From contig JAGASP010000053.1 of assembly GCA_017621695.1 (NCBI GenBank), forward strand, positions 4,787-68,786: a stretch of DNA of 64,000 nucleotides, written 5' to 3'. The notes under the pieces are model-generated. The model did no database searches. It worked only from the letters and a program-made list of their open reading frames with translations, and was not told where the DNA came from. Source of the DNA: Clostridia bacterium. Lineage in GTDB: Bacteria > Bacillota > Clostridia > Oscillospirales > CAG-272. Positions 1 through 64,000 of this stretch are shown here, piece after piece. The translations under genes and the position numbers were made by a program. The stretch's first letter is position 1, and every line of letters begins with the position of its first letter.

Positions 1-1
1 T

Positions 2-1042
2 CCCGAGTACTCCCGTGACATCGAGCCTGTGAAGGGGCTTTACAACGATAACTACTACTATCAGATGACCCAGAACATCCGCGACTACAAGGGTAGCCGC
101 GCCCCCCTTGCCGCCTTCGGTCAGCGTCCCATCGTCATGGACGGCCCTAGGTCCCAGTGGGATATTGTAGGTCCCGAGTTCCGTGACTATGTGGGTGACA
201 CTACCCACCGCGACGCTATGTCCTATGTGGGTAATCTCCACTACACTAACCAAAGCGGCCGTAATGACTTCACGGTGGCCAAGGTGTCCAAGAACGGAAG
301 TGACGTGGTCTTCTACGCCGAGTGCGCCGCAGATATCACCGCTCCCTCCGGAACAAACTGGATGAACCTCTTCATCAACGCCGATTGCGACTATACTACG
401 GGCTGGTACGGCTATGATTTCGTCCTCAACCGCACACAGAACGGCGACTCCTGCTCTGTTCATAAGTTCGTGAACAATTCTTGGGAGATGGATGAGGTGG
501 GCTCCGCCGTCATGACCGTCAGCGGCAATTACATCCAGATCAAGGTGGATGCCGAGCTCTTGGGTCTTGGCGATACCTTTGACTTCAAGTGGGCAGACAA
601 CTCGGTGGACAGCGGCGACATCATGCAGTTCATTGACCTGGGCGACACCGCTCCCAATGACCGCTTCAACTACCGCTACACTACCGTGGAGACCGAAGTT
701 AAGGCTCCCGCTTCCCTGACCGAGGACATGATTGTCCTCAAAGCCGGTTCCTACTACGCCTTCGCGGACGGTAAGATGGTGCGTTTGGATGAATCTTCTA
801 CCAAGGCGACCTTCTTCGGTGACAAGGAGCATCTGTACGTGCCCAAGACATTCGCCACCGAGGTCATGGGCCTGACCGTCAGCGGCGAGACCTACAACCA
901 CTACGGCGTCGAGTACGTGGATATTACATCCGCTCTCGAGAACTGCGGCAAGACTGTCATCCGTACCGACGATATGCTGGTGCTTGCTGACAAGGCGGTG
1001 GACGAGAACACGCTTCTGACCCTGTTCCGCGGGCTTTACTGA
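2..1042 (+). CDS. C-terminal 346 aa of a large secreted glycoside-hydrolase-like protein (5' end lies outside the window). Paralog of 32480-35584 and 5519-8389. Ends in a copper-amine-oxidase-N-like stalk domain.
   Basis: The frame is open from the window edge (PEYSRDIEP...). It is colinear with the C-terminal third of the protein at 32480-35584: EYSRDIEP, YQM.QNIR.YKGSRA, YTN.SGRNDF, TGWYGYD, DTFDFKWADNSV, DTAPNDRFNYRYTTV, LTEDMIVLKAGSY. Confidence 0.8.
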   Translation, partial: PEYSRDIEPVKGLYNDNYYYQMTQNIRDYKGSRAPLAAFGQRPIVMDGPRSQWDIVGPEFRDYVGDTTHRDAMSYVGNLHYTNQSGRNDFTVAKVSKNGSDVVFYAECAADITAPSGTNWMNLFINADCDYTTGWYGYDFVLNRTQNGDSCSVHKFVNNSWEMDEVGSAVMTVSGNYIQIKVDAELLGLGDTFDFKWADNSVDSGDIMQFIDLGDTAPNDRFNYRYTTVETEVKAPASLTEDMIVLKAGSYYAFADGKMVRLDESSTKATFFGDKEHLYVPKTFATEVMGLTVSGETYNHYGVEYVDITSALENCGKTVIRTDDMLVLADKAVDENTLLTLFRGLY

Positions 1043-1070
1043 TCGAAAAGTGTATTTTACGTTTCACCAA

Positions 1071-1113
1071 AACAAGCCTAATCCGAATTGCTTCGGGTTA
1101 GGCTTGTTTTATT
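1071..1113. terminator. Bidirectional rho-independent terminator between convergent genes
   Basis: 17-nt stem AACAAGCCTAATCCGAA / TTCGGGTTAGGCTTGTT with loop TTGC, followed by a T-rich run. Confidence 0.7.
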
Positions 1114-1160
1114 GATTTTCTTCGATGATTCTATGCCGGCAAGCTACCCGTGAAGTTCTG

Positions 1161-3641
1161 TCAGGAGGGTACTTCCTCGATCAGCACCACGGCACTGCTG
1201 TATGCCTCGGGCAGGGTGACGGCATAGCCCACCGTTTTCAGCTCATGGCCCGACACGGTGACCTCGAAGCGGCCCTCAGTGTCGGTGAGCTTGTAGGTGG
1301 CGGAATTCTTCACGCCCTTGAGTCTGAGCGAAAGAGTGTCCTCAGCAGCACCCGCGGGGCGGAACACCTCGAAAAATCCCTTCCCACTTGTGGGGTCGAA
1401 GAACTCCCATGCCATCCACTCCTTTTCGGAGCGGTTCCATTCGGTCAGCAGGTAGTAATCGTCGTCGTAGAAGCCCTTGATCTTCTCCCATTCATCGATG
1501 CAGGACTTCATGAGGTGCCAATCCAGCTCGGAGGAATTCAGATTGTAGCCAAGCACCGGGAAGCTACAGAAGGAGGAGCGCAGACCGTAGCGATCTACTT
1601 TGCTGCAGATGTCAGGACCCACCGCGACGGTTCCGAAGTAGGGCAGCCAGGAGAACAGGGAGGCGTTCATGCTCTGCTTGATGTCGTGCTCCGAATAGGC
1701 TCCGTCGCTCTTGTGGAGAGGAACGGCGCGGCGCATGGTCTCCAGATCGTTCCGTCCGCCGCCCGCGGCACAGGCGTCGATCATCATGTCGGGGAATCGG
1801 GCGATGATGCCGTCGAGGAACCACAGGTAGCCCTGCACGTAGAGATTCTCGGTGATTCCCGTCTGTCCCGCAGGGTCGTTGGCCTGCCACTCGGAGGCGG
1901 GGTACGCGACACCGTAATCCTGGCGGTAGAGGTCGATGTCGCCCTCCTCCAGAATGGTACAAACACGGTTGAGCAGCCACTCTCGAGCCTCGGGATTGCC
2001 GTAATCGATGAGCTTGGTGGAGCTGTTGGGGAGTAACCACTCCTTACGGACGCTGGTCTCTCCGAACAGGGCGGGATCCAGACGCACCACCTCGGGCTCA
2101 AACCACAGAATGGTCTTGGTTCCCTTGCTGTGGGCATAATCCGAAATAGCCTTGAACTTGGTCGGGAAACGGGATTCGTCTACGTACCATGTGCCCGTAG
2201 GTAGCCAAACGTCCAAAGATTGGGTTCCTGTCTTATAGTACCAGCCCGCGTCCATCCAGAAATAGTCCAGGGCAATGCCGTTATCGTGGTAAGTCTTGAT
2301 AGCGTCGATCTGATTCGCCTCATTCGCGCCCACCATTTCGCCATACATCCAGGAGGTGACCGCCGCCACGGCCGGTTCAAAGGCCTCTCCACCGGGTTTC
2401 CGCATATTACAGTCTATATAGAATTTTCTCCAAAGATTGGTGGCGCGGTCGGTATCGTTTCCGCTGTAGAAGAGGAAGCTGGAAAGGGGGGTCCGTATGG
2501 TCTGGCCGGGGAGCAGGTAGGTGTCCAGCTTGTACTGGCCGTCATAGATCCGCAGGTTGCCGTTCCAGGAGTCAAAGCCCGCGCGCCACTGCCCCGGCCA
2601 GCCCACCGCAAAGAACATGCCACCGCTGTTATGGGTCAGCTGGAAGTAGGGGAATCGGCCGTAGGTGCTTCGTCCCGTCTCGTTGTTGATCTCCAGATTC
2701 ATGCCCGAGATATTGATGTCGTAGGGCATATTGGGCATGCTGTCGTAGCCGCCGTCTCCGTAAATGCCCCGCAGATGGGGATTGACGGCCTGGATGGTGT
2801 AGTCGCAGCCGTTGATCTCGGATATGGTCGGGGAATTCTCGGTTCCCGTGTTGGTGAAGTAGACCGTCCACTCGTAGGCGGCGTATTCGGGGTACAGGGT
2901 AGCGACCAGAAGGATCTCCAACGTATCCCCGTAGCCGAAGCGGATGGTGGTGGTTTCGGAGAGATCGGTGGTCTCCACGTTGCGATCCAGCTCCTTGAAG
3001 TCCTTGCCAAAGCCGTGGTATTGGGTGTCCCCGATCTTAAAGGAGGTCGGGAAGGCGGACAGATTCCGAATCAAGGCGCGATAGGCGGCGACAGCATCGC
3101 TTTTTTCTATTGCCGACGCCTCGTTGGTATACAGGGCATCCATGGAGCCGAAGGGGATGATGGGGGTCTTATCGAACATCATCCAGAGTTGCACCTCGCC
3201 CTCGGATTCCCTTCCGCTTTCATACATCTGACCGCAGCTGATGTTCGACGTAAAATGCCAGACACCCGGCAGCTTGCCGTCGGGGCCTCCGCCGCTGTGA
3301 ACCATAAACATGTATTCGCCCGGTGCGAACTGACGGCCAAAGGGGATGTCCCGATGGGCGCAGTCCTGAATATCGGTAATGGACAGGTCGAGCAGGGGCT
3401 CTGCGCCGAGGGTGGTCCGGTAATCGGTATCCCAGCGGTAGACCGACAAGGTACAGTAGGTGCCCGCAACACCCCACGTCGGGAAACCCATGCGGACACC
3501 TGAAAAGGGCGCGTTTACCTGCACCCGAAGTCCGATCCCTCTCTTTGACTTGGGAATCTCCACGGGGATTGGATTTGTTGCTCCATCGATGTACATTTGC
3601 ACGACGGTGGGGTCATCAGAAAAAATATTGTCTGCGTACAT
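1161..3641 (-). CDS. GH36-like (clan GH-D, alpha-galactosidase-like) glycoside hydrolase, cytoplasmic, with an extra ~170-aa N-terminal domain
   Basis: Motifs DYFWMDAGWY, ILWFEPE, LYRQDYG, DACAAGGGRND. The N-domain pattern YPEYAAYEWTVYFTNTGTENS is shared with the paralog at 37322-39223. RBS GGAGGA is present. No signal peptide. Confidence 0.75.
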   Translation of the reverse strand: MYADNIFSDDPTVVQMYIDGATNPIPVEIPKSKRGIGLRVQVNAPFSGVRMGFPTWGVAGTYCTLSVYRWDTDYRTTLGAEPLLDLSITDIQDCAHRDIPFGRQFAPGEYMFMVHSGGGPDGKLPGVWHFTSNISCGQMYESGRESEGEVQLWMMFDKTPIIPFGSMDALYTNEASAIEKSDAVAAYRALIRNLSAFPTSFKIGDTQYHGFGKDFKELDRNVETTDLSETTTIRFGYGDTLEILLVATLYPEYAAYEWTVYFTNTGTENSPTISEINGCDYTIQAVNPHLRGIYGDGGYDSMPNMPYDINISGMNLEINNETGRSTYGRFPYFQLTHNSGGMFFAVGWPGQWRAGFDSWNGNLRIYDGQYKLDTYLLPGQTIRTPLSSFLFYSGNDTDRATNLWRKFYIDCNMRKPGGEAFEPAVAAVTSWMYGEMVGANEANQIDAIKTYHDNGIALDYFWMDAGWYYKTGTQSLDVWLPTGTWYVDESRFPTKFKAISDYAHSKGTKTILWFEPEVVRLDPALFGETSVRKEWLLPNSSTKLIDYGNPEAREWLLNRVCTILEEGDIDLYRQDYGVAYPASEWQANDPAGQTGITENLYVQGYLWFLDGIIARFPDMMIDACAAGGGRNDLETMRRAVPLHKSDGAYSEHDIKQSMNASLFSWLPYFGTVAVGPDICSKVDRYGLRSSFCSFPVLGYNLNSSELDWHLMKSCIDEWEKIKGFYDDDYYLLTEWNRSEKEWMAWEFFDPTSGKGFFEVFRPAGAAEDTLSLRLKGVKNSATYKLTDTEGRFEVTVSGHELKTVGYAVTLPEAYSSAVVLIEEVPS

Positions 3642-3769
3642 AGCGTCCTCCGATATGGGTGATGAATGCTTGGAAATGACAGTTTTATTATATTATTTAC
3701 CTACGCTGATTGCAATGCTCACCGTTGACAAATATTGTGTCATTTTTTGACATTGGCTAACAGTTCTTA

Positions 3770-3798
3770 TTGACAGAGGGCATGATCCGTGCTATACT
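3770..3798 (+). promoter_or_regulatory. Sigma-A-type promoter of the AraC gene
   Basis: TTGACA (3770-3775), 17-nt spacer, TATACT (3793-3798). The TTG that the ORF track used as a start codon is the -35 box. Confidence 0.5.
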
Positions 3799-3832
3799 GT
3801 ATACGGATATTGATTACCGGGGGAGGGCCTTT

Positions 3833-4885
3833 ATGTTCCGAAATGATCATCAAGACGAGTTTTATGAATTAACCCGTTCCGATATGTACGGCGAGGAAAT
3901 ATACGAGCAATACCACAGAGCCGTCCAAAGCGGCGATCTGTCCGGCTTTCTGGCATCCACGAATATGGAGGATGTAAGACAGCACCATATGTATTTGCCC
4001 CAGCTCACCCCCTGTCCTGTGGATCTGTTGTTGGAAAAGTTTTACTTTCCGGAGGATAACCGTCAGATCTATGTGTCCCATCATGTCCGTCATATGCCGC
4101 CGTTTCTTCACACCCATGAATTTTTCGAAATATCCTATCTGCTGGACGGCCGTGCGGAGCATACCATTGACGGACGAGTGCTGGCTATGAATCCGGGGGA
4201 TCTGTGTGTGATCCCGCCCTTTACCGAGCACAGCATGATCCGTTGCGACGGCTTGCTCTTTAATATACTGCTGAAGGCCTCCTCCTTTGAGGTCACCTAT
4301 CGCAGCTTACTGAACGATTACAGCTCCCCTCTTGTGTCATTTCTTTACCATAGCTTTTTCTGCTCCAACCTTTCCAAGTACTATTTTATCAAGAACACCG
4401 ACTGTCCAGAGGCAGCTCACGAGCTCTTGCAGCTCCTGATACTGGAAAAACTCCGTCAAAAAAACTGCAATGCCGATGATCTGCCCTATGTCTGGATGAT
4501 GAAAAGCTTTTTCGCTCTTTTATCCGAGAGATCGGCGGCTCAGAACGGCTCTTCGGACAATCTTCCCCTTTATCCGCATTCAGCGGTTCCCTCCATACTC
4601 AATTACCTCAAGCAGCACTATAAGGAGGCAACCCTGCAGAGCGTGGCCAAGGCATTCAATTATTCTCCGTCCTACGTCAGCCGATTGATTAAAGCCCAGA
4701 CACAAACAAATTTCGTCTCCATTCAGCGCAGGCTGAAGATCAACGAGGCTTGCCGTCTCCTCAAAGAGACCGAGCTTTCGGTGTCAGACATCAGCGCGGA
4801 GATCGGCTTTGAGAGTTGTAGCTCCTTTTACAAGGCGTTCATGGCACAGACGGGACATACACCCAGCGCCTATCGTATGTCTTAG
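3833..4885 (+). CDS. AraC-family transcriptional regulator (cupin sensor plus C-terminal HTH)
   Basis: The C-terminal AraC HTH pattern is present (ATLQSVAKAFNYSPSYVSRLIK..., ISAEIGFESCSSFYKAFMAQTGHTPSAYR). ATG 3833 is preceded by GGGGGAGG. Confidence 0.85.
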   Translation: MFRNDHQDEFYELTRSDMYGEEIYEQYHRAVQSGDLSGFLASTNMEDVRQHHMYLPQLTPCPVDLLLEKFYFPEDNRQIYVSHHVRHMPPFLHTHEFFEISYLLDGRAEHTIDGRVLAMNPGDLCVIPPFTEHSMIRCDGLLFNILLKASSFEVTYRSLLNDYSSPLVSFLYHSFFCSNLSKYYFIKNTDCPEAAHELLQLLILEKLRQKNCNADDLPYVWMMKSFFALLSERSAAQNGSSDNLPLYPHSAVPSILNYLKQHYKEATLQSVAKAFNYSPSYVSRLIKAQTQTNFVSIQRRLKINEACRLLKETELSVSDISAEIGFESCSSFYKAFMAQTGHTPSAYRMS

Positions 4886-5046
4886 TCCAATAACTTGCTC
4901 CCCGTCTACCGTTTTCACAAGTGATTTTTCGTTTGTACCCTACTAGCGGTTCTGGTCTTTTGTGCATGTGTGGAAAGAATGCATCCTGTTCGCATTATCC
5001 GTAGCATTTTTCATGTTTTTTCAAACTCCCATAGATGTTCGCTTTA

Positions 5047-5170
5047 GTTTGAAGTTGGCTCACCATTACCTGCATATGTCGAACACCTCGGCATATATCC
5101 GCTGCTTGAAATAAGTAGCGGAGTAAAACTGTTAGTCCATCGCATTTTGGGTCAACCTTCAAAGTCCTTT
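5047..5170. repeat. Interspersed intergenic repeat, family 1 copy (related copy at 25969-26125, fragments at 13995-14215)
   Basis: By-eye alignment of TTTGAAG..GGC.CACCATTACC.G.ATATGT.GAACACCTC.GCATATA...AAATAAGTAG...CCTTC.AAAGT.CCTT with 25969-26125. Confidence 0.6.
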
Positions 5171-5518
5171 CTTTTCTGATATGAATCAACTATTTTCGCA
5201 TAGATTCGTTTAATAATCCCCCACCCTTGCGGGTGGGGGAGCGGCTCCCTTTAAGAAAGGAGAGAAATAATTAAAAGTAGGAAAAAAGCTTATCTGTTAA
5301 CTCGCAACGAATTCAATACGATATATACTGATGTCGTCGTTCACTCCCATATAGTCGGTATCATGCCTCATAGTGGAATCCGTCCCGTAAAAACGAACCT
5401 CCATGATCGCAATAAACGTACTAATAGGATTGTGAAGACTCAGGATCAAATTCAAATATTTCGAATATTTAAAAAACATACTCAAAGATTGAATTTCTTG
5501 CCTATGTTATAGCTATAA

Positions 5519-8389
5519 TTATTCCTTTGACTTACGGAGAGGCACGACAACTATACCGCAAAGCAGAATCAGTACGATGGCTCCACCCGAAAGCGCAGAC
5601 TTGCATCCGCCGTTAGGATCATCGGTGTTTGAATTGGACGTAGCAGCACCGGATGTATCGGTAGAATCGGTGATGTCGGTATGCGCTTTAGTAGGCTCTT
5701 CATGAGATGTTTCGATCGTTGTCTCGGTGCGTGTATCGGTGTCCACCTCGGTCTCGGGCTCAGTAGGAGCCTCGGTAGGCTCTTCGGTAGGCTCTTCGGT
5801 AGGCGTGTTCTGGGATGCGCCGGGTATGTAATTCTGATACACAAAGTTCAATCTTCCCAGAGGAGCCGCATCTCCGTCGCAGTAGAAATCTTCCATCTCG
5901 TCGTAGACGGTGTCGCTGTCAGCGATCTTGAATTCTACGTTGATCTCTCGATATTCCTCGATACCTAACATGGACAGAGGAACAGCGATCATCATTTCGT
6001 TGTCCTTCACACGGTAGGAGACTTCACCGACTGTTTCGAAGGAGAATACACCGCCTTCTCCATTGTATTTAGCCACCGTGGTGGTGAAGGCATCCTTGGC
6101 CTTATGGTTGATGATGAAGTCATAACCATACCAGCCGGTCTCGCCCGACTCGGCATCGCGGCGGTCTACGTTGACGTAGAACTGCATCCAGGAGGATTCA
6201 GCATCATACATAGAGATATCGTTTACGGTCTGCACGTAGAAGTAAAGATTTTTCGAGTCAGAGGTCACCTTGGCAGCCTTGATATCGTTGCGTCCCGAAG
6301 TATTCGTATAAGGTGTACGACCGAATCCGATAGCATCACGATCAGCTGTGTCGCCTGTGGGATCGGTGTACGTCACGGTTATGTCGTTCCATTGATCAAA
6401 CTCGCCCGTGACGTTGATGGGCTTGCGGGAATCCTGCACGATCACAGGAGCCGTCCCCTTGGCGCGTTGGACGTTATACATGAGCTGCATGTAGTAGTTG
6501 TCGAAGTAACCTCCCCGCATCATTTCGGTGTCACGGGAAAACTCCATGGAGGCGGTGTCCACGAAGTAGATCCAACCGTCTTCGGTATCAATCCGTTGTG
6601 CAACCCATTCATTCCATCCCGTAACCAAAATGATGGGTGCGTCGGTAGAAAGGGCATGATCCCACTGCGCCTGGAAATTCAGGCCGTAGTTCGTGAGGGA
6701 GGGATCCTTCTTCCAAGCCTCGTAGGCAAGCCGCAGCGTGCGGCCGATTTTCGAATTGGAGGAAGGGATGCCGTCGGGATTCACAAAGGAGCGTCCGCGG
6801 TTATTGCAGTTGTTATACAGGGAAGAGTGGGTGAAGCAGACGGTGCCGCTATGTTGGGCAACCGAGACGTTAATGGCATGGGGATTACCCTTTTCGTCCT
6901 TGAAAACACGTTGAGGCCATTCAAAATCCAGACAAGGCCAACCGTTTTCTTTGGCTTCTTCATTCGGCCACTGATTCTGCTTGACCGTAAAGAAATCATC
7001 AATGTTCGCGTCGTAGGGAGCTACGATCACAGGCTTGCCATCCAACATGAACCATGTGTCAGGGAATTTGTTCGGCTTATATATAGCTTCGTATACAGCC
7101 TTAACCGTGTTATGGGCGTTGCCGTTGGTGTAGAAAACCACCTGCGGCGCGTCAAATCCCTGCTCGTTCAGCTCGTGCAGGATCTCCATGAGCTGTAACG
7201 CGTTATGAGTATACGGAAAAGCGTTAGTCACATCGAAAAACAGGAAGTCGATATTCGCCATGGTCAGAAGCTCCGCGTGCTTACGCATGACCCACGCATC
7301 ATTTGCGTAATAGTAGCCGTACAGAGGCTCGGAAAACCAGTGCATAGCGCCCACGGGACCGTATTTGCCGCAGGACACATTTCCGGCGGCCTCAATACCC
7401 ACTTCGTCGATGATCTTTTGTAGGTCAAAGACGCCGCTGTCACCATGCTCGCCATGCCATAAGAAATAGAACAAACCGATGTATCTCTCACCGTCTTTGT
7501 ATGAGCCAACCTCGGAAGAATCGAAGAGAGGACGGTTCAGATCGTCGGTTCCCGCATAGCCACCGTAGAGATAATTGTGATCATTGGGAACCGTGTAGGA
7601 TAGCCGCTCACCGTTGACCTCATAAGAGATGGTTACGGTCTTTCCATCCTCGGAAGGGGTATACTTGAGGGTCCCTTCATGGGTGTCCTCGTCGGTTGTC
7701 TCCATCTCCTTGTAGGTAGGATCTGGCCAATCCACCTCTTTGGAGGCCTCTTCTTCAGCACGCTTTTGCTCTTCTTCCCAAGCAAGCTTGGCCATATATT
7801 CGTCGTAATCAAACCCCCGCGCTTCTTCTTCGGTTGAGAAGAACGCAACGTATTTCATGTCGATCGAGTCACCGACTGCTACGTTACCGTCCAGGGGATC
7901 AATGCGGAATAAGGTAAAGGTAGCATCATCCGGGGCATCCTTCCAAGCGTCCATGGATGCGACTGCGGTCTCCCACTCCCCGGAAGGATTCCATGTCAGA
8001 CTTTGAATGGTACCGGGGAAGCCGATCATAAAGGCGTCCGAGCGGGTGCAAACGAGTAATCCTCCGCCGGGGGCAGTGGTTCGGTAGGCAATGGCGGCAT
8101 ATTTTGCCTGAGAAGGGGAACAGGCAGGGATTTCAAGACAGGTATAAGGATCGTCTGTCACAGCGGTGAATGTGGTATATCCATCTCCCATAGAAACTTC
8201 CAGATTTGTTGTGGAAGTGAACGTGGATTGAATGGCTTCTGTTGTGAAGTCATAAAGATATACGGGGTCGGATGTGTTGAAGGTTTTATCCTCCGCAGCG
8301 GTGACGAAGGGGATGCCGATGGTGCCGGTTGCACCAAGTAACAAAACGGCCAGCATCAGAGACAGTACTGTCATCAGTTTTCTTTTCAT
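5519..8389 (-). CDS. Large secreted glycoside-hydrolase-like protein (956 aa) with signal peptide, N-terminal accessory domain, TIM-barrel-like core, acidic P/T/E linker and Cys-containing C-terminal TM anchor
   Basis: Signal peptide MKRKLMTVLSLMLAVLLLGATG. Core motifs FYFLWHGEHG, HWFSEPLYGYYYANDAWVMRKH, VTGWNEWVAQR and EFSRDTEMMRGGYFDNYY are shared with 32480-35584. The C-terminus reads GGCKSALSGGAIVLILLCGIVVVPLRKSKE. RBS AAGGAG is present. Confidence 0.8.
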   Translation of the reverse strand: MKRKLMTVLSLMLAVLLLGATGTIGIPFVTAAEDKTFNTSDPVYLYDFTTEAIQSTFTSTTNLEVSMGDGYTTFTAVTDDPYTCLEIPACSPSQAKYAAIAYRTTAPGGGLLVCTRSDAFMIGFPGTIQSLTWNPSGEWETAVASMDAWKDAPDDATFTLFRIDPLDGNVAVGDSIDMKYVAFFSTEEEARGFDYDEYMAKLAWEEEQKRAEEEASKEVDWPDPTYKEMETTDEDTHEGTLKYTPSEDGKTVTISYEVNGERLSYTVPNDHNYLYGGYAGTDDLNRPLFDSSEVGSYKDGERYIGLFYFLWHGEHGDSGVFDLQKIIDEVGIEAAGNVSCGKYGPVGAMHWFSEPLYGYYYANDAWVMRKHAELLTMANIDFLFFDVTNAFPYTHNALQLMEILHELNEQGFDAPQVVFYTNGNAHNTVKAVYEAIYKPNKFPDTWFMLDGKPVIVAPYDANIDDFFTVKQNQWPNEEAKENGWPCLDFEWPQRVFKDEKGNPHAINVSVAQHSGTVCFTHSSLYNNCNNRGRSFVNPDGIPSSNSKIGRTLRLAYEAWKKDPSLTNYGLNFQAQWDHALSTDAPIILVTGWNEWVAQRIDTEDGWIYFVDTASMEFSRDTEMMRGGYFDNYYMQLMYNVQRAKGTAPVIVQDSRKPINVTGEFDQWNDITVTYTDPTGDTADRDAIGFGRTPYTNTSGRNDIKAAKVTSDSKNLYFYVQTVNDISMYDAESSWMQFYVNVDRRDAESGETGWYGYDFIINHKAKDAFTTTVAKYNGEGGVFSFETVGEVSYRVKDNEMMIAVPLSMLGIEEYREINVEFKIADSDTVYDEMEDFYCDGDAAPLGRLNFVYQNYIPGASQNTPTEEPTEEPTEAPTEPETEVDTDTRTETTIETSHEEPTKAHTDITDSTDTSGAATSNSNTDDPNGGCKSALSGGAIVLILLCGIVVVPLRKSKE

Positions 8390-8423
8390 AATCTTTTCTC
8401 CTTATTGATTTATGTGGTTGAAA

Positions 8424-9464
8424 TTATACCGGGAATTCAGACTCCAGATCGCGTATGAGACGTTTTATGGGATCTTCCATACGGCCATATTCGTGGATAC
8501 CGTCGAAAACAATACACTCAAACCATGTGTCGGGATCAATGCCCGCATGGCGACTGTAGGCCTTTACTTCGTCAGTAGCGGCATGGGTATAATTGGATGC
8601 AAATAACTCATCATGATCTCCCATCTCTACACACAGGCGGCGAGGGTAGCAGAGGCAGGCGATCTCTGCGTCATCATAAAGAGCGGCAGCACCTTTCCAA
8701 GACCAGTCGGGCCAGGCGTAGTGGCGGCGTTGACTGAAAAAGGAAGAAGAAACGGCAGAGCGGATACGGGGGTCAGCGGCCGTGGTAAAGAGCGTGTAAT
8801 GTCCTCCATAGGAAAGCCCCACCATACCGACCGACAAAGGGTTCAGGGCAGACTCAAAGTAATCAATGGCCCGTGTGATGGCGTAGACCTCCAGAGCGGT
8901 GACGGATCCTCCAATTCGCCTGAGACGCGCGTCAATGGAAACGCGATCGTAGGGTTGACCGTAGAAGGAAGGATCCCAAAGCAGAAGAGCAGGCATGAAA
9001 ATATGGACTCGATGGGGCATGAGGTGGGAGACCATACCGTTATAGTTGACGTCACTCCCCTCGAAGTAGAAGCCGGAGATCAATTCGGGGGTGCCCGCTC
9101 CGCCGTGTTGGGCGATGACCAGAGGACGGCGCTCGTCGGTGTTGAGGCGGAGATACAGACCTGTCAGCCACAGACCCGACAGAACCTCGATCCGCATACG
9201 AATCAGGGTGTAGTTTCCTTCATCTCCTAATTCCTCGATGATCTCAGCAGTAGGAATCGGGCGGGGGATGGAAGCGTTCAGGGGCCATCCGAGCATATCC
9301 AGGTAAGCCTTGCGGTGGGTTTCTTGTTTGTCAAAAATATCGGCACAGTAGGCGTTGCGTATGGATTTCAGCTCGTCTTCACGGGATGCGATGAGGGCAT
9401 TCAATTCGGTAAGATAGCGAGCCTTGTCTGACTCTGTGTGGTGAGGATCTTCACGGAAGTGCAT
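8424..9464 (-). CDS. Alpha/beta-hydrolase fold esterase (carbohydrate-esterase-like)
   Basis: Nucleophile elbow GLSYGG, an alpha/beta-hydrolase-like layout and RBS AAGGAGG. Sits 34 nt upstream of the next gene in the same orientation. Confidence 0.65.
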   Translation of the reverse strand: MHFREDPHHTESDKARYLTELNALIASREDELKSIRNAYCADIFDKQETHRKAYLDMLGWPLNASIPRPIPTAEIIEELGDEGNYTLIRMRIEVLSGLWLTGLYLRLNTDERRPLVIAQHGGAGTPELISGFYFEGSDVNYNGMVSHLMPHRVHIFMPALLLWDPSFYGQPYDRVSIDARLRRIGGSVTALEVYAITRAIDYFESALNPLSVGMVGLSYGGHYTLFTTAADPRIRSAVSSSFFSQRRHYAWPDWSWKGAAALYDDAEIACLCYPRRLCVEMGDHDELFASNYTHAATDEVKAYSRHAGIDPDTWFECIVFDGIHEYGRMEDPIKRLIRDLESEFPV

Positions 9465-9579
9465 AGAAATACCTCCTTGCTATTTACTTTATTTACTGAA
9501 TTACGAGGGGGGACTGTCTTCGAAAAAAACTTGTCGCAGATCATGCAAGTATCTACTGTCAACCAAACAGAACCGTTAC

Positions 9580-11082
9580 TTATTCTCGTTGATCCAGGAG
9601 CTTGTCAAACGAATCCTGCTGTTTTTCCAAGTCTTTTTCCATCTGACTCTTCCAACGCTTCAGTTTTGATGCGAGAGCAGGATTGGTCGTGGGAAGCACC
9701 GAGCGCATGCTGTCACGGAACCCCGAAAGACCGGTGGCGTACACGTAATCAAAGGAAACCGACTCAAACATGGTATCCAGTATTTCCCGAGACTGAGGAT
9801 CTTGCATGAAACGCAGAGACAGTACCGAGTCGTAATATGCGGGACGTATAATCTGGTAGCTGTAGTAAGACATAGCCTCCAGAACAGCGGCCAGTTGTTC
9901 CTGTCTTTCGACGTTATCAATCGCGGAGGAAATGCCAAAGCAGGAAACTTGGTCCTGAATATACGTTTTATACTCCTGTTGCTCTTTGCTGAGCTTGGGC
10001 AACGGGGCGATACCGTAGTTCATACTGGCCAGGGATTCAAAGTGCGTTTCAATGTCACCAAACATGGTGGTAGCCATCAGAGCCTTCTTTTCTGAAAATT
10101 TGATCAGGGGATATTCAAAACCCTGTCCAAAGCCGTCGGACAGGTAAGTACCCGAGGCATTGCAGAGAGCGCTTACCTTCTCGCTCATATCGATCATGCG
10201 ATCGGTTATGTCGGCATGATAGACCAGCGCACCGACCTCATCTCGGATGACCATATGAATGTCCGAGGCTACCGTATAAACGTCCATGTCACCTACGTTG
10301 CCTACAACGAAGCCATAGAAGTCTTCGTCACTTTTTCTGCTGTCGCCGTCCACGTCCGTATAGATGTCTTTGATCATATTGTATTGGCATTCAAGCGTCC
10401 AATCTCCATTGGCGACAGTTTCGTACAGATCGGGTATTTTATATGCCTCCAGAAGATCTCGGTTAAAGATCGTGAGGTAACCCCTGCGGAACATAGAGAT
10501 CGCAATGGGAGAAGTAGCAACAAACTGTAGATTTTGGGAGGTGAAGGTCATCATCTCATTGTAATCCTGATTCCAGTAATGCTTGGACAGGTTTATGTTA
10601 TCCAATTCATTCAAGTTCAGATAATGCCCGGAAAGCATGGGTGCCATACTGACATAGGTACCGATGGTGAAAATATCCACACTCGCGTCACCTGCCTGTA
10701 CTAAGTTTGACATCATAGCTGTTGCTTCTGTATCCTCATTTCGAGTGACATAGTCAAATGTGATGCCTAACCGATCCTCTACGGCGGCATTACGTTCGAA
10801 AACGGCATCGGAGATGACACCGCCGCCCAGATTGGCACATGCCAACTCATCGGAACGACCGCTTTTATTCACATAGAGAATGGTAACACTCGTGTCAAAA
10901 CACAGATCCTCTTCCAGATCCATAGAATAGTCAGGATCTGTCGTGCTGTTTTCGGTTACAGGATTCGTTGTGTGACTACTTGGAGTCTCTACTGTTGTTT
11001 CACCGGTGCTGCAAGCAACCAACGGAAACAGTGTACATACAGTCAAAATCAGCGCGGAAAGTTTTTGTATATGTCTTTTCAT
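9580..11082 (-). CDS. Extracellular solute-binding lipoprotein (family-1, LplA-like, 500 aa). No permease genes are adjacent.
   Basis: Lipobox LFPLVAC after a basic n-region. Size and composition fit large sugar-binding SBPs. RBS GAAGGAGG is present. Confidence 0.8.
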   Translation of the reverse strand: MKRHIQKLSALILTVCTLFPLVACSTGETTVETPSSHTTNPVTENSTTDPDYSMDLEEDLCFDTSVTILYVNKSGRSDELACANLGGGVISDAVFERNAAVEDRLGITFDYVTRNEDTEATAMMSNLVQAGDASVDIFTIGTYVSMAPMLSGHYLNLNELDNINLSKHYWNQDYNEMMTFTSQNLQFVATSPIAISMFRRGYLTIFNRDLLEAYKIPDLYETVANGDWTLECQYNMIKDIYTDVDGDSRKSDEDFYGFVVGNVGDMDVYTVASDIHMVIRDEVGALVYHADITDRMIDMSEKVSALCNASGTYLSDGFGQGFEYPLIKFSEKKALMATTMFGDIETHFESLASMNYGIAPLPKLSKEQQEYKTYIQDQVSCFGISSAIDNVERQEQLAAVLEAMSYYSYQIIRPAYYDSVLSLRFMQDPQSREILDTMFESVSFDYVYATGLSGFRDSMRSVLPTTNPALASKLKRWKSQMEKDLEKQQDSFDKLLDQRE

Positions 11083-11168
11083 GAAATTGCCCTCCTTCTG
11101 TCTGCTTTTGGTATATTTATTATATCACATCAAATAATAAATGTTTATTGCCGAATTCGTATTTTATA

Positions 11169-11197
11169 TTGACAAATTCACATATTGTTGTTATAAT
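11169..11197 (+). promoter_or_regulatory. Promoter of AraC copy A. The same region carries the divergent promoter of the SBP operon.
   Basis: TTGACA, 17 nt, TATAAT. On the opposite strand TGTGATATAAT lies at 11118-11130. The whole intergenic region is conserved with 23973-24111. Confidence 0.55.
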
Positions 11198-11230
11198 GGT
11201 GCTATAAGTTTTCCGAAAAGGAGCCAAGCT

Positions 11231-12001
11231 ATGGCGGGAATTGATCTGAACAGCCCGATTCTTTATAAATGTGCCTCGTACCGTTTCTTTGAAAAAAAAG
11301 AACATCATATCGCGCGCATTTGTCCGGATAACGTTTTGTTGATGGTCTATGAAGGTGTTTTGCGCTTTTCGGAGGACGGAGAACAAATTCAAGTAAGCGC
11401 GGGCGAATACTACATACAACGAAAGAACGTTTACCAGGCAGGTGAGGTCGCAAGTGACACTCCCAAATACCTGTACGTGCATTTTGATGGCGAATGGAGT
11501 GATCAGTCCAACGCGTTACCCTGCAGAGGGAATTTTGATTATTCCAAATTATCTGAGCTTATGCTAAAAATCAATACGGCTTCACACCAAAAATTTTTGT
11601 ACACGGAACAGCAGTATTTGTTTCATAAGCTGTTACTGTCTTTGCATCAGAAAGCGCCTTCCAGTACATTGGCTGAAAAACTATCTAAGTATGTGGAAGA
11701 GAATATCGTGGCAATTACATCTGTGTCAGATCTGTGTCAGGCGTTTCATTACAGTACAAATTACATAGAACGATTATTTCATCGTGAATTCGGTGTGTCT
11801 CCCATCCAATATATCAATGATGTGAAAATCAAGAAGGCCATGTATCTGTTGGAAACGACTTCAAAGCCCATAACCGCGATTTCGGTAGAATGCGGCTATT
11901 TTGACTACCCGTATTTTTATAAACGTTTCGTTCAAAAAACAGGCGTCTCTCCATCAGAATGGCGTAAGATCATTCAGAGAAATCCCACAAACAGAGACTA
12001 G
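11231..12001 (+). CDS. AraC-family regulator, copy A (about 80 percent identical to 23199-23972)
   Basis: AraC HTH (ITSVSDLCQAFHYSTNYIERLFHREFGVSPIQYINDVKIKKAMYLL). RBS AAAAGGAG lies 8 nt upstream of ATG 11231. Confidence 0.85.
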   Translation: MAGIDLNSPILYKCASYRFFEKKEHHIARICPDNVLLMVYEGVLRFSEDGEQIQVSAGEYYIQRKNVYQAGEVASDTPKYLYVHFDGEWSDQSNALPCRGNFDYSKLSELMLKINTASHQKFLYTEQQYLFHKLLLSLHQKAPSSTLAEKLSKYVEENIVAITSVSDLCQAFHYSTNYIERLFHREFGVSPIQYINDVKIKKAMYLLETTSKPITAISVECGYFDYPYFYKRFVQKTGVSPSEWRKIIQRNPTNRD

Positions 12002-12157
12002 GATCAAATTGGAATGTCTCCCAACAAATTCAAAAAATGTGAGTAAGCCCCCTAAAAAATATGATTATTCGTCTGCAAACTTATTTTTAGAATAATTAGA
12101 TTGTATCAGAACGCCACCGCCCCCGTCAAGGGGGAAAAAGTATCGCTGAAAATTCAT

Positions 12158-12207
12158 AGAGCCGATTTGGTTGACAGAAAAACTGTCTTTCAAATCGGCT
12201 CTTTTTT
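12158..12207 (+). terminator. Terminator-like nested hairpin embedded in a larger inverted repeat
   Basis: AGAGCCGATTTG ... CAAATCGGCTCT with inner GACAG-AAAAA-CTGTC, then TTTTTT. Flanked by ~42-nt imperfect inverted repeats at 12105-12146 and 12220-12265. Confidence 0.55.
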
Positions 12208-12305
12208 CATGACATGACTGCAATACTTTTTCCTTTTTCCCTTGACGTCTTCGGTGAGTTCTGATGGTGGAAAGGTGTAAAGAGAGAATGGAGGAAAAGA
12301 ATAGG

Positions 12306-12375
12306 TTGTGAAAAAGTTGTAATAGATTGTAAAAGATTGTGAAAACTTGGAATTGGTTGAAAAGATGTGAAAGTG
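12306..12375 (+). repeat. Seven tandem ~10-nt units, consensus TTGTRAAARN
   Basis: Read directly: TTGTGAAAAAG TTGTAATAGA TTGTAAAAGA TTGTGAAAAC TTGGAATTGG TTGAAAAGA TGTGAAAGTG. Confidence 0.7.
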
Positions 12376-12738
12376 TTTAGGCTGGGGTGCTTGTTTTAAC
12401 TTTCAAAACCTGTTATAATGCAAGCACATAGAAAAACGTATAGCAGTGACAAGCCGCGATTTCCGCATAGGGACAGAGGTTGCACCAAAGGCGTAGTACG
12501 AATCCATCAGCCTTTCTTAACATTAAGAAGTTTCCTCTGAAATCAATGGTGTTCATGAACATATACTCTCACGATTTCAGAAAGAAATCTTGAAAAAGAA
12601 GATTTCCTATGATATAATATGTGTAAGAATATTTCTGCCAATCGATTGCATCATTGTGCAACCCAAATTGGAATCATTTTGCAATCGGCTATCAAAAATT
12701 TTGTGAAGGAGAAAAGGAAGCCCGATCGGGCTTCGCCG

Positions 12739-13908
12739 ATGAACGATATGGACGAAACAATGAAGGACAGTAGCCGCATCAAGCCCGCCGTCAAGGTGGA
12801 GACAGCGGATGAATGGAGCAGACTTTTTGAGAGATACGGTCTGAGCGAGACCGCATGGATCGGCGCCGACGGGATCTACTCCTTTGCGCTGGACGGAAAC
12901 GATGCTTTTGCGAGTGCCACTGCCTGCACGAAGACCTTTTTTATTTTCAGCGATACGCTGTTCGGTACTACGAGCGAGGACGGAAGGAAAGCCGTGCGGG
13001 AGGCTATGCCCAACCATACCTCCGCGATCCTTGAGGGAAACAAGCCCGATGCCGCGCGGCGCAGATTCGTCTGGGGAAAGGGCGGCAGCTGCACCCTTGA
13101 CATAAACGATCTTGGCGACGATGAGAAGAAAAATCTTGTGGGCACTCCGAAATGGTTCACAGACGGTCTTGTGCTGGGGGATCAGCTGTATCTGTTCTGC
13201 TACACCCCCATTGGACTCAGCAATGACAGGGTGGACATGGCCGTATTCCCCATCGTGGACGGCAGCCCTGATTATGAGCATGATTCCCTCATCGAACCTA
13301 TACCTCAGCTGTGTATGCTGACCCCACAGGGTGAGCTGGCCATGGACTACGGATACGCCGTCCACGTCAATACCAGAGAAGCGGGCGCGCCCGACCCTGA
13401 CGGATATATCTACATCTACGGTGGCGGTCGCGGTTACAGCGGCTACGTTTCCCGCATCAAGGCCGAGGATTTTCCCGATTTCTCCAAGCTGAGGTACTAT
13501 GATGGAAGCGGATGGAGCGCAAGTATCGCCGATTCCGCCGCCGTGATCCGAGGCATATCCCGCGAATACAGCGTGACGCCCATCCCCGTAGGCCCGAAGG
13601 CCGGGAAATACATCGCCGTATTCATGGAGGGGTGTGTTTCCGGTGATATCGCCTACGCCATCGCCGACACACCGTACGGGCCTTTCGGTGAGACCGTTCG
13701 ATTCTACCGCGCTCCCGAGGCGGGTGAGAAGGTGTTGGACGCGGAAGGCAAGGAGGATACGGTATTTACGTATAACGCCAAGGCGCATCCCCACCTGTCG
13801 GAGGGAAGCCGTTTGCTGATCAGCTATAACACGAACGTATGGAACGGCGACAACACCCCCTACTGCTATCACCCGAGATTCATTTGGCTTGACCTCCAAA
13901 CGATTTGA
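12739..13908 (+). CDS. Cytoplasmic beta-propeller-type glycoside-hydrolase-like protein (DUF4185-like). Start codon uncertain (12619-12763).
   Basis: Motifs WIGADGIYSFAL, TFFIFSDTLFGT, YIYIYGGG and YNAKAHPHLS...LLISYNTNVW recall the DUF4185/sialidase-like fold. The longer antisense ORF has shadow-type composition. Confidence 0.55.
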   Translation: MNDMDETMKDSSRIKPAVKVETADEWSRLFERYGLSETAWIGADGIYSFALDGNDAFASATACTKTFFIFSDTLFGTTSEDGRKAVREAMPNHTSAILEGNKPDAARRRFVWGKGGSCTLDINDLGDDEKKNLVGTPKWFTDGLVLGDQLYLFCYTPIGLSNDRVDMAVFPIVDGSPDYEHDSLIEPIPQLCMLTPQGELAMDYGYAVHVNTREAGAPDPDGYIYIYGGGRGYSGYVSRIKAEDFPDFSKLRYYDGSGWSASIADSAAVIRGISREYSVTPIPVGPKAGKYIAVFMEGCVSGDIAYAIADTPYGPFGETVRFYRAPEAGEKVLDAEGKEDTVFTYNAKAHPHLSEGSRLLISYNTNVWNGDNTPYCYHPRFIWLDLQTI

Positions 13909-13994
13909 GCTGCTCGGATGTCTCATGGGATATCTCCTGCTTCTATATATATCGAAATAATCGAACAAAAGTACGGATCCCTTTGGGACTATAC

Positions 13995-14215
13995 GGGTGT
14001 TCAACATATGCAAGTCATGACTCACCAGCAGCAAAAAACAGACTCTGCATTGCAGAGTCTGTTTTTTGCTCATGATACTTAACGAAGCTGAACTGCGCCA
14101 AGCCCCAAGGCATGGCGCGCGAGGGCAGGATCTTTTGTGCCCAAATATCACGCAGGCCATCGCCGCTGTTCAGATTCTGCTACGGGCGATCATGTCCAAC
14201 ATATGTCGAACAGCT
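13995..14215. repeat. Composite intergenic repeat bounded by inverted TGTTCRACATATG motifs. Contains a terminator and one unit of the 166-nt repeat seen at 39248-39508.
   Basis: TGTTCAACATATG at 13998-14010 and its inverted counterpart CATATGTCGAACA at 14200-14212. The interior aligns with 39313-39440 (CATGAT...GAACTGCGC.AAG.CC.CAAGG...GCGCGAG.GCAGGAT...ATCGCCGC...GATTCTGCTAYGGG). Confidence 0.55.
14033..14068 (+). terminator. Rho-independent terminator after the DUF4185-like gene
   Basis: ACAGACTCTGCA / TGCAGAGTCTGT palindrome flanked by an A-run and a T-run. Confidence 0.7.
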
Positions 14216-14313
14216 CGATGGATTATTTCTATTAGATATTTCCTTTCACCTCCCCGGTGGACAATTTTCACGATCAAATTTTGGTAAACAACGCAGTATC
14301 TCAAATTTGACGC

Positions 14314-14342
14314 TTGACGAACATTCCTTTTTCTGTTATGAT
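14314..14342 (+). promoter_or_regulatory. Promoter of the fucose-locus AraC gene
   Basis: TTGACG, 17 nt, TATGAT. Confidence 0.45.
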
Positions 14343-14398
14343 ATATGGAGAAATACACATACCATCAAGCAGCGATCATTCATATCGGGAGGAAATAT

Positions 14399-15202
14399 AT
14401 GGAACCTTTGCTGTATGAGATAGAACACGGGATCGGAACAGGTCATTTTATGCTATATGAGCGCGATAACCACGTATTCCCGGTACATATGCATCGGTGC
14501 TATGAATTCGTACTGATGATCTCCGGTGAAATGAATATGCGAATCGAAAAACAAGAGTATCTACTGAAAGAAGGAGACCTCGTTCTCATTAAGCCAAATA
14601 GACTTCATAGCTATGATTCTCTACGGGGGAGTGGGGGAAAATGCATCATTTGCGTTTTTTCCAATGATCTCATTGCTGCTATTTCCGATTCATTGGTAAA
14701 GTATAAGCTCCCCTCTCCTCTGATACATAATGTTTCAGCATTTTACCGTGAAATGTTTTTGGGCATGAATGAAGACAAGGATATTGCCACAGTCAAGGGA
14801 TTTCTGTATACCCTCTGCGGTTTATTCTATCAGAATATTGATACAAGTACCGAGGATGACGTTGCGAAGGATACCGTCCTTTTACGCGATATATTCATTT
14901 ATTTGGAAAACAACATATCCGAAGCCTGTACCCTGAAAGAAATGGCCGCAGAGCTTGGCTATCATCCGGCCTATATTTCACGGTATTTTGCTCAAATCGT
15001 CGGTATTCCCTTTTATACCTATGTTCAATCGCTGAAAATGGATCGGGCGTGTTATCTTCTGATGAATACAAAGGACAGCATTTTGTCCATCGCGATCCAA
15101 TGCGGCTTTACGACACTCAGCAGTTTTAACCGCACGTTCAGAATAGCCAAAGGAATGACCCCCAGAGAATACAGACAACAGATCGACCTTCGGAACAAAT
15201 AA
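14399..15202 (+). CDS. AraC-family regulator (cupin plus HTH), upstream of the fucose genes
   Basis: AraC HTH (CTLKEMAAELGYHPAYISRYFAQIVGIPFYTYVQSLKMDRACYLL). GGGAGG lies 6 nt upstream of ATG 14399. Confidence 0.85.
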   Translation: MEPLLYEIEHGIGTGHFMLYERDNHVFPVHMHRCYEFVLMISGEMNMRIEKQEYLLKEGDLVLIKPNRLHSYDSLRGSGGKCIICVFSNDLIAAISDSLVKYKLPSPLIHNVSAFYREMFLGMNEDKDIATVKGFLYTLCGLFYQNIDTSTEDDVAKDTVLLRDIFIYLENNISEACTLKEMAAELGYHPAYISRYFAQIVGIPFYTYVQSLKMDRACYLLMNTKDSILSIAIQCGFTTLSSFNRTFRIAKGMTPREYRQQIDLRNK

Positions 15203-15223
15203 ACCGTCAATCCCATACGCAAA

Positions 15224-15265
15224 GCGAATACTCCGTGCTAAACCGCACGGAGTATTCGCTTTTTT
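15224..15265 (+). terminator. Rho-independent terminator
   Basis: 15-nt stem GCGAATACTCCGTGC / GCACGGAGTATTCGC followed by TTTTTT. Confidence 0.75.
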
Positions 15266-15454
15266 AAAAAAACAGCCCCGACCGCCGCAAAAAGTTAATA
15301 ATTGCTCATTTTTTGTCATCAATTCATTGGAAAACACACATTATTTTTGATATACTAGTAAAAAACAAACAGTTTTTTGCTTTTCACCGACTTTTCAAAC
15401 CAAGAGATCCATTGAAAAACACATGATCAACATATTTTAAAGGAGGAAAACAAT

Positions 15455-17257
15455 ATGTCAACCAACCGTTACGTAGGTTCATACCCCGTCATCGGCATTC
15501 GCCCCACCATCGACGGCAGACGCGGTGTCCTCGGTGTCCGCGAGTCACTCGAGGAGCAGACCATGAATATGGCCCGCACCGCCGCCAAACTCTTTGAAGA
15601 AAATCTCAAGTATTCCAACGGCGAGCCCGTAAAGGTGGTCATCTCCGACACCACCATCGGCCGCGTGGGTGAAGCCGCCGCCTGCGCCGACCAGTTCCGC
15701 AAGGCAGGCGTGGACATCACCCTGACCGTCACCCCCTGCTGGTGCTACGGTGCGGAGACCATGGATATGGATCCCCACACCATCAAGGCCGTCTGGGGCT
15801 TTAACGGCACCGAAAGACCCGGCGCAGTGTATCTTGCGTCCGTCCTTGCGACCCACGCCCAAAAGGGTCTGCCTGCCTTCGGCATCTACGGTCACGATGT
15901 GCAGGACTGCGACGATACCACCGTCCCCGAGGACGTCAAAGAAAAGCTTTTGCGCTTCGGTCGCGCCGCTATCGCCGCCGCCACCATGAGAGGCAAGTCT
16001 TACCTGCAGATCGGTTCCATTTGCATGGGCATCGGCGGCTCCATCATCAGCACCGATTTCATTGAGGATTACCTTGGTATGCGCGTAGAATCCGTGGACG
16101 AGGTGGAGATCATCCGCCGTATGACCGAGGAGATCTACGACAAGGCCGAGTATGAGAAGGCTTTGGCTTGGGTCAAGGCAAACTGCATCGAGGGCTTTGA
16201 CAAGAATCCCACCGAGCTTCAGAAGACCCGCGACGAGAAGGACGCCGACTGGGAGTTTGTCACCAAGATGATGGTCATCATCAAGGATCTGATGAACGGC
16301 AACCAAAATCTCCCCGACACCTGCCGTGAGGAGATGGTGGGTCACAACGCCATCGCCGCCGGCTTCCAGGGTCAGCGTCAGTGGACCGACTTCTACCCCA
16401 ACTGTGACTTCCCCGAGGCTATGCTCAATACCTCCTTTGACTGGAACGGCGCCCGCGAGCCCTACATCCTGGCCACCGAGAACGACGTGCTGAACGGCAT
16501 CGGTATGCTCTTCATGAAGCTGCTCACCAACCGCGCCCAGATGTTCGCCGACGTGCGTACCTACTGGAGCGGCGAATCCGTCAAGCGCGTCACGGGCTAC
16601 GACATGGACGGCAAAGCCAAGGCTGCCAACGGTATCATTCACCTCATCAACTCGGGGGCTTGCTGTCTGGACGCCAACGGTGCTGTCAAGGATGAGAACG
16701 GCAACGGCGTCATGAAGCCTTGGTATGACATGACCGAGGCCGACATGAAGGCCGTCATGGAGAATACCACCTGGAACTACGCCGATCTCGGCTACTTCCG
16801 CGGCGGCGGCTACTCCTCCCGCTTTGAGACCAAGTGCGAAATGCCCGCCACCATGATCCGCCTCAACCTGGTCAAGGGTCTCGGCCCTGTGCTGCAGATC
16901 GCTGAGGGCTGGACGGTGGAGCTGCCCGCAGACGTGTCAGATGCCCTGTGGAAGCGCACCGACTACACCTGGCCCTGCACCTGGTTCGCCCCTCGCTGTG
17001 ACGGCCGTGAGGGCTCTCCCTTCAAGACCGCCTACGAGGTCATGAACAACTGGGGTGCCAACCACGGTGCCATCTCCTACGGCCACATCGGCGCGGATCT
17101 GATCACCCTTTGCTCCATGCTCCGTATCCCCGTGTGTATGCACAACGTTCCCGAGGACAAGATCTTCCGTCCCGCCGCATGGAACGCCTTCGGCATGGAC
17201 AAGGAGAGCGCGGACTACAGAGCCTGTGCCAACTTCGGGCCGTTATTTGGTAAATAA
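15455..17257 (+). CDS. fucI: L-fucose isomerase
   Basis: Clearly alignable to E. coli FucI along its length ([44 protein letters not shown]). 600 aa. RBS AAAGGAGG. Confidence 0.95.
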
Positions 17258-17321
17258 ATCGGCAATCTTTATTTTGCCGTGCCGGAATGTACATCTACGA
17301 GTTTTATGAGATGTCATTTCT

Positions 17322-17814
17322 GTGGCATCGTATAAAATACCAAGAAGGGATATCACACATAAGAATGACCTTGTTTCCATTTGTTATTCGGTCTGGTTTG
17401 ACGCCATTCTGGGTAAATCAGGCGGTACCGTTGACAGTTGGTATAATGTTTCCGAGGTTTTGGCAGGCAAGCAAAATTGGGGACCCTCGCCCCAGTTCCA
17501 TTATTGGGCTAAGCCGGCTCTCGACCTTTGAGATCCGTCCTAAGATCGTAACCCTGTCCTGGTGGAACGAGTGGACTGCCCAGCGCCTGCAGCTGGAAGA
17601 CGGTGAATATGTCTTCGTCGATAACTATAACCGGGAATATAGCCGTGATATTGAGCCCATGGAGGGCGGTCACGGAGATCAATATTACAAGTGGATGATC
17701 GAATACATCTCGGCCTATAAGGGTCATCTTACCTGTCCCGTTCTCGTTGAGAAGAATTATGAAAATCAGGTGGAGGAATTTGTAAACGAATATAAGACGA
17801 GCGAAAACAGCTAA
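17322..17814 (+). pseudogene. Decayed remnant of the large GH-like family (frameshift near 17525 plus an internal deletion of roughly 200-250 codons)
   Basis: Frame 3 gives ICYSVWFDAILG...PQFHYWAKPAL (compare FYFMWH...AHYWAEPYFGYY). Frame 1 continues IVTLSWWNEWTAQR...EYSRDIEPMEGGHGDQYY (compare ITGWNEWWAGR...EYSRDIEPMTGGFNDNYF). The central barrel region is missing. Confidence 0.6.
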
Positions 17815-17910
17815 AGCCGTCTTCTGACATCCTATAGTCGAAGAGAGTCGTGTGAGTTCGCCTCTCTTCGGCTATAGCCACACCTACGGCAGTTATAAAG
17901 GAGCGTACAC

Positions 17911-20124
17911 ATGAGTAGACACATCTATACCTTGAAAAAGCCCGCATCGTGGCACAAGGAGCTTTGGCGGGAGGCGTTACCCCTCGGCAATGGCTTGACC
18001 GGCGTTCTGATCCCCGGTGCCATCGGGAAGGAATGCATCCATTTCAACCGTCACGATCTGTGGGAAGGGGGCTTCGACCGTGAGATCCCCGACATTACCC
18101 ATGCGATCAAGTCTATGCGAGAAGCATTGGATCGGGGCGATTACGCAGCTGCCAACGAGGAAAATCTACCGCGTGCCCTGAGAGATGCGGGGTATGGTAC
18201 CCCCATTGACTGTCCACACCCCTTGGGATGGTTGGACATGGCCTTCACCCCGTCTGCGCCTTTCAAGCACTACCGCCGCGGCGTAAATATGCAAACGGGA
18301 GAGGCCTTCGTTGAGTTCACGATCAACGGCTGTCACTTCCGCCGCGATGCCTTCGTTTCCCGCGATGCTGACGTAACGGTCATGCGGATGAAGGCCGACA
18401 ATCCCTTTACAGCCACCTATGATTTTCGGTTATACAATGCTGTAGCCGAATGCGTCACCACCGAACGTAGCATATACCGTGCCTCTGCAGATCGCTACAC
18501 CGAGGTCAAGGTGGAATTTGCGGGCGATGTTTCGACAACTGTGAGCGATCATGCCTTGACGGTCACAGGCACGGACTACATGATCCTGATCCGTTGCGCT
18601 TCCAACGGCTCTGATGGCTCGCTGGATGCGGTTATGGGAAAGACCTACGACGAGCTGTTGCAAGCGCACGTCGCCCTCCACAAGCCGCTCTATGACAGCG
18701 TGACTGTAGAGCTTGCCGATGATGAGGCCTTCGCCGCCACCAACGAGCAGATGCTGGACGAGGCCTATGACGGCGAGGCCTCTCCCGCACTTTTGGAACG
18801 GATCTGGCGGTTTGGCCGCTATCTGTTCATCTCAGCCGCCTCTGAAAAAGGAAATCCCGTTCCCCTGTACGGCTTGTGGCACGGAGACCATCATCTGGCC
18901 TGGAGCCAATACGTGGCCAATGAAAACGTAGAGATCACCTACTGGCACACCATGGCAGGTGGCCTATCCTACGCCATTCCCTCTTTGCTTCGCTACTATA
19001 CAGCGAAGCTCGAAAAGCTGCGCGAGTGCGCCAAGCAGATGTTTGGGTCGCGGGGCATTTGGATATCTGCCTATACCACGCCCTACGCTTCCGGTCCCGG
19101 CGTTCCCGTTGCGGTCATTGTCAACTGGATCAGCTGTGCAGGTTGGCTCTGCCGCCACTTTTGGGAATATTATCTCTACACCCAAGACGAAGCCCTCCTT
19201 CGAGAAGAGATTCTTCCCTTCATGTACGAAGCCGCTCTGTTCTATCGAGATTATGCGGTAGAGGACGGTGACTACATCCGCCTCTATCCTTCGGTCTCCC
19301 CTGAAAACACCCCCAAGGGTCATACGGGTGTGGTGGCGCAAAACGCCACCATGGATTTTGCTGTCCTCAAGGAGCTTTTGACCCATCTGCTTTGCGGCAT
19401 AGAGATCACGGGAATGTATGCACACGAGGAGACCTCCTTCCGCAAGCTCCTTGCCAAGATCCCGCCCTACATGATCAATGAGGACGGTGCGATCAAGGAG
19501 TGGATGCACCCAGACATTCAGGATAACTACCATCACCGTCACTTATCTCACATATACCCCGTGTTCCCGGGTAGCGAGATAACGGCGCACGGTCAGCCTG
19601 CGCTGTTTGAAGCCTTCAAGCAGGCAGTCAGGCTGAGGGAGCTGGGGGCTCAGTCAGGCTGGTCTCTTGCCCACATGGCGAGTATTTACGCGCGCATGGG
19701 AGAGGCGGAAAAATCCGTGGAATGCTTGGATGTAATGGCCAAAAGCGTGGTCATGAATTCTCTCATGACTACCCATAATGACTGGCGAAGAATGGGCATC
19801 ACACTTGAATGGAACGGAGAAGCCTTCGTTCAGCTTGACGCCGCCTTCGGCGCGGTCAACGCCCTGCAGGAAATGCTGTTCTTCTATCAGAAGGATGCAC
19901 TTTCTATTCTGCCCGCCTTGCCCGCGCGCCTGACTCACGGCTCTGTTTGCGGCTTGGTGTTCCCCGAGGGTACGGTGGATATTGACTGGAACGAACAAGG
20001 CGCTGTGCGCTTAACGATCATGGCACACCGCGCGGTTGACACCGGTCTTCTGCTTTATGGTGTTGAACGGTGCAGGCTCAGGCTTGCGGCCGGAGAAAGA
20101 AAAACATTGGACCTCACGGTCTGA
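17911..20124 (+). CDS. GH95-family glycoside hydrolase (alpha-L-fucosidase type), cytoplasmic
   Basis: N-terminal WREALPLGNGLTGVL...NRHDLWEGG, later HHRHLSHIYPVFPGSEI. 737 aa. RBS AAAGGAG. Confidence 0.85.
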   Translation: MSRHIYTLKKPASWHKELWREALPLGNGLTGVLIPGAIGKECIHFNRHDLWEGGFDREIPDITHAIKSMREALDRGDYAAANEENLPRALRDAGYGTPIDCPHPLGWLDMAFTPSAPFKHYRRGVNMQTGEAFVEFTINGCHFRRDAFVSRDADVTVMRMKADNPFTATYDFRLYNAVAECVTTERSIYRASADRYTEVKVEFAGDVSTTVSDHALTVTGTDYMILIRCASNGSDGSLDAVMGKTYDELLQAHVALHKPLYDSVTVELADDEAFAATNEQMLDEAYDGEASPALLERIWRFGRYLFISAASEKGNPVPLYGLWHGDHHLAWSQYVANENVEITYWHTMAGGLSYAIPSLLRYYTAKLEKLRECAKQMFGSRGIWISAYTTPYASGPGVPVAVIVNWISCAGWLCRHFWEYYLYTQDEALLREEILPFMYEAALFYRDYAVEDGDYIRLYPSVSPENTPKGHTGVVAQNATMDFAVLKELLTHLLCGIEITGMYAHEETSFRKLLAKIPPYMINEDGAIKEWMHPDIQDNYHHRHLSHIYPVFPGSEITAHGQPALFEAFKQAVRLRELGAQSGWSLAHMASIYARMGEAEKSVECLDVMAKSVVMNSLMTTHNDWRRMGITLEWNGEAFVQLDAAFGAVNALQEMLFFYQKDALSILPALPARLTHGSVCGLVFPEGTVDIDWNEQGAVRLTIMAHRAVDTGLLLYGVERCRLRLAAGERKTLDLTV

Positions 20125-20156
20125 ATCAATGAAAAAACCGAACAGAGGAATTGATT

Positions 20157-20594
20157 ATGTTGAAAAACATCCCTCCCATTCTGTCACCCGAAATGTTAAA
20201 AGTTTTATGCGAAATGGGTCACGGAGACCGTCTGGTGATCGCTGACGCCAATTTTCCCGCCGCGAGTATCGGGAAAAATGCGATCGTGCTTCGCGCAGAC
20301 GGTCACGGTGCGGTAGAAATACTGGAAGCCATCCTGACTCTACTCCCCTTGGATAAATATGTGGAGCACGCGGTCACATTGATGCAAGTCACACCGGGTG
20401 ACTCCGTTGAAACTCCTATTTGGGAGGAATATAAAGCAAAAATATCTCAATTTGACGAAAGAGGTGCCAATACCGTATGTGAAGCAGAACGCCATACGTT
20501 CTACGATCTGTCAAGGAATGCATATGCGATCATTGCAACCGGAGAAAAAAAGCTTTATGCCAATATCATCCTGCAAAAAGGCGTGCTGTCATAA
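20157..20594 (+). CDS. fucU: L-fucose mutarotase (RbsD/FucU family)
   Basis: Alignable to E. coli FucU (ILSPEMLKVLCEMGHGD, ATGEKKLYANIILQKGV). Confidence 0.9.
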   Translation: MLKNIPPILSPEMLKVLCEMGHGDRLVIADANFPAASIGKNAIVLRADGHGAVEILEAILTLLPLDKYVEHAVTLMQVTPGDSVETPIWEEYKAKISQFDERGANTVCEAERHTFYDLSRNAYAIIATGEKKLYANIILQKGVLS

Positions 20595-20645
20595 CGCGAA
20601 ACAAAGCAAATTTTCTTACGTAATTTTTTAAAAGGAGAGAATACT

Positions 20646-22328
20646 ATGAAAAAAGCACTTTCTATTTTAATGATCCTGTTGATGATCATTTCGACCATGC
20701 CTGTAATGGCAATTCATTCTTCAGCCGCCGAAGTGGAGGGTGATTGGACCACCTACCGAGCATCTGACGGCTATAATCCTCCGCCCGAAGGGGAAGATCC
20801 CTCCTACACTCCTGCCCCGGGCTATGAGTATACGGATGACGGTTTCCATATGATCTCCCCCGACTATACCAACTGCCCCACCTACGGCACCGCTCAAACC
20901 AAGGATCCCGTGGATCTGGATGACGGCGTTTATATGGAGGTCCGCGTGGATAATTTCACCTACGGCGGCGAGGATGGGAAGGCAGACAACTGGGTCTCCT
21001 TCAGCATTTGGAATCAGCAAAGCCTGGCTCAGGGTCACACCTCGGGTTACGGTCAGGGTTGGTTCAGCTTGAACCGTTTCAGCAATGGCACCTCTGATGC
21101 CGGTGCGATCGCCCAAAGCTTTATTTCGGGCGAGCCCTCGACCATGACGCTGGTATCACAGCCTCAAATTGATCCCAAGCTGGATGAAAACGGCAAGGAG
21201 ATCTTCACGTTCTCGGTTACAAAGAGCGGAGACAACTACATCATCAGCATTTGCGACGTTGTCGTCAGCTCTCCCGCCGTGACCAAGCATCTGAAAGCGC
21301 TGAATGAGCACGGCGAGTTTTATGTGGGCGTATCCTTCTGCTCCAGCCAGACAAACGGCGTTGTCGAGGCTACGATTTTGAAGTACGGTACCTCTAAAGA
21401 GGATGCCTCCACCCCCGTTGGCTCGGATTCAAAGGCTCCCGAGGCCAATCCCGTTGTGATCGCGGAGCTGGCGGATTCCTCTACCATTGAAGCAGGCAAG
21501 CCTTGTTTGCTCTTTGATGCAAACGGATCGTCCTGGAGTGGCAAGCTGGGCGTGCAGGGCATGACGATGGATGCCATGGGTAACGGTGCTTTCCGCATCT
21601 CTCCCACCGAAGCTACGGGCTTCCATACGTGGAACATCAGAAAAACCATGTCTTATCAGGCAAAGGATTTCCCCGTCGTGGCATTTTTGATTGAAGATCC
21701 CAATGCGATCATCGAAAAGGGTGAGCTGCAATATTCCACAGGTCAGTACGTCATGGCCGACGGTGTTCATAAGGTTCCGTTTAACATTTGGGACGAGGCA
21801 AACCGTTCCTACGGTGAGAGCGGTTGGACGCTTTTCGTATTGGATATGCAAAAGCTTTTGGATGAGGAAACCTATGCAGACGCGTGGGTAGACCGCATCA
21901 ACAGTCTGCGATTCGATTATTTGGAGATGTTTTTGGATACCGATGCAGAAAAGAACACGTTCAATTTCCATTGGGCAGGCATCTTCCGCTCGGTTGAGGA
22001 AGCTTATGCGTACAGTGACGCATATGTCATCACGCAAGATCCCGATTTAGTCCCCGAAACCGAGGAGTCTATCGAGACACCTTCGGAAGCGCCCTCTGAA
22101 GCGCCCACAGTAACACCCTCGGAAGAAACCTCCGCAACGCCCTCGGAAGAAACCTCCGACAAGCCGATGGAAGGCACGACTACCTCTCCTGCCGGAGAAG
22201 TGACCCAAGAGCAAAATAACGAAAATGATAGCAAGCAAGATGATACAGGCTGTTCTTCCGCTGTAGGTTCAGTTGCTGTATTGTTTGCAGCGATCGCCGC
22301 TGTTATCGCTCTTAAAAAGAAAGACTGA
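20646..22328 (+). CDS. Secreted cell-surface protein of unknown function with signal peptide, LamG-like N-domain, a second domain shared with two other secreted proteins, acidic PSE linker and Cys-containing C-terminal anchor
   Basis: Signal MKKALSILMILLMIISTMPVMA. The C-terminus reads DDTGCSSAVGSVAVLFAAIAAVIALKKKD. RBS AAAGGAG. Confidence 0.75.
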   Translation: MKKALSILMILLMIISTMPVMAIHSSAAEVEGDWTTYRASDGYNPPPEGEDPSYTPAPGYEYTDDGFHMISPDYTNCPTYGTAQTKDPVDLDDGVYMEVRVDNFTYGGEDGKADNWVSFSIWNQQSLAQGHTSGYGQGWFSLNRFSNGTSDAGAIAQSFISGEPSTMTLVSQPQIDPKLDENGKEIFTFSVTKSGDNYIISICDVVVSSPAVTKHLKALNEHGEFYVGVSFCSSQTNGVVEATILKYGTSKEDASTPVGSDSKAPEANPVVIAELADSSTIEAGKPCLLFDANGSSWSGKLGVQGMTMDAMGNGAFRISPTEATGFHTWNIRKTMSYQAKDFPVVAFLIEDPNAIIEKGELQYSTGQYVMADGVHKVPFNIWDEANRSYGESGWTLFVLDMQKLLDEETYADAWVDRINSLRFDYLEMFLDTDAEKNTFNFHWAGIFRSVEEAYAYSDAYVITQDPDLVPETEESIETPSEAPSEAPTVTPSEETSATPSEETSDKPMEGTTTSPAGEVTQEQNNENDSKQDDTGCSSAVGSVAVLFAAIAAVIALKKKD

Positions 22329-22483
22329 CAGGTATGCGTCAAGACCGACACAGCGTGCAAAGAACGGGTTCGCATTCGCCACGCAAAGATCAACAAGCTC
22401 GCTTGTCAGTCGGAGAATGTGCGAAGCTTCACATAGTGATATTTCCATGTTCAATATACGCAAGTCATGACTCCCCATAAAGC

Positions 22484-22520
22484 AGGAAAGCACTGCATCC
22501 GCAGTGCTTTCTTGATTTTG
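22484..22520 (+). terminator. Rho-independent terminator
   Basis: AGGAAAGCACTGC-ATCC-GCAGTGCTTTCTT followed by GATTTT. Confidence 0.65.
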
Positions 22521-22707
22521 ATACGCCTTTGATGAATCTGGATCCCGTAAGGCCGCAGGACCTTACAATGCAGTCGATCGGGGATACGTCTTACGGTCAC
22601 ATCAACTTTACAGGGTGCCCACATCCACGGTCAGCCATGCCCACGTTGCATCACCGCACACCTCGGCAGGAACGGTATAGGATTCGCCGTTCAAAGTCAC
22701 CATAGCT

Positions 22708-22959
22708 TCATGCGTTTCCTTCGGGAATGGGCCAAAGCGGATAGCCCAGAATCAGGGGGACGGTATCGGAGGAGCCATCGGCATACGTGATGACCAGATC
22801 GCCAAGGTGATCTCCTATAAAGCGGATATCCGAGGGATCCGACGTGCCCCACGCGGGGCAGCCCGTGTCGGTAGAATGATAGCCACCGACGGCATACAGG
22901 TATTTGCCACACTGACACGCTTCATTTTGATACGAAATGGGAACAGGCAGTTTCGACAT
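22708..22959 (-). CDS. Small Cys-rich hypothetical protein (83 aa), possibly frameshifted (the reading frame continues in another frame to 22608)
   Basis: Good RBS GAGGTGAG and a TGCTATAAT -10-like box upstream on the minus strand. After the stop, a different frame reads ETHEAMVTLNGESYTVPAEVCGDATWAWLTVDVGTL to a TAA at 22608-22610. Confidence 0.4.
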   Translation of the reverse strand: MSKLPVPISYQNEACQCGKYLYAVGGYHSTDTGCPAWGTSDPSDIRFIGDHLGDLVITYADGSSDTVPLILGYPLWPIPEGNA

Positions 22960-23198
22960 GATCTCACCTCACGCATACATATATTGTTTCAAGCACAGCT
23001 AACCGAAAAGGATGCCCGACCGTTCTGCACGCCTGTGCACTTTTTCTCGTGACCGACACCGATTTGAAATCATTATAGCACATAGCTCCAATGGAGTCAA
23101 TACGGTTGAAATACTTTCCATGGTGCAGTACACCGTGCTCCGCTGTGTGCATATTGCTTCATTAAACGCCCTGTCAGAATTCTTAGTCATCTTCTGTC

Positions 23199-23972
23199 CT
23201 AAAAATCCCTGTTTGCGGGATTTCTCTGGATGATCTTACGCCATTCTGATGGGGAGACCCCTGTTTTTTGAACAAAGCGTTTAAAAAAATACGGATAGTC
23301 GAAATAACCGCATTCCTCCGAAATTTCGGAGATCGGCTTCGACGTTGTTTCCAGCAGATACATGGCCTTCTTGATCTTCACGTCATTGATATAGTGGATC
23401 GGTGATACGCCGAATTCCCGCTGAAATAACCGTTCTACGTAATTCATACTGTAATGGAACGCCTCGCAAAGATCCGCCAGGGACGTGATTGCCGCGATAT
23501 TCTCTTCCACGTATTTGGATAATCTGTCGGCGAGCGTATTGGAAGGCATCTTCTGCCGCAAGGACAGTAGCAGCTTGTGGAACAAATACTGCTGCTCCGC
23601 GTACACATATTTTTGATGTGAAGCGGTATCGATTTGCTGCATAAGCTCGGACAGCTTGGTATAGTCGAAGCTTCCTCTGTAGGGCAATGCGTCGGGCTGC
23701 TCACTCCATTCCCCATCAAAATGCACGAACAGGTAATGGGGCGCGTCGCTGGGAAGCTCCCCCGCCTGATAGCGGTTCTTTCTCTGGATATAGTACTCAC
23801 CCGCGCCCACCTCTACCTGCTCGCCGTCCTCGGAAAACCGCAGTACCCCCTCATAGACCATCAGCAAAACATTCACACAACAAAAGCGTTCAATGTGATG
23901 CTCCTTTTTCTCAAAAAAACGGAAGGAGGCAAACTCATATTGGATCGGACTGTTCAGATCAATTCCGTGCAT
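23199..23972 (-). CDS. AraC-family regulator, copy B (paralog of 11231-12001)
   Basis: Colinear with copy A over the full length. RBS AAAAGGAG. Promoter TTGACA-17-TATAAT on the minus strand (24034-24006). Confidence 0.85.
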   Translation of the reverse strand: MHGIDLNSPIQYEFASFRFFEKKEHHIERFCCVNVLLMVYEGVLRFSEDGEQVEVGAGEYYIQRKNRYQAGELPSDAPHYLFVHFDGEWSEQPDALPYRGSFDYTKLSELMQQIDTASHQKYVYAEQQYLFHKLLLSLRQKMPSNTLADRLSKYVEENIAAITSLADLCEAFHYSMNYVERLFQREFGVSPIHYINDVKIKKAMYLLETTSKPISEISEECGYFDYPYFFKRFVQKTGVSPSEWRKIIQRNPANRDF

Positions 23973-24111
23973 GGGAAACTCCTTTTCAAGCCATCGTATA
24001 CCTCTATTATAGCCGAACTGTGTGCTTTTGTCAATATACTATCCATTTTCAGCAATGAACATTTGTTTTTCAATGTGATATAATACATATAAAAATACAA
24101 GGAGGCGTATC

Positions 24112-25923
24112 ATGCGTACATGGAATTTCTATACCGCGAAGGAGCTTTCTCCGCAGGGCTGGGTACGGCGTCAGCTGGAGATCCAGGCCGAGGGACTGAG
24201 CGGAAATCTGGATAAGGTCTGGCGAGACGTCAGGGACAGCGCCTGGATCGGCGGGGACGCCGAGGGCTGGGAGCGGGTTCCCTACTGGCTGGACGGCTTC
24301 ATTCCCCTTGCTTACCTACTGGACAACAAGGACATGATCGCGCGAGCCCGCAAATACGTGGATGCCATTCTTGCCCAACAAAAGCCCAGCGGCTGGATCT
24401 GCCCCTGCGACGAGGAGAAGATCCCCGGGTACGACACCTGGGCAGTACAGCTCATCTCCAAGGTGCTGGTGGTCTACTACGAATGCTCGGGGGACGAGCG
24501 TATCCCCGAGGTGCTCTACCGTGTGCTGAAAAACTACTACGAGCTGCTGGAGAGCAAGACTATATCCCTGTTCGGCTGGGGTAAATACCGCTGGTTTGAG
24601 AGCTTCATCGCCATAGACTTCATTTGGGAGCGTTACCGTGAGGACTGGGTTGTGGAGCTGGCAAAGATCATCAAGGAGCAGGGCGCGGACTACGCCGCCA
24701 TGACCGAGCTGTGGAAGACCCCCCTCAACCGTTGGACCTTCGATACCCATATCGTCAACCTCGGTATGATGTTGAAGTACGAGGCGGTCAGCTGTGACAT
24801 TCTGGGCGCGGACTACACCGACGTGGCCGAGAGACTCATGACCGTGCTGAAGGCCTACAACGGCACCCCCGTGGGACTCTTTACGGGTGACGAATGCCTG
24901 TCGGGTCTCAGCCCCATTCAGGGCACCGAGCTTTGCGCCGTGGCGGAGCAGATGTACGCCTACGAGCATCTGTACGCCTACACGGGTGACTCCAAATGGG
25001 CCGAGCGGCTGGAGCTTCTGGCCTTCAACGCCCTTCCCGCTACCATCAGCGACGATATGTGGACCCATCAGTACCTGCAGATGAGCAACCAGATCGCCTG
25101 CGAGCGCTTCCCCGGCAAGCCCGTCTTCCGCACCAACGGAGGCGAGGCGCACCTGTTCGGTCTGGAGCCCAATTATGGTTGCTGTACGGCCAATTTTAAC
25201 CAGGCCTGGCCCAAATTCGCCCTGTCGGCGTTCATGCACAGCGGCGATACGGTCCTCTCCGCCTTTCCCGTCCCCGCAACGCTCAAGGCGGACGGTCTGA
25301 CCGTTTCCCTCCAGACGAATTACCCCTTTGACAACACCTTCGCCTATGACGTGACGTCGGACAAGCCGGTTTGCCTGCAGGTCAGAGTTCCCTCCTTTGC
25401 CCAAAACCTTCGTGTCAACGGACAGGAGACCATCTACAGCGAGGTGCTGAGCTTTGAGATCCCCGCGGGTCAGCCAACCCACATCAACGTCACCTTTGAC
25501 ACCCTTCCGAATCTTGTGGAAAGACCCCATGATCTGAAATGCGTCCAGTGCGGCTCTTTGGTGTTCTCCTTGCCCGTCTCCTATGAAAAGAGGATGCTGG
25601 AGTTTGAGCGCAACGGTGTGGAGCGAAAATTCCCCTATTGCGACTATGAGTATCTGCCCACGTCTCCGTGGAATTACGCCTATGCGTCCCCCTTCTTCAA
25701 GCTTGAAAAGCGAGATATGTCCGACGTTCCCTTCAGCTCCGAGCATCCGCCCGTTGTGCTGAAAGCAGAGGTCAAAAGAATCCCTTGGGGTCTCGAGGAC
25801 GGATATGCGTCGGTCTGCGCCAAGGTACCGCAGAGTCTGATTCCTCTCTCTGAGGCCGAAACCGTGGAGCTGTATCCCTACGGCTGCGCCAAGCTGCGCA
25901 TGACCGAGCTGCCGTTGCTATAA
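24112..25923 (+). CDS. GH127-like (DUF1680, beta-L-arabinofuranosidase-type) glycoside hydrolase, cytoplasmic
   Basis: N-terminal WVRRQLEIQAEGLSGNLDKVW...WERVPYWLDGFIPLAYLL, AILAQQKPSGW, and a Cys-Cys motif YGCCTANFNQAWPKF. Confidence 0.6.
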   Translation: MRTWNFYTAKELSPQGWVRRQLEIQAEGLSGNLDKVWRDVRDSAWIGGDAEGWERVPYWLDGFIPLAYLLDNKDMIARARKYVDAILAQQKPSGWICPCDEEKIPGYDTWAVQLISKVLVVYYECSGDERIPEVLYRVLKNYYELLESKTISLFGWGKYRWFESFIAIDFIWERYREDWVVELAKIIKEQGADYAAMTELWKTPLNRWTFDTHIVNLGMMLKYEAVSCDILGADYTDVAERLMTVLKAYNGTPVGLFTGDECLSGLSPIQGTELCAVAEQMYAYEHLYAYTGDSKWAERLELLAFNALPATISDDMWTHQYLQMSNQIACERFPGKPVFRTNGGEAHLFGLEPNYGCCTANFNQAWPKFALSAFMHSGDTVLSAFPVPATLKADGLTVSLQTNYPFDNTFAYDVTSDKPVCLQVRVPSFAQNLRVNGQETIYSEVLSFEIPAGQPTHINVTFDTLPNLVERPHDLKCVQCGSLVFSLPVSYEKRMLEFERNGVERKFPYCDYEYLPTSPWNYAYASPFFKLEKRDMSDVPFSSEHPPVVLKAEVKRIPWGLEDGYASVCAKVPQSLIPLSEAETVELYPYGCAKLRMTELPLL

Positions 25924-25968
25924 CCAACGGGAGGGTGCTTCTGCTTCACCAAGCATGACCTTGGATTT

Positions 25969-26125
25969 ACTTTGAAGCCGGCACACCATTACCGGTATAT
26001 GTTGAACACCTCAGCATATACCGGTATTTTTCCTTTCAAAAATAAGTAGGCGCACCTTCATGCGCAGGTGGTTTTGCCACTTTCTCAAGCGTTGTATCAC
26101 ATATGCACCACCCTTCCAAAGTTCC
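25969..26125. repeat. Interspersed intergenic repeat, family 1 copy
   Basis: Aligns with 5047-5170. Contains a perfect 10-nt inverted repeat ACCGGTATAT ... ATATACCGGT. Confidence 0.6.
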
Positions 26126-26163
26126 TTAATTCTTGGATAATATCTACTTTTTTGCCCGATTTG

Positions 26164-26192
26164 TTGCAATTTCTATTTGGTTATGGTATAAT
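26164..26192 (+). promoter_or_regulatory. Promoter of the lipoprotein-phosphatase gene
   Basis: TTGCAA, 17 nt, TGgTATAAT. Confidence 0.5.
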
Positions 26193-26222
26193 ATCCGCAA
26201 TACAAGCAGAAAGGAAAGTCCC

Positions 26223-28994
26223 ATGAAATCTCTTGCGAAAATCGTATTTTGCCTCCTGATTGCCGGGCTTATCCCCACAATGGGTTCCTGCACGGAAACA
26301 CCCGCCCCTCCTGCGCCTCAGATCACCGCAGGGCAGGAAACAACCGAGTCTCCCGAGGCAGATACGGGAGAACAAGCAACCGACGAAATCACCGAAGCAA
26401 ATACCGAATCGGTTACCTCTCCCGACACATCCACGGAAGAACAACCCGAAAAGCCTCAACGAGACGTATACGAAGATCTGTCCTTCCATATCCCCGCCTA
26501 TCATAATCCCGATACCAAGTCCGCCGAGGTGTCCTCCGAGGGAAAAAGAGCAATGGGACAGATCTCTTTGGATTTCACCGCTTTGAACGGCCAATACATC
26601 ATATCCTCCACAAAGGTAGGCTTCAACTGCCACGACGTGGCCACCTGTGACACCTGCGGCTACGTAGACACAGGGGACGGTGGGGCATACCTGATGTCCT
26701 CCCACGGAAAGGATCAGGGCGGCATTACCGTCACCGTGGCAACACCCATTCTGGCTTCTTCGGTCACAGGTATGACCCTGACCTTCAAGACCACGGCCGA
26801 TGCGCCCGCCAGCTCCATGCGTATTCTCACAGCAGACCAGACAAACAATGCCGCCTTTATCAATTCCTGCGGTTCCATGGGTGGAGCCACAGAGGAATGG
26901 GTCACGGTGGATCTCGGTGTGAAGGACTATGCGGAGCTTGCCGACAGCGACGGTTATATCCGCTCCTTCCAGATGTATTTCCGCAACAAGAACAATACCG
27001 ATTGCTACGTGCAAAGCGTAAATTTCACCATCAGTCCCGATGAATTTCTGATCGTGGACGAGGTTTTCGGTAACTGCTTCTTCCGCGCAGGTGCAGCTGA
27101 GGCCATTGCCAACGTCATAGCCGCTCGATTTACAGCGGCAGATATTCAAGCGGAAATCACCGTAGAAGGCTCTGCCTACCGAAAAAATACCAGTGCAACA
27201 GACGGTTCTCTGCGATACACAGCTACCGTAACTTTGGCCGACGGCACCACCCTGAACAAGCAACATACCGCCGTCATCCCCGCCATCACGGGCGCGTGGC
27301 TGGACACCACTGACGGCCAGTACGGCGCATCCCACGACGCGAGAGGACAATGGCAGGAGACCTTTGATCCTTCGGGACTGCTGTTTTTGACCGACAGCTC
27401 CCTGTCCTGCGCTGAGGGCATCAAATCTGTAGAATACGCGGTAGTCGCAGAAGATCTTGCCTATGACGACGGGCAGATCGTATGGCTCGCGCCGCAGCTG
27501 CTGGAAATGAGCGACAACGGATTTTCTCATCTGTTGGCCAACGCATTCCTTGATCTTGGAAAGCAACTGACGGAGGGGACGTCCTACCGCTTTCTGGTGC
27601 GCGGCGTGACGCAGAAGAACAACTATATTCTTCATATTGATATTCCCTTTGTCTATCAGCCCTTGTCCATCCGCGCAACGGATGCGTTGAAAGCCGCGCA
27701 GACCGCCTTGGAGCAAACCAACTTTATCTGCTCCGCAGACGTGGAAAATAAAGCAGATTACGTGCGTGAGCAGCTTTCCGCTTTGGTAACCGACAAATCT
27801 GTTGCCATGGACGTGGAGATTTTGGGCGAAGGACTCGGCTCCATGCGTGTATATGTTGCGCTTCGATACGCTTCTGGCATTACGGAAGCAAGACTTCCCC
27901 GCTACGAGCTGAACGGAAAGATCGTGACAGACGTATACAACTACGTTGGCAAAGCGTTTACAGAGGAGGCGCTGACGGTGAAATTTTCAAACGAACAAAC
28001 AACCATTACCCTGACCGCACCCTACGACGGCGACCGTCACGTGATATTAGCATCCGATGTGATCTACAATCATGCCAAAGCTCCTCTGTCCGTCGTGCAG
28101 AACGTGAATTACGGCTATCTCAAGGGCGAGTACTGCACGCCCGCCCCTGTCACCCTTACCTGGGAGGACGCAAATGCTTCCGAGGGGAAGCACTACACCG
28201 TCCTGATCTCCAAGCAGCCGGACATGACGAATGCGCTGGAGATCACCGCAACCGATACCCGTGCAGAGGTCTATAATCTGAACATCGGCACGACCTACTA
28301 TTGGCAAGTCAGATCAGGCGGAGATGCGTCTCCCGTACAAGTGTTTGCCACCGAGGACGGTTATCCCCGTTTCATCAAGCTGGACGGTGTCTCCAACGTG
28401 CGAGACATCGGCGGCTACATCACAGCCGACGGCCGAAGAATCAGACAAAATCTCGCTTACCGCTCAGCGCAGCTGGACGGCATCACAGCGGAGGCCAAGG
28501 AGATCGCCCTGCAAACGCTGAGCATCCGCACAGATCTTGATCTGCGCGGTGGCGGCAGCTCTCCTCTGGGTAGCTCTGTCAAGCATATTTCTGTCGCTAT
28601 GCAATGGTACGAGCACATTTTCGAGGAAAAGATGTATGGGGTAGTCAAGCAAACCGTCTCCGTCTTTGCGGATGAGAAGAATTATCCCATCATTTTCCAC
28701 TGCTCCATGGGGCGTGACCGCACAGGCACGACCACGTTCCTGCTCCTCGGTCTGCTGGGTGTGGACGAGGACACCCTGCGCCACGAGTATTACACTTCCT
28801 TCTTCTCCCAGCAGGGCGCGTTCAGCGAGGCAGAATTCCCCCTGCTCATCACCAATATGAACAGACTTGTCAACGGCTTTGACGATTTCGGAGACGAGGA
28901 TGACACCCTTCAGGAAAAGATCCATGCATATCTTCTGCACATCGGTGTCACCGAAGAAGAAATCCAAAGCATCCGCGATATCTGGTTGGAGTGA
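26223..28994 (+). CDS. Large surface lipoprotein (923 aa) with acidic linker, domains of unknown function, an FN3-like module and a C-terminal Cys-based (CX5R) tyrosine-phosphatase-like domain
   Basis: Lipobox IPTMGSC. VSNVRDIGGYITADGRRIRQNLAYRSAQL and P-loop HCSMGRDRTG (28698-28727) resemble the PF13350-type phosphatase family. RBS GAAAGGAAAG. Confidence 0.8.
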   Translation: MKSLAKIVFCLLIAGLIPTMGSCTETPAPPAPQITAGQETTESPEADTGEQATDEITEANTESVTSPDTSTEEQPEKPQRDVYEDLSFHIPAYHNPDTKSAEVSSEGKRAMGQISLDFTALNGQYIISSTKVGFNCHDVATCDTCGYVDTGDGGAYLMSSHGKDQGGITVTVATPILASSVTGMTLTFKTTADAPASSMRILTADQTNNAAFINSCGSMGGATEEWVTVDLGVKDYAELADSDGYIRSFQMYFRNKNNTDCYVQSVNFTISPDEFLIVDEVFGNCFFRAGAAEAIANVIAARFTAADIQAEITVEGSAYRKNTSATDGSLRYTATVTLADGTTLNKQHTAVIPAITGAWLDTTDGQYGASHDARGQWQETFDPSGLLFLTDSSLSCAEGIKSVEYAVVAEDLAYDDGQIVWLAPQLLEMSDNGFSHLLANAFLDLGKQLTEGTSYRFLVRGVTQKNNYILHIDIPFVYQPLSIRATDALKAAQTALEQTNFICSADVENKADYVREQLSALVTDKSVAMDVEILGEGLGSMRVYVALRYASGITEARLPRYELNGKIVTDVYNYVGKAFTEEALTVKFSNEQTTITLTAPYDGDRHVILASDVIYNHAKAPLSVVQNVNYGYLKGEYCTPAPVTLTWEDANASEGKHYTVLISKQPDMTNALEITATDTRAEVYNLNIGTTYYWQVRSGGDASPVQVFATEDGYPRFIKLDGVSNVRDIGGYITADGRRIRQNLAYRSAQLDGITAEAKEIALQTLSIRTDLDLRGGGSSPLGSSVKHISVAMQWYEHIFEEKMYGVVKQTVSVFADEKNYPIIFHCSMGRDRTGTTTFLLLGLLGVDEDTLRHEYYTSFFSQQGAFSEAEFPLLITNMNRLVNGFDDFGDEDDTLQEKIHAYLLHIGVTEEEIQSIRDIWLE

Positions 28995-29072
28995 TGGCTT
29001 GTCATCACCCTTGACTGTTCCGAAATTTCGTGCTGCAATATACCTATACTTTTATACATAAGGAGTAATACT

Positions 29073-29966
29073 ATGAAGCTTTGTGATATTCATCTCCGCG
29101 ATCCCTTCATTTTTGCCGAAAATGGCGTATATTATCTCTACGGCACACGTCGCGGTCCCAGCACCAAGGTCATCCCTTGGCAGGGATTGGACGTTTACAC
29201 CTCCACCGACCTCATGGAATGGAGCGAGCCCCACGAGTGCTTCACCCGCCCCGCAGATTTCTGGTCGGATCGTGACTTCTTCGCCCCCGAGGTCTACCAC
29301 TACGGCGACGCTTATTATATGTTCGCCAGCTTCAAGGGTGGGGACATCACCCGTGCCTCCCAGATTTTGAAGAGCGACAGCCCCATGGGTCCCTTCCTTC
29401 CCTTCACCGACGGCCCCATGACCCCCAGAGATTGGACTTGCCTGGATGCCACCCTTTACGTGGACGATGAGGGGAACCCTTGGACGGCTTTCTGCCACGA
29501 ATGGACACAGGTCGGAGACGGTACCATTGAGATCATGCCTCTCTCCGCCGACCTTACCACCCCCGTGGGTGAGCCCGAGACCATTCTCCGCGCCAGCGGT
29601 GCCGAATGGTCGTATTCCCTGGTGGATCCCACCTCCCGCAACTACGTTACCGACGGTCCCTTCTTCCGCAGAGGTAAGAACGGCAAGCTCTATATGCTGT
29701 GGTCGGGCTTCCACGCAGGCCCCCAGTACTGGTACGTCCAGGCGCTGGCCATCAGCGACAGCGGCAGCATCCACGGCCCCTGGCGCCACGCCGACGACTT
29801 CATCTATGACCAGGACGGCGGCCACGGTATGCTCTTCGACGGCTTTGACGGCGAGCTGTATCTCATTCTCCACAGCACCAACGTCAACCCCAATGAGCGT
29901 CCCCGCCTGTTCCGCGTGAAGGAGACCGACGACGGCTTTGAGATCATTGAGCGAATCGACGCTTAA
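29073..29966 (+). CDS. GH43-family glycoside hydrolase (arabinofuranosidase/xylosidase type), cytoplasmic
   Basis: RDPFIF, FFAPEVYHYGDAYYMF and a five-bladed-propeller-style repeat pattern. RBS AAGGAG. Confidence 0.85.
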   Translation: MKLCDIHLRDPFIFAENGVYYLYGTRRGPSTKVIPWQGLDVYTSTDLMEWSEPHECFTRPADFWSDRDFFAPEVYHYGDAYYMFASFKGGDITRASQILKSDSPMGPFLPFTDGPMTPRDWTCLDATLYVDDEGNPWTAFCHEWTQVGDGTIEIMPLSADLTTPVGEPETILRASGAEWSYSLVDPTSRNYVTDGPFFRRGKNGKLYMLWSGFHAGPQYWYVQALAISDSGSIHGPWRHADDFIYDQDGGHGMLFDGFDGELYLILHSTNVNPNERPRLFRVKETDDGFEIIERIDA

Positions 29967-29999
29967 AACATAAGAGCGTATTTTGAGTTGACCACAAGA

Positions 30000-30040
30000 A
30001 AAGACCGACAATCCTTAAGGATTGTCGGTCTTTGGTTTTA
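30000..30040. terminator. Bidirectional terminator between convergent genes
   Basis: AAAGACCGACAATCC-TTAA-GGATTGTCGGTCTTT. Confidence 0.7.
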
Positions 30041-30095
30041 TACGATCTTCGGGAGCATCAGCGCCTTCGCCGTCGTTGGTTATACGATGATAAGC

Positions 30096-31391
30096 TTACT
30101 GCTTGCTGCCCTGGGTCAAAGCGGCGGTGCGGTAAGTGCCCTCGGTCTTGGCGCACTCCTCGTCCCACAGCTCCTTCATGTGGTCATAGACCGCCTGAGG
30201 AATATCGGGCGTACCCGTGGACATGGTGGGCCAGAGCATATCTCCGGCAGCCTTGGGATCGGTGCAAGCGGTGTCGTTGCGCCAAGCATCGCGCTCCTCC
30301 TTGTTGCGGAGGTTGGGAATCTCAACAGAGATGCCACCCGCCAAAATGGAGCGATAGGCAAACAAGCCGGGCAGGAACATATCCAGTGCTTCATACACGT
30401 CAATGGTGTCCGCATCCTTGTCACCAAGGATCTTCTTAATGAAGTAGTACATGGAGAAGAAGTCGGAACCGCCGTGACCGAAGCCTGCCACATCATCTGC
30501 GGGCGCGTGCTCGGGACAATAGGAACGGAGACTGCCCGTCTCATATCCGCCGTCGTACTCGTCCTTGTTGACATAGATCTTGGCGATGTGACCGTCCATT
30601 GCGTCCTCACGGCCGCACTCCATACGACCCTTGGAGCCGTACATGGTGTACCAGATAGAATTCTTATACAGATTGCCGTGAATCGACTTGACAATACCGC
30701 CGTTCTCCAACGTCACCATTTCTATGCCAAACTGACCGCTTCTGCGTCCGGTTCTCAAGCCACGGGCGTTTTTGGTGCCCTCAAAGCCAACGACGGATAC
30801 GGGACGAAGACCGGTGGAATGGATGATGGGACCCAAAGAGTGGGTGCAGTAGAAGGTAGCATAACCGCCGTTACGCCAGTGATCGGACTCACCGTAGGTA
30901 ATGGAGGGCCAAATGGACTCGCAGTTGTGGATGTACTCACCCTCGCCATATTCAAACTCGCCGATCTCACCGCTCTCGTAGAGCTTCTTCATCTCATAAG
31001 GGGCGGGCATATAGCAGTAGTTTTCGCCGTAAGCATAGACCAGACCGCTCTCCTCTACAGCCTCCACCAGCTCTACAGCCTCCTTCATGTTCTGAACAGG
31101 CAGAACCTCGGAGAAGACGTGCAGACCCTTCTTCAGGCAGCGGATGGCAAAAGGAGCGTGCTCGTTGGCGTAATTGGCCAGCACCACGGCATCCATATCG
31201 TGCTCAATGAACTTGTCAAAATGATCGTAAAATGTAATGTTCAGCCCCTCGGCGGCCGCTCTTTGGGCATCAAGAGCCTCGGGACTCTTGTCACAGATAG
31301 CTACCACCTCGGCGTGGTCGGCTCGCTTGCAATAATTGATCATACTGGTGCCGCGATAGGCACCCAAAACACCAATACGTACTTTTTTCAT
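30096..31391 (-). CDS. Gfo/Idh/MocA-family NAD(P)-dependent oxidoreductase
   Basis: N-terminal Rossmann MKKVRIGVLGAYRGTS, with DAVVLANYANEHAPFAIRCLKKGLHVFSEVLP typical of the family. Confidence 0.85.
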   Translation of the reverse strand: MKKVRIGVLGAYRGTSMINYCKRADHAEVVAICDKSPEALDAQRAAAEGLNITFYDHFDKFIEHDMDAVVLANYANEHAPFAIRCLKKGLHVFSEVLPVQNMKEAVELVEAVEESGLVYAYGENYCYMPAPYEMKKLYESGEIGEFEYGEGEYIHNCESIWPSITYGESDHWRNGGYATFYCTHSLGPIIHSTGLRPVSVVGFEGTKNARGLRTGRRSGQFGIEMVTLENGGIVKSIHGNLYKNSIWYTMYGSKGRMECGREDAMDGHIAKIYVNKDEYDGGYETGSLRSYCPEHAPADDVAGFGHGGSDFFSMYYFIKKILGDKDADTIDVYEALDMFLPGLFAYRSILAGGISVEIPNLRNKEERDAWRNDTACTDPKAAGDMLWPTMSTGTPDIPQAVYDHMKELWDEECAKTEGTYRTAALTQGSKQ

Positions 31392-31596
31392 AGATGATCT
31401 TTCCTTTCATTTTAGGATGCAAATGGCGGGATGTCACAACGGCAGTTGCTCCCATTCCGTTATTTTATTATACCACAGGCAATCCCTGATAGTCTGTAGT
31501 TAATTTCCACATATTTGTGGAAATTGGTCATGTCGCAGTTGACTTCTCTCAAAATATATGCTATACTGATGCCATTCCACCCAAGGAGGTAGGATT

Positions 31597-32424
31597 ATGC
31601 TTGAACAGAACGTTTGTCGTTTCGTCCCGCGCGAGGTCAACGACCATAGTATTCATACCGTTCATTTCGTTTTGGAAACCAAGGAGCAGATCTATACGGG
31701 TCTGCGTTTGAAATCCCTTTATACCGTATATTTTGTCCTTCAAGGGACGGGAAAGCTGCACACCCGCGGCGAGGTTCTGCTTTTGAAGCAAGGGGATATA
31801 TTCTTCTCCTTCCCTGCCGAGCCCTTTGCCATTGAGTCGGTTGCCGATTTTAAATATATGTACATCAGCTTTTTGGGAGCACGGGGAAATCGGATCATGG
31901 ACAAGCTGGGGATCTCCCCCAAAGCTCCGCTGTATTCCGATTGTTGGGAGCTGGAAACCGTCTGGAATCAAGGACTTCTCAGCCCCACGGAAATATCGGA
32001 TATTGCCAGCGAGGCCGTCCTGCTCCATACCTTTGCCTATCTGGGCGGTCGTTTGCCCGAGTTTTCCTCTCGTGACGAAGGACGGATCGATCTCATTTCC
32101 ATGATTCAAAAATATGTGGACGAGCATTTCTCCGATCCCGATTTCTCCTTGGAGCGGTTGGGAAGCGAATTGAAATACAACAAGAAATACCTCTCCACCG
32201 TCTTCAAACGGCACGTGGGCGTGGGCATCGTGGAGTATCTCCATACAGTGCGTATCCAACACGCCTGCACCATGCTTCGTCAAGGCTTCAGCAGCGTCAG
32301 CGACGTAGCATTCCGTTGCGGCTATCCTGATGCACAGTATTTTTCCAAAGTGTTTAAGCGAAGAATGACCATCTCTCCCCGCGAATACATGGCATCGGTC
32401 AGATCTGCAACGACCATACAATGA
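31597..32424 (+). CDS. AraC-family regulator
   Basis: AraC HTH (LERLGSELKYNKKYLSTVFKRHVGVGIVEYLHTVRIQHACTML). RBS AAGGAGG. Confidence 0.85.
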   Translation: MLEQNVCRFVPREVNDHSIHTVHFVLETKEQIYTGLRLKSLYTVYFVLQGTGKLHTRGEVLLLKQGDIFFSFPAEPFAIESVADFKYMYISFLGARGNRIMDKLGISPKAPLYSDCWELETVWNQGLLSPTEISDIASEAVLLHTFAYLGGRLPEFSSRDEGRIDLISMIQKYVDEHFSDPDFSLERLGSELKYNKKYLSTVFKRHVGVGIVEYLHTVRIQHACTMLRQGFSSVSDVAFRCGYPDAQYFSKVFKRRMTISPREYMASVRSATTIQ

Positions 32425-32425
32425 T

Positions 32426-32472
32426 ATAACAAAAATCCGAGTCCTTGGAAGGACTCGGATTTTTGTTATTTG
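32426..32472. terminator. Bidirectional terminator
   Basis: 19-nt stem ATAACAAAAATCCGAGTCC / GGACTCGGATTTTTGTTAT. Confidence 0.75.
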
Positions 32473-32479
32473 TGCGTAT

Positions 32480-35400
32480 TTACATGAGTGCACGATACAG
32501 GGTCGTCAGCACGTCCTTGTCCTCTATGGGAGCGGAGGAGATCACTACCAGTCCGTCCTCAGAGATCGTCACAGCCTTGCCTGCTGCCGCAATGACCTCG
32601 GCAGGCATAACGTAGGTAATGCCGTATTGATCGTAGGTGTCCAGGCCGTCGCAAGACACGCCAATCACGTTCTCCACAAAGTTCTTGGGGAGATAGTACT
32701 TGTCGCCGCGACCCATGAGCACAGCCTTGGTGCTGGAGGCATCCAGTCTCACCTGCTTGCCGCCGGCGAAGGCATTGTAAGATCCCGCCTTGAGCACGAT
32801 CATATCCTCGGTCAGGCACTCGGGGAGCTTGACCTCAGTTTTTACGGTGGTGTAGCGGTAGTTGAAGCGGTCGTTGGGTGCGGTATCACCCTGATCGAGG
32901 AATTGCATCACGTTGCCGTCTGCTACGGAATTGTCCGCCCACTTGAAATCAAAGGTATCACCAAGATTCATCACGGAACGAGCCACCTTGATCTGAAGAA
33001 TATTGCCGCGCAGATCGTATTCTGCTTCACCGACAGATTCCAATTCCCAAGTATCCTGACCCACGAACTTTTCAACAGAGACCTTGCCGTCCTTCTGAGA
33101 GCGGTTGATGAGGTAGTCGTAGCCGTACCAGCCGGTCTCACCGTTGCAATCCGCGTCGACGAAGAGATTCATCCAGTTGGTGCCTTCGGGAGCTGTGATA
33201 TCCTCGGCACACTCTGCGTAGAAGTAGAGGTTTTCGGGATCTGCGGAAACCTTGCAGGTCACAAAATCGTTACGACCCGAGGTGTTGGTGTAGCGGAAAT
33301 CGCCTACGTAAGAGAAGTGATCGCGATCCACGGTATCACCCTCATAATCGCGGTACTCGGGGCCTACGATGTTCCACTGACCGTGGTCACCCTTGATGTC
33401 GATCGCCCACTGCTCAAAGGCAGCTTCCTGCGCACGGGAACCCTTGTACTGGCGGATGTTCTGTACCATTTGGTAGAAGTAGTTGTCATTGAATCCGCCG
33501 GTCATAGGCTCGATGTCACGGGAATACTCGGTGTTGAAGGCGTCCACATAGTACCACTGATACTTGGGGTTCTTCTCGTCCACCTTGTACTCACCCGCGA
33601 TGGTCTGCCCCTGTGCGGGATTACCCGAACCGCCACCCCAACGGCCTGCCCACCACTCGTTCCAACCGGTGATCATGATGAGGGGAGGATTCTTTTCCAT
33701 GGCGTAATCAAAATGCTCCTGGAAAGCAAGACCCAGACCGGAAGTCGTATTCATGAGCGCAAAGCCGAAGTCCCAATCGCCCTCATGTGCGGGAATACCG
33801 TTGGCATGGGTGTAGCTGCGGCCTGCGTTCGTTCCGTTGCTTCCGTTTGCCCAGAAGCCGCACATGACGATCATCTGCTCTACCTCACCGGAGGGGGAGA
33901 GGCCGGGCTTCTGGGGATACATATCAGCCCATGCCCAACGGCCATGACCGCGACGGGAGGTATACCATTCATCGTTGGTAAATGCCCAGCTCTGACGGGC
34001 GGTGAAGAAATCCGTGATCTCGGAGGAAAGGGTCTTGGCCAAAGAATCGGGATAGAAGATCAGGGGCTTGCCGTCCCAGTAGAACCACATATCCTTGTAT
34101 TTGTCAACGGAATAGTAATTGTTCCAAAGGAAATTCAGGGAGGAGGCGGCCAAAGAATCGGTATTGCCGCAATGGAAGCAGATCTGGGGCACCTGATAGC
34201 CCTCAGCACGCATTTGACTCCAGACACGGAGAAGTGCTTCCAGATTTCTCTCGTAAATGATACCGTTGGTAGCATCCACGTAGATAAAATCCACGCCTGC
34301 TTCGGCCAGCATATAGCCGTGCTTGCGGATGACCCATTCGTCATCGGAATTATAGTAGCCAAAGTAAGGCTCAGCCCAATAGTGAGCAAATCCCAGAGGA
34401 CCCTGAGGGACGAGATCCCACACGGCATCCACGCCGCCCTCCAGGTAGGCCTTGGTATGGTCGAAGAGGGGATTCTGCCCCTGCTCGGTGGCATTGTGCC
34501 ACATGAAATAGAAGATACCGACCTTCTTATCGGTAGCGGCGATGGTGGTTGTACCCGTGGGAGTTACGCGTCCCACATCATCGGTGGCGACCCACGTGTC
34601 GGAAAAAACGTCACGGGAGGTCAGCATATCAATGGGAGTGGAGGTCGTCACGGTAGAGGAACCCGAGACCTTGATGTCGGAAATTTTGACGTTGTTTTTC
34701 ATATGATGTGTCCATAGACGTGCATATCCCGTTTTGCTGACGGGCTCCGACAGCTTTTCCACGATGTCGGGTTGCTCGCTTCCTTCCAGATAGAATTCCA
34801 ATTGCGTGTCTGTGATCTTGAGGGTAGCCAGGGGTGTCTTTACGCCATCCTTGTCATAGAACATGGAGATGATATTGGTGGAAGGATCATCCTCCACGTA
34901 CACAAGCTCGCCTTGGGCAAAGTCCACGGGAGCATTGACGAGTGTGCAATTGGGCCATGTGCCGGTACGCATACCGATCTTGTTATCCTTCATGAGGATC
35001 CAGACGCGCGCGGACTCATGGTTGGGCGCAGCGCCCGTACCGGACAGGCGAAGGCCAAAATAAGTGGCGTTATAATTGGCATCGGGATCGGAAGAGGTAA
35101 GCTTGAACTGATATTTTGCAATGACATCTTCGTTAAACTTCAGACCGATTCCCAAGGATGCGACGGTCTTAGGAGGAAGAATGACCGTGCTTCCCTTGGC
35201 CGTTCCCTCGCCGATGGCGAAGATGGTGCTGGATTCTTTTACAGAAGTGAACTCGTACTCTTCGGTGATCGTCTTGTCAACCAAAGAAGCCTCCTGTCGC
35301 TCGAAGGTAAGGTCTGCCGTGGAGGAGAAGGGGCCTTCCTGGGGCTTGGTGCGATCCGGCTCGGCGGGGGGGAGGGGTTCTTCCGAGGAAGTGTCGCTGT

Positions 35401-35584
35401 TGTCATCGGTGGATCCCTCGGGTACAGTCGTGTTTTCCTCGGATGCAGCGCCGGTGGAAGCTTCGGTCAAAGCCTCGGTGGAAGCCTCTGTTTCCTGCGG
35501 TGTTGCCTGGGTACAGGCAAAGCTGCCAAGCAGCATGGTGGCCGTCAGTAAGCATAAAACGTATTTTTTGAATAAAGCTCGCAT
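32480..35584 (-). CDS. Large secreted (possibly lipoprotein) glycoside-hydrolase-like protein, 1034 aa, with LamG-like N-domain, TIM-barrel-like core, conserved C-terminal module and copper-amine-oxidase-N-like stalk
   Basis: Signal MRALFKKYVLCLLTATMLLGSFAC. Core motifs FYFMWH, HYWAEPYFGYYNSDDEWVIRKH, ITGWNEWWAGRW, EYSRDIEP. ATG 35584 has RBS AAAGAGG. The ORF-track TTG at 35614 is less likely. Confidence 0.8.
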   Translation of the reverse strand: MRALFKKYVLCLLTATMLLGSFACTQATPQETEASTEALTEASTGAASEENTTVPEGSTDDNSDTSSEEPLPPAEPDRTKPQEGPFSSTADLTFERQEASLVDKTITEEYEFTSVKESSTIFAIGEGTAKGSTVILPPKTVASLGIGLKFNEDVIAKYQFKLTSSDPDANYNATYFGLRLSGTGAAPNHESARVWILMKDNKIGMRTGTWPNCTLVNAPVDFAQGELVYVEDDPSTNIISMFYDKDGVKTPLATLKITDTQLEFYLEGSEQPDIVEKLSEPVSKTGYARLWTHHMKNNVKISDIKVSGSSTVTTSTPIDMLTSRDVFSDTWVATDDVGRVTPTGTTTIAATDKKVGIFYFMWHNATEQGQNPLFDHTKAYLEGGVDAVWDLVPQGPLGFAHYWAEPYFGYYNSDDEWVIRKHGYMLAEAGVDFIYVDATNGIIYERNLEALLRVWSQMRAEGYQVPQICFHCGNTDSLAASSLNFLWNNYYSVDKYKDMWFYWDGKPLIFYPDSLAKTLSSEITDFFTARQSWAFTNDEWYTSRRGHGRWAWADMYPQKPGLSPSGEVEQMIVMCGFWANGSNGTNAGRSYTHANGIPAHEGDWDFGFALMNTTSGLGLAFQEHFDYAMEKNPPLIMITGWNEWWAGRWGGGSGNPAQGQTIAGEYKVDEKNPKYQWYYVDAFNTEYSRDIEPMTGGFNDNYFYQMVQNIRQYKGSRAQEAAFEQWAIDIKGDHGQWNIVGPEYRDYEGDTVDRDHFSYVGDFRYTNTSGRNDFVTCKVSADPENLYFYAECAEDITAPEGTNWMNLFVDADCNGETGWYGYDYLINRSQKDGKVSVEKFVGQDTWELESVGEAEYDLRGNILQIKVARSVMNLGDTFDFKWADNSVADGNVMQFLDQGDTAPNDRFNYRYTTVKTEVKLPECLTEDMIVLKAGSYNAFAGGKQVRLDASSTKAVLMGRGDKYYLPKNFVENVIGVSCDGLDTYDQYGITYVMPAEVIAAAGKAVTISEDGLVVISSAPIEDKDVLTTLYRALM

Positions 35585-35610
35585 ATGATACCTCTTTGGG
35601 ATAAATTTGA

Positions 35611-37119
35611 TCAATCGTTTTGGGCATACAATTCATTGTAATAGATGTTGTTTTCCTCGGTAACAACGGGACGGTAGGCGAAAAGGAAGGGGGCGTTTTC
35701 GTAGCTGATGGGCTCCAGCGTGGGTTGAACGGACATGATACGGCTGTCCGAGCCGTGATCGTAGCGTAAGGCCTGACCGTTTCTTGCGTCCTCGGCCAGC
35801 ATGAAGACGTGCATGGGGCCGCCGTCGACGGGATGGGGATTGACAAAGATGATGTCGCCCGCCTGCAGATCCTCGATTCGGGTGATCTTTATAAAGCCCA
35901 TATCTTGGCACCATGAATAGAGATTGGACACCACACAGCCCTGTATGATGGGCTGATCCGTAAAGCCCGCGCGATAGAGGACCCAGTCCACCAGGCGGTC
36001 ACAGCTGGTGCGCAGGGGACGGTGGTTAATGCCGGGATTTGTACAGGAATCACCGTACTTGAAATTCATCTCGCGAGCGTACTCGGTAACGTACTTGCCC
36101 TCGCGCAAAAGGTTGCATTGCAGCAAGGAATACGGTGTATAGACGATTTCTCCCTTTTCGTTGGCTACGCGATATCCAAACTGCTTTTGTCTGTCACAGC
36201 GCTTGATGGCACTGTCCAAAGAGGAATAAGCCTTCCCCAACACGTTGTCCTCGGGAATATGGAGCCGATCCTCATAGAGACAAACGTAAAAGCCCTTTTC
36301 CACTTCGGGTGCGGGTGTCACTTCTCCACGATCGGCTGCAATGAAGGCCTCTGCCTCTGCACGGTCCGCGCAGAAGGCGATCTTTTCCAAAAGAAACGTA
36401 TCTCTGGCTTCCAGGAAATTTGTGTAATCCAAGCGGAAGCCGTCGTTGAAGCGCGTGGACCAACCGGGGGTATCTTCATCTGCTTCGAAAATGATATACT
36501 GCCAAACGCGTTCACCGAAGAATTCGGAGTCTCCTCCGTAGACCTCGGTCAAGGAGTAACCGGCACTGGCAGACCTGCGATCTTCGGTCGCGTAAAACAT
36601 CTCAAAAGCACCGCCCCACTCGGCCTGTACCTTGAAGACAATGACCTTTTTCTCTTCGGGTGTAAAGGGCGTATATGTTTTACCGTCGGCGGAGGTGGGG
36701 TATCCTGCGGCTTTGTACATTTTGCTCACGTTCCATTGCACGCAAGGATCCCGAGACTCACTGCGTCCGATAAATTTCACGCCTTCATCGCACATCTCGG
36801 GATAAGCACCCGATCCGCGAAGAAAAGCGGCTCTGAACAAATCCTCGTTAAAGGTGGTCAGATCAATACGGGTGGGATCGGGAATCAAATAGGGAGACGC
36901 TGTTTCAGTCTCGGTTTCCGCTTGGGTCGGCGCCTCGGTTTGCTCCTCTGTCGGAGTTTCGGTTTCTTTTTCAGGTTGGGCTTCGGCTTGCGTTGCATCA
37001 GGGAAAGCTTCGCCGGTCGCGGTCTCCTCGGGGGAAGATGCGGGTGGGGCTGTGCAGGCAGCCAAAATCATCAGAAAGCAGAGAAGTCCTGCTACCATAT
37101 ATAAATGCCGTTTTTTCAT
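35611..37119 (-). CDS. Lipoprotein with acidic T/E linker, a domain shared with two other secreted proteins, and a C-terminal papain-fold (NlpC/P60- or CHAP-like) domain
   Basis: Lipobox ILAAC. The candidate catalytic Cys lies in SCDRLVDWVLYRAGF and the His in GDIIFV...MHVFML. RBS GAAGGA. Confidence 0.65.
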   Translation of the reverse strand: MKKRHLYMVAGLLCFLMILAACTAPPASSPEETATGEAFPDATQAEAQPEKETETPTEEQTEAPTQAETETETASPYLIPDPTRIDLTTFNEDLFRAAFLRGSGAYPEMCDEGVKFIGRSESRDPCVQWNVSKMYKAAGYPTSADGKTYTPFTPEEKKVIVFKVQAEWGGAFEMFYATEDRRSASAGYSLTEVYGGDSEFFGERVWQYIIFEADEDTPGWSTRFNDGFRLDYTNFLEARDTFLLEKIAFCADRAEAEAFIAADRGEVTPAPEVEKGFYVCLYEDRLHIPEDNVLGKAYSSLDSAIKRCDRQKQFGYRVANEKGEIVYTPYSLLQCNLLREGKYVTEYAREMNFKYGDSCTNPGINHRPLRTSCDRLVDWVLYRAGFTDQPIIQGCVVSNLYSWCQDMGFIKITRIEDLQAGDIIFVNPHPVDGGPMHVFMLAEDARNGQALRYDHGSDSRIMSVQPTLEPISYENAPFLFAYRPVVTEENNIYYNELYAQND

Positions 37120-37321
37120 AAATCATCCTTCTTTCTTGTTACTTAGACAAATCGATTATAGCACACCCCACTCGGTATTGTCAAGAGTGCACAAGTTTCT
37201 TGTGTCTTTTAGTCTGTTTTTTCTGCCTTTTTGTCCGATTCTCTTGACAAGAAGTCCCCGCCGATTTATAATAACAAAAAACGCCACCGCAAAACCAAAC
37301 CGCATGGAAAGGATATGCATT

Positions 37322-39223
37322 ATGAATCTTGTACCTCGTTTTTCATTTCATTACAGAAATAAGCCCTTCGATCTTGCCGACGTAACCGTCACCCCTACCG
37401 AGTACGGCCGTCTCTATGAATATGCAGACGGCCTGCGCGTGGAGCTGCATATCGAGGAGTTCCCTGCCTACAACGCCATCAAATGGACGCTGTGGTTTGA
37501 GAACACGGGCGAGCACGACAGCGGCCTGATCTCCGACATTCTGGACTGCGACGCTACCTGGTGCTTCGCAAACGCCTCGGGCAAGACTCCCCCCTTATCT
37601 CTCTACAACACCGACGGTTGCGCAGGCTATGAGGCCTACCTGTACTCCGACCGCATCGCCGAGGAGTGCAAGGTCCACGAGACCAAGCTGGGCTTGGGTG
37701 CCTCCCGCTCCTTCCATCCCATGGGCGGACGCTCCTCCAGCGGACAGATGCCCTTCTTTGAATTCTACACTCCCGATCGTGGACTGATGGCCGTTATCGG
37801 TTGGTCGGGTCAGTGGCACGCTCGCTTCGCCCACACCCAAGGGGACACTTTGGAGATCAAGAGCGGCCTGGAATACACCGCCTTCAAGCTCCATCCCGGC
37901 GAGCGCATCCGCACCTCCTCCATTCTGCTGATGGAATTTGAGGGTTCCCGTGTGCAAGGCAGCAACAAGCTCCGCCGTCTCATCAAGAACGAGCTGTGCC
38001 CCTTCACCCCCGATCAGTTCCCCTTCGCCCTGGAGGGCATGGGCATGACCACCGAGCGGAATCTGTACCATCTGAACAAGTACCGTGAGCACGGTGTCAA
38101 GGCCGACTACTACTGGATCGATGCAGGCTGGTACGGCAAGGGTAGCACCCCCGGTGCGGGCGACTGGTATAAAGAGGTCGGCAACTGGCAGGTGCGTCCC
38201 GATGAGCATCCTGACGGGCTGAAGGACGTGGTGAAGACGGTTCACGACATGGGTATGAAGTTCCTGCTGTGGATGGAACCCGAACGCGCTTATCCGGGCA
38301 CGGATCTTGCGGTGGAGCATCCCGACTGGCTGTATCCGCTGGACGGCTTCTACCTCCTCCTCCGTCTGGACAAGGACGAGGTGCGTGAATACCTGTTCAA
38401 CGTGATCTGTCACTTCATTGACGACTTGGACATCAAGTGCTTCCGTCAGGACTTCAACATGGAGCCTCTCCAGTCCTGGCGCATCACCGACGAGATGGAC
38501 CGCGGCGGCATGAACGAGATCAAGTACATCATGAACCTCTACCGTCTGTGGGACGATCTGCGGGCGAAATACCCCGATCTTGTCATCGATAACTGCGCAT
38601 CGGGCGGCCGCCGCATCGACGCCGAGTCCTTGACGAGAACCATCCCCATCTGGCGCACCGATGCCTTCTGTGAGGCTAACCTGGACGCCGATGCCATTCA
38701 GACGCAGATGTTCGGCTACAACCGTCTGGTTCCCTGCTCGGGCGGCGTATGCAAGCAGCCCGGCAACACCTACGCCACCCGTAGTTCTTACGCCCCTGCC
38801 TATGTGGGCAGCTGGTGGTGGACAGACCGTCCCGACCGCCCCGAGCCCACCGAGGAGGTATTCGCCTGGATGAAGGAAATGTGCGACGAGTACCGCTCCC
38901 TGCGCCACTTCTTCTCCTGTGATTTCTACCCGCTGGAAAACGGCGGCTGGAGCTACGCCCACGGCGGATGGGCGGCCTACCGCTACGACCGCCCCGAAGA
39001 AGGCGACGGCATGGTCATGGCCTTCCGCCGCGCGGGATCAAATTGCGTGACCTCCTGCTATCCGCTGGAGGGACTGGACACCGAAGCGATCTACACCGTG
39101 ACCGATATCGACACCAAGGAGACCACCGAGATCAGCGGCAAGGTGCTGGTGGAAAAGGGTCTGACTGTGACCATTCCCGGTCAGTACGAAAGCAAGATCC
39201 TGCTTTACAAAGTCAAAGCGTAA
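37322..39223 (+). CDS. GH36-like (clan GH-D) glycoside hydrolase, cytoplasmic
   Basis: DYYWIDAGWYGKG, FLLWMEPE, CFRQDFN, DNCASGGRRID. ATG 37322 follows GGAAAGGA (an alternative ATG is at 37304). Confidence 0.8.
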   Translation: MNLVPRFSFHYRNKPFDLADVTVTPTEYGRLYEYADGLRVELHIEEFPAYNAIKWTLWFENTGEHDSGLISDILDCDATWCFANASGKTPPLSLYNTDGCAGYEAYLYSDRIAEECKVHETKLGLGASRSFHPMGGRSSSGQMPFFEFYTPDRGLMAVIGWSGQWHARFAHTQGDTLEIKSGLEYTAFKLHPGERIRTSSILLMEFEGSRVQGSNKLRRLIKNELCPFTPDQFPFALEGMGMTTERNLYHLNKYREHGVKADYYWIDAGWYGKGSTPGAGDWYKEVGNWQVRPDEHPDGLKDVVKTVHDMGMKFLLWMEPERAYPGTDLAVEHPDWLYPLDGFYLLLRLDKDEVREYLFNVICHFIDDLDIKCFRQDFNMEPLQSWRITDEMDRGGMNEIKYIMNLYRLWDDLRAKYPDLVIDNCASGGRRIDAESLTRTIPIWRTDAFCEANLDADAIQTQMFGYNRLVPCSGGVCKQPGNTYATRSSYAPAYVGSWWWTDRPDRPEPTEEVFAWMKEMCDEYRSLRHFFSCDFYPLENGGWSYAHGGWAAYRYDRPEEGDGMVMAFRRAGSNCVTSCYPLEGLDTEAIYTVTDIDTKETTEISGKVLVEKGLTVTIPGQYESKILLYKVKA

Positions 39224-39247
39224 CATGAATGACCGTGCAGACGAACG

Positions 39248-39508
39248 CCGCAGTTCTGATTCTGCTACGGGTCACCAAACAACAAAGGGGTTGTTTTAGC
39301 GACCCCTTTGTTGTTTCATGATGCATAATATGACGAATCGAACTGCGCAAGGCCGCAAGGACTTGCTCGCGAGCGCAGGATGCGCAACAGCATGGGATGC
39401 ACATAGGCGATCGCCGCGGCTCTGATTCTGCTATGGGTCACCAAAATAACAAAGGAGCACGCAAAGTGCTCCTTTGTTATTTTGGCCGATTCTTTGATGA
39501 ATCGAACT
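39248..39508 (+). repeat. Tandem ~166-nt repeat (about 2.3 units over 39230-39520), each unit carrying its own terminator-like hairpin
   Basis: 39248-39344 aligns with 39414-39508 (CCGC.G.TCTGATTCTGCTAYGGGTCACCAAA, hairpin, GATGAATCGAACT). The hairpin stems differ by compensatory changes (CAAAGGGG/CCCCTTTG versus CAAAGGAGCAC/GTGCTCCTTTG). Confidence 0.7.
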
Positions 39509-39818
39509 ATCTGCTCTGCAAGTAGTACAGCCCAGTCTCTGTATCGTAGAAATACCCACGGTATCTAAAGGGGTTGTATGTTCTGAGAATGGTGCTTTGC
39601 AGCGTCGTGTTGCCGGCGAAGCTTTAAAATATTTGCAAAAGCCTTGCTTCTCCATTAAGAAAATTCTTAACGGAGACTTTTTATAGGATTACTATTGTGG
39701 GCTAATGGTCATCTCCATTAGCGTTTTGACAACAGATTCCCTAATATAACTTCCGCTTTATTCAGCCTAAACAGCTTTTAGTTCTATCATACACTTAATA
39801 TGTTATAGAAATACGATT

Positions 39819-40229
39819 TTACCAATATGTAAAATACTTGTCGTTATTCTCTTTTTTTACATCCGTGATTTCAAATTCTCCGCGAGAGACAACATTCATT
39901 TTGAAAATATAAATATCTCTTCCGGCAGCAACACTGACCTCCACCCAAGTAAAGGGATACACTTTCTCCTCATTTGAAAGATCTCGGTTGTTTTTTACAA
40001 TTTCCTTATCCAAAGACGGATAAAAATAACCAAGCACACCTTTTTTAGTAGTATCATCAACAAGCTCTGCTACATAATCCAACGCCGCCTGCTGCACTTC
40101 AGTCTTATACCACGAATCCTCCTTGCGTTGTTGCAAATGAGGAATCAAATAAGCAAAAAGCACAATAAGGCCTATGATAAGATAAAGCGCAAGAAAAAGC
40201 AACAGGAATTTTTTTGTTTTCTTTTTCAT
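39819..40229 (-). CDS. Small N-terminally membrane-anchored protein (136 aa) in a conspicuously AT-rich islet
   Basis: MKKKTKKFLLLFLALYLIIGLIVLFAYLI TM segment. Only a weak RBS. Codon usage is unlike the neighbouring genes. Confidence 0.5.
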   Translation of the reverse strand: MKKKTKKFLLLFLALYLIIGLIVLFAYLIPHLQQRKEDSWYKTEVQQAALDYVAELVDDTTKKGVLGYFYPSLDKEIVKNNRDLSNEEKVYPFTWVEVSVAAGRDIYIFKMNVVSRGEFEITDVKKENNDKYFTYW

Positions 40230-40309
40230 GACTGTTTATATACTGCCTTTTTAATTCTCAGGAAAGAGTTTAAATATCAAGTAATCCCCATCAAATCCTA
40301 TGGATGCCG

Positions 40310-41974
40310 TTACTCCGCGCCTTCTTCCCTTCTCTTTCGAGCACACCGCGCGGCGATCAGGCCGCACAGCAACAGCGGCAGCGCGACACTTGCCGTCACA
40401 GCGCCGCAGCCCTCGGAAGAGGTGGCTTCGGTTTGGGTTTCGGAGGCTTCTACAGAAGGAATCTCAGACTGTGCTTCGGTAGCCTCGGGTACGGGAGCGT
40501 CGGTAGCCTGCTCGGTAGGGGTCTCCGTGGGTTGCTCGGTCGGTGCTTCCGTGGGCTCCTCCGTGGGTTCTTCGGTCGGCTCTTCTGTGGGCTCTTCGGT
40601 ATCCACGGGAGGATCATCGTAGCGCAAACGGTAGAGCTTACCCTCGCCGGTGCGGAAGGTATCCTTCAGCATACCCTCTTCAAACATAACGGGGATATAC
40701 TCACCGATGAAGGGATCGAAATATTCCAGCCACTTTACGTCGCTCGAAATATCCACGGTAAACTTACACGTCGCGGATTTTCTTTTCGTGTTTTTATTGA
40801 AGATCATGATATACTGATCATCGCCCTCCTTAGGCTCCATCACGCTGATAACAAACTCGTTTCTGCCGCTGGGCTGGAGGAAGTAATCCTCGGGCAGGAG
40901 TTCTACCCCGTTTGTGCCCTTGTCGGTATGGTAAGCATGGGCGGCATCCAGATTCATGAGAAGAGAGGACAGGCCGCGAACCTCCCAGTTCAGCTCGCTG
41001 AAGGCTTCAAAAAGCTCAGGGTCGCGGATGGTACCGTCACGGTAAATGATGGAATCGCGGAAGCCCTCGCCCTCGGTATCCGAAGAGCCGGGGCAGACCA
41101 GATTGAACCAGGAAAGCGCCTTAAATCCATAGGCCAGGTAGCCATAGACGTTCCAACGCATCTCTCCCTCGGTGGGCATACGGGTACCGTTCCACGCGGT
41201 AGACTGGGGATATGCATGGGTCTTGAGCTTGCCGTTTTCATAGGCAACAGAACGGATCACCTCCATATCGGCGAAAATGTCGGTCAGAACCACGCCACCG
41301 TCACGGAAGGGATAGTAGTCGTGGGACAGATAATCGATATTTTCAGCGCCAATGGTCTCTACGAAATTGGTGACGTGCTCACGGTAAGTACCGCCCAGCG
41401 CCCACTCGGGAGCGTAGCTGGGGAACAGGTTGACCAGCGGATAACGGGTCGCGTCTGCCTCGCGGTAGAGCTTCACAAGCCGGGCGATCTCGGGGAACTT
41501 ATCGGCGGTAGGCTCGTCTACCAGGTGATAACCGATGCAGTGCTCCTTGCCTGCGGCATACTCTACGCCGATGGCGATATTCTTCTCTGCCATGCTGCCG
41601 TTCATCTGGTAGACCATATTGCGCTTGGCATACTGCTCCTCAATATTGTTCCAGTAATCGGCATCAAACATTGCCCCCGAGCCGAAATTCCGGGGGAACA
41701 TATTGAAGTTGATACCCGCCGCGGCCATCTGGTCGAGCTGGTATTCATAGCTGTCTTTTTCAAAGGAGTAGAAGGACACCCAAGAGCCGATGAGCAGATC
41801 GTCGGCGGTAACGTCGTCGGCCATGATCTTCTCGCGGTATGCGGCTTTCTTGGCTTCATATTCTGCATCGCTCTCGGTCTCGTCTGCCGAGACTGCAAAA
41901 ACAGACATGGTCAGAAGGCCGAAAATCAGGGTAAGCATGAGGGTCAGAGCTTTTGTCAGATACGAATGTTTCAT
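40310..41974 (-). CDS. Secreted TIM-barrel (clan GH-A-like) glycoside-hydrolase-like protein with PTEE-repeat linker and Cys-containing C-terminal anchor
   Basis: Signal MKHSYLTKALTLMLTLIFGLLTMSVFA (RBS GAAAGGAAG). Contains YHLVDEP and DYLSHDYYPF. The C-terminus has (EEPT)n followed by SSEGCGAVTASVALPLLLCGLIAARCARKRREEGAE. Confidence 0.7.
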   Translation of the reverse strand: MKHSYLTKALTLMLTLIFGLLTMSVFAVSADETESDAEYEAKKAAYREKIMADDVTADDLLIGSWVSFYSFEKDSYEYQLDQMAAAGINFNMFPRNFGSGAMFDADYWNNIEEQYAKRNMVYQMNGSMAEKNIAIGVEYAAGKEHCIGYHLVDEPTADKFPEIARLVKLYREADATRYPLVNLFPSYAPEWALGGTYREHVTNFVETIGAENIDYLSHDYYPFRDGGVVLTDIFADMEVIRSVAYENGKLKTHAYPQSTAWNGTRMPTEGEMRWNVYGYLAYGFKALSWFNLVCPGSSDTEGEGFRDSIIYRDGTIRDPELFEAFSELNWEVRGLSSLLMNLDAAHAYHTDKGTNGVELLPEDYFLQPSGRNEFVISVMEPKEGDDQYIMIFNKNTKRKSATCKFTVDISSDVKWLEYFDPFIGEYIPVMFEEGMLKDTFRTGEGKLYRLRYDDPPVDTEEPTEEPTEEPTEEPTEAPTEQPTETPTEQATDAPVPEATEAQSEIPSVEASETQTEATSSEGCGAVTASVALPLLLCGLIAARCARKRREEGAE

Positions 41975-42161
41975 AATGTTCTTCCTTTCGCTTGTGATTT
42001 TATATTTCATCCGAAACTTCATTTACTATTATATATGATTTTGTGCAGTTTGTCAACAGAAGCTCAGCAAAAAAACCCCGTTTCTTCCATCGGTTATATA
42101 TATTACATAAAATTTTCGAGAAAATACACAAATTATCGGCAGATAAAATCACAAATTTCCC

Positions 42162-42190
42162 TTGAAAAACAAATTGAAGTGTGATATAAT
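42162..42190 (+). promoter_or_regulatory. Promoter of the envelope gene cluster, followed by a leader hairpin at 42227-42246
   Basis: TTGAAA, 17 nt, TGaTATAAT. Leader hairpin TTGCCGAA-GCTT-TTCGGCAA. Confidence 0.5.
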
Positions 42191-42302
42191 ATAAAATGAT
42201 ATATTATGGCATACGAAAAATTTATTTTGCCGAAGCTTTTCGGCAATCACATATATCGCCATATAAGTGCACCCCACAGAATCAAAAGAACGGAGATATG
42301 CT

Positions 42303-44213
42303 ATGAGTAACACGCCAAAAACAGCCAAAATCAAACCGCCATATAAGGGCTATACCCTGAAAGAAAAATGGCTTCCCAGCCTTTTGCTTTCTCTGTTTGC
42401 CCCCTTGACCGTATGTTTTTTCGGCCCCTTTGAGATCTACGGAAACAACATGAGTGAATTCAAGTTCCTCCTTTGGGACTTCTGGCTTTTGTGCGGCGCG
42501 GTCGCTTTGGGTATCGCCGTCGTGATCTTCGGCCTTCTGATGCTTCTCCGCGGACGTGCGTACGACGTATGCTTCGGTCTCTTTTTCGGTCTTTCCCTCA
42601 TGCTTTTTGTCCAAGGCAATTATCTGAGCCTTGGCGCGGGCTCGCTGTCGGGCGACGGCGTGGGTGAGCTGCTCACCATCGGGAAAATCGTTTTCAATTC
42701 CATCATCTGGATCATTGTGATCGCCGCTTGCGTGGTCGCCATGCTGTTGCTGATGAGAAAATTCAAGGATCTGATCCGTCTCGTGGCAACGGTTGCGCTG
42801 ATCGCCTTGATCGGTATGACCGTGATCTCCTTTGTCGTCATTTCCATGACGACCGACGTATATACCTCTGACAAGGACGAGTCTCAGGCCACGCAGTCCG
42901 AGGAGCAGAGCGAAACGGCGACAGATCCTGCCGTTACTCCCGAGGATACACAGAAGGAAACCACGGCAGATCAGGAGACCCAGACTTCCGGAGACTCGGC
43001 GACCACAGATCCCACGCTTCCCGCCGAGGAAGTTCTGACCTTCAAGAATCTGGACACGCTGGCCACCCAGAACAACATCATTGTTTTCATCGTTGACCGT
43101 TTCGACCACAATTACTATGACAAGGCCATGGAGGAATGCCCCGAGGTCTTTGACTGTCTCGACGGCTTCACGCATTTTGACGACTATATCACCCTCTATC
43201 CCAGAACCTACCCCGGTGTTCCTCATATCCTGACGGGTGTGGAGATCCAGTTTACCGAGACCACGCGTCCCGACTATATGAAGTACGCCTACAGCCAGTC
43301 TCCCTACTGGCAGGCGCTGAAGGATGCGGGCTTTGACATCAACGTATACACGGACGATTATTACGGCTACGAAAATGCGGCTGATATGCGCAACTTCGTC
43401 TCCAACACCTCCGGCAACATCGACTACAAGATCGTCAACCGCCCCAGCCTCTCCATGGATATGATCCGCACCTCCCTGTACCGCTATCTTCCCTTCTCCA
43501 TGCGTCCCGTTCTGGGCGAGATCAATACCCCCATGTACGAAAAATACGTCGAGTATGATCTGCCCGAAAACAACAGCAAGTACTCTACCGATATGAAGGG
43601 CGTTTACGAGGAGATCACCAATGCCCCCTTTGCCTTCCGTGACTCCGAGCGCGGTGTCTCCTTTATCCACATTGCAGGCTGCCACATCCCCAACCGTTAC
43701 AACGAGAATTTTGAAAAGGTCTCCGCCGAAGAGAGAAACGACACCAACGTAGCCATCAAGCAAAGCTTTAAGATCATTTCCGCCTATATCGAAGAAATGA
43801 AGCGCATGGGCGTATATGAGAATTCCACCATTCTGATCATGGGTGACCATTGCAGCATCGGTTCTGACACCAAATTCCTCAAAAAGGCACACGTCACGAC
43901 CCTGCTTGCCAAGCCCGCCGGTGTATCCGAGGGTGAACTGAAGGAATCCAAGGCACAGGTCGGCCCCGAGGATATTTTTGCCACGGTACTGACCGCCGCC
44001 GGCTCTGACAAAGCCAAGGATTACGGCATGAATATTTTCGATATCCCCGAGGATCTTGATCGCGTGCGCCGCTACTATTTCCAGATCGTCGAAGGTACCT
44101 TTGAAGAAGGCAACTACCTGAACGTAGAGCTGGAGATCGTCGGCAACGGCAACGACGTTGAAAACTGGAAAGAGATCCGCGTCGTTGATATGCAAATGAA
44201 CATTTATGATTGA
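42303..44213 (+). CDS. Polytopic membrane protein with extracytoplasmic alkaline-phosphatase-superfamily (LtaS/sulfatase-like) transferase domain
   Basis: About 5 N-terminal hydrophobic segments, an acidic T/E/Q linker, then IIVFIVDRFDHNYY, YPRTYPGVPHILTG and ILIMGDHCS. Confidence 0.75.
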   Translation: MSNTPKTAKIKPPYKGYTLKEKWLPSLLLSLFAPLTVCFFGPFEIYGNNMSEFKFLLWDFWLLCGAVALGIAVVIFGLLMLLRGRAYDVCFGLFFGLSLMLFVQGNYLSLGAGSLSGDGVGELLTIGKIVFNSIIWIIVIAACVVAMLLLMRKFKDLIRLVATVALIALIGMTVISFVVISMTTDVYTSDKDESQATQSEEQSETATDPAVTPEDTQKETTADQETQTSGDSATTDPTLPAEEVLTFKNLDTLATQNNIIVFIVDRFDHNYYDKAMEECPEVFDCLDGFTHFDDYITLYPRTYPGVPHILTGVEIQFTETTRPDYMKYAYSQSPYWQALKDAGFDINVYTDDYYGYENAADMRNFVSNTSGNIDYKIVNRPSLSMDMIRTSLYRYLPFSMRPVLGEINTPMYEKYVEYDLPENNSKYSTDMKGVYEEITNAPFAFRDSERGVSFIHIAGCHIPNRYNENFEKVSAEERNDTNVAIKQSFKIISAYIEEMKRMGVYENSTILIMGDHCSIGSDTKFLKKAHVTTLLAKPAGVSEGELKESKAQVGPEDIFATVLTAAGSDKAKDYGMNIFDIPEDLDRVRRYYFQIVEGTFEEGNYLNVELEIVGNGNDVENWKEIRVVDMQMNIYD

Positions 44214-44241
44214 TGCGTAAAACTCACCAAAGGAGAATCAC

Positions 44242-46308
44242 ATGGACGCCATCCTACACTATATCTGTATCCCGCTGGGATATCTTATGAAATGGTGCTG
44301 GATGCTGGTCGGCAACTACGGCTGGGCCATCATCCTCTTCACCTTAGCTACCAAGCTGGTGCTGCTTCCTCTGTCTGTCTGGATCCACAAAAATTCCATT
44401 CAAATGATCAAGATCCAGCCCGACATCAACTTTTTGAAGGCCAACCACTACGGAGACGCCGATACCATTGCAGAGGAGCAGTCCAAGCTCTTCAAAAAGC
44501 ACAAATACCACCCCATGCTCTCCCTCGTACCGCTGGCGGCGCAGATCATCCTGCTCCTCGGCGTGGTGGAGATCATTTACCATCCGCTGGATCATCTGTT
44601 CGCCATAGATCCCGCGCAGATCTCCGAGTGGGCCAAGCTTTGCGGCATTGACACCGCCAATTCCTCTTACCAGCTGAGCCTGATCGAAGCCATCAAGGAA
44701 GGCGCGCTGGACGCGCTCGATGCCTCCGCCATTCCCGCGATCAAAGCGTTTGACGGCCATTTCCTGGGCTTCAATCTCTCCACCGTTCCCTCACAGGTCT
44801 GGGGGATCTACATCCTCATGCCCGTCATCGCGGGCCTGTCCTCCTGGATCATGTGCTTTACCCAGAACCTCTCCAACGTGCTCCAGCACGAGCAGAGCAA
44901 GCTGAACCAGCACGGTATGACCATCCTGTCGGTGGGTATTTCCCTGTATCTCGGTATCGGTGTGCCTGCAGGTATTGCATGGTACTGGGTCGCCAGCAAC
45001 ATTTTCTCCATCATCCAGATGTATATCCTCAACGCCGTCATCAGCCCCAAGAAGTACGTGGACTACGATGCTCTGGAGCGTAGCCGCAAGGCACTGGCCG
45101 ATATCGAGGCTCTGGAAGAGGGCAAGAAAAAGGATCCCATGTACCGTGAAAACCGCGCAAGAGAAAAGAAGGATTACAAGAAATTCTTCTCCGTGGTCAA
45201 CAAGCACCTCGTCATCTACTCCGAAAAGAGCGGCTTCTATAAGTATTTTGAAGCGTTGATCCAAGAGCTTTTGTCCCGTTCCAACATCGTCATCCATTAC
45301 GTCACCAATGACCCCAATGACGCCATCTTCAAGCTCGCCGAGACCGAGCCCCGCATCAAGCCCTATTACATCGGACTCAAAAAGATGATCCCCCTCATGA
45401 TGAAAGCAGAGGCAGATATCATCGTCATGACTACCCCCGATCTTGACAAGTACTATATCAAGCGCTCCATCATGAAAAAGGATATCGAGTACGTCTATAT
45501 TCCCCACGATATGATGAGCGTGCACATGGGCTTCCGTGAGGGTGCGCTGGATGCCTTTGACACCATCTTCTGCACAGGCCCTCACGTTGTCCGCGAGGTG
45601 CGTGCCACCGAGGAGGTCTACGGAGTTCCTCAAAAGAAGCTGGTAGAATTCGGCTATCCCTTGGCTGACAAGCTGATCGAGGCAGGAGAAGCAGAGCGCG
45701 CATCCCACGTCTCGGGTCCCCGCAAGGAGATTCTCATCGCCCCCTCGTGGCAGGAGGACAACCTCTTGGATTCCTGCATTGATGCCTTGATCGAAGCGCT
45801 TTACTGCGACGATTACCACCTGACCGTCCGTCCTCACCCCGAGTACGTCAAGCGTTACGGCGCACGGATGCAGGCCATCACCGAAAAGTATGCCCATCTC
45901 GTTGGTGACGGACTGACCTTTGAACTGGATTTCACGGTCAACAAGTCCGTATATTCCTCGGATCTTCTCATCACAGACTGGTCGGGTATTGCGCTGGAAT
46001 ACTGCTTCGCTACCCGTCGCCCCGCGCTCTTCGTCAACACCAAGCTCAAGTGCATGAACCCCAACTGGGAAAAGATCAACTGCATCCCCACCGAGATCTC
46101 TTTGCGAGACGTCGTGGGTGTGTCGGTAGATAAGGAGCAGCTCTCCGACAGCCGCAAGACGGTGGAGGATCTCTTCGCAAGAGCCGATGAATTTGAAGTC
46201 AAGATCGGCAAGGTGCTGGACGAGCACATCTTCAATCGGGGAACGGCTGCCGAGGTTGGTGCGAAATACCTTCTCGCGTCCTTGGTCGAAAAACGCAAAA
46301 AGTCTTGA
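44242..46308 (+). CDS. Fusion protein: N-terminal YidC/Oxa1-family insertase domain plus C-terminal TagB/TagF-type CDP-glycerol glycerophosphotransferase domain
   Basis: YidC-like: NYGWAIILFTLATKLVLLPLSVW, KIQPDINFLK, KLFKKHKYHPM, AWYWVASNIFSIIQ. TagF-like: ILIAPSWQED, RPHPEY, DLLITDWSGIALEY. One uninterrupted 688-codon frame. RBS AAAGGAG. Confidence 0.8.
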   Translation: MDAILHYICIPLGYLMKWCWMLVGNYGWAIILFTLATKLVLLPLSVWIHKNSIQMIKIQPDINFLKANHYGDADTIAEEQSKLFKKHKYHPMLSLVPLAAQIILLLGVVEIIYHPLDHLFAIDPAQISEWAKLCGIDTANSSYQLSLIEAIKEGALDALDASAIPAIKAFDGHFLGFNLSTVPSQVWGIYILMPVIAGLSSWIMCFTQNLSNVLQHEQSKLNQHGMTILSVGISLYLGIGVPAGIAWYWVASNIFSIIQMYILNAVISPKKYVDYDALERSRKALADIEALEEGKKKDPMYRENRAREKKDYKKFFSVVNKHLVIYSEKSGFYKYFEALIQELLSRSNIVIHYVTNDPNDAIFKLAETEPRIKPYYIGLKKMIPLMMKAEADIIVMTTPDLDKYYIKRSIMKKDIEYVYIPHDMMSVHMGFREGALDAFDTIFCTGPHVVREVRATEEVYGVPQKKLVEFGYPLADKLIEAGEAERASHVSGPRKEILIAPSWQEDNLLDSCIDALIEALYCDDYHLTVRPHPEYVKRYGARMQAITEKYAHLVGDGLTFELDFTVNKSVYSSDLLITDWSGIALEYCFATRRPALFVNTKLKCMNPNWEKINCIPTEISLRDVVGVSVDKEQLSDSRKTVEDLFARADEFEVKIGKVLDEHIFNRGTAAEVGAKYLLASLVEKRKKS

Positions 46309-46408
46309 CATTTCGTCTTGAGTGTGGTATAATGCTCTCATCGACTGTAAGATGCCTCGCGTCAGAGCTTGCGCATCCAACAGCATCCACACGATAAGGA
46401 GAATGAAT

Positions 46409-46627
46409 ATGCTGATGTTTCCCATCACCGCGGCCTACATTGACCCCGCAGCGACAACGGTCGTCATTACATCCATCAGCGGCATCATCATTGCCGTGAG
46501 TGCAACCGCCGTCATCCTGTGGAGAAAGGCAAAGAAAAAGGTGGCCACCGCGCTTCACATCGACGAAAACGCCAACAAGGAAGTCGAAGAAGAGCTGGTC
46601 ATCAACAACGACACCGACGCAGAATAA
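46409..46627 (+). CDS. Small single-pass membrane protein (72 aa) with an N-terminal AYIDPAATT motif
   Basis: RBS TAAGGAG lies 7 nt upstream. TM segment VVITSISGIIIAVSATAVILW is followed by RKAKKK and an acidic tail. Confidence 0.55.
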   Translation: MLMFPITAAYIDPAATTVVITSISGIIIAVSATAVILWRKAKKKVATALHIDENANKEVEEELVINNDTDAE

Positions 46628-46798
46628 GATCTGACCGTTGATCGGTTCAAAAATGCAAATTTTGCCCTCTGTCTTGAACGGAGGGCTGAATTTGCGATTT
46701 TTGCGTCTGTTTTTCAGAAATTTTGTTCAAAAAATCCCCTCGATACCCCCAAAAACGAACACCGCCAAAAAGTTTCAAAGTAAGAAAGGAAATGAATT

Positions 46799-47797
46799 AT
46801 GAAAAAAATGATGAAATCCGCTCTCGTGCTGACCCTCGCCCTGGTGATGGTTCTGAGCTGCCTTTCCTTCGTGGGTTGCTCCAAAAAACAGACCATCGTC
46901 ATCTACACCAGCGCAGAAGAATTCCGTATCGAATACATGAACCAGCGTTTCAAGGAGAAATTCCCCGAGTACGAAATCAGACTCGAATATATGTCCAGCG
47001 GTGACCAGTCTACCCTGCTGCAGTCTGCCGGCACCGACGCAGAATGCCAGATCACCCATGACCTGGAATACGGCACTGCCGCAAACCTTGAGTCCATCGG
47101 CGTTCTTGCAAACCTCAAGGATAGCGCAGACTTCTCCAAATATGTAAGCGATGCCGCTCCCAGCACCTACTACACCCCCGAGCTCCGCAACGGCGGTGCG
47201 ATCATCCTCAACATGGATGTCATCGAGGAAAAGGGTCTGGATATTCCCACCTCTTATGAAGATCTTCTGGATCCCCAGTACAAGGGTCTGATCTCCATGC
47301 CCGATCCCAAGAAGTCGGGTACCGGCTATATGTTCCTCCTCTCCCTTGTCAACGCCCGTGGCGAAGAGGAAGCATTCAACTACTTCACCGCGCTCTATGA
47401 AAATCTTGTGGGCTTTGAATCCTCCGGTTCGGGTCCTGTCAACAAGCTCATCACCAAGGAAGCCGCCATCGGCTTTGGTATGATCTCTCATGCCGTTCAG
47501 CAGATCAACGAGGGTCAGAACTTCAAGATCCTCTTCTTTGAGGAGGGCGCACCTTACTCTCTCTACGGACAGGCTGTGATCGCAGGCAACGAGGAGAACA
47601 AGGCAGTCATGGAAGTTTTCAATTTCCTCTCCAACGAGCTGACCGAGGAAATGTGCGAGCGCTTCTATCCTGAGAAGATCTATAAGGATAAGGACTTCAC
47701 CATCCAAAACTTCCCCACAGACATTCAGTACTCCGACATGAGTAACAACACGCCCGCAAGAAAGGCCGAGCTTTTGGAAAAATGGGTGCTGAGCTGA
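46799..47797 (+). CDS. ABC-importer substrate-binding lipoprotein (Fe3+/thiamine/2-aminoethylphosphonate-type SBP family)
   Basis: Lipobox SFVGC. 332 aa. QTIVIYTSAEE start typical of this SBP class. RBS GAAAGGAAA. Confidence 0.8.
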   Translation: MKKMMKSALVLTLALVMVLSCLSFVGCSKKQTIVIYTSAEEFRIEYMNQRFKEKFPEYEIRLEYMSSGDQSTLLQSAGTDAECQITHDLEYGTAANLESIGVLANLKDSADFSKYVSDAAPSTYYTPELRNGGAIILNMDVIEEKGLDIPTSYEDLLDPQYKGLISMPDPKKSGTGYMFLLSLVNARGEEEAFNYFTALYENLVGFESSGSGPVNKLITKEAAIGFGMISHAVQQINEGQNFKILFFEEGAPYSLYGQAVIAGNEENKAVMEVFNFLSNELTEEMCERFYPEKIYKDKDFTIQNFPTDIQYSDMSNNTPARKAELLEKWVLS

Positions 47798-48603
47798 TGG
47801 AAACCCATAACGTCAAACTCTCCCTGCAAAATATCACCCAGAAATACGAGAAAAATTCCCTGACTCCCGCGTTGGATCATGTCAGTGCCGATATCTACGA
47901 AGGAGAATTTCTCTCTATCCTCGGCCCCTCGGGCTGCGGTAAAACCACCCTGCTCCGTATCATCATCGGCCTGCTCTCCCCTACCGAAGGCAGCATTCTC
48001 CTTGACGGCAAGGACATCACCCATGCTCCTGCCTCCGCACGCTCCATGGGTATCGTTTTCCAGAATTACGCCTTGTTTGAAAACATGACCGTGCTGGGCA
48101 ACGTAGTCTACGCGGCATATCTCAAGGCAAAGAAAGAAAAGAGCGCCACAAAGGCAGAGATCACGGATTCTGCCCTCGCCATGCTGGAGCTTCTGGGCAT
48201 CGCCGAGCACAAGGACAAATACCCCTCCGAGCTGTCGGGCGGTCAGCAACAGCGCGTAGCCATCGCAAGAACCCTCATCCACAATCCCTCGATCATGCTC
48301 TTTGATGAGCCGATGTCGGCACTTGACGTAGCAACGCGACTCCAGCTCCGCGACGTCATCAAGGATATCCAGCAGAAATTCGGCACCACGATGATCTATA
48401 TTACCCATGACCAGGAGGAGGCCTTTGCGCTGTCCGACCGCATCATGGTCATGGATAAGGCCAGAATCGTGCAGATCGACACCCCCGAAGAGATCATCAG
48501 CCATCCCGCCGATGCATACGTCGAGGAATTTGTAGTGGGAAATCTTCATAAGAAGATCGCTTCCCTTTCCAAGTACGCCTCCGCGGGCGGCGCGCAGGCA
48601 TAA
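47797..48603 (+). CDS. ABC transporter ATP-binding protein (alternative start at 47782)
   Basis: Walker A GPSGCGKTT, signature LSGGQQQRVAIAR, Walker B IMLFDEP. The start overlaps the SBP stop (TGATG). Confidence 0.9.
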   Translation: METHNVKLSLQNITQKYEKNSLTPALDHVSADIYEGEFLSILGPSGCGKTTLLRIIIGLLSPTEGSILLDGKDITHAPASARSMGIVFQNYALFENMTVLGNVVYAAYLKAKKEKSATKAEITDSALAMLELLGIAEHKDKYPSELSGGQQQRVAIARTLIHNPSIMLFDEPMSALDVATRLQLRDVIKDIQQKFGTTMIYITHDQEEAFALSDRIMVMDKARIVQIDTPEEIISHPADAYVEEFVVGNLHKKIASLSKYASAGGAQA

Positions 48604-50270
48604 TGACCGAAAGGAATGATCGACTTATGATAAAAAAGAATCGGACAGCTACCTTCAGCACCCCTATTAAACTGGCTGTCACGCTGATCCTTCTGCTTTT
48701 GGTGATTATCCCCATCATCCGAATGTTCTCGGGTGTCAAAGCCTCGGATTTCCGGGACGTATTTTCCCACGTCCTCTTCCCTGAGGCGGTCAAAAATTCC
48801 GTGGTTCTTTCCCTGATTGCCACCTTGATCAGCGTGTTGCTGGCCTATATTCTGGCACTCTGCATCGTGCGGACCAACATCCCCGGGAAAAAGGTTTTCG
48901 GTATTCTCCTGACCCTTCCCATGCTCATCCCCTCTATTTCTCACGGCATTGGTCTGACCACCCTGTTCGGCAACAACGGCCTTGTGACCCAGCTTTTCAA
49001 AACCCCCGCCATTTACGGTCCGGTCGGTATCGTCACAGGATCCGTCATGTACGCCTTTCCCGTCGCTTATATCATGCTGGCGGACGTATTGAAATACGAG
49101 GATCTTTCGGTATACGAAGCGGCTGACATCTTAGGCATCAGCAAGCCAAGACAGTTCTTCCGTCTGTCCCTCCCCTATATGAGCAAGCCCCTGCTTGCTA
49201 CGGTTTTCAGCACGTTTTCCATGATCGTGACGGACTACGGTGTTCCGCTTTCCATCGGCGGCAAAACAGTCACTCTCTCCACACGTATGTACACCGAAAT
49301 TGCTGCAGCTACGGGCGGTGACTTTGGAGAAAGCATCGTATACGCCCTTTGCTTGCTGATTCCCGCGATCATCGCTTTCGCGGCCGACGCCATCAACAAG
49401 GAAAAGGGCACCCTGTCTTATGTCAAAGCATCCTCTCACACCAAAACAGCGCCTGCCGTCAGGGTCGTTGCCTTTGTCATGTGCTGTCTCGTTTCCTTCA
49501 TGGCGCTTTTGCCCATTTTGTCCTTTGCCGTGCAGGCATTCGTGGTATCCTATCCCAAGGATATGACCTTCACCTTCAGCCAGGTACAGCATACCATCGA
49601 AAAGCGCGGACTTGAATTTTTGAAAAACTCCCTCGTCATTGCGCTGATCACGGCAACTTTGGGCATAGTGCTCTCCTATATCACAGCATACCTGACAGCA
49701 AGAATGCGCTCCCCTCTCTCCCGCCTCATGCACCTGCTGGTGCTGACCTTCATGGCGGTTCCGGGTCTTGTACTGGGCTTGTCCTATGCCATGACCTTCA
49801 GAGGAACGTTGATCTACGGCACCATCGTGATCATGACCATGGCCAACACAGCCCATTTCATGGCTTCCCCCTACCTCATGATGTACAATTCCTTCGGGAA
49901 AATGAATGAAAATCTTGAGTCCGTGGGACAGACTCTGGGTGTCAGCCGCATCCGTATGCTGAAGGATGTATTTATTCCCCAAAACATCTCCACCCTGGCG
50001 GAAATGTTCTCTTACCTGTTCGTCAACAGCATGATGACCATTTCAGCGGTATCCTTCCTGTTCTCTTCCAAGACCCGTCCCATTTCCCTTTTGATCTCCC
50101 AGTTCAACAGCGGTGTGGGCGGTATAGAGCTGGCGGCCGTGGTATCTCTGATGATCTTGCTCGTCAATCTCCTCATGAAGGGTCTCATAGGCCTGATCAA
50201 AATTTTGGCAGAAGCCAAAAAGAAGCGTGGAAAGGAAACCGTACATGACACTCTCGAAAAAGCAATTTGA
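48603..50270 (+). CDS. Fused two-domain ABC permease (FbpB/ThiP-like, 555 aa)
   Basis: Two tandem multi-TM halves. The start overlaps the ATPase stop (TAATG). Confidence 0.85.
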   Translation: MTERNDRLMIKKNRTATFSTPIKLAVTLILLLLVIIPIIRMFSGVKASDFRDVFSHVLFPEAVKNSVVLSLIATLISVLLAYILALCIVRTNIPGKKVFGILLTLPMLIPSISHGIGLTTLFGNNGLVTQLFKTPAIYGPVGIVTGSVMYAFPVAYIMLADVLKYEDLSVYEAADILGISKPRQFFRLSLPYMSKPLLATVFSTFSMIVTDYGVPLSIGGKTVTLSTRMYTEIAAATGGDFGESIVYALCLLIPAIIAFAADAINKEKGTLSYVKASSHTKTAPAVRVVAFVMCCLVSFMALLPILSFAVQAFVVSYPKDMTFTFSQVQHTIEKRGLEFLKNSLVIALITATLGIVLSYITAYLTARMRSPLSRLMHLLVLTFMAVPGLVLGLSYAMTFRGTLIYGTIVIMTMANTAHFMASPYLMMYNSFGKMNENLESVGQTLGVSRIRMLKDVFIPQNISTLAEMFSYLFVNSMMTISAVSFLFSSKTRPISLLISQFNSGVGGIELAAVVSLMILLVNLLMKGLIGLIKILAEAKKKRGKETVHDTLEKAI

Positions 50271-51138
50271 CATTTTAGTATATCTGGAAGGAAAAAAAGT
50301 TGCCGCATCTCAGCGTGAGATCGCCGCTGAGACAGGCTTTTCCCTCGGAACTGTCAACAAGATCCTGACAGAATTTTCTGAAAACGGCCTGATCTCGGGC
50401 GGTGCTATCACCGAGGCAGGCATTAAAGCGCTGGAGCCCTATCGCGTCAAGCGCGCCGTATTCATGGCCGCAGGCTTTGGCTCCCGACTCGTGCCCATTA
50501 CCCTGAACACCCCCAAGCCCTTGGTGCGTGTCAAGGGCAAGCGCATCATTGATTCCCTGCTGGATGCCGTCGTGGCGGCCGGCATTGAAGAGATCTACCT
50601 CGTGCGCGGCTATCTGGCCGAGCAGTTCGATCAGCTGCTTTTGAAGTATCCGGCCATCAAATTTATTGAAAACCCGGTATACAACGAGACCAACAACATC
50701 TCTTCGGCCTACTGCGCGCGGAAGTTCATCTCCAACAGCTACGTCTTTGAATCCGACCTTTTGCTGTATAACCCCAAGGTCATCACCAAATACCAGTATT
50801 CCAGCAACTATCTGGGCGTTCCCACCGAGATCACCGAGGACTGGTGCTTTACCACCAACGCTGCGGGCTATATCAACAGCCTGGCGCTGGGCGGCACCCA
50901 CTGCTACCATATGTTCGGCATCTCCTATTTCACCGCCGAAGACGGTGCAAAGCTCTGCGAGGATCTTGAGAAGGTATATAGTCTCCCCGGCGGCAAGCAG
51001 CGCTTCTGGGATCAGGTCGCCTTTGACTATTTCCCCAACCATTACAAGATCTCGGTGCGTCCCTGCGAATTTTCGGATGTCATTGAGATCGACACCTTCA
51101 ACGAGCTGAAGCAGTTGGATCCCAACTATGCGATGTGA
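50245..51138 (+). CDS. Winged-helix HTH domain fused to a LicC-type nucleotidyltransferase (CTP:phosphocholine/phosphonate cytidylyltransferase-like)
   Basis: Residues from ~75 align with S. pneumoniae LicC (AAGFGSRLVPITLNTPKPLV, ETNNISSAY, NSYVFESDLLL, FGISYF, RFWDQVA, VIEIDTFNEL). The N-terminal ~70 aa is MarR-like (QREIAAETGFSLGTVNKIL). Overlaps the permease 3' end by 26 nt. Confidence 0.8.
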   Translation: MTLSKKQFDILVYLEGKKVAASQREIAAETGFSLGTVNKILTEFSENGLISGGAITEAGIKALEPYRVKRAVFMAAGFGSRLVPITLNTPKPLVRVKGKRIIDSLLDAVVAAGIEEIYLVRGYLAEQFDQLLLKYPAIKFIENPVYNETNNISSAYCARKFISNSYVFESDLLLYNPKVITKYQYSSNYLGVPTEITEDWCFTTNAAGYINSLALGGTHCYHMFGISYFTAEDGAKLCEDLEKVYSLPGGKQRFWDQVAFDYFPNHYKISVRPCEFSDVIEIDTFNELKQLDPNYAM

Positions 51139-51291
51139 GCTTCGGGTCACCGTAATATCATGAATACCTAATAGCGCACGTGCGACTCCATGTACACGTG
51201 CGCTTTTTCTCTTGACATTTCCTTTAAATATGGTATAATAAATAATTGCGGACATCCGCACGTACATCCCATCGTCGAGGTGTTTTATTTC

Positions 51292-52671
51292 ATGCAAATC
51301 AAAAAATTCATAGGCGACAAGGCCTTTTACAAGATGGTGCTGGCCCTGACCATCCCCATCATCATACAAAACGGTATCACCAATTTCGTCAATCTTCTGG
51401 ACAACGTGATGGTAGGACAGCTCTCCCCCGAGGAATTCGCGGGCACGGGCATTGCCAACCAGCTCATGTTCGTGTGCAATCTGGCCATTTTCGGCGGGCT
51501 CTCGGGCTCGGGTATCTTCACAGCGCAATTCTTTGGCAAAAACGATCATGAAGGTATCCGCCATACCATGCGCTTCAAGCTCTACACCGTGCTGATCCTG
51601 TTGACCGTATGCGGAGCCGTGCTGATCCCCTTCGGGAAACCCCTGATCTCGGCGTTTTTGACCGATGACGGACAAACGGGTGACGTCGCCCTTGCCCTGC
51701 ATTACGGCTACAACTATCTGTTGATCGCCCTCGTCTCTCTGATCCCCGCGTCCTTGGCGCAGGTCTACGCCTCCACACTCCGTGAGACGGGACACACGGT
51801 GCCTCCCATGCTCGCCAGCGTGGCGGCAGTGCTGGCCAACGCGGTGTTCAACTACATCCTCATTTTCGGTAAGCTCGGCCTCCCTGCCCTGGGCGTGAAC
51901 GGCGCGGCCTTGGGTACAGTCATCGCCCGTGTCATCGAGCTGGCGATCGTCATGATCTGGGCTCATGCCAACGCCATCAAACTCCCCTATATCAAGGGTG
52001 TTTACCGCTCCTTTAAAATTCCTGCGGAATTGAGCCGCCGTATCCTTGTCAAATGTCTGCCCCTTTTGGGGAACGAATTCTTGTGGTCGTCGGGCATGGC
52101 GATCCTCAACCAATGCTATTCCACCCGCGGCATGGCAGCAGTCAACGCCATCAACATGAGCACAACGGTTACAAACCTTTTCAACATCGTCTTTATTTCT
52201 CTCGGCACGTCCCTGGCTATCCTTGTAGGCAACCAACTGGGTGCGGGAAAGATCGAGGAGGCCAAGGATACCGACCGAAAGATCATCGCCTTTTCTATGG
52301 TCATCTGCACCGCCGTAGCAGCACTGATGGTCGCCTGCTCTCCCCTGTTTACCATGATGTACAACGCCACCGACGAGATCAAAGCGCTGGCGGCCTCCCT
52401 CATTGCGGTATGCGCCTGCATGATGCCCTTCGATTCCTTTGCACATAACTGCTATTTCACCCTGCGCTCGGGAGGCCAGACCTTTATCACCTTCCTTTTT
52501 GACTCAGCCTTCGTGTGGGCCGTCAGCATCCCCGCGGCCTTCCTTCTGTCGAGGCTGACAAGCCTGTCCCTGATCCCCCTCTTCATCATCTGCACCGTTT
52601 TGAATCTTCTTAAGTGCGTCATCGGGGCCTTGATGCTGAAATCGGGCAAGTGGGCAAGGAAGCTGGTGTGA
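51292..52671 (+). CDS. MATE-family (MOP superfamily) transporter
   Basis: IPIIIQNGITNFVNLLDNVMVGQL and about 12 hydrophobic segments. Confidence 0.85.
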   Translation: MQIKKFIGDKAFYKMVLALTIPIIIQNGITNFVNLLDNVMVGQLSPEEFAGTGIANQLMFVCNLAIFGGLSGSGIFTAQFFGKNDHEGIRHTMRFKLYTVLILLTVCGAVLIPFGKPLISAFLTDDGQTGDVALALHYGYNYLLIALVSLIPASLAQVYASTLRETGHTVPPMLASVAAVLANAVFNYILIFGKLGLPALGVNGAALGTVIARVIELAIVMIWAHANAIKLPYIKGVYRSFKIPAELSRRILVKCLPLLGNEFLWSSGMAILNQCYSTRGMAAVNAINMSTTVTNLFNIVFISLGTSLAILVGNQLGAGKIEEAKDTDRKIIAFSMVICTAVAALMVACSPLFTMMYNATDEIKALAASLIAVCACMMPFDSFAHNCYFTLRSGGQTFITFLFDSAFVWAVSIPAAFLLSRLTSLSLIPLFIICTVLNLLKCVIGALMLKSGKWARKLV

Positions 52672-52771
52672 GGCGTGTGGAGGAAACGCAAGGGGAAACC
52701 GAACTGCAAGCAGTTCATGAAAAAAGTTTTCCCTTGACCCTTTCAAGAACCTTTCATAAGACAAACCCCGG

Positions 52772-52809
52772 CGGACACCTGCTCTATAGGCAGGTGTCCG
52801 TTTCGTCTT
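52772..52809. terminator. Bidirectional terminator
   Basis: CGGACACCTGC-TCTATAG-GCAGGTGTCCG followed by TTTCGTCTT. Confidence 0.7.
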
Positions 52810-52845
52810 ATTCATGCTACTTATTTCTCAATGGTCGTGAACCGT

Positions 52846-53073
52846 TTACTTGATTTCCTCGCGCTTTGACTTCTCCAAGCCCTTGATCTTTTCCCGCAAG
52901 GAATCCATCTCGCGGTTCAGCTCGGCGGTCTTCTTCCGAAGCTCCGTGATCCTGCTCTCCGCGTCCGCGATCACTTCCTCATGCGCCGCGTCGTTCAGCT
53001 CGGTCACCGTCTTGTCCTTGAACTGTAGCATCTTACGAAGCAGCTCTGCCTTGCGGGTCATCAAGCCTTCCAT
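52846..53073 (-). CDS. Small coiled-coil protein (75 aa), hypothetical
   Basis: Heptad-rich K/E sequence and coding-like composition. Weak RBS. Confidence 0.4.
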   Translation of the reverse strand: MEGLMTRKAELLRKMLQFKDKTVTELNDAAHEEVIADAESRITELRKKTAELNREMDSLREKIKGLEKSKREEIK

Positions 53074-53110
53074 GTCGGCCCTATCTTCCGAAAAATCTTC
53101 ACCAAATCCC

Positions 53111-53139
53111 TTGTAAATTTCATCATCCTATGCTATACT
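53111..53139 (+). promoter_or_regulatory. Promoter, copy 1 of the duplicated cassette
   Basis: TTGTAA, 17 nt, TGcTATACT. The context CCCTTGTAAAT...ATGCTATACT is identical to 55303-55331. Confidence 0.6.
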
Positions 53140-53170
53140 AAACAATAACGGCATTTTATGTTTTTAGCCA

Positions 53171-53205
53171 TATCTTGTATCTTGTATCTCGTATCTTATA
53201 TCTCA
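53171..53205 (+). repeat. Five tandem heptamers TATCTYR in the 5' leader
   Basis: TATCTTG TATCTTG TATCTCG TATCTTA TATCTCA, read directly. Confidence 0.9.
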
Positions 53206-53231
53206 ATAATTCGCACCGAAAGGACACCGCC

Positions 53232-54329
53232 ATGACCATAAATAAAGCCCCCGAAACCATGACCTCCAAGGAACGCGTCCGCCGCACCTTCGCTTTTGAA
53301 AAAACCGACCGTGTCACCATCGGCTACGAGGCCAACGCCGCCATTCACCAAAAGCTCTGCCACGCGCTGGGCATCCGCCCCGACGACTACGAGGGACTGT
53401 ACCGTGCTTTGGGCGTGGACTACCGTAGCATCGGCGCACCCTATGTGGGCAAGCCCCTGCACGCCGTTCCCGAGAACCGCATGGTGGATCAGCTGGAGGG
53501 CTGCATCATGCGTTGGGTAGCGCATGAAACGGGCGGCTACTGGGATTTCTGTGACTTCCCCTTAAAAGATGCCGCCGACGAGCTGTTTGACAGCTTCCCC
53601 GTCCCTGATCCAGACGATTTTGACTACGATGCCGCCCTGGCCGCCGCCAAGAGCTACGGCGGGGAGTACGGTCTTTATATCGGCAACCCCGGTGTGCCCG
53701 ACATCATCAACTCCAACGGCCGCATCATGGGCATGGAGGACGTTCTGTGCCATCTCATGATGGACGATGATGCCGCCATGAATTTTATTCGCCGCCGCGC
53801 GAATTTTCAACTCCGCATGATGGAGCGGCTTCTGGACAAATGCCACGAGCATCTGGATTTCATGTGGCTGGGCGAGGATCTGGGCACCCAGATCGCCCCT
53901 ATGGTCAGCCTGCCCCTGTATCGGGAGCAGATCAAGCCCATCCACAAGCAGTTCGTGGATCTGGCCGCGTCCTATGATCTCCCCGTGATCATCCATTCCT
54001 GCGGCAGCAGCAGTTGGTTCTTTGAGGATTTCATCGAGATGGGCATCCGCGGCGTGGACACCCTCCAGCCCGAGGCGGTCAACATGAGTCCCGCTTATCT
54101 GGCGGAGCATTTCGGCGGACGGCTGAATTTCCGCGGCTGTATCTCCACCGCAGGCCCGCTGGCCTACGGCACAGCGCAGGAGACCGAGAATATTTGCCGC
54201 GAGACCCTCGGCATCATGATGCAGGCGGGCGGCTACCACTTCGCCCCCACCCACGCCATTCAGGACAACAGCCCCGTGGAGAACGTGATTGCCATGTACC
54301 AAGCGGCGCATACTTGGGGAAAATATTGA
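53232..54329 (+). CDS. Uroporphyrinogen-decarboxylase (URO-D)/MtaA-like family protein
   Basis: SKERVRRTFAFEKTDRV at the N-terminus and GGYHFAPTHAIQDNSPVENV near the C-terminus. RBS AAAGGA. Confidence 0.7.
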   Translation: MTINKAPETMTSKERVRRTFAFEKTDRVTIGYEANAAIHQKLCHALGIRPDDYEGLYRALGVDYRSIGAPYVGKPLHAVPENRMVDQLEGCIMRWVAHETGGYWDFCDFPLKDAADELFDSFPVPDPDDFDYDAALAAAKSYGGEYGLYIGNPGVPDIINSNGRIMGMEDVLCHLMMDDDAAMNFIRRRANFQLRMMERLLDKCHEHLDFMWLGEDLGTQIAPMVSLPLYREQIKPIHKQFVDLAASYDLPVIIHSCGSSSWFFEDFIEMGIRGVDTLQPEAVNMSPAYLAEHFGGRLNFRGCISTAGPLAYGTAQETENICRETLGIMMQAGGYHFAPTHAIQDNSPVENVIAMYQAAHTWGKY

Positions 54330-54334
54330 ATGAA

Positions 54335-54378
54335 CGGGAGAAAACTTCTTGAAAGAAGTTTTCTCCCGTTCCCTCTTT
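54335..54378 (+). terminator. Strong rho-independent terminator
   Basis: CGGGAGAAAACTTCTT / AAGAAGTTTTCTCCCG. Confidence 0.8.
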
Positions 54379-54435
54379 CAAGAATCTAAAAAAAAGATTT
54401 ACATTGGAAATCATACAAAAAACAGCCCAAATATC

Positions 54436-54465
54436 TTGACATCCCCCACCACCTCATGCTATAAT
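54436..54465 (+). promoter_or_regulatory. Promoter of the orphan gene 54549-55214
   Basis: TTGACA, 18 nt, TGcTATAAT. Confidence 0.55.
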
Positions 54466-54548
54466 ATTTTCGGGGACGGCACCCATCACAAAAAACAGCA
54501 CAAAAAGTCGGCATACCACAGCCGGCGCACATAAGGGGGAGACACCCA

Positions 54549-55214
54549 TTGGAAAAACACGAAAAAACACCGTCCGAGTTTGACCGTGAGGCACACCGCA
54601 TGATCCAAGTCGAGGACGAAGCCGGCCATCGGTATGAAGCGACCTATCCAAAGAGAGCCATAGGGCTTATCAAAAACGGCAGGGCACGCTTCAAAGACGA
54701 AAGTCAGACCACCATCATATTGACGTGTCCGCCGAAGCATCAAAATGATTTGGAGGATACAACCATGAATGAACATATCCAGCACACAGAAAGCACCGCC
54801 GTCGAGACCAATGCAGTTGAAACTGTAACAGTCGAAGCCACTCCCGCATTGACTGCGAAAGAAGTTTTCGATCAAATCGTTTCTTTGCAAAATCTGATCT
54901 CAGGCGATTACACCAATCCGCTACATTTCCTTTCCGCTACCGTTAACTCCATTTGTTGTGAAAACCAATGGGAGTCGGATCAATTAAAATGCGGAGCTAT
55001 CAACGCGGCCTCCACACCCTACCGCATCCGGGAGGAAACATACCAGCAAATGCTGGCGATCTATCAGCAGATGTACAACGATCTGACCTCTCCCAAAGAA
55101 GCAAGATGCGCCGAACGGAAAGAATTCATGAATTGGGTTCGTGATTGCATCGATGCAACCCAATGCGGTCAAGATCTTCCGGACTTCGAAAAACTCTGGA
55201 AAATGTTCAGCTAA
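54549..55214 (+). CDS. Hypothetical protein (221 aa with the TTG start, alternative ATG at 54600). Small basic N-terminal domain, acidic T/E/V linker, Cys-containing helical C-terminal domain.
   Basis: RBS AAGGGGGAG lies 7 nt upstream of the TTG. The gene has its own promoter and terminator. Confidence 0.6.
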   Translation: MEKHEKTPSEFDREAHRMIQVEDEAGHRYEATYPKRAIGLIKNGRARFKDESQTTIILTCPPKHQNDLEDTTMNEHIQHTESTAVETNAVETVTVEATPALTAKEVFDQIVSLQNLISGDYTNPLHFLSATVNSICCENQWESDQLKCGAINAASTPYRIREETYQQMLAIYQQMYNDLTSPKEARCAERKEFMNWVRDCIDATQCGQDLPDFEKLWKMFS

Positions 55215-55224
55215 TTTTAACATT

Positions 55225-55256
55225 TGCCCCCGCCGCAAGGCGGGGCATTTATTTTC
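55225..55256 (+). terminator. Rho-independent terminator
   Basis: GCCCCCGCC-GCAA-GGCGGGGC followed by ATTTATTTT. Confidence 0.7.
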
Positions 55257-55302
55257 TCTACGAAGAATAGATAAATCCCCTCAGCAATCTTCACAAAAAC
55301 CC

Positions 55303-55331
55303 TTGTAAATTCCACCGTCTTATGCTATACT
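55303..55331 (+). promoter_or_regulatory. Promoter, copy 2 of the duplicated cassette. Its -10 box is part of the palindrome GCTATACT-ATAAATA-AGTATAGC.
   Basis: TTGTAA, 17 nt, TGcTATACT. Confidence 0.6.
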
Positions 55332-55373
55332 ATAAATAAGTATAGCATTTTTTATTTCACAAAAAATATTCGC

Positions 55374-55426
55374 TATCCTATATCTCGTATCTGCCGAGCT
55401 TGCTCGACGCATATCTCAATATCTTA
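55374..55426 (+). repeat. Heptamers (3 plus 2) interrupted by the palindrome GCCGAGCTTGCTCGAC, in the 5' leader of the esterase gene
   Basis: TATCCTA TATCTCG TATCTGC...palindrome...TATCTCA A TATCTTA. Confidence 0.85.
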
Positions 55427-55445
55427 CACAGAAAGGATGCCCACC

Positions 55446-56279
55446 ATGATCTACAACACCTTCACCCTTGATCCCCGCTATCCCGATTGTCTCGTCAATA
55501 CATACATCCACGACGATGTTCCCGAGCTGAATATGCCCCCCCGCCGCGCCATCATCGTCTGCCCCGGCGGCGGCTATCAGTTCCTCTCCGACCGCGAGGC
55601 CGAGCCTGTGGCTCTTCAGTATTTCGCCGCAGGTTTGAACGTGTTCATCCTGCGCTACTCGGTGCAGGAAAAGGCACTGAACGACGCGCCGCTGATCGAG
55701 GCCGCGCTGATGGTCAAGCACATCCGCGAGCACGCCGAGGCGTATCATATCGACCCTGCCTACGTGTTCATCACGGGCTTCTCTGCGGGTGGCCATTGCG
55801 CCGCCATGTGCGGGACGCTGTGGAACACCCCCATCGTCCGCGAGGCTTTGGGCATTGACCGTGGGGAGGCCCCCGAGGGCATCAACCGCCCCACCGCCAC
55901 GGTGCTGTGCTATCCCGTCATCACCGCCAATCCCTTTGCCCATCGCGGCTCCATTGACACCCTCTGCGGTTATCCCAGCGAGGAGACCGACGGGGCGTAT
56001 CACTTCTCGGTGGAGCTTCACGTGGACAAGACCACCTCTCCCGCCTTCATCTGGCACACTTTCAACGACGGTGCGGTGCCCATCCAGAACACCCTGCTCT
56101 ACGCCTCTGCCTTGGCCGATGCGGGCGTGCCCTTTGAGTATCACGTCTACCCCGACGGCGTGCACGGTCTGAGCCTTGCCAACAAAGAGACATGGGTGGG
56201 TCTTGACACCCACTACAACCCCACCTGCGCGGGCTGGATCGAGGATGCCATTCGGTACGTGAAGGAGTTCCAGGCGTAA
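55446..56279 (+). CDS. Alpha/beta-hydrolase esterase (acetyl/feruloyl-esterase-like)
   Basis: AIIVCPGGGY and nucleophile elbow GFSAGGH. The start context CAGAAAGGATGCCCACCATG parallels 53212-53234. Confidence 0.8.
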   Translation: MIYNTFTLDPRYPDCLVNTYIHDDVPELNMPPRRAIIVCPGGGYQFLSDREAEPVALQYFAAGLNVFILRYSVQEKALNDAPLIEAALMVKHIREHAEAYHIDPAYVFITGFSAGGHCAAMCGTLWNTPIVREALGIDRGEAPEGINRPTATVLCYPVITANPFAHRGSIDTLCGYPSEETDGAYHFSVELHVDKTTSPAFIWHTFNDGAVPIQNTLLYASALADAGVPFEYHVYPDGVHGLSLANKETWVGLDTHYNPTCAGWIEDAIRYVKEFQA

Positions 56280-56284
56280 CCAAG

Positions 56285-56333
56285 GAGATACAAAGATACA
56301 AGATACACGCCGAGCAAGCTCGGCAGATACAAG
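56285..56333 (-). repeat. Inverted copy of the heptamer-palindrome element, immediately after the esterase stop codon
   Basis: GAGATAC AAAGATAC AAGATAC ... GCCGAGCAAGCTCGGC AGATACAAG. 56311-56330 is the exact reverse complement of 55387-55406 (20 nt). Confidence 0.85.
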
Positions 56334-56370
56334 AGGTTCACAGCGCGGACGCTGTCATGTTTTCATCATG

Positions 56371-56433
56371 TATCATGTATCTCGTATCTTGTATCTTGTA
56401 TCTTGTATCTCGTATCTCGTATCTTGTATCTTC
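56371..56433 (+). repeat. Nine tandem heptamers TATCWYS in front of the TIM-barrel gene
   Basis: TATCATG TATCTCG TATCTTG TATCTTG TATCTTG TATCTCG TATCTCG TATCTTG TATCTTC. Confidence 0.9.
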
Positions 56434-56461
56434 CCACAATCACACACAAAGGAGAATCATC

Positions 56462-57247
56462 ATGAAGATCGGCGTATGCGCCCCCCTCGACAGACTTCCC
56501 CTGCTCAAAGAGATGGGCTATGACTATATCGAATCCAATTTCAGCTGGCTTGCCGGTCTGAATGAAGAAGACTACCGCAAAAATACAGCTCTCCTGGAAG
56601 CCTCCGGCCTGACCTCCGAAGCCTTCAACGGTTTTTTTCCGGGCAACATCAAGCTGTACGCACCCGACGGCGATCAATCGCCTCAGCTCCGCGATGTCGA
56701 GGCTTTTTGTGAGGGCGCGTTTGCCCGCGCCGCCTCTTGGGGTGGCAAGGTGGCCGTCATCGGCAGCGGCTACGTTCGCAGGATCCCCGAGGGCATGACG
56801 TGGGAGCACTGCGACGAGCAGTTTGCCCGCGTGCTTTCGGTCTGCGGTGAGGTTGGCGCCAAGTACGGTATGAAAGTGACCGTAGAAGCGCTTTCCCGCA
56901 ATGAATGCTCCTACATACACACCATTTCCGAGGGCGCAAAGGTCGCCCGCATGGCAAACCACCCTGCCGTGGGTATGATGGTGGATTTCTATCACCATTG
57001 GAATAACAACGAGGATCTTGCCACCCTGCCCAACAACGCCGACCTCCTCCTTCACGCGCATTACGCCCGTCCTGTGGATCGCAACTATCCCCAGCCCGGA
57101 GATGAGGCCATCCTCGCGGGATGTGTCGAGGCTCTGAAAAATTGCCCCCATGTCGAGCGCATCAGCCTGGAATGTGCCTGGAATCCCAACATTGACGAAG
57201 GTATCCGCACGGCAAGACCGCTGATGGAGATTTTTAAAAGCTTGTAA
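56462..57247 (+). CDS. Sugar-phosphate isomerase/epimerase (xylose-isomerase-like TIM barrel)
   Basis: MKIGVCAPLDRLPLLKEMGYDYIESNF and family-typical length. RBS AAAGGAG. Confidence 0.75.
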   Translation: MKIGVCAPLDRLPLLKEMGYDYIESNFSWLAGLNEEDYRKNTALLEASGLTSEAFNGFFPGNIKLYAPDGDQSPQLRDVEAFCEGAFARAASWGGKVAVIGSGYVRRIPEGMTWEHCDEQFARVLSVCGEVGAKYGMKVTVEALSRNECSYIHTISEGAKVARMANHPAVGMMVDFYHHWNNNEDLATLPNNADLLLHAHYARPVDRNYPQPGDEAILAGCVEALKNCPHVERISLECAWNPNIDEGIRTARPLMEIFKSL

Positions 57248-57675
57248 ATTGTTGCGGAAGCCAACGCTCGCGTGACACGCGCCAAGACGAGGGTGCAGCA
57301 CCCGAGGGGGAGTATAGCGGTAAATTGTTGTTTAGCGGAGTAAACTCCTAACCTTTTGGGTGCCCGATGGTCAAAGGGGGTTCTGGGGGCGAAGCCCCCA
57401 GAACCTATGAGAACGGCCGGCGGTTTCGGGGGCGGCCTTGAGCGCCCTGAATAAAAACAATTTTGTTTTGCGAAGCAAAACTTCCTTGTCCCGCAAAGAG
57501 AATTTCGTTTCTTCAAAAAACGAATCAACACCCATTTTGTCTCTTGAAAATTTTCTTGCGGCTTCCGCCGCGCGCCGAGGCGCTCACGGCCGCCCTCGGC
57601 ACTGCCGGCCACCATCGTAAGGTGCAGGGGCTGCGCCCCTGCACCCCCTTAGGCCGCTAAACAACCGTTTACTTT
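57245..57675. mobile_element. MITE-like, highly palindromic GC-rich intergenic element (non-coding)
   Basis: GGTAAATTGTTGTTTAGCGG (57319-57338) pairs with the inverted CCGCTAAACAACCGTTTAC (57654-57672). Internal perfect hairpins lie at 57379-57405 and 57621-57645. An extra GTAAATTGTTG copy starts at 57245. Confidence 0.45.
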
Positions 57676-57693
57676 TTGTCAAAGGAGTCACAT

Positions 57694-58839
57694 ATGCAAA
57701 ACGTACATGAAAATCTTCTCCACGTCACCAAATACGAGGTGCTGGACAAGCTCCCCGACCTCTTTACCTTCGACAACGGAGATCCCGTAAAAACCCCCGA
57801 GGATTGGAGCAAGCGCCGTACCGAGATCTACAAAACCGCCGTAGAGCTGCAATACGGTACCCTGCCCCCTGCCCCCGAATTTTTGGAGGTGGAGCCCCTT
57901 TATATCGGTGCCAAGGCTCACTCTTACCGCATTCATACCGGCACGAAAGCCCGTCCCGTCAGCTTTCTCATGAAGCTGATCCTGCCCGCATCAGGGAACA
58001 ACTTCCCTGCCATCGTGGACGGCGATATGTGCTTCCCCTATCATCTGAACAACGATTATCTCGCCGCCGCCACCGACGAGGGCGTGGCCTGGGTGTTCTT
58101 TGACCGCACTGAGCTCGCGCACGACATCCAAGGCGAGGGTCGCCGCAAGGGTCAGCTGTACGACACTTACCCCGACTGCACCTTCGGCGCTCTGGGCGCG
58201 TGGGCGTGGGGCTATTCCCGTTGCGTGGATGCCCTGGAGATCATCTGCCAAAAGCAGGACAAGCCCCTCATCGACCTCTCTCTCATCGCCTTTTCGGGTC
58301 ACTCCCGTGGCGGCAAGACCGCCGCATTGGCGGGAGCTGTGGATCAGCGCGCCGCCGTGGTCAATCCCAACGAGACCTGCGCAGGGGCTTGCGGCTGTTA
58401 CCGCATCCATATGGAGGGCTACTGCGACGGCATCCCTCCCTTCCGCTCCGAGACCTTGCGGGATCTCTGGAACAATTTTTCCTTCTGGATGGGTCCCGAC
58501 CTTGGCGACTACGCCGACAGAGAAGCCGAGCTTCCCTTTGACGCCCATTTCTTGAAGGCTCTTGTGGCTCCCCGCGTGCTCTTCGTTTCCGAGGCGGCAG
58601 GAGATATCTGGTCCAATCCCGTCGGATCCTGGATGACCTCCATGGCCGCGCAAAAGGCATATGATTTTCTGGGTGTACCCGAAAATCTTTACTGGTATTT
58701 CCGCGAGGGGACACATTTCCACCACGTTCAGGACGTAAAGATGCTGGTCAATATCATCAGGCGGCAGAGAGATCCCTCTGTCCCCATGGCCGAAGGATTT
58801 TTCAAAACTCCTTTCCCGCCCTTTGACCCGATCTACTGA
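57694..58839 (+). CDS. CE15-like (glucuronoyl-esterase-type) alpha/beta hydrolase
   Basis: FSGHSRGGKTAALAGAVDQR resembles the CE15 GCSRxGK nucleophile motif. RBS AAAGGAG. Confidence 0.65.
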   Translation: MQNVHENLLHVTKYEVLDKLPDLFTFDNGDPVKTPEDWSKRRTEIYKTAVELQYGTLPPAPEFLEVEPLYIGAKAHSYRIHTGTKARPVSFLMKLILPASGNNFPAIVDGDMCFPYHLNNDYLAAATDEGVAWVFFDRTELAHDIQGEGRRKGQLYDTYPDCTFGALGAWAWGYSRCVDALEIICQKQDKPLIDLSLIAFSGHSRGGKTAALAGAVDQRAAVVNPNETCAGACGCYRIHMEGYCDGIPPFRSETLRDLWNNFSFWMGPDLGDYADREAELPFDAHFLKALVAPRVLFVSEAAGDIWSNPVGSWMTSMAAQKAYDFLGVPENLYWYFREGTHFHHVQDVKMLVNIIRRQRDPSVPMAEGFFKTPFPPFDPIY

Positions 58840-58850
58840 AAGGAACCGAC

Positions 58851-59396
58851 ATGAAGCTCTACATCGTTCGACACGGACAATCGGCATGGAACGCAGAGCA
58901 TCTTGTCTGCGGCTCGACAGACGCGCCCCTTACCGAAAAAGGGCACGCACAGGCCGCAGAAGTCGCCCGTACCATTGCCGAAATTCACAAAGAACATCCC
59001 ATTGATCTCATCATAGCGTCTCCCCTGCAACGGGCGTTGGATACAGGCCGTGCCATTCAGGTCGCCTGCGGAGACATCCCGCTCATCACCGACGATCGCA
59101 TTCGGGAGATCGACTTTGGGGAAAGCGAAGGTCTTTCCACCCGTGATCAGGATTTTCAGAACAGAAAAGCTCAATTCCCCTACGTTCACGGCGAGGGGGA
59201 GTCTATGCTTCGTTTTGTTCATCGCGTCTACAGCTTTCTTGACGATATCCGTGTGCGCTATGCCGACAAAACGGTGCTCCTCGCCTGTCACAACGGCATC
59301 ATCCGCGTCGCGGAATCCTACGTGCATAGCATGACCAACGAGGAATTTATGAGCTACGTTGTCAAAAATGCAACTGTATCTCAATATGACTTATAA
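58851..59396 (+). CDS. Histidine-phosphatase superfamily protein (phosphoglycerate-mutase-like)
   Basis: MKLYIVRHGQSAWN (RHG motif). 181 aa. Confidence 0.85.
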   Translation: MKLYIVRHGQSAWNAEHLVCGSTDAPLTEKGHAQAAEVARTIAEIHKEHPIDLIIASPLQRALDTGRAIQVACGDIPLITDDRIREIDFGESEGLSTRDQDFQNRKAQFPYVHGEGESMLRFVHRVYSFLDDIRVRYADKTVLLACHNGIIRVAESYVHSMTNEEFMSYVVKNATVSQYDL

Positions 59397-59409
59397 GGAG
59401 TGTCCCATC

Positions 59410-60633
59410 ATGTACCGCAAATTATTTACCGCTGTTTTATTCATTCTGTGTCTCGCAACCGCCGCAGTCGCCTGTAGCCAACAAGAAGAACCGCTTGCGT
59501 CCGAAAGCGACGTAAGCTCCGAGACGACCGTCGCCGTCACCGAAGCTGAAACCGAGATCTTCCCCGAAACGCAGGCAGAAACCGAAGCCGCCACCGAAAC
59601 GGAAAACAAGACCGAAACAGAGACTGAAACCGAGATCGGAACAGAAGCCATCACCGAGGAGGAAACGACCGTGACCGTCATCTACGAAACCGTTCAGAAT
59701 CCCATCACCCCCACAGGCGCTGACCCATGGGTTACGCGCCACGGCGACAAATACTACTACTGCTATTCCAGCCCCGTCTGGTTCTTTGGCGGTGTTGGTG
59801 TGGCCGAGATCCCCTCCATCGACAAGGTCAGCGCCGAGGGAGGCAGTCAGGTCTACACCGCTCCCGCCGAGGAGGGCGCTGACCTGTCCCACTCCTTCAA
59901 CTACTGGGCACCCGAGCTGCACTACATCCAAGGTGCGTGGTACATCTACGTGGCCTGCGACGACGGCAACAACGAGACCCACCGTATGTATGTCCTGAAG
60001 GGCACAACACAGAACCCCACCGATCCCTTTGAGTACGTGGGGCAGATCACCGACCCCACCAATAAGTGGGCCATCGATGGCTCGGTTATGGAAATCGGCG
60101 GCGAACTGTACTTCATCTGGTCGGGCTGGGAGGGTGACGTCAACGTAGCCCAGCATATCTACATCGCCCACATGAGCAACCCCTGGACCATCGACAGCGA
60201 GCGGGTCATGCTCTCCACCCCCGAGTACGCCTGGGAGAAGAACGGCGATCCCCTCATCAACGAAGGCCCCACAGCCCTCCAGCACAACGGTAAGACCTTC
60301 ATCGTGTACTCCGCCTCGGGCAGTTGGACGGATGACTACTGCCTCGGTATGCTGACCCTCACGGGGGACAATCCCATGGATCCCACCTGCTGGGCAAAGT
60401 CGGACAGCCCTGTGTTTGAGAAAAGATTCGGTACCTGCTTCGGTCCGGGTCATGCCTCCTTCACCACCGCCGTGGACGGCAGTGTCTGGATGATCTACCA
60501 CGGCAACCTCCAGTCGGGCACAGGCTGGGAGGGTCGCTCCATCTGGATCGCCCCCGTAACCTTTGATGAAAACGGAATCCCGGATTTCGGACAGCCCCAA
60601 AAAGAAGTGCAATTCCCTGTAGCAATTCAATAA
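59410..60633 (+). CDS. GH43-family glycoside hydrolase, lipoprotein with acidic ETE linker
   Basis: Lipobox AAVAC. NYWAPELHYIQGAWYIYVA, GPTALQHNGKTFIVYSASG. RBS AAGGAG. Confidence 0.85.
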   Translation: MYRKLFTAVLFILCLATAAVACSQQEEPLASESDVSSETTVAVTEAETEIFPETQAETEAATETENKTETETETEIGTEAITEEETTVTVIYETVQNPITPTGADPWVTRHGDKYYYCYSSPVWFFGGVGVAEIPSIDKVSAEGGSQVYTAPAEEGADLSHSFNYWAPELHYIQGAWYIYVACDDGNNETHRMYVLKGTTQNPTDPFEYVGQITDPTNKWAIDGSVMEIGGELYFIWSGWEGDVNVAQHIYIAHMSNPWTIDSERVMLSTPEYAWEKNGDPLINEGPTALQHNGKTFIVYSASGSWTDDYCLGMLTLTGDNPMDPTCWAKSDSPVFEKRFGTCFGPGHASFTTAVDGSVWMIYHGNLQSGTGWEGRSIWIAPVTFDENGIPDFGQPQKEVQFPVAIQ

Positions 60634-60675
60634 ACAGCGACTCCCTTACAATCCAAACCGAGAAAGGATCTTACC

Positions 60676-63177
60676 ATGAAAAAGTTTCACCTGATATCCA
60701 ACGCCCACATCGACCCCGTTTGGCAATGGGAGTGGGAAGAAGGCGCTGCCGCAGCCGTTTCCACCTTCCGCTGTGCGGCATCCTTCTGCCGCGAATTTGA
60801 CGGCTATATCTTCTGCCACAACGAGTCCCTCATTTATCGCTGGATAGAAGAATATGAGCCTTCCCTGTTTGATGAAATTCAAGAGCTTGTGAAGCTCGGC
60901 AAATGGCACATCATGGGCGGCTGGCACGTTCAGCCCGACTGTAATCTGCCCTCGGGTGAAGCCTTTGCCCGTCAGATCGCGGAGGGACGTAAATATTTCA
61001 AGGAAAAGTTCGGCAAAGCTCCCACCACCGCCATCAACTTCGACCCCTTCGGACACACGCGGGGACTGGTACAGATCATGGCCAAATCCGGCTATGACAG
61101 CTATCTCTTCTGCCGTCCCGGTGCCGATCAGTGTGCTCTGCCCGACGAAACCTTCACATGGGTCGGCTACGACGGCTCCAAGATCACAGGTCAACGTGCC
61201 GCCGAGGGCTACGGATCGGGATTGGGTCAGGCACTCAACGCCATACGCAGTGTAGAAGGACGCGACACCAAGGGTCGCCCCAACTTCCGTCTCTGGGGCG
61301 TAGGTGACCACGGCGGCGGTCCTTCCCGCCAGGACATCAGCGCCATCAACGAGTATATCAGGGAGTGTCGGGAAAAAGGCATTGAGGTGCTTCACTCCAC
61401 CCCTGAGGATTATTTTGCGGATGTCAGGGCTTATCTTGCAGAAAAGGGCGAGACCCTTCCTGAGCACAAGGGAGACCTCAACCTTTGGGCACCCGGCTGC
61501 TACACCAGCCAAGTGCTGATCAAGCAGAAATACCGTCAGACCGAGAATATGCTGTTCTCCACCGAAAAGATGTATGCCCAACTGACCACCCTCGGACGGG
61601 CAGACTATCCCGAAAAGGAATTCGGCGAGGTGCTCTACGATATGCTGACGGTACAGTTCCACGACGTTCTCCCGGGCTCTTCGGTGCGCCCCGCAGAAGA
61701 AATGGCGGTTCGGATGCTGGATCACGCCTTGGAAATTCTGTCCCGACTCCGTGCCCGCGCCTTCTTCGCGCTGGCGGAAAACCAACCCGCGGCTGCGGAA
61801 GGAGAGATCCCCGTACTCGTCTACAATCCCCATCCTTACGAGGTCACAGGGGACTTTGATTGTGAATTCATGCTGGCCGACCAGAACTGGAGCGACAGCT
61901 TCACCATGCCCTCGGTCTATCAGAACGGCGTATATCTCCCCTCGCAATGCGAAAAAGAGAATTCCAACATTCCGCTTGACTGGCGCAAGCGTGTGACCTT
62001 CCGCGCAACTCTTTCCCCTATGGCCATGAACCGCTTTGACGTGCGGCTCAATCGCATCGCCAAAAAGCCTGTTCCCGACGAGATCTTGCTGGGCGGTGAT
62101 GACCCCGAGTTCTTTGTATACAAGACCCCGTATATGACGGTAGAGATCGACCGCAAGAGCGGACTTCTGCATAGTTTTTCCGCCAACGAAACAAATTATC
62201 TCGGTGCAGGTGCCTGCGGCATTGACGTCATGCAGGATCTGGAAGACGCGTGGGGCATGACCAAAACCTGTTGGAAGAATAAAATCGGCGCATTCCGTCT
62301 GCTCTCCACAGAGGAAAGCACGCGCTTCTCCTCGCAGGATCAACCGCTCCCTCCCATCCGCATCATCGAGGACGGCGACGTTCGCACGGTGGTAGAAGTA
62401 ACGCTGGGATATGACCACTCCCGCGCTGTGTTGCGTTACAAGCTCTCCAAGCACGCCCCCACGGTGGACGTAGACCTCATCGTTCACAACTGTGAAACCC
62501 GAAAAATGTTCAAGCTCGCGTTGCCCATTGCCCTGTCCCAGCCCACACCCGCCTTTGAGGTCGCATTCGGTGAAGAACCCATGCGCACGGACGGAACAGA
62601 ATGCGTAGGCCACAAATATATCACCGTCACGTCTCCCGAGGGTGGCCGCTTGACGATTGATAATCAAGGCACTTACGGCGCATCCTATGAAAACGGACTC
62701 TTGTATATCACCCTGCTTCACAGCCCGGGATATACCACGCATCCGCTGGGAGACCGTCACGTGCTTCCCACCGACCGCTGGACGGAGCACATGGAGCAAG
62801 GCGAACGCCGCTTCTCCTTCCGCATCACAGCGGGTCAGAGCAGCGATACCGACATGGCACGCAAGGCGCTCGTCTTCAACGAAGCCCCCATTCCCCTCTC
62901 CTTCTTCCCCAAGGGCGGCAACACCGATGGGGCGATCTGCGGTGACGCTTCCTTTGCAACCCTGTCGGGGAATGCCGTCGTCATGACAGCGCTGAAGCCG
63001 ATGGAAAACGGTCTCATGGTACGCCTTTTCAATCCCTTGAACCAAGACACGGGTTGCACGCTTGTCTGCTCTTCTCTCGGCATCTCCACAAAGCTTGCCT
63101 TTACCCCCTACGAAGCCAAAACCCTGAGAATTACCTCGGACACCGTTGTGCATTGCTCCATGGATGAACTGCTTTGA
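60676..63177 (+). CDS. GH38-family alpha-mannosidase, cytoplasmic
   Basis: HLISNAHIDPVWQWEWEEG, GGWHVQPDCNLPSGEAFARQI. 833 aa. Confidence 0.9.
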   Translation: MKKFHLISNAHIDPVWQWEWEEGAAAAVSTFRCAASFCREFDGYIFCHNESLIYRWIEEYEPSLFDEIQELVKLGKWHIMGGWHVQPDCNLPSGEAFARQIAEGRKYFKEKFGKAPTTAINFDPFGHTRGLVQIMAKSGYDSYLFCRPGADQCALPDETFTWVGYDGSKITGQRAAEGYGSGLGQALNAIRSVEGRDTKGRPNFRLWGVGDHGGGPSRQDISAINEYIRECREKGIEVLHSTPEDYFADVRAYLAEKGETLPEHKGDLNLWAPGCYTSQVLIKQKYRQTENMLFSTEKMYAQLTTLGRADYPEKEFGEVLYDMLTVQFHDVLPGSSVRPAEEMAVRMLDHALEILSRLRARAFFALAENQPAAAEGEIPVLVYNPHPYEVTGDFDCEFMLADQNWSDSFTMPSVYQNGVYLPSQCEKENSNIPLDWRKRVTFRATLSPMAMNRFDVRLNRIAKKPVPDEILLGGDDPEFFVYKTPYMTVEIDRKSGLLHSFSANETNYLGAGACGIDVMQDLEDAWGMTKTCWKNKIGAFRLLSTEESTRFSSQDQPLPPIRIIEDGDVRTVVEVTLGYDHSRAVLRYKLSKHAPTVDVDLIVHNCETRKMFKLALPIALSQPTPAFEVAFGEEPMRTDGTECVGHKYITVTSPEGGRLTIDNQGTYGASYENGLLYITLLHSPGYTTHPLGDRHVLPTDRWTEHMEQGERRFSFRITAGQSSDTDMARKALVFNEAPIPLSFFPKGGNTDGAICGDASFATLSGNAVVMTALKPMENGLMVRLFNPLNQDTGCTLVCSSLGISTKLAFTPYEAKTLRITSDTVVHCSMDELL

Positions 63178-63193
63178 GGAAAGGATTTAACCT

Positions 63194-64000
63194 ATGAAGA
63201 TCAAAACCAAGGAGCTGACCTTTGAGGAGGTCATGTCCCTCCCTAAGCCCGAGCACAAAAAGCCCAAACGCCCCAACTGGCTTTTCAGAACCCTGGTCCG
63301 TGCCTTATCACAGGGAGATCTCATGGCCACGCATTTCAAATACACCAAGGATCTTTCGGGTGACGAGGACGGAGGCCCCTATCTTATTCTCATGAACCAC
63401 TCCAGCTTCATCGACCTCAAGATCGCATCTGCGATGCTTTATCCCATGCCCTACTGCATCGTGTCCACCACCGATGCTATGGTGGGAAAGGCATGGCTCA
63501 TGCGGCAGATCGGGTGTATTCCCACCCAGAAATTTGTCAGCGACCTTTCCCTCATCAAGGACATCAAATACGCACTCAAGGACAAGAAAACCTCGGTGCT
63601 CATGTTTCCCGAGGCGGGGTACACCTTTGACGGACGCACGACTACCCTTCCCTCCAATCTGGGCGGACTTCTGAAAATTTTGGACGTTCCCGTTTTGTTC
63701 ATTGAGACCAAAGGGGCGTTTGCCTACGATCCCCTTTACAATATGCTGCAGCACAGAAAAGTACGGGTCTCGGCGCATATGTCCTGCATCCTCAACCGCC
63801 GACAGATCAAGGAAATGTCTTCGGACGAGCTGAACGCCGCCATTCAGAAAGCCTTTTCCTTCGACCAATTTGCCTGGCAATTTGACAAAAAGATCGAGAT
63901 CAAAGAGTCCTTCCGTGCCGACGGGCTTGAGCGTGTGCTCTACAAGTGTCCGTCTTGCGGCAGTGAAACCCATATGAAGGGAAAGGGGATCCATATCACC
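63194..64000 (+). CDS. Lysophospholipid/1-acylglycerol-3-phosphate acyltransferase-family protein (3' end lies outside the window)
   Basis: HX4D motif NHSSFID and FPEAGY block. The frame is open to the window end. Not in the ORF track because no stop codon is reached. Confidence 0.8.
   Translation, partial: MKIKTKELTFEEVMSLPKPEHKKPKRPNWLFRTLVRALSQGDLMATHFKYTKDLSGDEDGGPYLILMNHSSFIDLKIASAMLYPMPYCIVSTTDAMVGKAWLMRQIGCIPTQKFVSDLSLIKDIKYALKDKKTSVLMFPEAGYTFDGRTTTLPSNLGGLLKILDVPVLFIETKGAFAYDPLYNMLQHRKVRVSAHMSCILNRRQIKEMSSDELNAAIQKAFSFDQFAWQFDKKIEIKESFRADGLERVLYKCPSCGSETHMKGKGIHIT

Follow-up and report, generated by a model that had tools for sequence, protein, structure and literature searches.

Recognition of cysteine-containing C-terminal signals and of the CPBP proteases known as 'myxosortases' dates only from 2023-2025; both have been described in Myxococcota, Synergistota, some Proteobacteria and Thermococcales, and the known signals of this type are processed by enzymes of the CPBP/Rce1 class. 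For MYXO-CTERM, the order of events proposed is lipidation of the Cys residue followed by a cut after it (PMC11980579; bioRxiv 10.1101/2023.06.07.544157); the acyltransferase of this system is still unidentified, an 'Lgt-like' enzyme being the leading guess (mBio 2025, PMC11980579). In this work, we analysed a stretch of 64,000 nucleotides from a gut Clostridia bacterium (hereafter the window) in which three exported proteins share a Gly-Cys-containing C-terminal tail. Judged by its sequence, this tail, named here GC-CTERM, is an uncatalogued sorting tag of the MYXO-CTERM/myxosortase kind.

Translation of the window placed the three open reading frames and their tails where the original prediction had located them, with the C-terminal ends it had quoted (Table 1). 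A single boundary had to be revised: the reading frame given as 40310-41974 was right as to its tail, and extends to 42022 when read from the first start codon, position 41974 corresponding to an internal ATG. This internal ATG is likely the true start of the protein and results in a cleaner signal peptide. The ectodomains of the three proteins fell into three separate BLAST clusters, in agreement with the claim that they are otherwise unrelated, and the Pfam search revealed no domain above threshold in them other than PT repeats in the linker. In the case of the 560-aa protein, two sub-threshold Pfam matches were observed, one of them the PT repeat of the linker, and no real domain was identified. 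The acidic linker rich in P/T/E/S residues was present ahead of each tail, as had been predicted.

Table 1. Coordinates of the features analysed in the window and of the cassette on contig C40.
Feature	Position	Strand	Remarks
956-aa exported protein gene	5519..8389	(-)	ORF and translation; ends DDPNGGCKSALSGGAIVLILLCGIVVVPLRKSKE
956-aa protein, parts			signal peptide, ectodomain without Pfam match, acidic linker, GC tail; large paralogous family
Linker ('stalk') of 956-aa protein	5609..5827	(-)	low-complexity P/T/E/S/D, 73 aa, net charge -17
GC tail of 956-aa protein	5522..5608	(-)	GCKSALSGGAIVLILLCGIVVVPLRKSKE; signature G-C-K-S, helix, basic end; tail HMM match G000:C25:10308-10421, E 7e-11
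560-aa exported protein gene	20646..22328	(+)	ORF and translation; ends QDDTGCSSAVGSVAVLFAAIAAVIALKKKD
Linker of 560-aa protein	22038..22247	(+)	acidic P/T/E/S, ~70 aa, hand count from translation; weak sub-cut-off PT-repeat match
GC tail of 560-aa protein	22248..22325	(+)	GCSSAVGSVAVLFAAIAAVIALKKKD; tail HMM match G000:C25:27007-27111, E 2e-11
570-aa exported protein gene	40310..42022	(-)	length from first start codon; ends SSEGCGAVTASVALPLLLCGLIAARCARKRREEGAE
Linker of 570-aa protein	40412..40618	(-)	acidic PT repeat (Pfam, 29.9 bits), 69 aa, net charge -23
GC tail of 570-aa protein	40313..40411	(-)	GCGAVTASVALPLLLCGLIAARCARKRREEGAE; tail HMM match G000:C25:45108-45227, E 6.4e-11
Lipobox paralogue of 956-aa protein	32480..35614	(-)	31% identity over 609 aa; N-terminal lipobox …LLGSFAC, then TQ; no GC tail
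GC-tailed protein	C40:57971-59551		first gene of cassette
Lgt2, divergent Lgt paralogue	C40:59645-60520		PF01790, 101.6 bits
CPBP/Rce1-type protease	C40:60522-61385		PF02517, 62.5 bits; directly downstream of lgt2

All three window proteins have GC-tailed relatives in the same genome. Five such paralogues were found for the 560-aa protein and one, 68% identical, on contig C105 for the 570-aa protein. The family of the 956-aa protein is of mixed composition: at least nine paralogues begin with a lipobox, as had been noted for one of these proteins, and other paralogues carry GC tails. The lipobox paralogue encoded in the window (Table 1) indicates that the ectodomain family of the 956-aa protein is also anchored in the conventional manner. 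This alternation within one ectodomain family suggests, at the level of sequence, that the lipobox and the GC tail are functionally equivalent.

Analysis of the whole genome revealed 41 ORFs with a GC tail (the three of the window and some 38 more), and the scan with the tail HMM proposed in the original prediction resulted in 42 matches. In these tails, an acidic linker is followed by G-C-[GAS]-[SA]-x-[VLI], a helix some 20 residues long and a cluster of K/R. The Cys residue was present in 41/41 tails, and was preceded by Gly in 39 of them. Among 38 tails chosen by 'GC' alone, the distance from Cys to the first K/R was 20-24 residues in every case, position +1 after Cys was occupied by G/A/S in 36, position +2 by S/A in all 38, and position +4 by V/L/I in 32. 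The 41 tails were distributed over 18 unrelated ectodomain clusters as defined by BLAST, with Pfam domains that include GDPD, GH2, CBM9, CBM4_9, F5/8-C, Exo_endo_phos and Big_3; together with the alternation with the lipobox described above, this distribution bears out the idea of a portable module. A signal-peptide-like N-terminus was observed in 36/41 tailed ORFs; three of the remaining five are contig-edge fragments, and the other two were read from the most upstream start codon, which gave them long N-terminal extensions.

The original prediction had staked itself on a genome-wide enrichment of the Gly-Cys motif among C-terminal membrane helices. In a set collected without regard to Cys (52 ORFs of at least 200 aa with a signal-peptide-like N-terminus, a C-terminal uncharged run and a basic tail), GC opened the uncharged run in 33 ORFs, with about one expected (dipeptide frequency 0.0019, binomial P ~1e-43). 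Three further ORFs of this set came close, two with SC and EC, respectively, and one with a GC that had been overlooked owing to an Asn, and about 16 had a C-terminal helix without GC. A Cys-type tripartite signal is defined by exported proteins that end in a Cys signature, one helix and a basic cluster, and that belong to many unrelated substrate families within a genome. Altogether, these sequence data indicate that GC-CTERM is most likely a genome-wide sorting signal of this type.

Comparison of the tails with the NCBIfam CTERM models gave no match at cut-off, which answers the call for a comparison with curated C-terminal sorting models. For 10 tails, no match to the MYXO-CTERM model TIGR03901 was obtained at E<=10; full-length MYXO-CTERM protein models gave weak matches in their tails (11-19 bits). 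On this basis, and given that the candidate protease described below scores 23.7 bits with the myxosortase core model NF040914 (cut-off 100), the tag was not assigned to MYXO-CTERM proper. Synerg-CTERM (TIGR04564), the best direct CTERM-model match of two tails, was likewise rejected, as they reached 12.6 and 10.8 bits where the cut-off is 22.5. One tail was just past the cut-off of TIGR01167 (17.0 vs 15.9 bits), through its helix and basic part only. An LPXTG/sortase system was discarded as well: as the original prediction had noted for the tails, no genuine LPXTG-type tails were found genome-wide, and the sortase family PF04203 had no match in the genome, which is 90.6% complete.

The window had been described as devoid of CPBP-like and sortase-like genes, and indeed no CPBP, Lgt or sortase match of the genome was located on its contig (C25). 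On contig C40, a GC-tailed gene is followed by the genes for Lgt2 and a CPBP protease (Table 1). The start codon of the CPBP gene is located one base past the lgt2 stop codon, and the pair was called translationally coupled. This locus was found in DNA metagenome runs only. In 65/79 loci from different species, lgt2 was found directly upstream of the CPBP gene on the same strand, with an overlap of 4 or 8 nt in most of the linked loci. The arrangement was present in 54/54 loci whose CPBP is at least 46% identical, and the 14 loci without an adjacent lgt are all among the most distant (<46% identity). A GC-tailed gene occurred in the flank of 20/79 CPBP loci. Furthermore, both proteins are fused into a single ORF in two lineages, P0121/P0126 (536/539 aa) and the divergent P0209 (557 aa, 37% identity), each found on three independent contigs. 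In a tree that took in the first fusion lineage and left out P0209, the 67 operonic Lgt2 sequences and P0121/P0126 formed one clade (support 100/96), apart from canonical and non-operonic Lgts.

The CPBP protein belongs to PF02517 (gathering threshold 22.4 bits), and its motifs EExxxR, FxxxH and HxxxD/N are kept across 15 orthologues, with E139, E140, R144, F173, H177 and H221 invariant and position 225 occupied by D or N. Its structural model had SpdC (6u0o) and MmRce1 (4cad), to our knowledge the only two CPBP structures, as best PDB matches (probability 1.00 and 0.99, with modest TM-scores of 0.37-0.51). NF040914 was its best NCBIfam match, and was the top match for none of the other three CPBPs of the genome. 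The protein scored 20 bits with the MrtJ model (cut-off 75), and the MrtS model was not listed at E <= 0.01. Regarding Lgt2, its match to PF01790 (gathering threshold 24.9 bits) places it in the Lgt family, and its AF2 model (pLDDT 85) matched only E. coli Lgt 5azb (E 1.4e-6, TM 0.57). Residues Y26, G142, R143, G145, G154, Y235, R239, E243 and R246 (E. coli numbering) were kept in 65/65 sequences. From this conservation and from the models, both enzymes look active.

Lgt2 differs from the housekeeping enzyme, for which the signature G-R-L-G-N-F-I-N-G-E-L-W-G was used. N146 and E151 are both replaced by Cys in 65/65 sequences, and H103 by Tyr in 60/65 (F or L in the rest). With 70 bits on the lgt equivalog TIGR00544 (cut-off 118.9), this altered signature and its position in a separate clade, Lgt2 was rejected as a housekeeping Lgt; the canonical Lgt of the genome, encoded on contig C39, reaches 178 bits on the same model. 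These departures imply that the lipid donor of Lgt2, and even its activity, could differ. In addition, we know of no Lgt that accepts a helix inverted relative to that of the lipoprotein signal peptide.

It is therefore worth considering that the CPBP protease cleaves the tail and Lgt2 does not lipidate it, the protein being released or passed to the wall or another acceptor, or its Cys being modified by another enzyme such as the housekeeping Lgt, with Lgt2 acting as scaffold or pseudo-enzyme. Consistent with this reading, E151 is needed in E. coli Lgt, where E151A/Q is inactivating (PMC4728403), and MrtX cuts its substrate in E. coli without a dedicated partner (PMC11980579). The structure closest to the CPBP model, SpdC, belongs to a CPBP that serves another enzyme as scaffold, and genome G220 combines 17 tails and the CPBP with no Lgt2 orthologue (best Lgt match 112 bits). 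On the contrary, the presumed catalytic residues (R143, R239, E243, R246, Y26 and Y235) are all among those invariant in Lgt2, the sampled members of the Lgt2 clade are all coupled or fused to a CPBP, a costly upkeep for an inert partner, and the Cys/Cys variant also occurs in non-operonic Lgts of other Clostridia that may be working enzymes. We regard this alternative as unlikely, and infer from sequence and analogy that the Lgt2/CPBP pair most likely both lipidates and cleaves the tail.

In the pathway that we propose, the N-terminal signal peptide would direct the protein into Sec export, and the C-terminal helix would stop transfer, leaving the K/R cluster in the cytoplasm and the Cys at the external surface of the membrane. 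The fixed spacing between Cys and K/R suggests this topology. Lgt2 would then place a diacylglyceryl lipid on the Cys thiol, as homology and gene linkage suggest, the active site of Lgt being oriented toward the outer leaflet (PMC4728403). By analogy with Rce1 and the myxosortase MrtX, the CPBP protease would cut just after the lipidated Cys, freeing the helix and basic tail, and the mature enzyme or glycan-binding protein would be kept at the surface by its C-terminal lipid, with the acidic stalk as spacer. The motif C-[GAS]-[SA]-x-[VLI], with its small residues on the membrane side of Cys, roughly mirrors the lipobox [LVI]-[ASTVI]-[GAS]-C (PMC12462473). Taken as a whole, from the tag through lipidation by Lgt2 and cleavage by the CPBP protease to the C-terminal lipid anchor, this pathway is the reading that we favour and consider probable. 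The wider proposal of a dedicated 'mirror-image lipoprotein' pathway in gut/rumen Clostridia, in which Lgt2 diacylglycerylates Gly-Cys and the coupled CPBP cuts to yield lipid-anchored surface enzymes, appears to us evenly balanced.

The distribution of the tail was then compared with that of the protease. Within the genus, the tail HMM gave 2-62 matches in each of the 24 other genomes, so that tails were present in 25/25 genomes and the CPBP in 24/25; no tail was found in 16 genomes sampled from other families of the order, save one marginal match (E 0.009). In a class-wide sample of 400 genomes from 217 genera, CPBP orthologues (E<=1e-20) were present, besides this genome, only in G220, G429, G297 and G471. 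Genuine tail matches were confined to G220 (17), G429 (16) and G471 (1), and two other genomes gave marginal matches to the helix only. G297 has a distant CPBP homologue and no detectable tails. The co-occurrence was significant (Fisher P = 4.7e-9), and sister genera of the same families in the sample lacked both tail and CPBP. The phylogenetic profiling suggested beforehand thus revealed a tail that tracks a cognate CPBP, as in other Cys-type signals, the class-wide profile having taken in the C40:60522 CPBP alone of the genome's four. Together with the GC enrichment and the 18 substrate families, these data support the earlier preference for a processed Cys-bearing signal over a plain anchor.

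A permanent, uncleaved type I anchor, its Gly-Cys kept for helix capping, reversible S-acylation or a metal or disulfide contact and the Lgt2-CPBP pair serving another function, is quite unlikely in the light of these results. A helix with a K/R cluster can stop transfer and anchor a protein on its own, and the exported proteins with a GC-less C-terminal helix in the Cys-blind set are in line with such anchoring. Nevertheless, an anchor has no need for G-C, small residues at +1 and +2 and a fixed spacing over 18 unrelated families, nor does it account for co-occurrence with one CPBP subfamily in three families and absence from sister genera, or for tailed genes adjoining the Lgt2-CPBP pair in the loci mentioned above. 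Moreover, all known invariant-Cys tripartite signals are tied to a CPBP protease (bioRxiv 10.1101/2023.06.07.544157).

Like the C40:60522 gene, the three other CPBP genes of the genome are conserved in the genus, and all four are mostly missing from the 16 genomes sampled in other families of the order; the second one (C40:48582-49577) lies 2-14 kb from the pair in most genus genomes. These observations would fit a genuine processed tag whose machinery is another CPBP or an unrecognised family, with the linkage to the C40 pair reflecting shared lineage history, a reading that we consider very improbable given that synteny of the second CPBP is limited to the genus, whereas the C40:60522 CPBP is the only one with the myxosortase core as best NCBIfam match, the only one coupled or fused to an Lgt paralogue, the only one flanked by tailed genes outside the genus (L086 and G429/L088) and, as the sole one profiled class-wide, tracks the tail.

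If the 'mirror-image lipoprotein' pathway is true, GC-CTERM would extend Cys-type C-terminal sorting to a single-membrane phylum for the first time, and would give, also for the first time, a genetic identity to the acyltransferase step that MYXO-CTERM and related systems still lack. Lgt2 is a candidate for this step, and the Lgt2-CPBP pair, as a compact two-gene target, makes the open question testable. About 40 surface glycan-degrading or glycan-binding proteins of this sortase-free genome appear to depend on the tag, and its position outside the curated models leads current pipelines to call these proteins simply membrane proteins. Models of the tail and of Lgt2/CPBP would re-annotate many surface proteins of uncultured gut/rumen Clostridia and help to predict the set of surface-displayed enzymes.

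Among known systems, LPXTG/sortase substrates share with the GC-tailed proteins the stalk, helix and basic tail that end Gram-positive surface proteins, and differ in the motif and the sortase gene, neither of which this genome has. In the CAAX pathway of eukaryotes and archaea, one enzyme attaches a lipid to a C-terminal Cys, and another, a protease of the CPBP family, then cuts right after this residue (PMC11980579). That process takes place on the cytoplasmic side with a four-residue tail and a prenyl lipid, whereas in GC-CTERM the site would be extracytoplasmic, the piece removed would comprise 24-31 residues including the helix, and the predicted donor is a membrane glycerolipid. The proposed pathway would be the mirror image of the N-terminal Lgt/LspA route that the same genome uses for paralogues. 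Both would employ an Lgt-family enzyme, an outer-face Cys flanked by small residues and an intramembrane protease that removes the adjoining helix after lipidation, leaving a product lipid-anchored at the surface. On the other hand, the GC tail is C-terminal where the lipoprotein signal is N-terminal, its helix is inverted in the membrane, and LspA is an aspartic protease that cuts before Cys, while the CPBP is of glutamic type and would cut after it.

Synerg-CTERM and JDVT-CTERM are also Cys-containing tripartite tags, each with its own CPBP subfamily, and in JDVT-CTERM the substrate gene adjoins the protease gene; they belong to other phyla, and no Lgt partner has been described for any of them (bioRxiv 10.1101/2023.06.07.544157). 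The closest resemblance in layout is to MYXO-CTERM of Myxococcota and its myxosortases MrtX, MrtC and MrtP, where an invariant Cys in a G/C-rich signature, a helix and a basic cluster follow a disordered linker, each genome has dozens of unrelated exported proteins as substrates, the tag co-occurs with a housekeeping intramembrane protease of the CPBP/Rce1 family, and the order of steps proposed is the same. The two tags differ in their basic cluster, which is Arg-rich in MYXO-CTERM and Lys-rich in GC-CTERM, and, since the host is a single-membrane Clostridia bacterium, GC-CTERM would require neither an outer membrane nor type II secretion. Finally, the gene for MrtX is never next to a substrate, whereas the GC-CTERM protease has a dedicated Lgt paralogue as its translationally coupled or fused partner, and its gene often neighbours that of a substrate.

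The original prediction held that three otherwise unrelated secreted proteins of the window end in the same Cys-containing C-terminal signal. All three open reading frames were present, with C-termini identical to those quoted, and clustering of the ectodomains showed that they are unrelated to one another. The acidic linker described ahead of each tail was also found in all three proteins, as a P/T/E/S/D low-complexity stretch of about 70 residues that is followed by G-C, small residues, a hydrophobic helix and a basic end (the GC tail). A Pfam search of the three ectodomains returned no domain except PT repeats in the linker. In the 570-aa protein, the start originally placed at 41974 is an internal ATG, from which the signal peptide is cleaner.

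Positions of the GC-tailed proteins of the window and of the genes of the lgt2-CPBP cassette on contig C40
Feature	Position	Strand	Details
Exported protein, 956 aa	5519-8389	-	GC tail at 5522-5608
Exported protein, 560 aa	20646-22328	+	GC tail at 22248-22325
Exported protein, 570 aa	40310-42022	-	GC tail at 40313-40411
GC-tailed protein	C40:57971-59551		directly before lgt2
Lgt homologue (Lgt2), 291 aa	C40:59645-60520		PF01790, 101.6 bits
CPBP protease	C40:60522-61385		PF02517

The observation was not only confirmed but extended to genome scale. A scan of all ORF C-termini in the assembly (G000; 2.62 Mb, 127 contigs, 90.6% complete) revealed the same tail on 41 proteins, and an HMM built from 37 tails (alignment A1) matched 42 places. 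Signal-peptide-like N-termini were present in 36 of the 41 proteins. Of the five without one, three are truncated at a contig edge and two begin with a long N-terminal extension, a consequence of choosing the start codon furthest upstream. The 41 ectodomains fall into 18 clusters, and those with Pfam matches correspond to surface hydrolases and glycan binders (GDPD, GH2, CBM9, CBM4_9, F5/8-C, endo/exonuclease-phosphatase and Big_3). The genome-wide enrichment of the G-C motif, proposed as a check in the original prediction, was evident in a Cys-blind set of 52 ORFs defined by a signal-peptide-like N-terminus, a C-terminal uncharged run and a basic tail: GC starts the uncharged run in 33 of them, in addition to three near-variants, with about one expected (binomial P ~1e-43). 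Among 38 tails selected on 'GC' alone, the residue at +1 after the Cys was G/A/S in 36, that at +2 was S/A in all 38, and that at +4 was V/L/I in 32. The spacing from the Cys to the first K/R was 20-24 residues in every one of these tails, a distance that sets the Cys at the outer end of a single membrane span.

The reading of this architecture as a processed Cys-type sorting signal was supported by the analysis. When full proteins and ten isolated tails were compared with NCBIfam release 20 (E<=10), a comparison of the kind suggested at the outset, none of the curated C-terminal sorting-domain models reached its cut-off. The best scores (11-19 bits) were to the tails of full-length MYXO-CTERM protein models, and Synerg-CTERM gave 12.6 bits (cut-off 22.5). 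The weak matches comprised MXAN tails, Synerg-CTERM, Rumino_NPXTG, GVDTG-CTERM, PVV-CTERM and Heimdall-CTERM, and the LPXTG_anchor model matched one tail over the helix alone. A literature search on C-terminal lipoproteins, Lgt paralogues and CTERM signals in Clostridia found no account of this system.

A sortase route for the tails was rejected, since the absence of an LPXTG motif and of a sortase noted for the window extends to the whole of G000 (90.6% complete), in which neither a sortase nor any LPXTG-type protein was found. Surface display in this Gram-positive-type organism seems to rest on N-terminal lipoproteins and the GC tail. Within the family of the 956-aa protein, eight members carry the GC tail and at least nine others, window 32480-35614 among them, lack it and have a lipobox at the N-terminus, in agreement with the earlier remark that paralogues use a lipobox instead. 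The presence of both types of member in one family makes the GC tail and the N-terminal lipobox appear to be interchangeable devices. The ectodomain of this family, which has no Pfam match, occurs in more than 20 paralogues in the 2.6-Mb genome, either GC-tailed, lipoprotein or neither; the window members are 5519-8389, 32480-35614 and 29-1042, and others lie on many contigs. This uncharacterised extracellular domain has undergone a major expansion.

The genome contains four CPBP (PF02517) genes, none of them on C25, the contig of the window (C25:4787-68786), consistent with the original statement that no CPBP-like gene lies there. The one at C40:60522-61385, whose start codon lies one base beyond the lgt2 stop codon, is the sole CPBP whose best NCBIfam match is the myxosortase core (23.7 bits, cut-off 100). 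As markers, the other three gave no discrimination in the relatives set, because all three are genus-wide in a profile search of those relatives. One of them (C40:48582-49577), with ABC_perm_CPBP as its best NCBIfam match, is separated from the Lgt2-CPBP pair by 2-14 kb in most genus genomes, a synteny that is absent in more distant lineages. Three Lgt genes were found, a canonical one on contig C39 and divergent ones on C94 and C40, with TIGR00544 scores (cut-off 118.9) of 178 bits for the C39 protein and 70 bits for Lgt2. The C94 paralogue (C94:15167-15967, 266 aa) shows the Cys/Cys signature variant ARVGCFFAGCCYG as in Lgt2, is preceded by a small Gln/Asn-rich membrane protein, has neither a CPBP nor a tailed gene as neighbour, and falls outside the operonic Lgt2 clade in the tree. 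Immediately ahead of the cassette's GC-tailed gene, the tightly packed region C40:54196-57897 encodes a putative MoxR-type AAA ATPase and a putative DUF58 protein, both identities read off the sequences, and a polytopic protein whose C-terminus resembles DUF4129 below threshold (18.7 bits, cut-off 24.8). All 24 runs containing the C40 locus were DNA metagenomes from gut or sheep gut.

Hundreds of close homologues of the cassette CPBP occur in uncultured Oscillospiraceae, Ruminococcaceae and Clostridia MAGs. In a sample of 79 CPBP loci from different species genomes, lgt2 was located directly upstream of the CPBP gene on the same strand in 65, mostly with an overlap of 4 or 8 nt; this arrangement was present in 54/54 loci with a CPBP at least 46% identical. 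A GC-tailed gene was found in the flank of 20 loci, in most cases immediately before lgt2, the order also seen in G000. A search with the Lgt2 and CPBP sequences joined end to end as query identified single-ORF fusions of both proteins (P0121, 536 aa; P0126, 539 aa) on three independent contigs. A second fusion (P0209, 557 aa), found by a whole-library search with P0121, shows 37% identity, has a different linker, and lies amid housekeeping genes on three further contigs. Upstream of one fusion is an ORF for PyrI instead of a substrate gene. In a maximum-likelihood tree from which P0209 was left out, all 67 operonic Lgt2 proteins and the P0121/P0126 fusions formed one clade (support 100/96), apart from non-operonic Cys/Cys-type Lgts and from canonical Lgt. 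A separate set of about 20 clusters from Clostridia MAGs (P0160-P0188, 640-656 aa) combines galactokinase domains (PF10509, PF00288, PF08544) with an Lgt domain (PF01790) 40-48% identical to Lgt2. The joining of a membrane lipid transferase to a cytoplasmic sugar kinase is unexpected, and these proteins may be either real fusions or a gene-calling artefact.

The distribution of tail and protease was then compared among genomes. Within the genus, the tail was present in 24/24 other genomes (2-62 matches each) and the CPBP orthologue in 23 of them, the exception being an 88%-complete assembly. The order's other families (16 genomes, one per family) had neither, apart from one marginal tail match (E 0.009). 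Because phylogeny confounds this comparison, the search was extended to 400 genomes (217 genera) sampled across the class. CPBP orthologues (E<=1e-20) were detected only in G220, G429, G297 and G471, and tails (E<=1e-3) in G220 (17), G429 (16) and G471 (1); two more genomes gave marginal tail matches over the helix and basic part alone. For this co-occurrence Fisher P was 4.7e-9, and the genomes involved belong to three other families, in which the sampled sister genera have neither tail nor CPBP. G297 carries a distant CPBP homologue, and the tail HMM detected no tails in it. Of the genomes reached via CPBP loci, 35/38 had a tail match at E<=0.01, with tail numbers dropping with CPBP distance. 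G220 combines at least 17 GC tails with a CPBP orthologue of 47% identity; an Lgt search of this 94%-complete assembly found no gene of the Lgt2 clade (best Lgt match, 112 bits). Either the assembly lacks an Lgt2 gene that the organism has, or its housekeeping Lgt can do the work. The Lgt2 profile was rejected as a tail marker: it also matches non-operonic Cys/Cys-type Lgts (158-254 bits; about 35% identity, CPBP not adjacent) in genomes without tails or CPBP, and is therefore unspecific unless restricted to the operonic clade.

Both proteins retain features expected of active enzymes. The CPBP motifs EExxxR, FxxxH and HxxxD/N were invariant in 15 orthologues. The best matches of its AF2 model (pLDDT 79) were SpdC (6u0o) and MmRce1 (4cad), the only two CPBP structures in the PDB, with modest TM-scores; they were found by fold comparison alone, the CPBP profile giving no match to PDB sequences. 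For the Lgt2 model (pLDDT 85), the sole match was E. coli Lgt (5azb, E 1.4e-6). Residues Y26, G142, R143, G145, G154, Y235, R239, E243 and R246 were retained in all 65 Lgt2 orthologues, the signature positions N146 and E151 were both Cys in 65/65, and H103 was Tyr in 60, with F or L in the remainder. In Lgt, whose active site faces the outer leaflet, the transfer chemistry is borne by R143, R239, E243 and R246, and E151 binds phosphatidylglycerol in the 'selection' site, E151A/Q being inactive (PMC4728403). The conservation of the former residues and the replacement of E151 indicate that Lgt2 has the catalytic core but an altered donor-selection site, which would be compatible with a new specificity and also leaves genuine uncertainty about the predicted activity.

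Altogether, homology, gene linkage, fusion and co-occurrence point to a joint action of Lgt2 and the CPBP on the tail as the best-supported explanation, and one that we consider rather probable. The tailed protein would be exported by Sec until the tail helix stops transfer, keeping the K/R cluster in the cytoplasm and exposing the Cys on the outer surface of the membrane; Lgt2 would then lipidate the Cys and the CPBP would cut after it, by analogy with Rce1 and MrtX, so that the protein ends up anchored by a lipid at its C-terminus and raised on its acidic stalk. The membrane side of the tail Cys, C-[GAS]-[SA]-x-[VLI], is a rough mirror of the lipobox [LVI]-[ASTVI]-[GAS]-C, and this likeness, together with the alternation of lipobox and GC tail in the 956-aa family, fits the proposed mechanism.

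The system shares with MYXO-CTERM and its relatives the tag architecture, the protease family and the presumed order of events. For MYXO-CTERM, the acyltransferase has not yet been identified, with Lgt as the leading candidate (PMC11980579, 2025). The G000 system differs from these in that the curated scores of its tails and CPBP fail membership, in that the host has one membrane, and in that a dedicated Lgt paralogue is coupled with the protease.

Follow-up and report, generated by a model that had tools for sequence, protein, structure and literature searches.

The lic pathway comprises the LicB permease, the LicA kinase, the LicC cytidylyltransferase and the LicD transferase. Phospholipid head groups serve as donors for LtaS, GacH, EptA and BcsG, TagF has catalytic or pyrophosphate-binding histidines at H444 and H584, and known YidC proteins carry an arginine in their hydrophilic groove (R366 in E. 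coli, R72 in B. halodurans). Lipid scrambling has been reported for YidC-family insertases (10.1101/2023.09.01.555937). In S. pneumoniae LicC (Spn-LicC), the trimethylammonium group is accommodated by small Asp residues at 105 and 192 and Trp136 belongs to the aromatic box, and the pocket of Tde-PntC has Glu at both positions (E104 and E196) [Rice et al. 2019, PMC6697681]. Known transporters of 2-aminoethylphosphonate (AEP) include the OPA-family MFS protein AepP and systems with PF13343-type substrate-binding proteins (SBPs) (PMC8316502). Here we compare with these systems a locus from a ruminant-gut Clostridia genome (Clostridia bacterium, JAGASP010000053.1), which was analyzed within a 64-kb window, the whole stretch of DNA under study.

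Organization of the locus

Eight co-oriented ORFs occupy positions 42303-52671 of the + strand (Table 1). ORF calls and profile searches bore out the gene positions and protein families proposed in a first-pass annotation (sulfatase-family, YidC-TagF, small TM protein, SBP, ATPase and permease, LicC-like, MATE), as well as the 26-nt overlap between the permease and LicC-like genes. The promoter-like site which that annotation had placed ahead of the first gene (P1) is also present, matching 11 of 12 consensus positions with an extended -10. Its description of tightly spaced genes read as a single operon from one promoter, in contrast, had to be abandoned, as two further perfect promoters were found together with hairpins after the small gene and after the LicC-like gene. 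These promoters and hairpins are predictions from consensus matching and RNA folding. The hairpin following the small gene is likely to be a terminator or attenuator that ends the membrane-module unit; predicted hairpins occupy the equivalent position in two other loci (L051 and L039), and module-only loci carry classical terminators. Separately, a contig from a bovine gut RNA library showed coverage of 46353-46656 only, a weak hint for P2.

The eight genes form two linked modules and an unrelated MATE gene rather than one operon. The membrane module (module B, 42303-46627) comprises the first three genes, and the importer-LicC module (module A, 46799-51138) the next four. The last gene encodes a member of the MATE family (TIGR00797, 178.3 bits versus a cut-off of 147.4), earlier proposed to serve the locus as exporter or flippase. 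Given its own promoter, the terminator preceding it and the absence of a MATE ortholog beside the YidC-TagF fusion in all 80 species compared, as well as in loci L039 and L051, that role is not supported, and the gene is an unrelated neighbour of both modules.

Table 1. Positions of genes and predicted regulatory elements, counted from the first nucleotide of the window.
Feature	Coordinates	Strand	Basis or remarks
P1, promoter-like, TTGAAA-17-TATAAT, TG-extended	42162..42190	+	upstream of membrane module; consensus match only
Membrane-anchored alkaline-phosphatase-superfamily ("LtaS-like") enzyme	42303..44213	+	PF00884 37.9 bits, over cut-off
YidC-TagF fusion	44242..46308	+	PF02096, TIGR03592, PF04464
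P2, perfect sigma-70 consensus, TTGACA-17-TATAAT, TG-extended	46305..46333	+	overlaps YidC-TagF stop codon, precedes small gene
Small single-pass membrane protein	46409..46627	+	alignment of orthologs, synteny
O1, operator-like palindrome GTTCA-N25-TGAAC	46645..46679	.	sole exact match in 64 kb; chance expectation 0.09
Long hairpin followed by U-rich tract	46648..46703	+	after small gene; dG -37.7 kcal/mol, z -6.3
O2, operator-like palindrome GTTCA-N26-CGAAC, one mismatch	46725..46760	.	80 nt after O1 start; ends 38 nt before SBP start
Lipoprotein SBP of ABC importer	46799..47797	+	PF13343; lipobox LSFVGC
ABC ATPase, without C-terminal regulatory domain	47782..48603	+	PF00005; PhnT2 (TIGR03265) 307.2 bits, cut-off 457.7
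Fused double permease	48603..50270	+	PF00528 twice; PhnU2 (TIGR03262) 339.1 bits, cut-off 593.25
wHTH-LicC/PntC-type cytidylyltransferase	50245..51138	+	1JYK match; PF00483 over cut-off; HTH_24/MarR_2
Terminator-like hairpin and U-run	51173..51204	+	downstream of LicC-like gene; dG -22.3 kcal/mol, z -2.75
P3, perfect promoter	51212..51239	+	upstream of MATE gene
P3 and MATE efflux gene, outside the system	51212..52671	+	likely start ATG 51293

A widespread three-gene membrane module

Module B, the conserved core of the locus, consists of three genes encoding the LtaS-like ecto-enzyme, the YidC-TagF fusion and a YIDP-motif protein of ~70 amino acids. Fusion relatives were found in at least 590 species-level genomes from gut Clostridia of herbivores and humans; of 80 species compared, 72 have a sulfatase-family gene next to the fusion and 73 the gene for the small protein. 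Ecto-enzyme and fusion also occur as single chains in both orders, Sulf-YidC-TagF and YidC-TagF-Sulf, and in one case a signal peptidase is fused to YidC-TagF. The three genes encode a membrane machine that is widespread, yet unstudied. The first-pass annotation had overlooked this conserved unit.

In the ecto-enzyme, the product of the only gene in the genome to match PF00884, a multi-TM block at the N-terminus is joined through an acidic Thr-rich linker to the extracytoplasmic catalytic domain, the AF2 model of which (pLDDT 93) matched sulfatases, PbgA/YejM and LtaS/LtaP with tied Z-scores of 19-22. The enzyme belongs to no NCBIfam family, its match to LtaS in the PDB was limited to 32 residues (E 0.058), and no canonical LtaS was found in the genome. 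Features of LtaS- and EptA-like enzymes are all present, namely a TM anchor, an outward alkaline-phosphatase fold, a Thr at the nucleophile position and an Asp/His metal site. D277, T314, H468, H473 and D527-H528 (counted from a GTG at 42267) were invariant in 54 homologs; judging from their positions, T314 would be the nucleophile and the Asp and His residues metal ligands.

In the fusion protein, a K/E-rich linker connects a YidC/Oxa1 core (residues ~1-270) with a TagF-like GT-B phosphotransferase domain (~296-688). Scores of 105 bits for PF02096 (cut-off 35) and 100.6 bits for TIGR03592 (cut-off 84.3) place the five-TM core in the YidC family, and this core could be aligned to the YidC structures from E. 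coli and B. halodurans. The arginine of the hydrophilic groove is absent from the fusion; its position is taken by Lys38, a residue that at least 90% of fusion homologs share and that retains the positive charge. A second YidC, found in a yidD-yidC-jag context (contig C3), is the housekeeping copy. The TagF-like domain scored 51.9 bits against PF04464 (Glyphos_transf; cut-off 22.1), and its model (pLDDT 96.7) matched TagF best among PDB entries (3L7K, E 1e-13), with Cps3D and TarL next. H422, R530 and H532 were invariant in 66 homologs, the two histidines being candidate counterparts of TagF H444/H584. No other TagF-like gene is present in the genome. TagF-type enzymes take CDP-glycerol or CDP-ribitol made by TagD or TarIJ, but TagD (TIGR01518) had no match there; the donor used by this domain is probably not CDP-glycerol.

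Because the closest folds are those of polymerases, a single chain joins the polymerase-like domain to a membrane domain that forms a groove, and the genome has no canonical LtaS, module B might be seen as a synthase-type polymerase. The TagF-like domain would then build a poly(phospho-alcohol) with a lipid or the small protein as its base; the chain would leave through the YidC groove and be ligated or trimmed by the ecto-enzyme, yielding an LTA-like polymer without LtaS chemistry. We regard this as quite unlikely. Chain growth needs a second hydroxyl, which amino-alkyl phosphonates and phosphocholine lack, so that another donor would be required; no TagD was found in the genome, and passage of long anionic polymers through a YidC groove is not known.

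The third protein has a short N-tail, an invariant Y-I/V-D-P motif, a TM helix, the motif WRKAKKK and a conserved acidic tail (IDENAxKEVE), and matches no Pfam family; its distant orthologs have a cleavable signal peptide that ends just before YIDP. With its short N-tail or cleaved signal peptide it resembles YidC clients, and this resemblance, the existence of the signal-peptidase fusion and the YidC hallmarks kept by the fusion (TIGR03592 score over cut-off, positive Lys38) would all suit a YidC part devoid of any role in head-group transport and acting as dedicated insertase or anchor for the YIDP protein and the ecto-enzyme, with the TagF-like domain and the ecto-enzyme working on separate substrates. 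This explanation is doubtful in our opinion, for it leaves unexplained both the fusion of insertase and cytoplasmic transferase that hundreds of species share and the occurrence of all three activities on one polypeptide.

An importer-cytidylyltransferase module with a candidate autoregulator

The best NCBIfam family of the SBP was PhnS2 (TIGR03261; 154.6 bits versus a cut-off of 392.75). All three importer components missed the equivalog cut-offs of PhnS2, PhnT2 and PhnU2, which were still their best families by a wide margin (the runner-up family of the permease scored 98 bits). The nearest solved relatives of the SBP are AfuA, which binds sugar phosphates, and P5PA, which binds PLP; it retains their phosphate-binding motifs (T37/S38 and S172-G173-T174). 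Since these best families are putative AEP importers, the system could simply scavenge AEP or an organophosphate as a source of phosphorus or nitrogen, with the LicC-like enzyme as a side activity; this is highly improbable, as a search of the genome for a PhnW-type transaminase was negative, the importer gene overlaps that of the cytidylyltransferase and importers of three different families are paired with LicC.

The best solved relative of the LicC-like protein was S. pneumoniae LicC (1JYK, E 5e-26), aligned over its full length (query residues 70-298), and the motif AAGFGSRL provides the G-x-G-x-R loop of LicC enzymes, whereas PntC (6PD1) aligned to the N-terminal part only. At the position of Spn-LicC D105 the protein has Glu, as do 30 of 31 orthologs; all 30 close orthologs encoded beside a membrane module carry this PntC-like Glu. 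The D192 position is Asp here and Glu in five relatives, which then carry both Glu residues, and Trp136 is retained. The pocket is thus neither the Asp-Asp pocket of LicC nor that of PntC, of which it has the first Glu only and for which the linked Ppm, Ppd and AEP transaminase genes are lacking; the substrate-discriminating residues are mixed here, the first being Glu and the second Asp.

The importer-LicC module is conserved in both gene orders across many genomes. Beside membrane modules, the partner of LicC was an ABC importer in ~17 loci or, where that importer is missing, a downstream APC permease (five loci) or GlpT/PgtP-like organophosphate MFS protein (three loci), and no kinase adjoined LicC with any of these three unrelated importer types. 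The whole assembly, which is 90.6% complete, yielded no LicD, choline kinase (LicA) or TagD, no PEP mutase over cut-off and no PhnW-type transaminase. The absence of LicA, LicD, TagD and phosphonate-biosynthesis genes, first noted for the window, thus holds genome-wide, provisionally in view of that completeness. The proposal that module A salvages and activates its substrate is strengthened by its conservation as a unit in both orders, the substitution of importer types without any kinase, the phosphate motifs of the SBP, the Glu at D105, the lack of LicA, PEP mutase and PhnW, and the palindrome described below.

The LicC-like protein also has an N-terminal wHTH domain (HTH_24/MarR_2, residues 10-56). 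The palindrome ahead of module A (O1 and O2) was kept in 23 of 29 loci in which LicC lies beside a membrane module and was also found upstream of modules without membrane genes; many relatives have two copies 80-81 nt apart. Going by this motif conservation, the wHTH domain probably controls module A through the two GTTCA-N25/26-TGAAC operators, making the LicC-like protein a candidate autoregulator. Both the domain and the palindrome had escaped the earlier annotation.

Linkage of the two modules

Of 80 species, 31 have a LicC ortholog no more than 10 kb away from the fusion, with at least five arrangements represented, and in a 301-genome sample of the order a LicC-like gene occurred in 6/13 genomes with the fusion versus 17/288 others. 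All five LicC-positive, LicD-negative genomes (G013 among them) had a TagF-like gene. Together with the lack of TagD and the single TagF-like gene of the present genome, these data indirectly support the suggestion that the activated compound is handed over to the TagF-like and LtaS-like enzymes. Module B is not tied to a LicC-made donor, however, as 49 of the 80 species have it without a nearby LicC and three sampled module-B genomes showed neither LicC nor TagD.

The two modules might accordingly be mere neighbours, with module B building or decorating a polymer from another donor such as CDP-glycerol or CDP-ribitol and the LicC product feeding another transferase, for instance in the synthesis of membrane phospho- or phosphonolipids. 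The LicC-free species fit such an arrangement, as do the TagD genes of some module-B genomes (G013 and G236), the LicC modules that elsewhere adjoin LicD inside polysaccharide clusters, and the hairpin and separate regulatory region between the modules. We find it unlikely given that neither TagD nor LicD was found in this genome, in which the TagF-like gene is single, that the adjacency survives several rearrangements and three importer types, and that LicC is enriched in fusion-bearing genomes.

A possible route of envelope decoration

From the genes, domains, conserved catalytic residues, synteny, fusions and operator motif observed, we infer a substrate, a carrier, a direction of flow, an acceptor and a membrane crossing of the head group, as follows. 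From the gut, module A would take up an organophosphate or organophosphonate that bears an amine, and the wHTH-LicC/PntC-type enzyme would couple it directly to CMP, with no kinase step. Module B would use the CMP/CDP conjugate: the cytoplasmic TagF-like domain would transfer the phospho(no) head group to a membrane-held carrier, a lipid (for example diacylglycerol or a glycolipid), with the YIDP protein as a further possibility. The fused YidC-like domain would move this carrier, once loaded, across to the outer face, or else insert the small protein. By analogy with LtaS, GacH, EptA and BcsG, the outward alkaline-phosphatase-superfamily enzyme may then hand the head group to an envelope acceptor; the glycerophosphate-type polymer that the first-pass annotation put forward as acceptor gained no support. 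AEP or phosphoethanolamine is slightly favoured over phosphocholine as the substrate.

We judge the reading of two linked modules, one importing and activating the compound and the other transferring its head group to the envelope, to be evenly poised. The role of module B is supported by synteny, single-chain fusions, the conserved TagF and ecto-enzyme residues and the reported lipid scrambling by YidC proteins. The species with module B but no LicC, the hairpin and separate promoters between the modules, the mixed pocket residues and the absence of choline-binding-repeat proteins from the genome weaken the two-module reading, and the YidC part could be a mere anchor or an ordinary insertase. 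A rather improbable extension of this scheme is that the YidC-like domain is a dedicated translocator of head-group carriers, the TagF-like domain loading a lipid or the processed YIDP protein inside, the YidC groove flipping the carrier and the ecto-enzyme unloading it outside; in this lineage the route would be fed by AEP salvaged from ciliates or the host. If true, this would be a new inside-flip-outside route of envelope decoration, with an insertase fold serving as flippase.

Comparison with known systems

Like the route proposed here, the lic pathway of S. pneumoniae and Haemophilus uses a LicC-type enzyme and an exogenous head group for envelope decoration. The present locus differs in having no LicA, LicB or LicD, so that the presumed transferase is TagF-like and the compound would enter already phosphorylated or as a phosphonate, and its LicC-like enzyme differs from that of S. 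pneumoniae in the Glu replacing Asp105 and the extra wHTH domain. With the Pnt pathway, in which PntC makes CMP-AEP (PMC6697681), it shares a LicC-like enzyme, a Glu narrowing the pocket for a primary amine and, as proposed, the cell surface as destination. Ppm, Ppd and AEP transaminase are absent, so that the compound would be salvaged and not, as in Pnt, made by the cell. Asp occupies the second discriminating position, and Tde-PntC aligns N-terminally only.

The SBP of module A is of the PF13343 class found among the AEP importers PhnSTUV, AepXVW, AepSTU and AepP (PMC8316502), and has the phosphate-binding motifs of the organophosphate binders AfuA and P5PA (PMC4546632, PMC8427247); in some species a GlpT-like MFS protein replaces the ABC system beside LicC. 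In contrast to known AEP importers, module A scores below the family cut-offs and couples import to activation, not catabolism.

The TagF-like domain shares with TagF/TarF/TarL and TagF-like capsule polymerases (PF04464) the GT-B fold, with TagF as best structural match, and its own conserved His/Arg/His residues may correspond to those of TagF. It differs from TagF polymerases in its 14-16% identity and lack of an NCBIfam family, in having a YidC domain in place of TagF's own N-terminal domain, and in the absence of TagD, TagGH or other tag genes nearby. The YidC part has the core of YidC/SpoIIIJ/Oxa1 insertases, above the TIGR03592 cut-off, but is an extra copy outside yidD-yidC-jag with Lys for the groove Arg and an enzyme domain in place of the ribosome-binding tail. 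Finally, like LtaS, GacH, OpgB, EptA/MCR-1, BcsG and PbgA, the ecto-enzyme has an N-terminal TM block and an outward catalytic domain with Thr at the nucleophile position and Asp/His ligands. Unlike them, it lacks sequence-level membership, its fold scores fail to separate it from true sulfatases, and it is always paired with a YidC-TagF fusion.

Results

A conserved membrane module built around a YidC-TagF fusion

Eight ORFs of the + strand lie between positions 42303 and 52671 of the window, and their families were assigned by profile searches against Pfam and NCBIfam (see table). The conserved core of the cluster is a three-gene membrane module, hereafter module B, consisting of a sulfatase-family gene, a gene fusing YidC to a TagF-like domain, and a gene for a small membrane protein. 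When one genome per species was scanned, relatives of the fusion turned up in at least 590 species, and the best 80 of these served as the synteny set; they are MAGs plus a few isolates from the guts of humans, yak, sheep, deer, cattle, horses and rabbits, labeled Oscillospiraceae, Acutalibacteraceae, Christensenellaceae or Ruminococcus. The sulfatase-family gene adjoined the fusion in 72 of the 80 and the small-protein gene in 73, the exceptions being mostly contig ends. The full fusion was found in about 13 of 301 genomes sampled from the same order, and in at least eight families. At loci carrying module B only, the downstream genes share no relationship with each other. The ORF immediately upstream of module B was excluded as a member of the system, having no Pfam or NCBIfam family and no counterpart beside module B in the 80 other species.

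Features of the cluster and its flanks (window positions)
Feature	Position	Strand	Basis or remark
ORF, 626 aa	40304-42184	+	no Pfam/NCBIfam family
Promoter-like site P1	42162-42190		
Short GC hairpin, GCCGAAGC/GCTTCGGC core	42227-42246		
Sulfatase-family membrane protein	42303-44213	+	profile search
YidC-TagF fusion, 688 aa	44242-46308	+	PF02096; TIGR03592, 100.6 bits (cut-off 84.3); Glyphos_transf PF04464, 51.9 bits
Perfect, TG-extended promoter, TTGACA-17-TATAAT	46305-46333		consensus match
Single-pass membrane protein, 72 aa	46409-46627	+	without family match in profile searches
Palindrome O1, GTTCA-N25-TGAAC	46645-46679		exact match
Long hairpin	46648-46703		folding; dG -37.7 kcal/mol, z -6.3
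Palindrome O2	46725-46760		one mismatch
Lipoprotein SBP	46799-47797	+	profile search
ABC ATPase	47782-48603	+	profile search
Fused double permease	48603-50270	+	profile search
Winged-helix domain fused to LicC-like nucleotidyltransferase	50245-51138	+	profile search
Hairpin and U-run	51173-51204		folding
Perfect promoter	51212-51239		consensus match
MATE transporter	ATG 51293 to 52671	+	profile search; start placed by the promoter at 51212-51239

The three functions are also found on single chains, in the order sulfatase-YidC-TagF (cluster representatives P0129, P0132 and P0150) and in the order YidC-TagF-sulfatase (P0137). Both orders fit the topology expected from the sequences, in which the YidC core would start outside, the TagF domain would be cytoplasmic and the sulfatase-family protein would begin with a Lys-rich cytoplasmic tail. 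At one locus with a LicC of 70% identity (L051:925-4011), two tandem sulfatase-family paralogs of 407 and 614 aa precede the fusion gene, the 407-aa paralog being devoid of the long TM block.

The ecto-domain of the sulfatase-family protein was modeled with an alkaline-phosphatase fold (pLDDT 93), and fold searches returned sulfatases, PbgA/YejM and LtaS/LtaP at Z scores of 19-22 that do not separate them. D277, T314, H468, H473 and D527-H528 (numbered from the GTG at 42267) are invariant in the homolog alignment, a pattern that, as read from the alignment, is that of Thr-nucleophile phosphotransferases and not of formylglycine sulfatases; sequence comparison led us to reject its identification as LtaS. 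The TagF-like domain (model pLDDT 96.7) has TagF (E 1e-13), Cps3D and TarL as its top PDB matches, and H422, R530 and H532 are invariant among its homologs. The YidC part of the fusion is the second YidC copy of the genome: the housekeeping gene has a yidD-yidC-jag context and lies on a different contig. The arginine of the YidC groove is replaced in the fusion by Lys38, which is kept in at least 90% of the fusion homologs. The housekeeping YidC (contig C3, L001:535-2700) is encoded by a 721-codon frame with about 320 residues ahead of the YidC core, its start codon being provisional, and shows an apparent Glu at the expected groove Arg position in an equally provisional alignment.

The small protein has an invariant Y-I/V-D-P motif, then a TM helix, the sequence WRKAKKK and an acidic tail that is conserved as well; in distant orthologs a cleavable signal peptide ends just before YIDP. 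One YidC-TagF cluster representative, P0139, carries an S26 signal peptidase at its N-terminus, consistent with the cleavable signal peptide of many small-protein orthologs. The predicted complex of the fusion with the small protein scored 0.28 against a mark of 0.32, a value that speaks neither for nor against an interaction. The small protein might serve as carrier, scaffold or YidC client.

An importer-cytidylyltransferase unit and its association with module B

The SBP, ATPase, permease and LicC genes make up a second unit, module A, which is found again in many other genomes, in either gene order, and in some of these lies far from module B or exists without it. The best NCBIfam families of the importer are those of the putative 2-aminoethylphosphonate (AEP) system PhnS2/T2/U2, all three scores being far under the cut-offs. 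AfuA (hexose phosphates) and P5PA (pyridoxal phosphate) can be aligned with the SBP, which retains their phosphate-binding motifs (T37/S38, S172-G173-T174 and the SSG turn), evidence at the level of sequence that a phosphate or phosphonate group is probably present in the imported substrate. Among solved structures, LicC of S. pneumoniae (1JYK, E 5e-26) is the best relative of the cytidylyltransferase and aligns along its entire length; the alignment to the phosphonate enzyme Tde-PntC (6PD1) is confined to the N-terminal part.

At loci without the ABC system, LicC is directly followed by either an APC-family permease (L087, L102, L103, L117 and L143) or an MFS protein of the organophosphate:phosphate antiporter family with best matches to PgtP/GlpT (L138, L128 and L140). 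Since three unrelated importers are thus paired with one enzyme, and a kinase never adjoins it, we argue that the substrate of the enzyme is taken up ready-made. The salvage route proposed in the first-pass annotation is supported by this pattern, and the absence of LicA, LicD, TagD and phosphonate-biosynthesis genes that it had noted in the window extends to the assembly: LicD, choline kinase, TagD and PhnW were found nowhere in the assembly (90.6% complete), and no PEP mutase scored over the cut-off.

Of the best 80 of the at least 590 species, 31 have a LicC ortholog at most 10 kb away from the fusion, and 18 have the ABC importer there. LicC has stayed adjacent to module B through several rearrangements: it follows the permease in some loci and precedes the SBP in others, module A can stand as a whole upstream of module B, and at L128 LicC and the MFS gene come immediately before the sulfatase-family gene. 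In the 301-genome sample, a LicC-like gene was present in 6 of 13 fusion genomes versus 17 of 288 others, figures that are indicative only because relatives are not independent. All five LicC-positive, LicD-negative genomes (this one, G075, G013, G127 and G191) have a TagF-like gene, which in G127 stands alone and adjoins LicC. With a single TagF-like gene, a single sulfatase-family gene and no detected TagD in the present genome, the LicC product is the one CDP/CMP-alcohol donor in evidence. Two observations speak against a strict link: about half of the module B loci have no LicC nearby, and in some genomes neither LicC nor TagD was seen.

Transcription units and an operator-like palindrome

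The eight genes had been read as following one promoter, and the promoter-like site P1 is indeed present; judged from promoter-consensus matches and folding predictions, however, they are not one operon, internal promoter-like sites and hairpins intervening. A perfect promoter precedes the small-protein gene and a long hairpin follows it, with a hairpin or classical terminator at the equivalent position in relatives. A hairpin with a U-run follows LicC, and another perfect promoter lies ahead of the MATE gene. The 26-nt overlap between importer and cytidylyltransferase was confirmed exactly, as an overlap of the permease and LicC genes. No Rfam family was matched between 41900 and 53300 at E values up to 1, so that the intergenic hairpins correspond to no described riboswitch. 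In the leader between P1 and the first gene, the short GC hairpin is terminator-like on the minus strand only, where no gene ends.

Bovine gut metatranscriptome RNA contigs cover pieces of most cluster genes, with DNA carry-over being possible, and do not define transcript ends or levels; none bridges the gap between the small-protein and SBP genes. One contig, which spans only 46353-46656, is the deepest in three bovine gut runs. Within 46305-46656, the perfect consensus promoter stands directly 5' of the small-protein gene, which may perhaps be expressed separately and strongly as a short transcript, a matter that contigs cannot prove.

The MATE/MOP transporter, previously proposed as the exporter or flippase of the system, does not belong to it: no MATE gene was found near the fusion in any of the best 80 of the at least 590 species, nor in L039 and L051, and in the window the gene has its own perfect promoter and is preceded by the hairpin and U-run.

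The spacer between the small-protein and SBP genes holds the palindrome O1, the sole exact match in the window (0.09 expected by chance), with the second copy O2 starting 80 nt downstream. The palindrome (N25/26, often doubled with copies 80-81 nt apart) is located 5' of the leading gene of the LicC/transporter unit in 23 of 29 loci with LicC beside module B, irrespective of importer type. It also precedes the LicC/transporter unit in loci without module B, namely L054, L052 (at 3558), L053 (9339), L057 (13672), L060 (11567), L061 (7248) and L064 (9933 and 10013). Over 80 loci totaling 1.27 Mb there were 52 matches, mostly at these same upstream sites. No DNA-binding domain other than the winged helix (wHTH) of LicC is shared by all these units, which makes the wHTH a candidate regulator, with the palindrome as its candidate operator.

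The head group

The preference of such enzymes for phosphocholine or AEP has been tied to pocket size, Spn-LicC having Asp at positions 105 and 192 and Tde-PntC having Glu at both (Rice et al., PMC6697681). The protein of this window combines Glu at position one with Asp at position two, and keeps Trp136; the first-position Glu is found in 30 of 30 close orthologs beside module B, five of which have Glu at both. Proven AEP transporters include a GlpT-like MFS protein (AepP) and PF13343-type SBPs (PMC8316502), which we count as evidence of a phosphate or phosphonate group in the substrate. AEP has been reported not only from protozoa but also from bacteria of the rumen (PMC4659874), which we count toward a primary-amine head group. 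The PhnS2-like, APC and GlpT-like importers and the herbivore-gut habitat lean in the same direction, and we slightly favor AEP or phosphoethanolamine as the substrate. Phosphocholine is kept under consideration as a rather unlikely candidate, given that LicC is the closest solved enzyme and that orthologs adjoin LicD in Wzx/Wzy polysaccharide clusters of other genomes. Choline-binding repeats (PF19127) were absent from this genome, G075, G278 and G013 and present in one of about 15 close LicC genomes, a search that does not settle the substrate. A compound other than these three appears improbable.

Tandem LicC paralogs, one copy with a DWCY instead of a YWDQ pocket motif, end a Wzx/Wzy polysaccharide cluster in three genomes (L059, L061 and L062, from G238, G146 and G053) together with two LicD genes, one for a Stealth phosphotransferase and one for a cytoplasmic Zn-phospholipase-C-like protein; such clusters may activate two different head groups. 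The Zn-phospholipase-C-like gene beside LicC in G053 was dropped as a clue to the substrate, being without signal peptide and without homolog in the present genome.

Discussion

Comparison of loci supports import of a head-group compound, which would next be activated with CMP or CDP by chemistry established for the LicC/PntC family. The cytoplasmic TagF-like domain would then move the phospho- or phosphono-head group to a membrane-held acceptor, whose passage to the outer face the fused YidC domain may assist; lipid scrambling has been reported for YidC-family proteins (10.1101/2023.09.01.555937). By analogy with LtaS, GacH, EptA and BcsG, the outward alkaline-phosphatase-superfamily enzyme would finally pass the head group to an envelope acceptor. 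These four enzymes use phospholipid head groups.

The cluster may account for old reports of AEP in rumen bacteria, and not in protozoa alone (PMC4659874). The natural fusion also makes directly testable the idea that YidC-family proteins move lipids besides proteins. In the literature searched, we found no description of a YidC-glycerophosphotransferase fusion or of a salvage route pairing LicC with an importer, although either may have been described elsewhere. What this analysis adds is the replacement of one importer type by another among three, the pattern of residues in LicC, the complementary occurrence of LicD and TagF-like genes, the removal of the MATE gene from the system, and the operator-like palindrome.

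Phosphocholine or AEP on Gram-positive envelopes affects host recognition, phage adsorption and autolysin targeting. To our knowledge, such decoration has so far been described through the LicD and Pnt routes only. The cluster, whose fusion has relatives in at least 590 species-level genomes, suggests that Clostridia of the gut and rumen have a third, widespread route. This route would run on a salvaged, pre-phosphorylated head group, use an enzyme resembling its own transcription factor, and pass that group on to a YidC-fused membrane machine not described before.

Follow-up and report, generated by a model that had tools for sequence, protein, structure and literature searches.

The window, by which we mean the whole 64-kb stretch of DNA that was analysed, contains tandem heptanucleotides of the form TATCTYR in three arrays, upstream of a URO-D gene (array a, 53171-53205), an esterase gene (array b, within element b, 55374-55426) and a TIM-barrel gene (array c, within element c, 56365-56433), with inverted copies at 56284-56336. 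Allowing up to one mismatch, the dimer TATCTYRTATCTYR gives 14 matches in the window against 0.38 expected, all within the three array sites. The positions reported by an earlier, sequence-only reading of this DNA are correct. Outside the three sites, a window scan for GTATCTYG returned only two isolated single matches. The features discussed below are as follows:

53094-53139, + strand: promoter block, copy 1 (URO-D), AATCTTCACC..TTGTAA-17-TGcTATACT; the syntenic relatives L148 and L149 have a different native URO-D promoter
53171-53205, + strand: array a in the 5' leader of URO-D, made of five direct TATCTYR units and separated by 26 nt from the ATG at 53232
55286-55331, + strand: promoter block, copy 2 (esterase), the ancestral esterase promoter, found at the same position in L130, L132, L148 and L149 (alignment A2)
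55374-55426, + strand: element b in the esterase 5' leader, TATCCTA TATCTCG TATCT, GCCGAGCTTGCTCGAC, TATCTCA A TATCTTA
56284-56336, + strand: palindrome-bearing arm of element c, GGAGATA CAAAGATA CAAGATA CAC, then GCCGAGCAAGCTCGGC (56309-56324), then AGATACAAGAGG
56340-56364, + strand: loop of element c, with a small GC hairpin (56340-56355) and, after it, a short T-run
56365-56433, + strand: second arm of element c (array c), 9.7 direct heptads, with 28 nt between their end and the TIM-barrel ATG at 56462

Array a has no inverted partner arm. In element b the units are divided by the 16-nt palindrome GCCGAGCTTGCTCGAC (55393-55408) into three at 55374-55394, the third of which is cut by the palindrome, and two at 55412-55426. 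Element c begins 5 nt past the esterase stop codon, and its inverted units (56284-56305 and 56325-56336) lie on either side of a second palindrome; Tandem Repeats Finder reports its direct arm with period 7, 9.7 copies and a score of 101.

Duplicated promoter-leader region

A promoter-like site, TTGTAA-17-TATACT with an upstream TG, occurs at both 53111-53139 and 55303-55331, confirming the near-identical promoters described previously. The likeness extends far past the hexamers: the window has AATCTTCACMAAAWCCCTTGTAAATT at 53094 and 55286 and nowhere else, where 0 occurrences were expected, and the regions upstream of URO-D and esterase are 82% identical over ~150 columns (alignment A1). About 115 nt of promoter and leader are genuinely duplicated. 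The ribosome-binding site (RBS), which had been counted as part of the duplicated cassette, lies outside it, because URO-D orthologues with a different promoter and without heptads still carry cccgaaaggacaccgccATG. In L148 and L149, URO-D has another promoter, no heptads and an unchanged RBS. By comparison with these orthologues, each gene has its RBS context by inheritance and not from the cassette, and array a is a copy of the esterase promoter-leader placed before URO-D and present only here.

Two further aspects of the proposed layout need revision. The three transcription units are not strictly consecutive, as an ORF at 54549-55214 (204-221 aa) with its own strong promoter at 54436-54465 lies between URO-D and esterase. 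Arrays a and b do sit between a -10 box and an RBS, as had been said of all three, but array c has no detectable promoter upstream and is intercistronic, given that the esterase-TIM junction measures only 13-37 nt in relatives.

Array history in syntenic relatives

Relatives were ordered by the identity of their esterase to that of the window, and filled and empty sites for element b were read from alignment A2. Element b is present with its palindrome in L149 (esterase 96.8%) and, with 4-5 units but no palindrome, in L148 (95.7%). It is absent, with promoter and RBS kept, from L130 (91.7%), L131 (88.8%), L132 (86.3%) and L123-L129 (at most 84%); in A2 the block is cleanly missing from L130 and L132. 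Comparison of these sites places the entry of array b into the esterase 5' UTR solely within the clade whose esterases are at least 95.7% identical to that of the window. The esterase-TIM junction is 182 nt long in the window but 13 nt in L149, and it measures 21-37 nt in L123-L129; read against these relatives, element c is a ~150-nt insertion into that junction. In this comparison the arrays do not behave as a conserved leader. They are probably neither an operator dedicated to one regulon nor a riboregulator conserved with these genes.

The comparison of copy number across near-identical contigs revealed exactly one additional heptad (+7 nt, GTATCTT) in array c of two contigs. L120 otherwise matches the window completely across 8.8 kb, and L121 has one substitution over 5.2 kb. 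Arrays a and b (at most five units) are invariant in both contigs, and the unit number of element b differs among close relatives. In RNA folding predictions, array c pairs with 56284-56336 in a hairpin (MFE -61.6 kcal/mol, z = -6.2), element b scores z = +0.4, and the leader RNA with array a is unusually unstructured (z = +2.57).

A dispersed repeat family in gut Clostridia

Searching other genomes for (TATCTYG)n, as had also been proposed, recovered a module composed of (CRAGATA)n, the palindrome GCCGAGCnnGCTCGGC, a loop and (TATCTYG)n, which adjoins unrelated genes in numerous gut Clostridia MAGs and contigs from metagenomes. When genome contigs were scanned for (TATCTYG)3, at least 119 loci matched, ~24 of them in gut Clostridia/Oscillospiraceae MAGs. 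Several MAGs carry 2-5 elements (five in JAZNUO01, three in JAFQOC01), although MAG bins may be contaminated and these per-genome counts are not airtight. A module-specific pattern found 14 further metagenome loci beside unrelated genes, one of them after a GroEL-like C-terminus; the module also follows stop codons in other genomes, and many arms abut stops or convergent gene ends. The irregular unit order GAGATAC AAAGATA CAAGATA CAC, together with the palindrome, recurs across species (including L016 and L134-L144), which points to common descent rather than independent slippage. The palindrome-bearing arm of element c matches L113 at 94% identity across 51 nt, and loop sequences vary among family members.

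Full-length relatives are discrete, MITE-like units of ~158 nt with ~17-nt terminal inverted repeats (AAATTGCAGTTTTACGG / TTCGACAAACCCAAATTT). L139 and L134 share 95.6% identity across 160 nt, with unrelated flanks; in the same full-length comparison L136 is 99% and L137 93% identical, and L091, without the palindrome, is 80% identical across 158 nt. These terminal inverted repeats are absent from all three window copies, no target-site duplication was definable, and a search of the window revealed no transposase, RAYT or other mobilising gene. The GC palindrome is 16-17 nt long and is often carried by one of the arms. All paired Clostridial elements seen have their CRAGATA units ahead of the TATCTYG units, so that the units read outward, as expected for a transposon-like element with inverted-end symmetry. 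Counts in the palindrome-bearing arm are 49 CAAGATA versus 1 CGAGATA, and in the other arm 37 TATCTTG versus 16 TATCTCG; arms that are not mirror images neither support nor exclude selection for pairing. Elements with the same terminal inverted repeats hold quite different internal repeats, indicating that the heptads are unnecessary for whatever recognises the ends. Solo arrays adjoining a start codon all point toward it (~4 independent cases only), and an orientation-tied function of such arrays is possible.

The TATCTYR arrays are probably copies of this dispersed, non-coding gut Oscillospiraceae/Clostridia repeat family, mosaic and MITE-like, and comparison with relatives shows how each arose. 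Element b came into the leader of the esterase gene in a recent ancestor and later changed in unit number and palindrome presence. Array a arose when ~115 nt of esterase promoter and leader, heptads included, were copied before URO-D, replacing its native promoter. Element c is a separate two-armed copy inserted into a once very short esterase-TIM operon junction. We infer this movement by comparing filled with empty sites and from the near-identity of copies found at separate loci. The earlier reading had missed both the dispersed, insertion-prone family and the derivation of array a from the esterase promoter-leader.

Alternative readings and related repeat systems

One earlier proposal, that the arrays are phase-variable simple-sequence repeats like those of H. 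influenzae hmw1A, stands in part, and we regard it as unlikely. Array length in the 5' UTR or intercistronic RNA would grade downstream expression; the route could be RNase III cutting of a long hairpin combined with reversible slippage switching, and is compatible with a mobile-element origin. The one-unit difference in array c between otherwise (nearly) identical contigs, the varying unit number of element b and the predicted long, repeat-built hairpin of element c all favour it. At hmw1A, (ATCTTTC)n is transcribed, hairpin-forming and RNase III-processed (PMC12721329). The hmw1A/hmw2A tracts resemble the arrays in having a pyrimidine-rich 7-nt unit with an ATCTT core between promoter and start codon, and in the repeat-containing long hairpin and the transcribed tract whose unit number changes by slippage, features that are predicted here. 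At hmw, however, a G-rich region without repeats takes the place of the inverted heptads as partner arm, and a single adhesin locus pair is involved (PMC12721329), whereas the TATCTYG family is dispersed. Tracts of about ten units would be expected to slip anyway, and polymorphism alone is no sign of function; the shorter arrays are unchanged in both near-identical contigs. The genes next to the arrays encode cytoplasmic-looking sugar-metabolism enzymes rather than surface-exposed or host-interaction proteins, and like elements adjoin housekeeping genes and gene 3' ends in other genomes.

Recognition of the leaders by a multimeric RNA-binding factor (ribosomal protein S1, a cold-shock protein, or a TRAP/HutP-like oligomer with one unit per subunit), which would imply a global post-transcriptional network as proposed for Beggiatoaceae TAACTGA repeats, seems quite improbable. 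About 25 elements place sense arrays 16-55 nt upstream of a Shine-Dalgarno sequence and ATG, array a is predicted to be unusually single-stranded, and forward heptamer repeats just before start codons of unrelated genes offer a precedent (PMC4679880). Sense orientation is nevertheless not independent evidence, because two arms that both read outward will produce it in any case; many arms border on stop codons or convergent gene ends, and orthologues work without arrays. The HutP site of Bacillus consists of UAG triplets in two sets of three, before a terminator. The arrays share with it a short motif at 7-nt spacing in leader RNA, but the TATCTYR units contain neither UAG, the defining HutP contact, nor GAG, no terminator follows arrays a or b, and a search of the window found nothing HutP- or TRAP-like. 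The arrays are also absent from orthologous promoters and leaders of sister lineages in which promoter and RBS are unchanged, and the module lies beside unrelated genes and past stop codons in other genomes, all of which speaks against the HutP-like cis element suggested previously. A heptad-reading factor, if there is one, would be global or element-related and not specific to the three transcription units.

We give very little weight to a DNA operator or centromere for a ribbon-helix-helix protein such as omega (ParB) of pSM19035, with one dimer per 7-bp unit, that would either form a roadblock beyond the promoter or bind the protein responsible for moving the element. Omega binds contiguous 7-bp arrays, direct and inverted, with 7-10 WATCACW heptads, at least four contiguous ones being needed, and 4-10 units per site (PMC9499535). 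The window and family arrays likewise occur in both orders with 3-10 units, and their arms point outward like subterminal transposon binding sites. TATCTYG, however, does not fit WATCACW, and omega sites overlap plasmid promoters and accompany the omega and delta genes (PMC9499535), none of which applies here: the arrays lie downstream of promoters, element c has no promoter, and a search of the window found no gene for a ribbon-helix-helix protein, omega or ParA. Elements of the family that share their terminal inverted repeats also enclose quite different internal repeats.

Independent microsatellites, born in place by replication slippage without a common origin or element, are scarcely credible: heptamer repeats are generally over-represented in bacterial intergenic DNA (Mrazek 2007, cited in PMC4692102), viral contigs hold arrays of TATCTYG and of composition-matched heptamers at similar frequency (13 loci versus 19, 11 and at least 120), and many non-Clostridia matches sit among other heptamer arrays, but this account is disfavoured by the palindrome and irregular unit order common to the window and other-species copies, the homology of a and b over ~150 nt including flanks, the sharp common borders of full-length relatives, and identities of 94-99% that exclude chance sharing of the non-heptad parts.

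The dispersed, MITE-like repeat family has parallels elsewhere. Correia elements (Neisseria), RUP/BOX (pneumococcus) and REP/BIME (enterobacteria) are MITEs or mosaic intergenic repeats that are small, non-coding, multicopy, modular and hairpin-forming, lie in intergenic or intercistronic DNA, are co-transcribed, and have filled and empty sites in relatives. The TATCTYG family likewise comprises small, modular, non-coding multicopy spacer inserts with hairpins and filled and empty sites. It differs in that its arms are expanding and contracting tandem heptads, in that no target-site duplication or partner transposase was identified, and in the window copies' lack of terminal inverted repeats. 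Dispersed intergenic heptanucleotide repeats include the cyanobacterial STRR, GGGAATC of Xanthomonas, and TAACTGA of Beggiatoaceae, Cyanobacteria and Bacteroidetes (PMC4692102, PMC4679880). Like these, the family has tandem 7-nt units, exclusively intergenic, in many sets per genome near unrelated genes, often forward near start codons and sometimes in inverted pairs, with length and sequence varying between close relatives; its unit sequence is its own and its hosts are gut Oscillospiraceae/Clostridia. TAACTGA repeats usually replace the Shine-Dalgarno sequence, whereas TATCTYG arrays keep a canonical one 16-55 nt downstream. The arrays also form part of a composite element that includes a GC palindrome and, when full-length, is bounded by terminal inverted repeats; to our knowledge, such a make-up has not been described for the STRR, GGGAATC or TAACTGA families.

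The best reading is a dispersed heptad repeat in kind with STRR, TAACTGA and MITEs, lodged in presumably transcribed spacers within a sugar-utilisation cluster. Both transcription through the arrays and an influence on expression are inferred from sequence. All three copies would travel in mRNAs, where the long stem-loop of element c would be a candidate processing or stability site, and arrays a and b would present an unstructured pyrimidine-rich stretch before an unchanged Shine-Dalgarno sequence. Replication slippage would alter array length, fastest in the longest array. Carried in mRNAs in this way, the heptad element may have structural or length-dependent effects.

Heptad arrays and a duplicated promoter block

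Direct reading, a consensus scan and Tandem Repeats Finder all bear out the promoters and TATCTYR heptad arrays listed in the sequence-only reading. The heptads occupy three sites: the leader of a URO-D-family gene (a), the leader of an esterase gene (b), and the junction between that esterase and the TIM-barrel gene that follows it (c; esterase-TIM junction).

Features of the heptad region and neighbouring genes
53111-53139 and 55303-55331: promoter-like TTGTAA-17-TGcTATACT, from the consensus scan
53171-53205: array a, 5 direct TATCTYR units, read directly
53232-54329: URO-D-family protein
54549-55214: unknown ORF with its own strong promoter
55374-55394 and 55412-55426: element b, 3 units and 2 units, read directly
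55393-55408: 16-nt palindrome GCCGAGCTTGCTCGAC, separating the unit groups of b
55446-56279: BD-FAE esterase
56284-56336: inverted units of c, flanking a second palindrome copy at 56309-56324
56365-56433: array c, 9.7 units, Tandem Repeats Finder score 101
56462-57247: xylose-isomerase-like TIM-barrel protein
57320-57672: 353-nt element filling the TIM-to-glucuronyl-esterase spacer, with 24-nt inverted termini GTAAATTGTTGTTTAGCGGAGTAA / TTAGGCCGCTAAACAACCGTTTAC
57676-58839: glucuronyl esterase
58851-59396: His_Phos_1 phosphatase-family protein
59359-60633: GH43 glycoside hydrolase

Beyond these genes lies a glycan-utilisation region that encodes several AraC regulators, and no candidate for a local binding protein or transposase was found among the ~49 ORFs of the window.

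Heptad tandem arrays in the window far exceed chance. Tandem Repeats Finder detects a 7-nt period (4.7 and 9.7 copies), and the dimer TATCTYRTATCTYR has 14 matches in the 64-kb window against 0.38 expected. All 14 fall inside sites a, b and c. All arrays had also been placed downstream of a -10 box; this holds for a and b and fails for c, which in the consensus scan lies away from any promoter. Both promoter-like sites are parts of one longer duplicated block: the URO-D and esterase upstream regions align at 82% identity over ~150 columns spanning promoter, leader and heptads, and a scan of the window finds one 26-nt motif at just two places, with starts at 53094 and 55286.

Two further features of these promoters were observed. 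The block AATCTTCAC-N-AAA-N-CCCTTGTAAATT (53094-53119 and 55286-55311) lies 5' of and overlaps the -35 box, and is common to both promoter copies and to relatives' esterase promoters to ~86% identity; it is a better candidate than the heptads for the cluster's real regulator-binding site. At the esterase promoter, the -10 box is overlapped by the palindrome ATGCTATACT-N7-AGTATAGCAT, with 10-bp arms followed by a T-run (55322-55348). Four related contigs (L130, L132, L148 and L149) keep the arms of this palindrome and vary in its spacer, and it is degenerate in the URO-D promoter copy. This palindrome may be an operator, or a terminator of upstream read-through.

Insertion history among orthologous loci

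Orthologous loci were retrieved via the esterase and URO-D proteins, and the identities below are esterase amino-acid identities to the window. Array b is present with its palindrome in L149 (96.8%) and as 4-5 units with the palindrome missing in L148 (95.7%); it is cleanly absent from L130 (91.7%), L131 (88.8%), L132 (86.3%) and all more distant orthologues. Filled sites are thus found at 95.7% identity or above and empty sites at 91.7% or below, and in an alignment of the esterase upstream regions the relatives with and without b retain the same promoter, -10 box palindrome and RBS. Array a is limited to the window lineage, since the URO-D genes of L148 and L149 have a different promoter (TTGAAA-17-TGcTATACT) and a short plain leader, with the RBS unchanged. 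In the same alignment, array a is closest to the palindrome-free L148 form of b, and in the simplest history ~115 nt of the esterase promoter-leader would have been copied ahead of URO-D. The window's esterase-TIM junction is 182 nt long, whereas its counterpart has 13 nt in L149 and between 21 and 37 nt in L123-L129, and among the relatives compared element c occurs in the window lineage only.

The sequence-only reading had proposed, as one of two options, a dedicated cis-regulatory element in front of three transcription units. The comparison argues against this: the arrays lack positional conservation, being absent from sister-lineage orthologous leaders, and represent recent insertions plus a local duplication, not conserved leaders. 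Copies b and c would have inserted recently into transcribed spacers, and a would have been duplicated together with its promoter.

Other changes in the same intergenic regions were noted. L131 and L148 carry quite different repeat-rich inserts at the esterase-TIM junction. The one in L131 (2093-2378; 88.8% esterase identity) is ~240 nt long, starts with AAATTGGGGTTTGGCGG and has small GC hairpins in alternation with numerous AATCATG / CATGAATT motifs; CCCAATTTGAAATC, near this insert, occurs also in the "empty" junction of L124. Between URO-D and the preceding MatE gene, the window has a 75-aa ORF on the minus strand (52846-53073) that is coiled-coil-like with no solid Pfam match. L148 and L149 lack the ORF, and their spacer has half the length; gain of the ORF and duplication of the promoter fall in one and the same lineage. 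The MatE-URO-D spacers of L148 (2600-2700) and L149 (4820-4920) share the conserved sequence aaatcggttagagta(a/g)cgg(a/g)t(g/a)a(a/c)tccgtgacctctggggataagctcccggccgattc, which the window does not have and which looks like a small structured RNA.

A dispersed family of small intergenic elements

A scan for (TATCTYG)3 over genome contigs, with one genome per species, gave at least 119 loci. Among the matches listed, ~24 are gut or rumen Clostridia/Oscillospiraceae/Eubacteriales MAGs, and several of the gut Clostridia MAGs there carry 2-5 elements each, all intergenic and beside unrelated genes. The recurrent architecture is (CRAGATA)n, often CAC-GCCGAGCnnGCTCGGC, further CRAGATA, a variable loop and (TATCTYG)n. 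CRAGATA units come first in every paired element, so the units read outward. Elements typically start at or just past a stop codon, or beside a divergent start, and end 16-75 nt upstream of a Shine-Dalgarno sequence and ATG. A module-specific pattern retrieved 14 further metagenome contigs with the same structure in unrelated flanks. The irregular order GAGATAC AAAGATA CAAGATA CAC plus palindrome recurs in the window, L016, L113 and L134-L144 (up to 94% identity over 51 nt), which argues for common descent of the module and not for independent slippage. Taken together, the heptads probably constitute a dispersed, MITE/mosaic-like heptanucleotide repeat family.

The heptamer itself does not appear special across phyla. 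Genome-contig matches outside Clostridia, which among those listed include Planctomycetota, Omnitrophota, Chloroflexota and Vibrio, mostly sit among other heptamer arrays, and in viral contigs permuted heptamer arrays are about as frequent as TATCTYG arrays; the best interpretation of such matches is thus a background of generic heptamer microsatellites. Longer 7-nt-periodic runs enclose the TATCTTG triplets of Omnitrophota, Acidobacteriota, Saccharibacteria and others (L005, L067, L081, L089 and L104 among the examples); within these runs constancy is limited to the final three bases, TTG or CG (NNNNTTG, NNNNNCG). Nitrospirota and Planctomycetota have TATCTCG arrays followed by CGAGATACGCTTCACG-type inverted units.

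In relatives, the family is seen as a small non-coding unit with discrete borders and near-identical copies at different loci. The L139 element matches that of L134 at 95.6% over 160 nt in unrelated flanks, that of L136 at 99% and that of L137 at 93%; against L091, identity is 80% along the same 158 nt, and the palindrome is missing from L091 as a clean indel. Full-length relatives are bordered by inverted termini AAATTG(CA/GG)GTTTT(A/T)CGG ... TTCGACAAACCCAAATTT (pattern AAATTG-NN-GTTT-NN-CGG). Window element c is 80% identical to the inner 117 nt of these relatives, and none of the window elements a, b and c has terminal inverted repeats. The flanks of L139, L134, L091 and L141 and the filled and empty sites of b give no consistent target-site duplication, and no transposase was identified in the window. 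Mobility of the heptad elements is suggested by filled versus empty sites and by near-identical copies at different loci.

Only one such terminus pair occurs in the window, and what it encloses is a non-heptad element, the 353-nt unit at 57320-57672. At the same TIM-glucuronyl-esterase junction, L148 and L149 have different inserts with termini of the same kind. The L131 and L148 inserts are likewise bounded by same-type termini around other content. At L098 3341-3645, such termini enclose internal hairpins that correspond to two inverted Rfam Gut-1 (RF01706) matches (57 and 53 bits; gathering score, 50). Gut-1, in its description a non-coding RNA confined to the gut and of unknown function, may be part of a MITE-like repeat. 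Same-type termini around different cargo point to a lineage with a population of small terminal-inverted-repeat elements colonising operon junctions, of which the heptad type is one content kind.

Length change, folding and known heptad systems

Dispersed heptanucleotide repeats (STRR) have been known since 1990, and the TATCTYG family belongs to this known, poorly understood kind of repeat. It has general features in common with heptamer SSRs, which are over-represented in bacterial intergenic DNA and include Xanthomonas GGGAATC repeats that differ between close relatives and form some inverted pairs (PMC4692102), and with the TAACTGA repeats of Beggiatoaceae, Cyanobacteria and Bacteroidetes. 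The latter are mostly forward and just 5' of unrelated genes' start codons; their function is unknown, with S1, Csp or CsrA proposed as binders (PMC4679880). Our literature search found no bacterial report of the exact repeat. A known Rfam family was rejected as the identity of the arrays, since none covers them at gathering or E-value threshold: Rfam 15 gave nothing at gathering score anywhere in the window, 52800-56700 at E<=1 gave two chance-level matches far below gathering scores and away from the arrays, and the heptad elements of L139, L134 and L091 gave no match.

The sequence-only reading had offered a contingency repeat of the hmw type as one explanation, and this finds partial support in length polymorphism and in a predicted hairpin. 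Two independent assemblies closely match the window, L120 with 0 substitutions across 8.8 kb and L121 with one across 5.2 kb. In each, array c is longer by exactly one GTATCTT (+7 nt), and a and b are unchanged; tract length is thus polymorphic between near-identical contigs. RNA of 56277-56470 has a predicted fold of -61.6 kcal/mol (MFE; z = -6.2 versus shuffles), in which the inverted arm pairs with about the first five array c units and the palindrome forms a side hairpin. Element b RNA is structured at chance level (z = +0.4), and for the array a leader all 200 shuffles are more structured (z = +2.6). Transcripts of hmw1A include its (ATCTTTC)n tract, which folds into a long hairpin cleaved by RNase III (PMC12721329); element c would resemble it through its predicted hairpin. 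Expression might be affected through the c hairpin, an unstructured leader or array length.

Three further lines of argument were set aside. All six reading frames are open through the heptad arrays. Upstream of TIM, the only in-frame ATG (56357) has no Shine-Dalgarno sequence, and the +7 nt of L120/L121 breaks its frame; translation through array c was therefore rejected, and the arrays are taken as non-coding. Orientation toward start codons was dropped as evidence of RNA function, as the ORF-based script was noisy with arrays open in six frames; the outward-reading symmetry of the two arms explains it without function. The G·U versus A·C asymmetry (arms 49:1 versus 37:16) does not identify a transcribed strand, as arm lengths and pairing registers are ambiguous.

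Far less probable than the dispersed family is a dedicated multimeric nucleic-acid-binding protein of these Oscillospiraceae for which the heptads serve as recognition code, each 7-nt unit bound by one subunit or dimer. The HutP-like factor suggested earlier finds no support: HutP requires UAG triplets spaced by 4 nt and the TATCTYR units have no TAG, no terminator was found after arrays a or b, and HutP genes gave no match in the window; a TRAP analogy falls with it, the units having neither UAG nor GAG triplets. Omega of pSM19035 binds 7-10 WATCACW heptads, direct or inverted (PMC9499535); an omega/RHH operator is unlikely, as the unit differs from WATCACW, the arrays lie 3' of the -10 box or distant from promoters, and RHH genes gave no match in the window.

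If the heptads were nevertheless a recognition code, the repeat family would spread binding sites into leaders and operon junctions, placing sugar-utilisation and housekeeping genes under a post-transcriptional (or roadblock) network carried by mobile elements and tunable by length, and would offer a general reason why heptanucleotide repeats in particular fill bacterial intergenic DNA. As a dispersed repeat family, the heptads show that a "promoter-leader motif" of adjacent genes can be a recent repeat insertion plus local duplication and not a regulon signal, a lesson for annotation. The TATCTYG family ties dispersed heptanucleotide arrays to discrete terminal-inverted-repeat elements and to dated insertions in one operon, and thereby provides a concrete, testable dispersal route. 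In the glycan-utilisation gene leaders of this uncultured gut commensal, repeat length differs between (near-)identical contigs, and length change in these repeats could tune expression.
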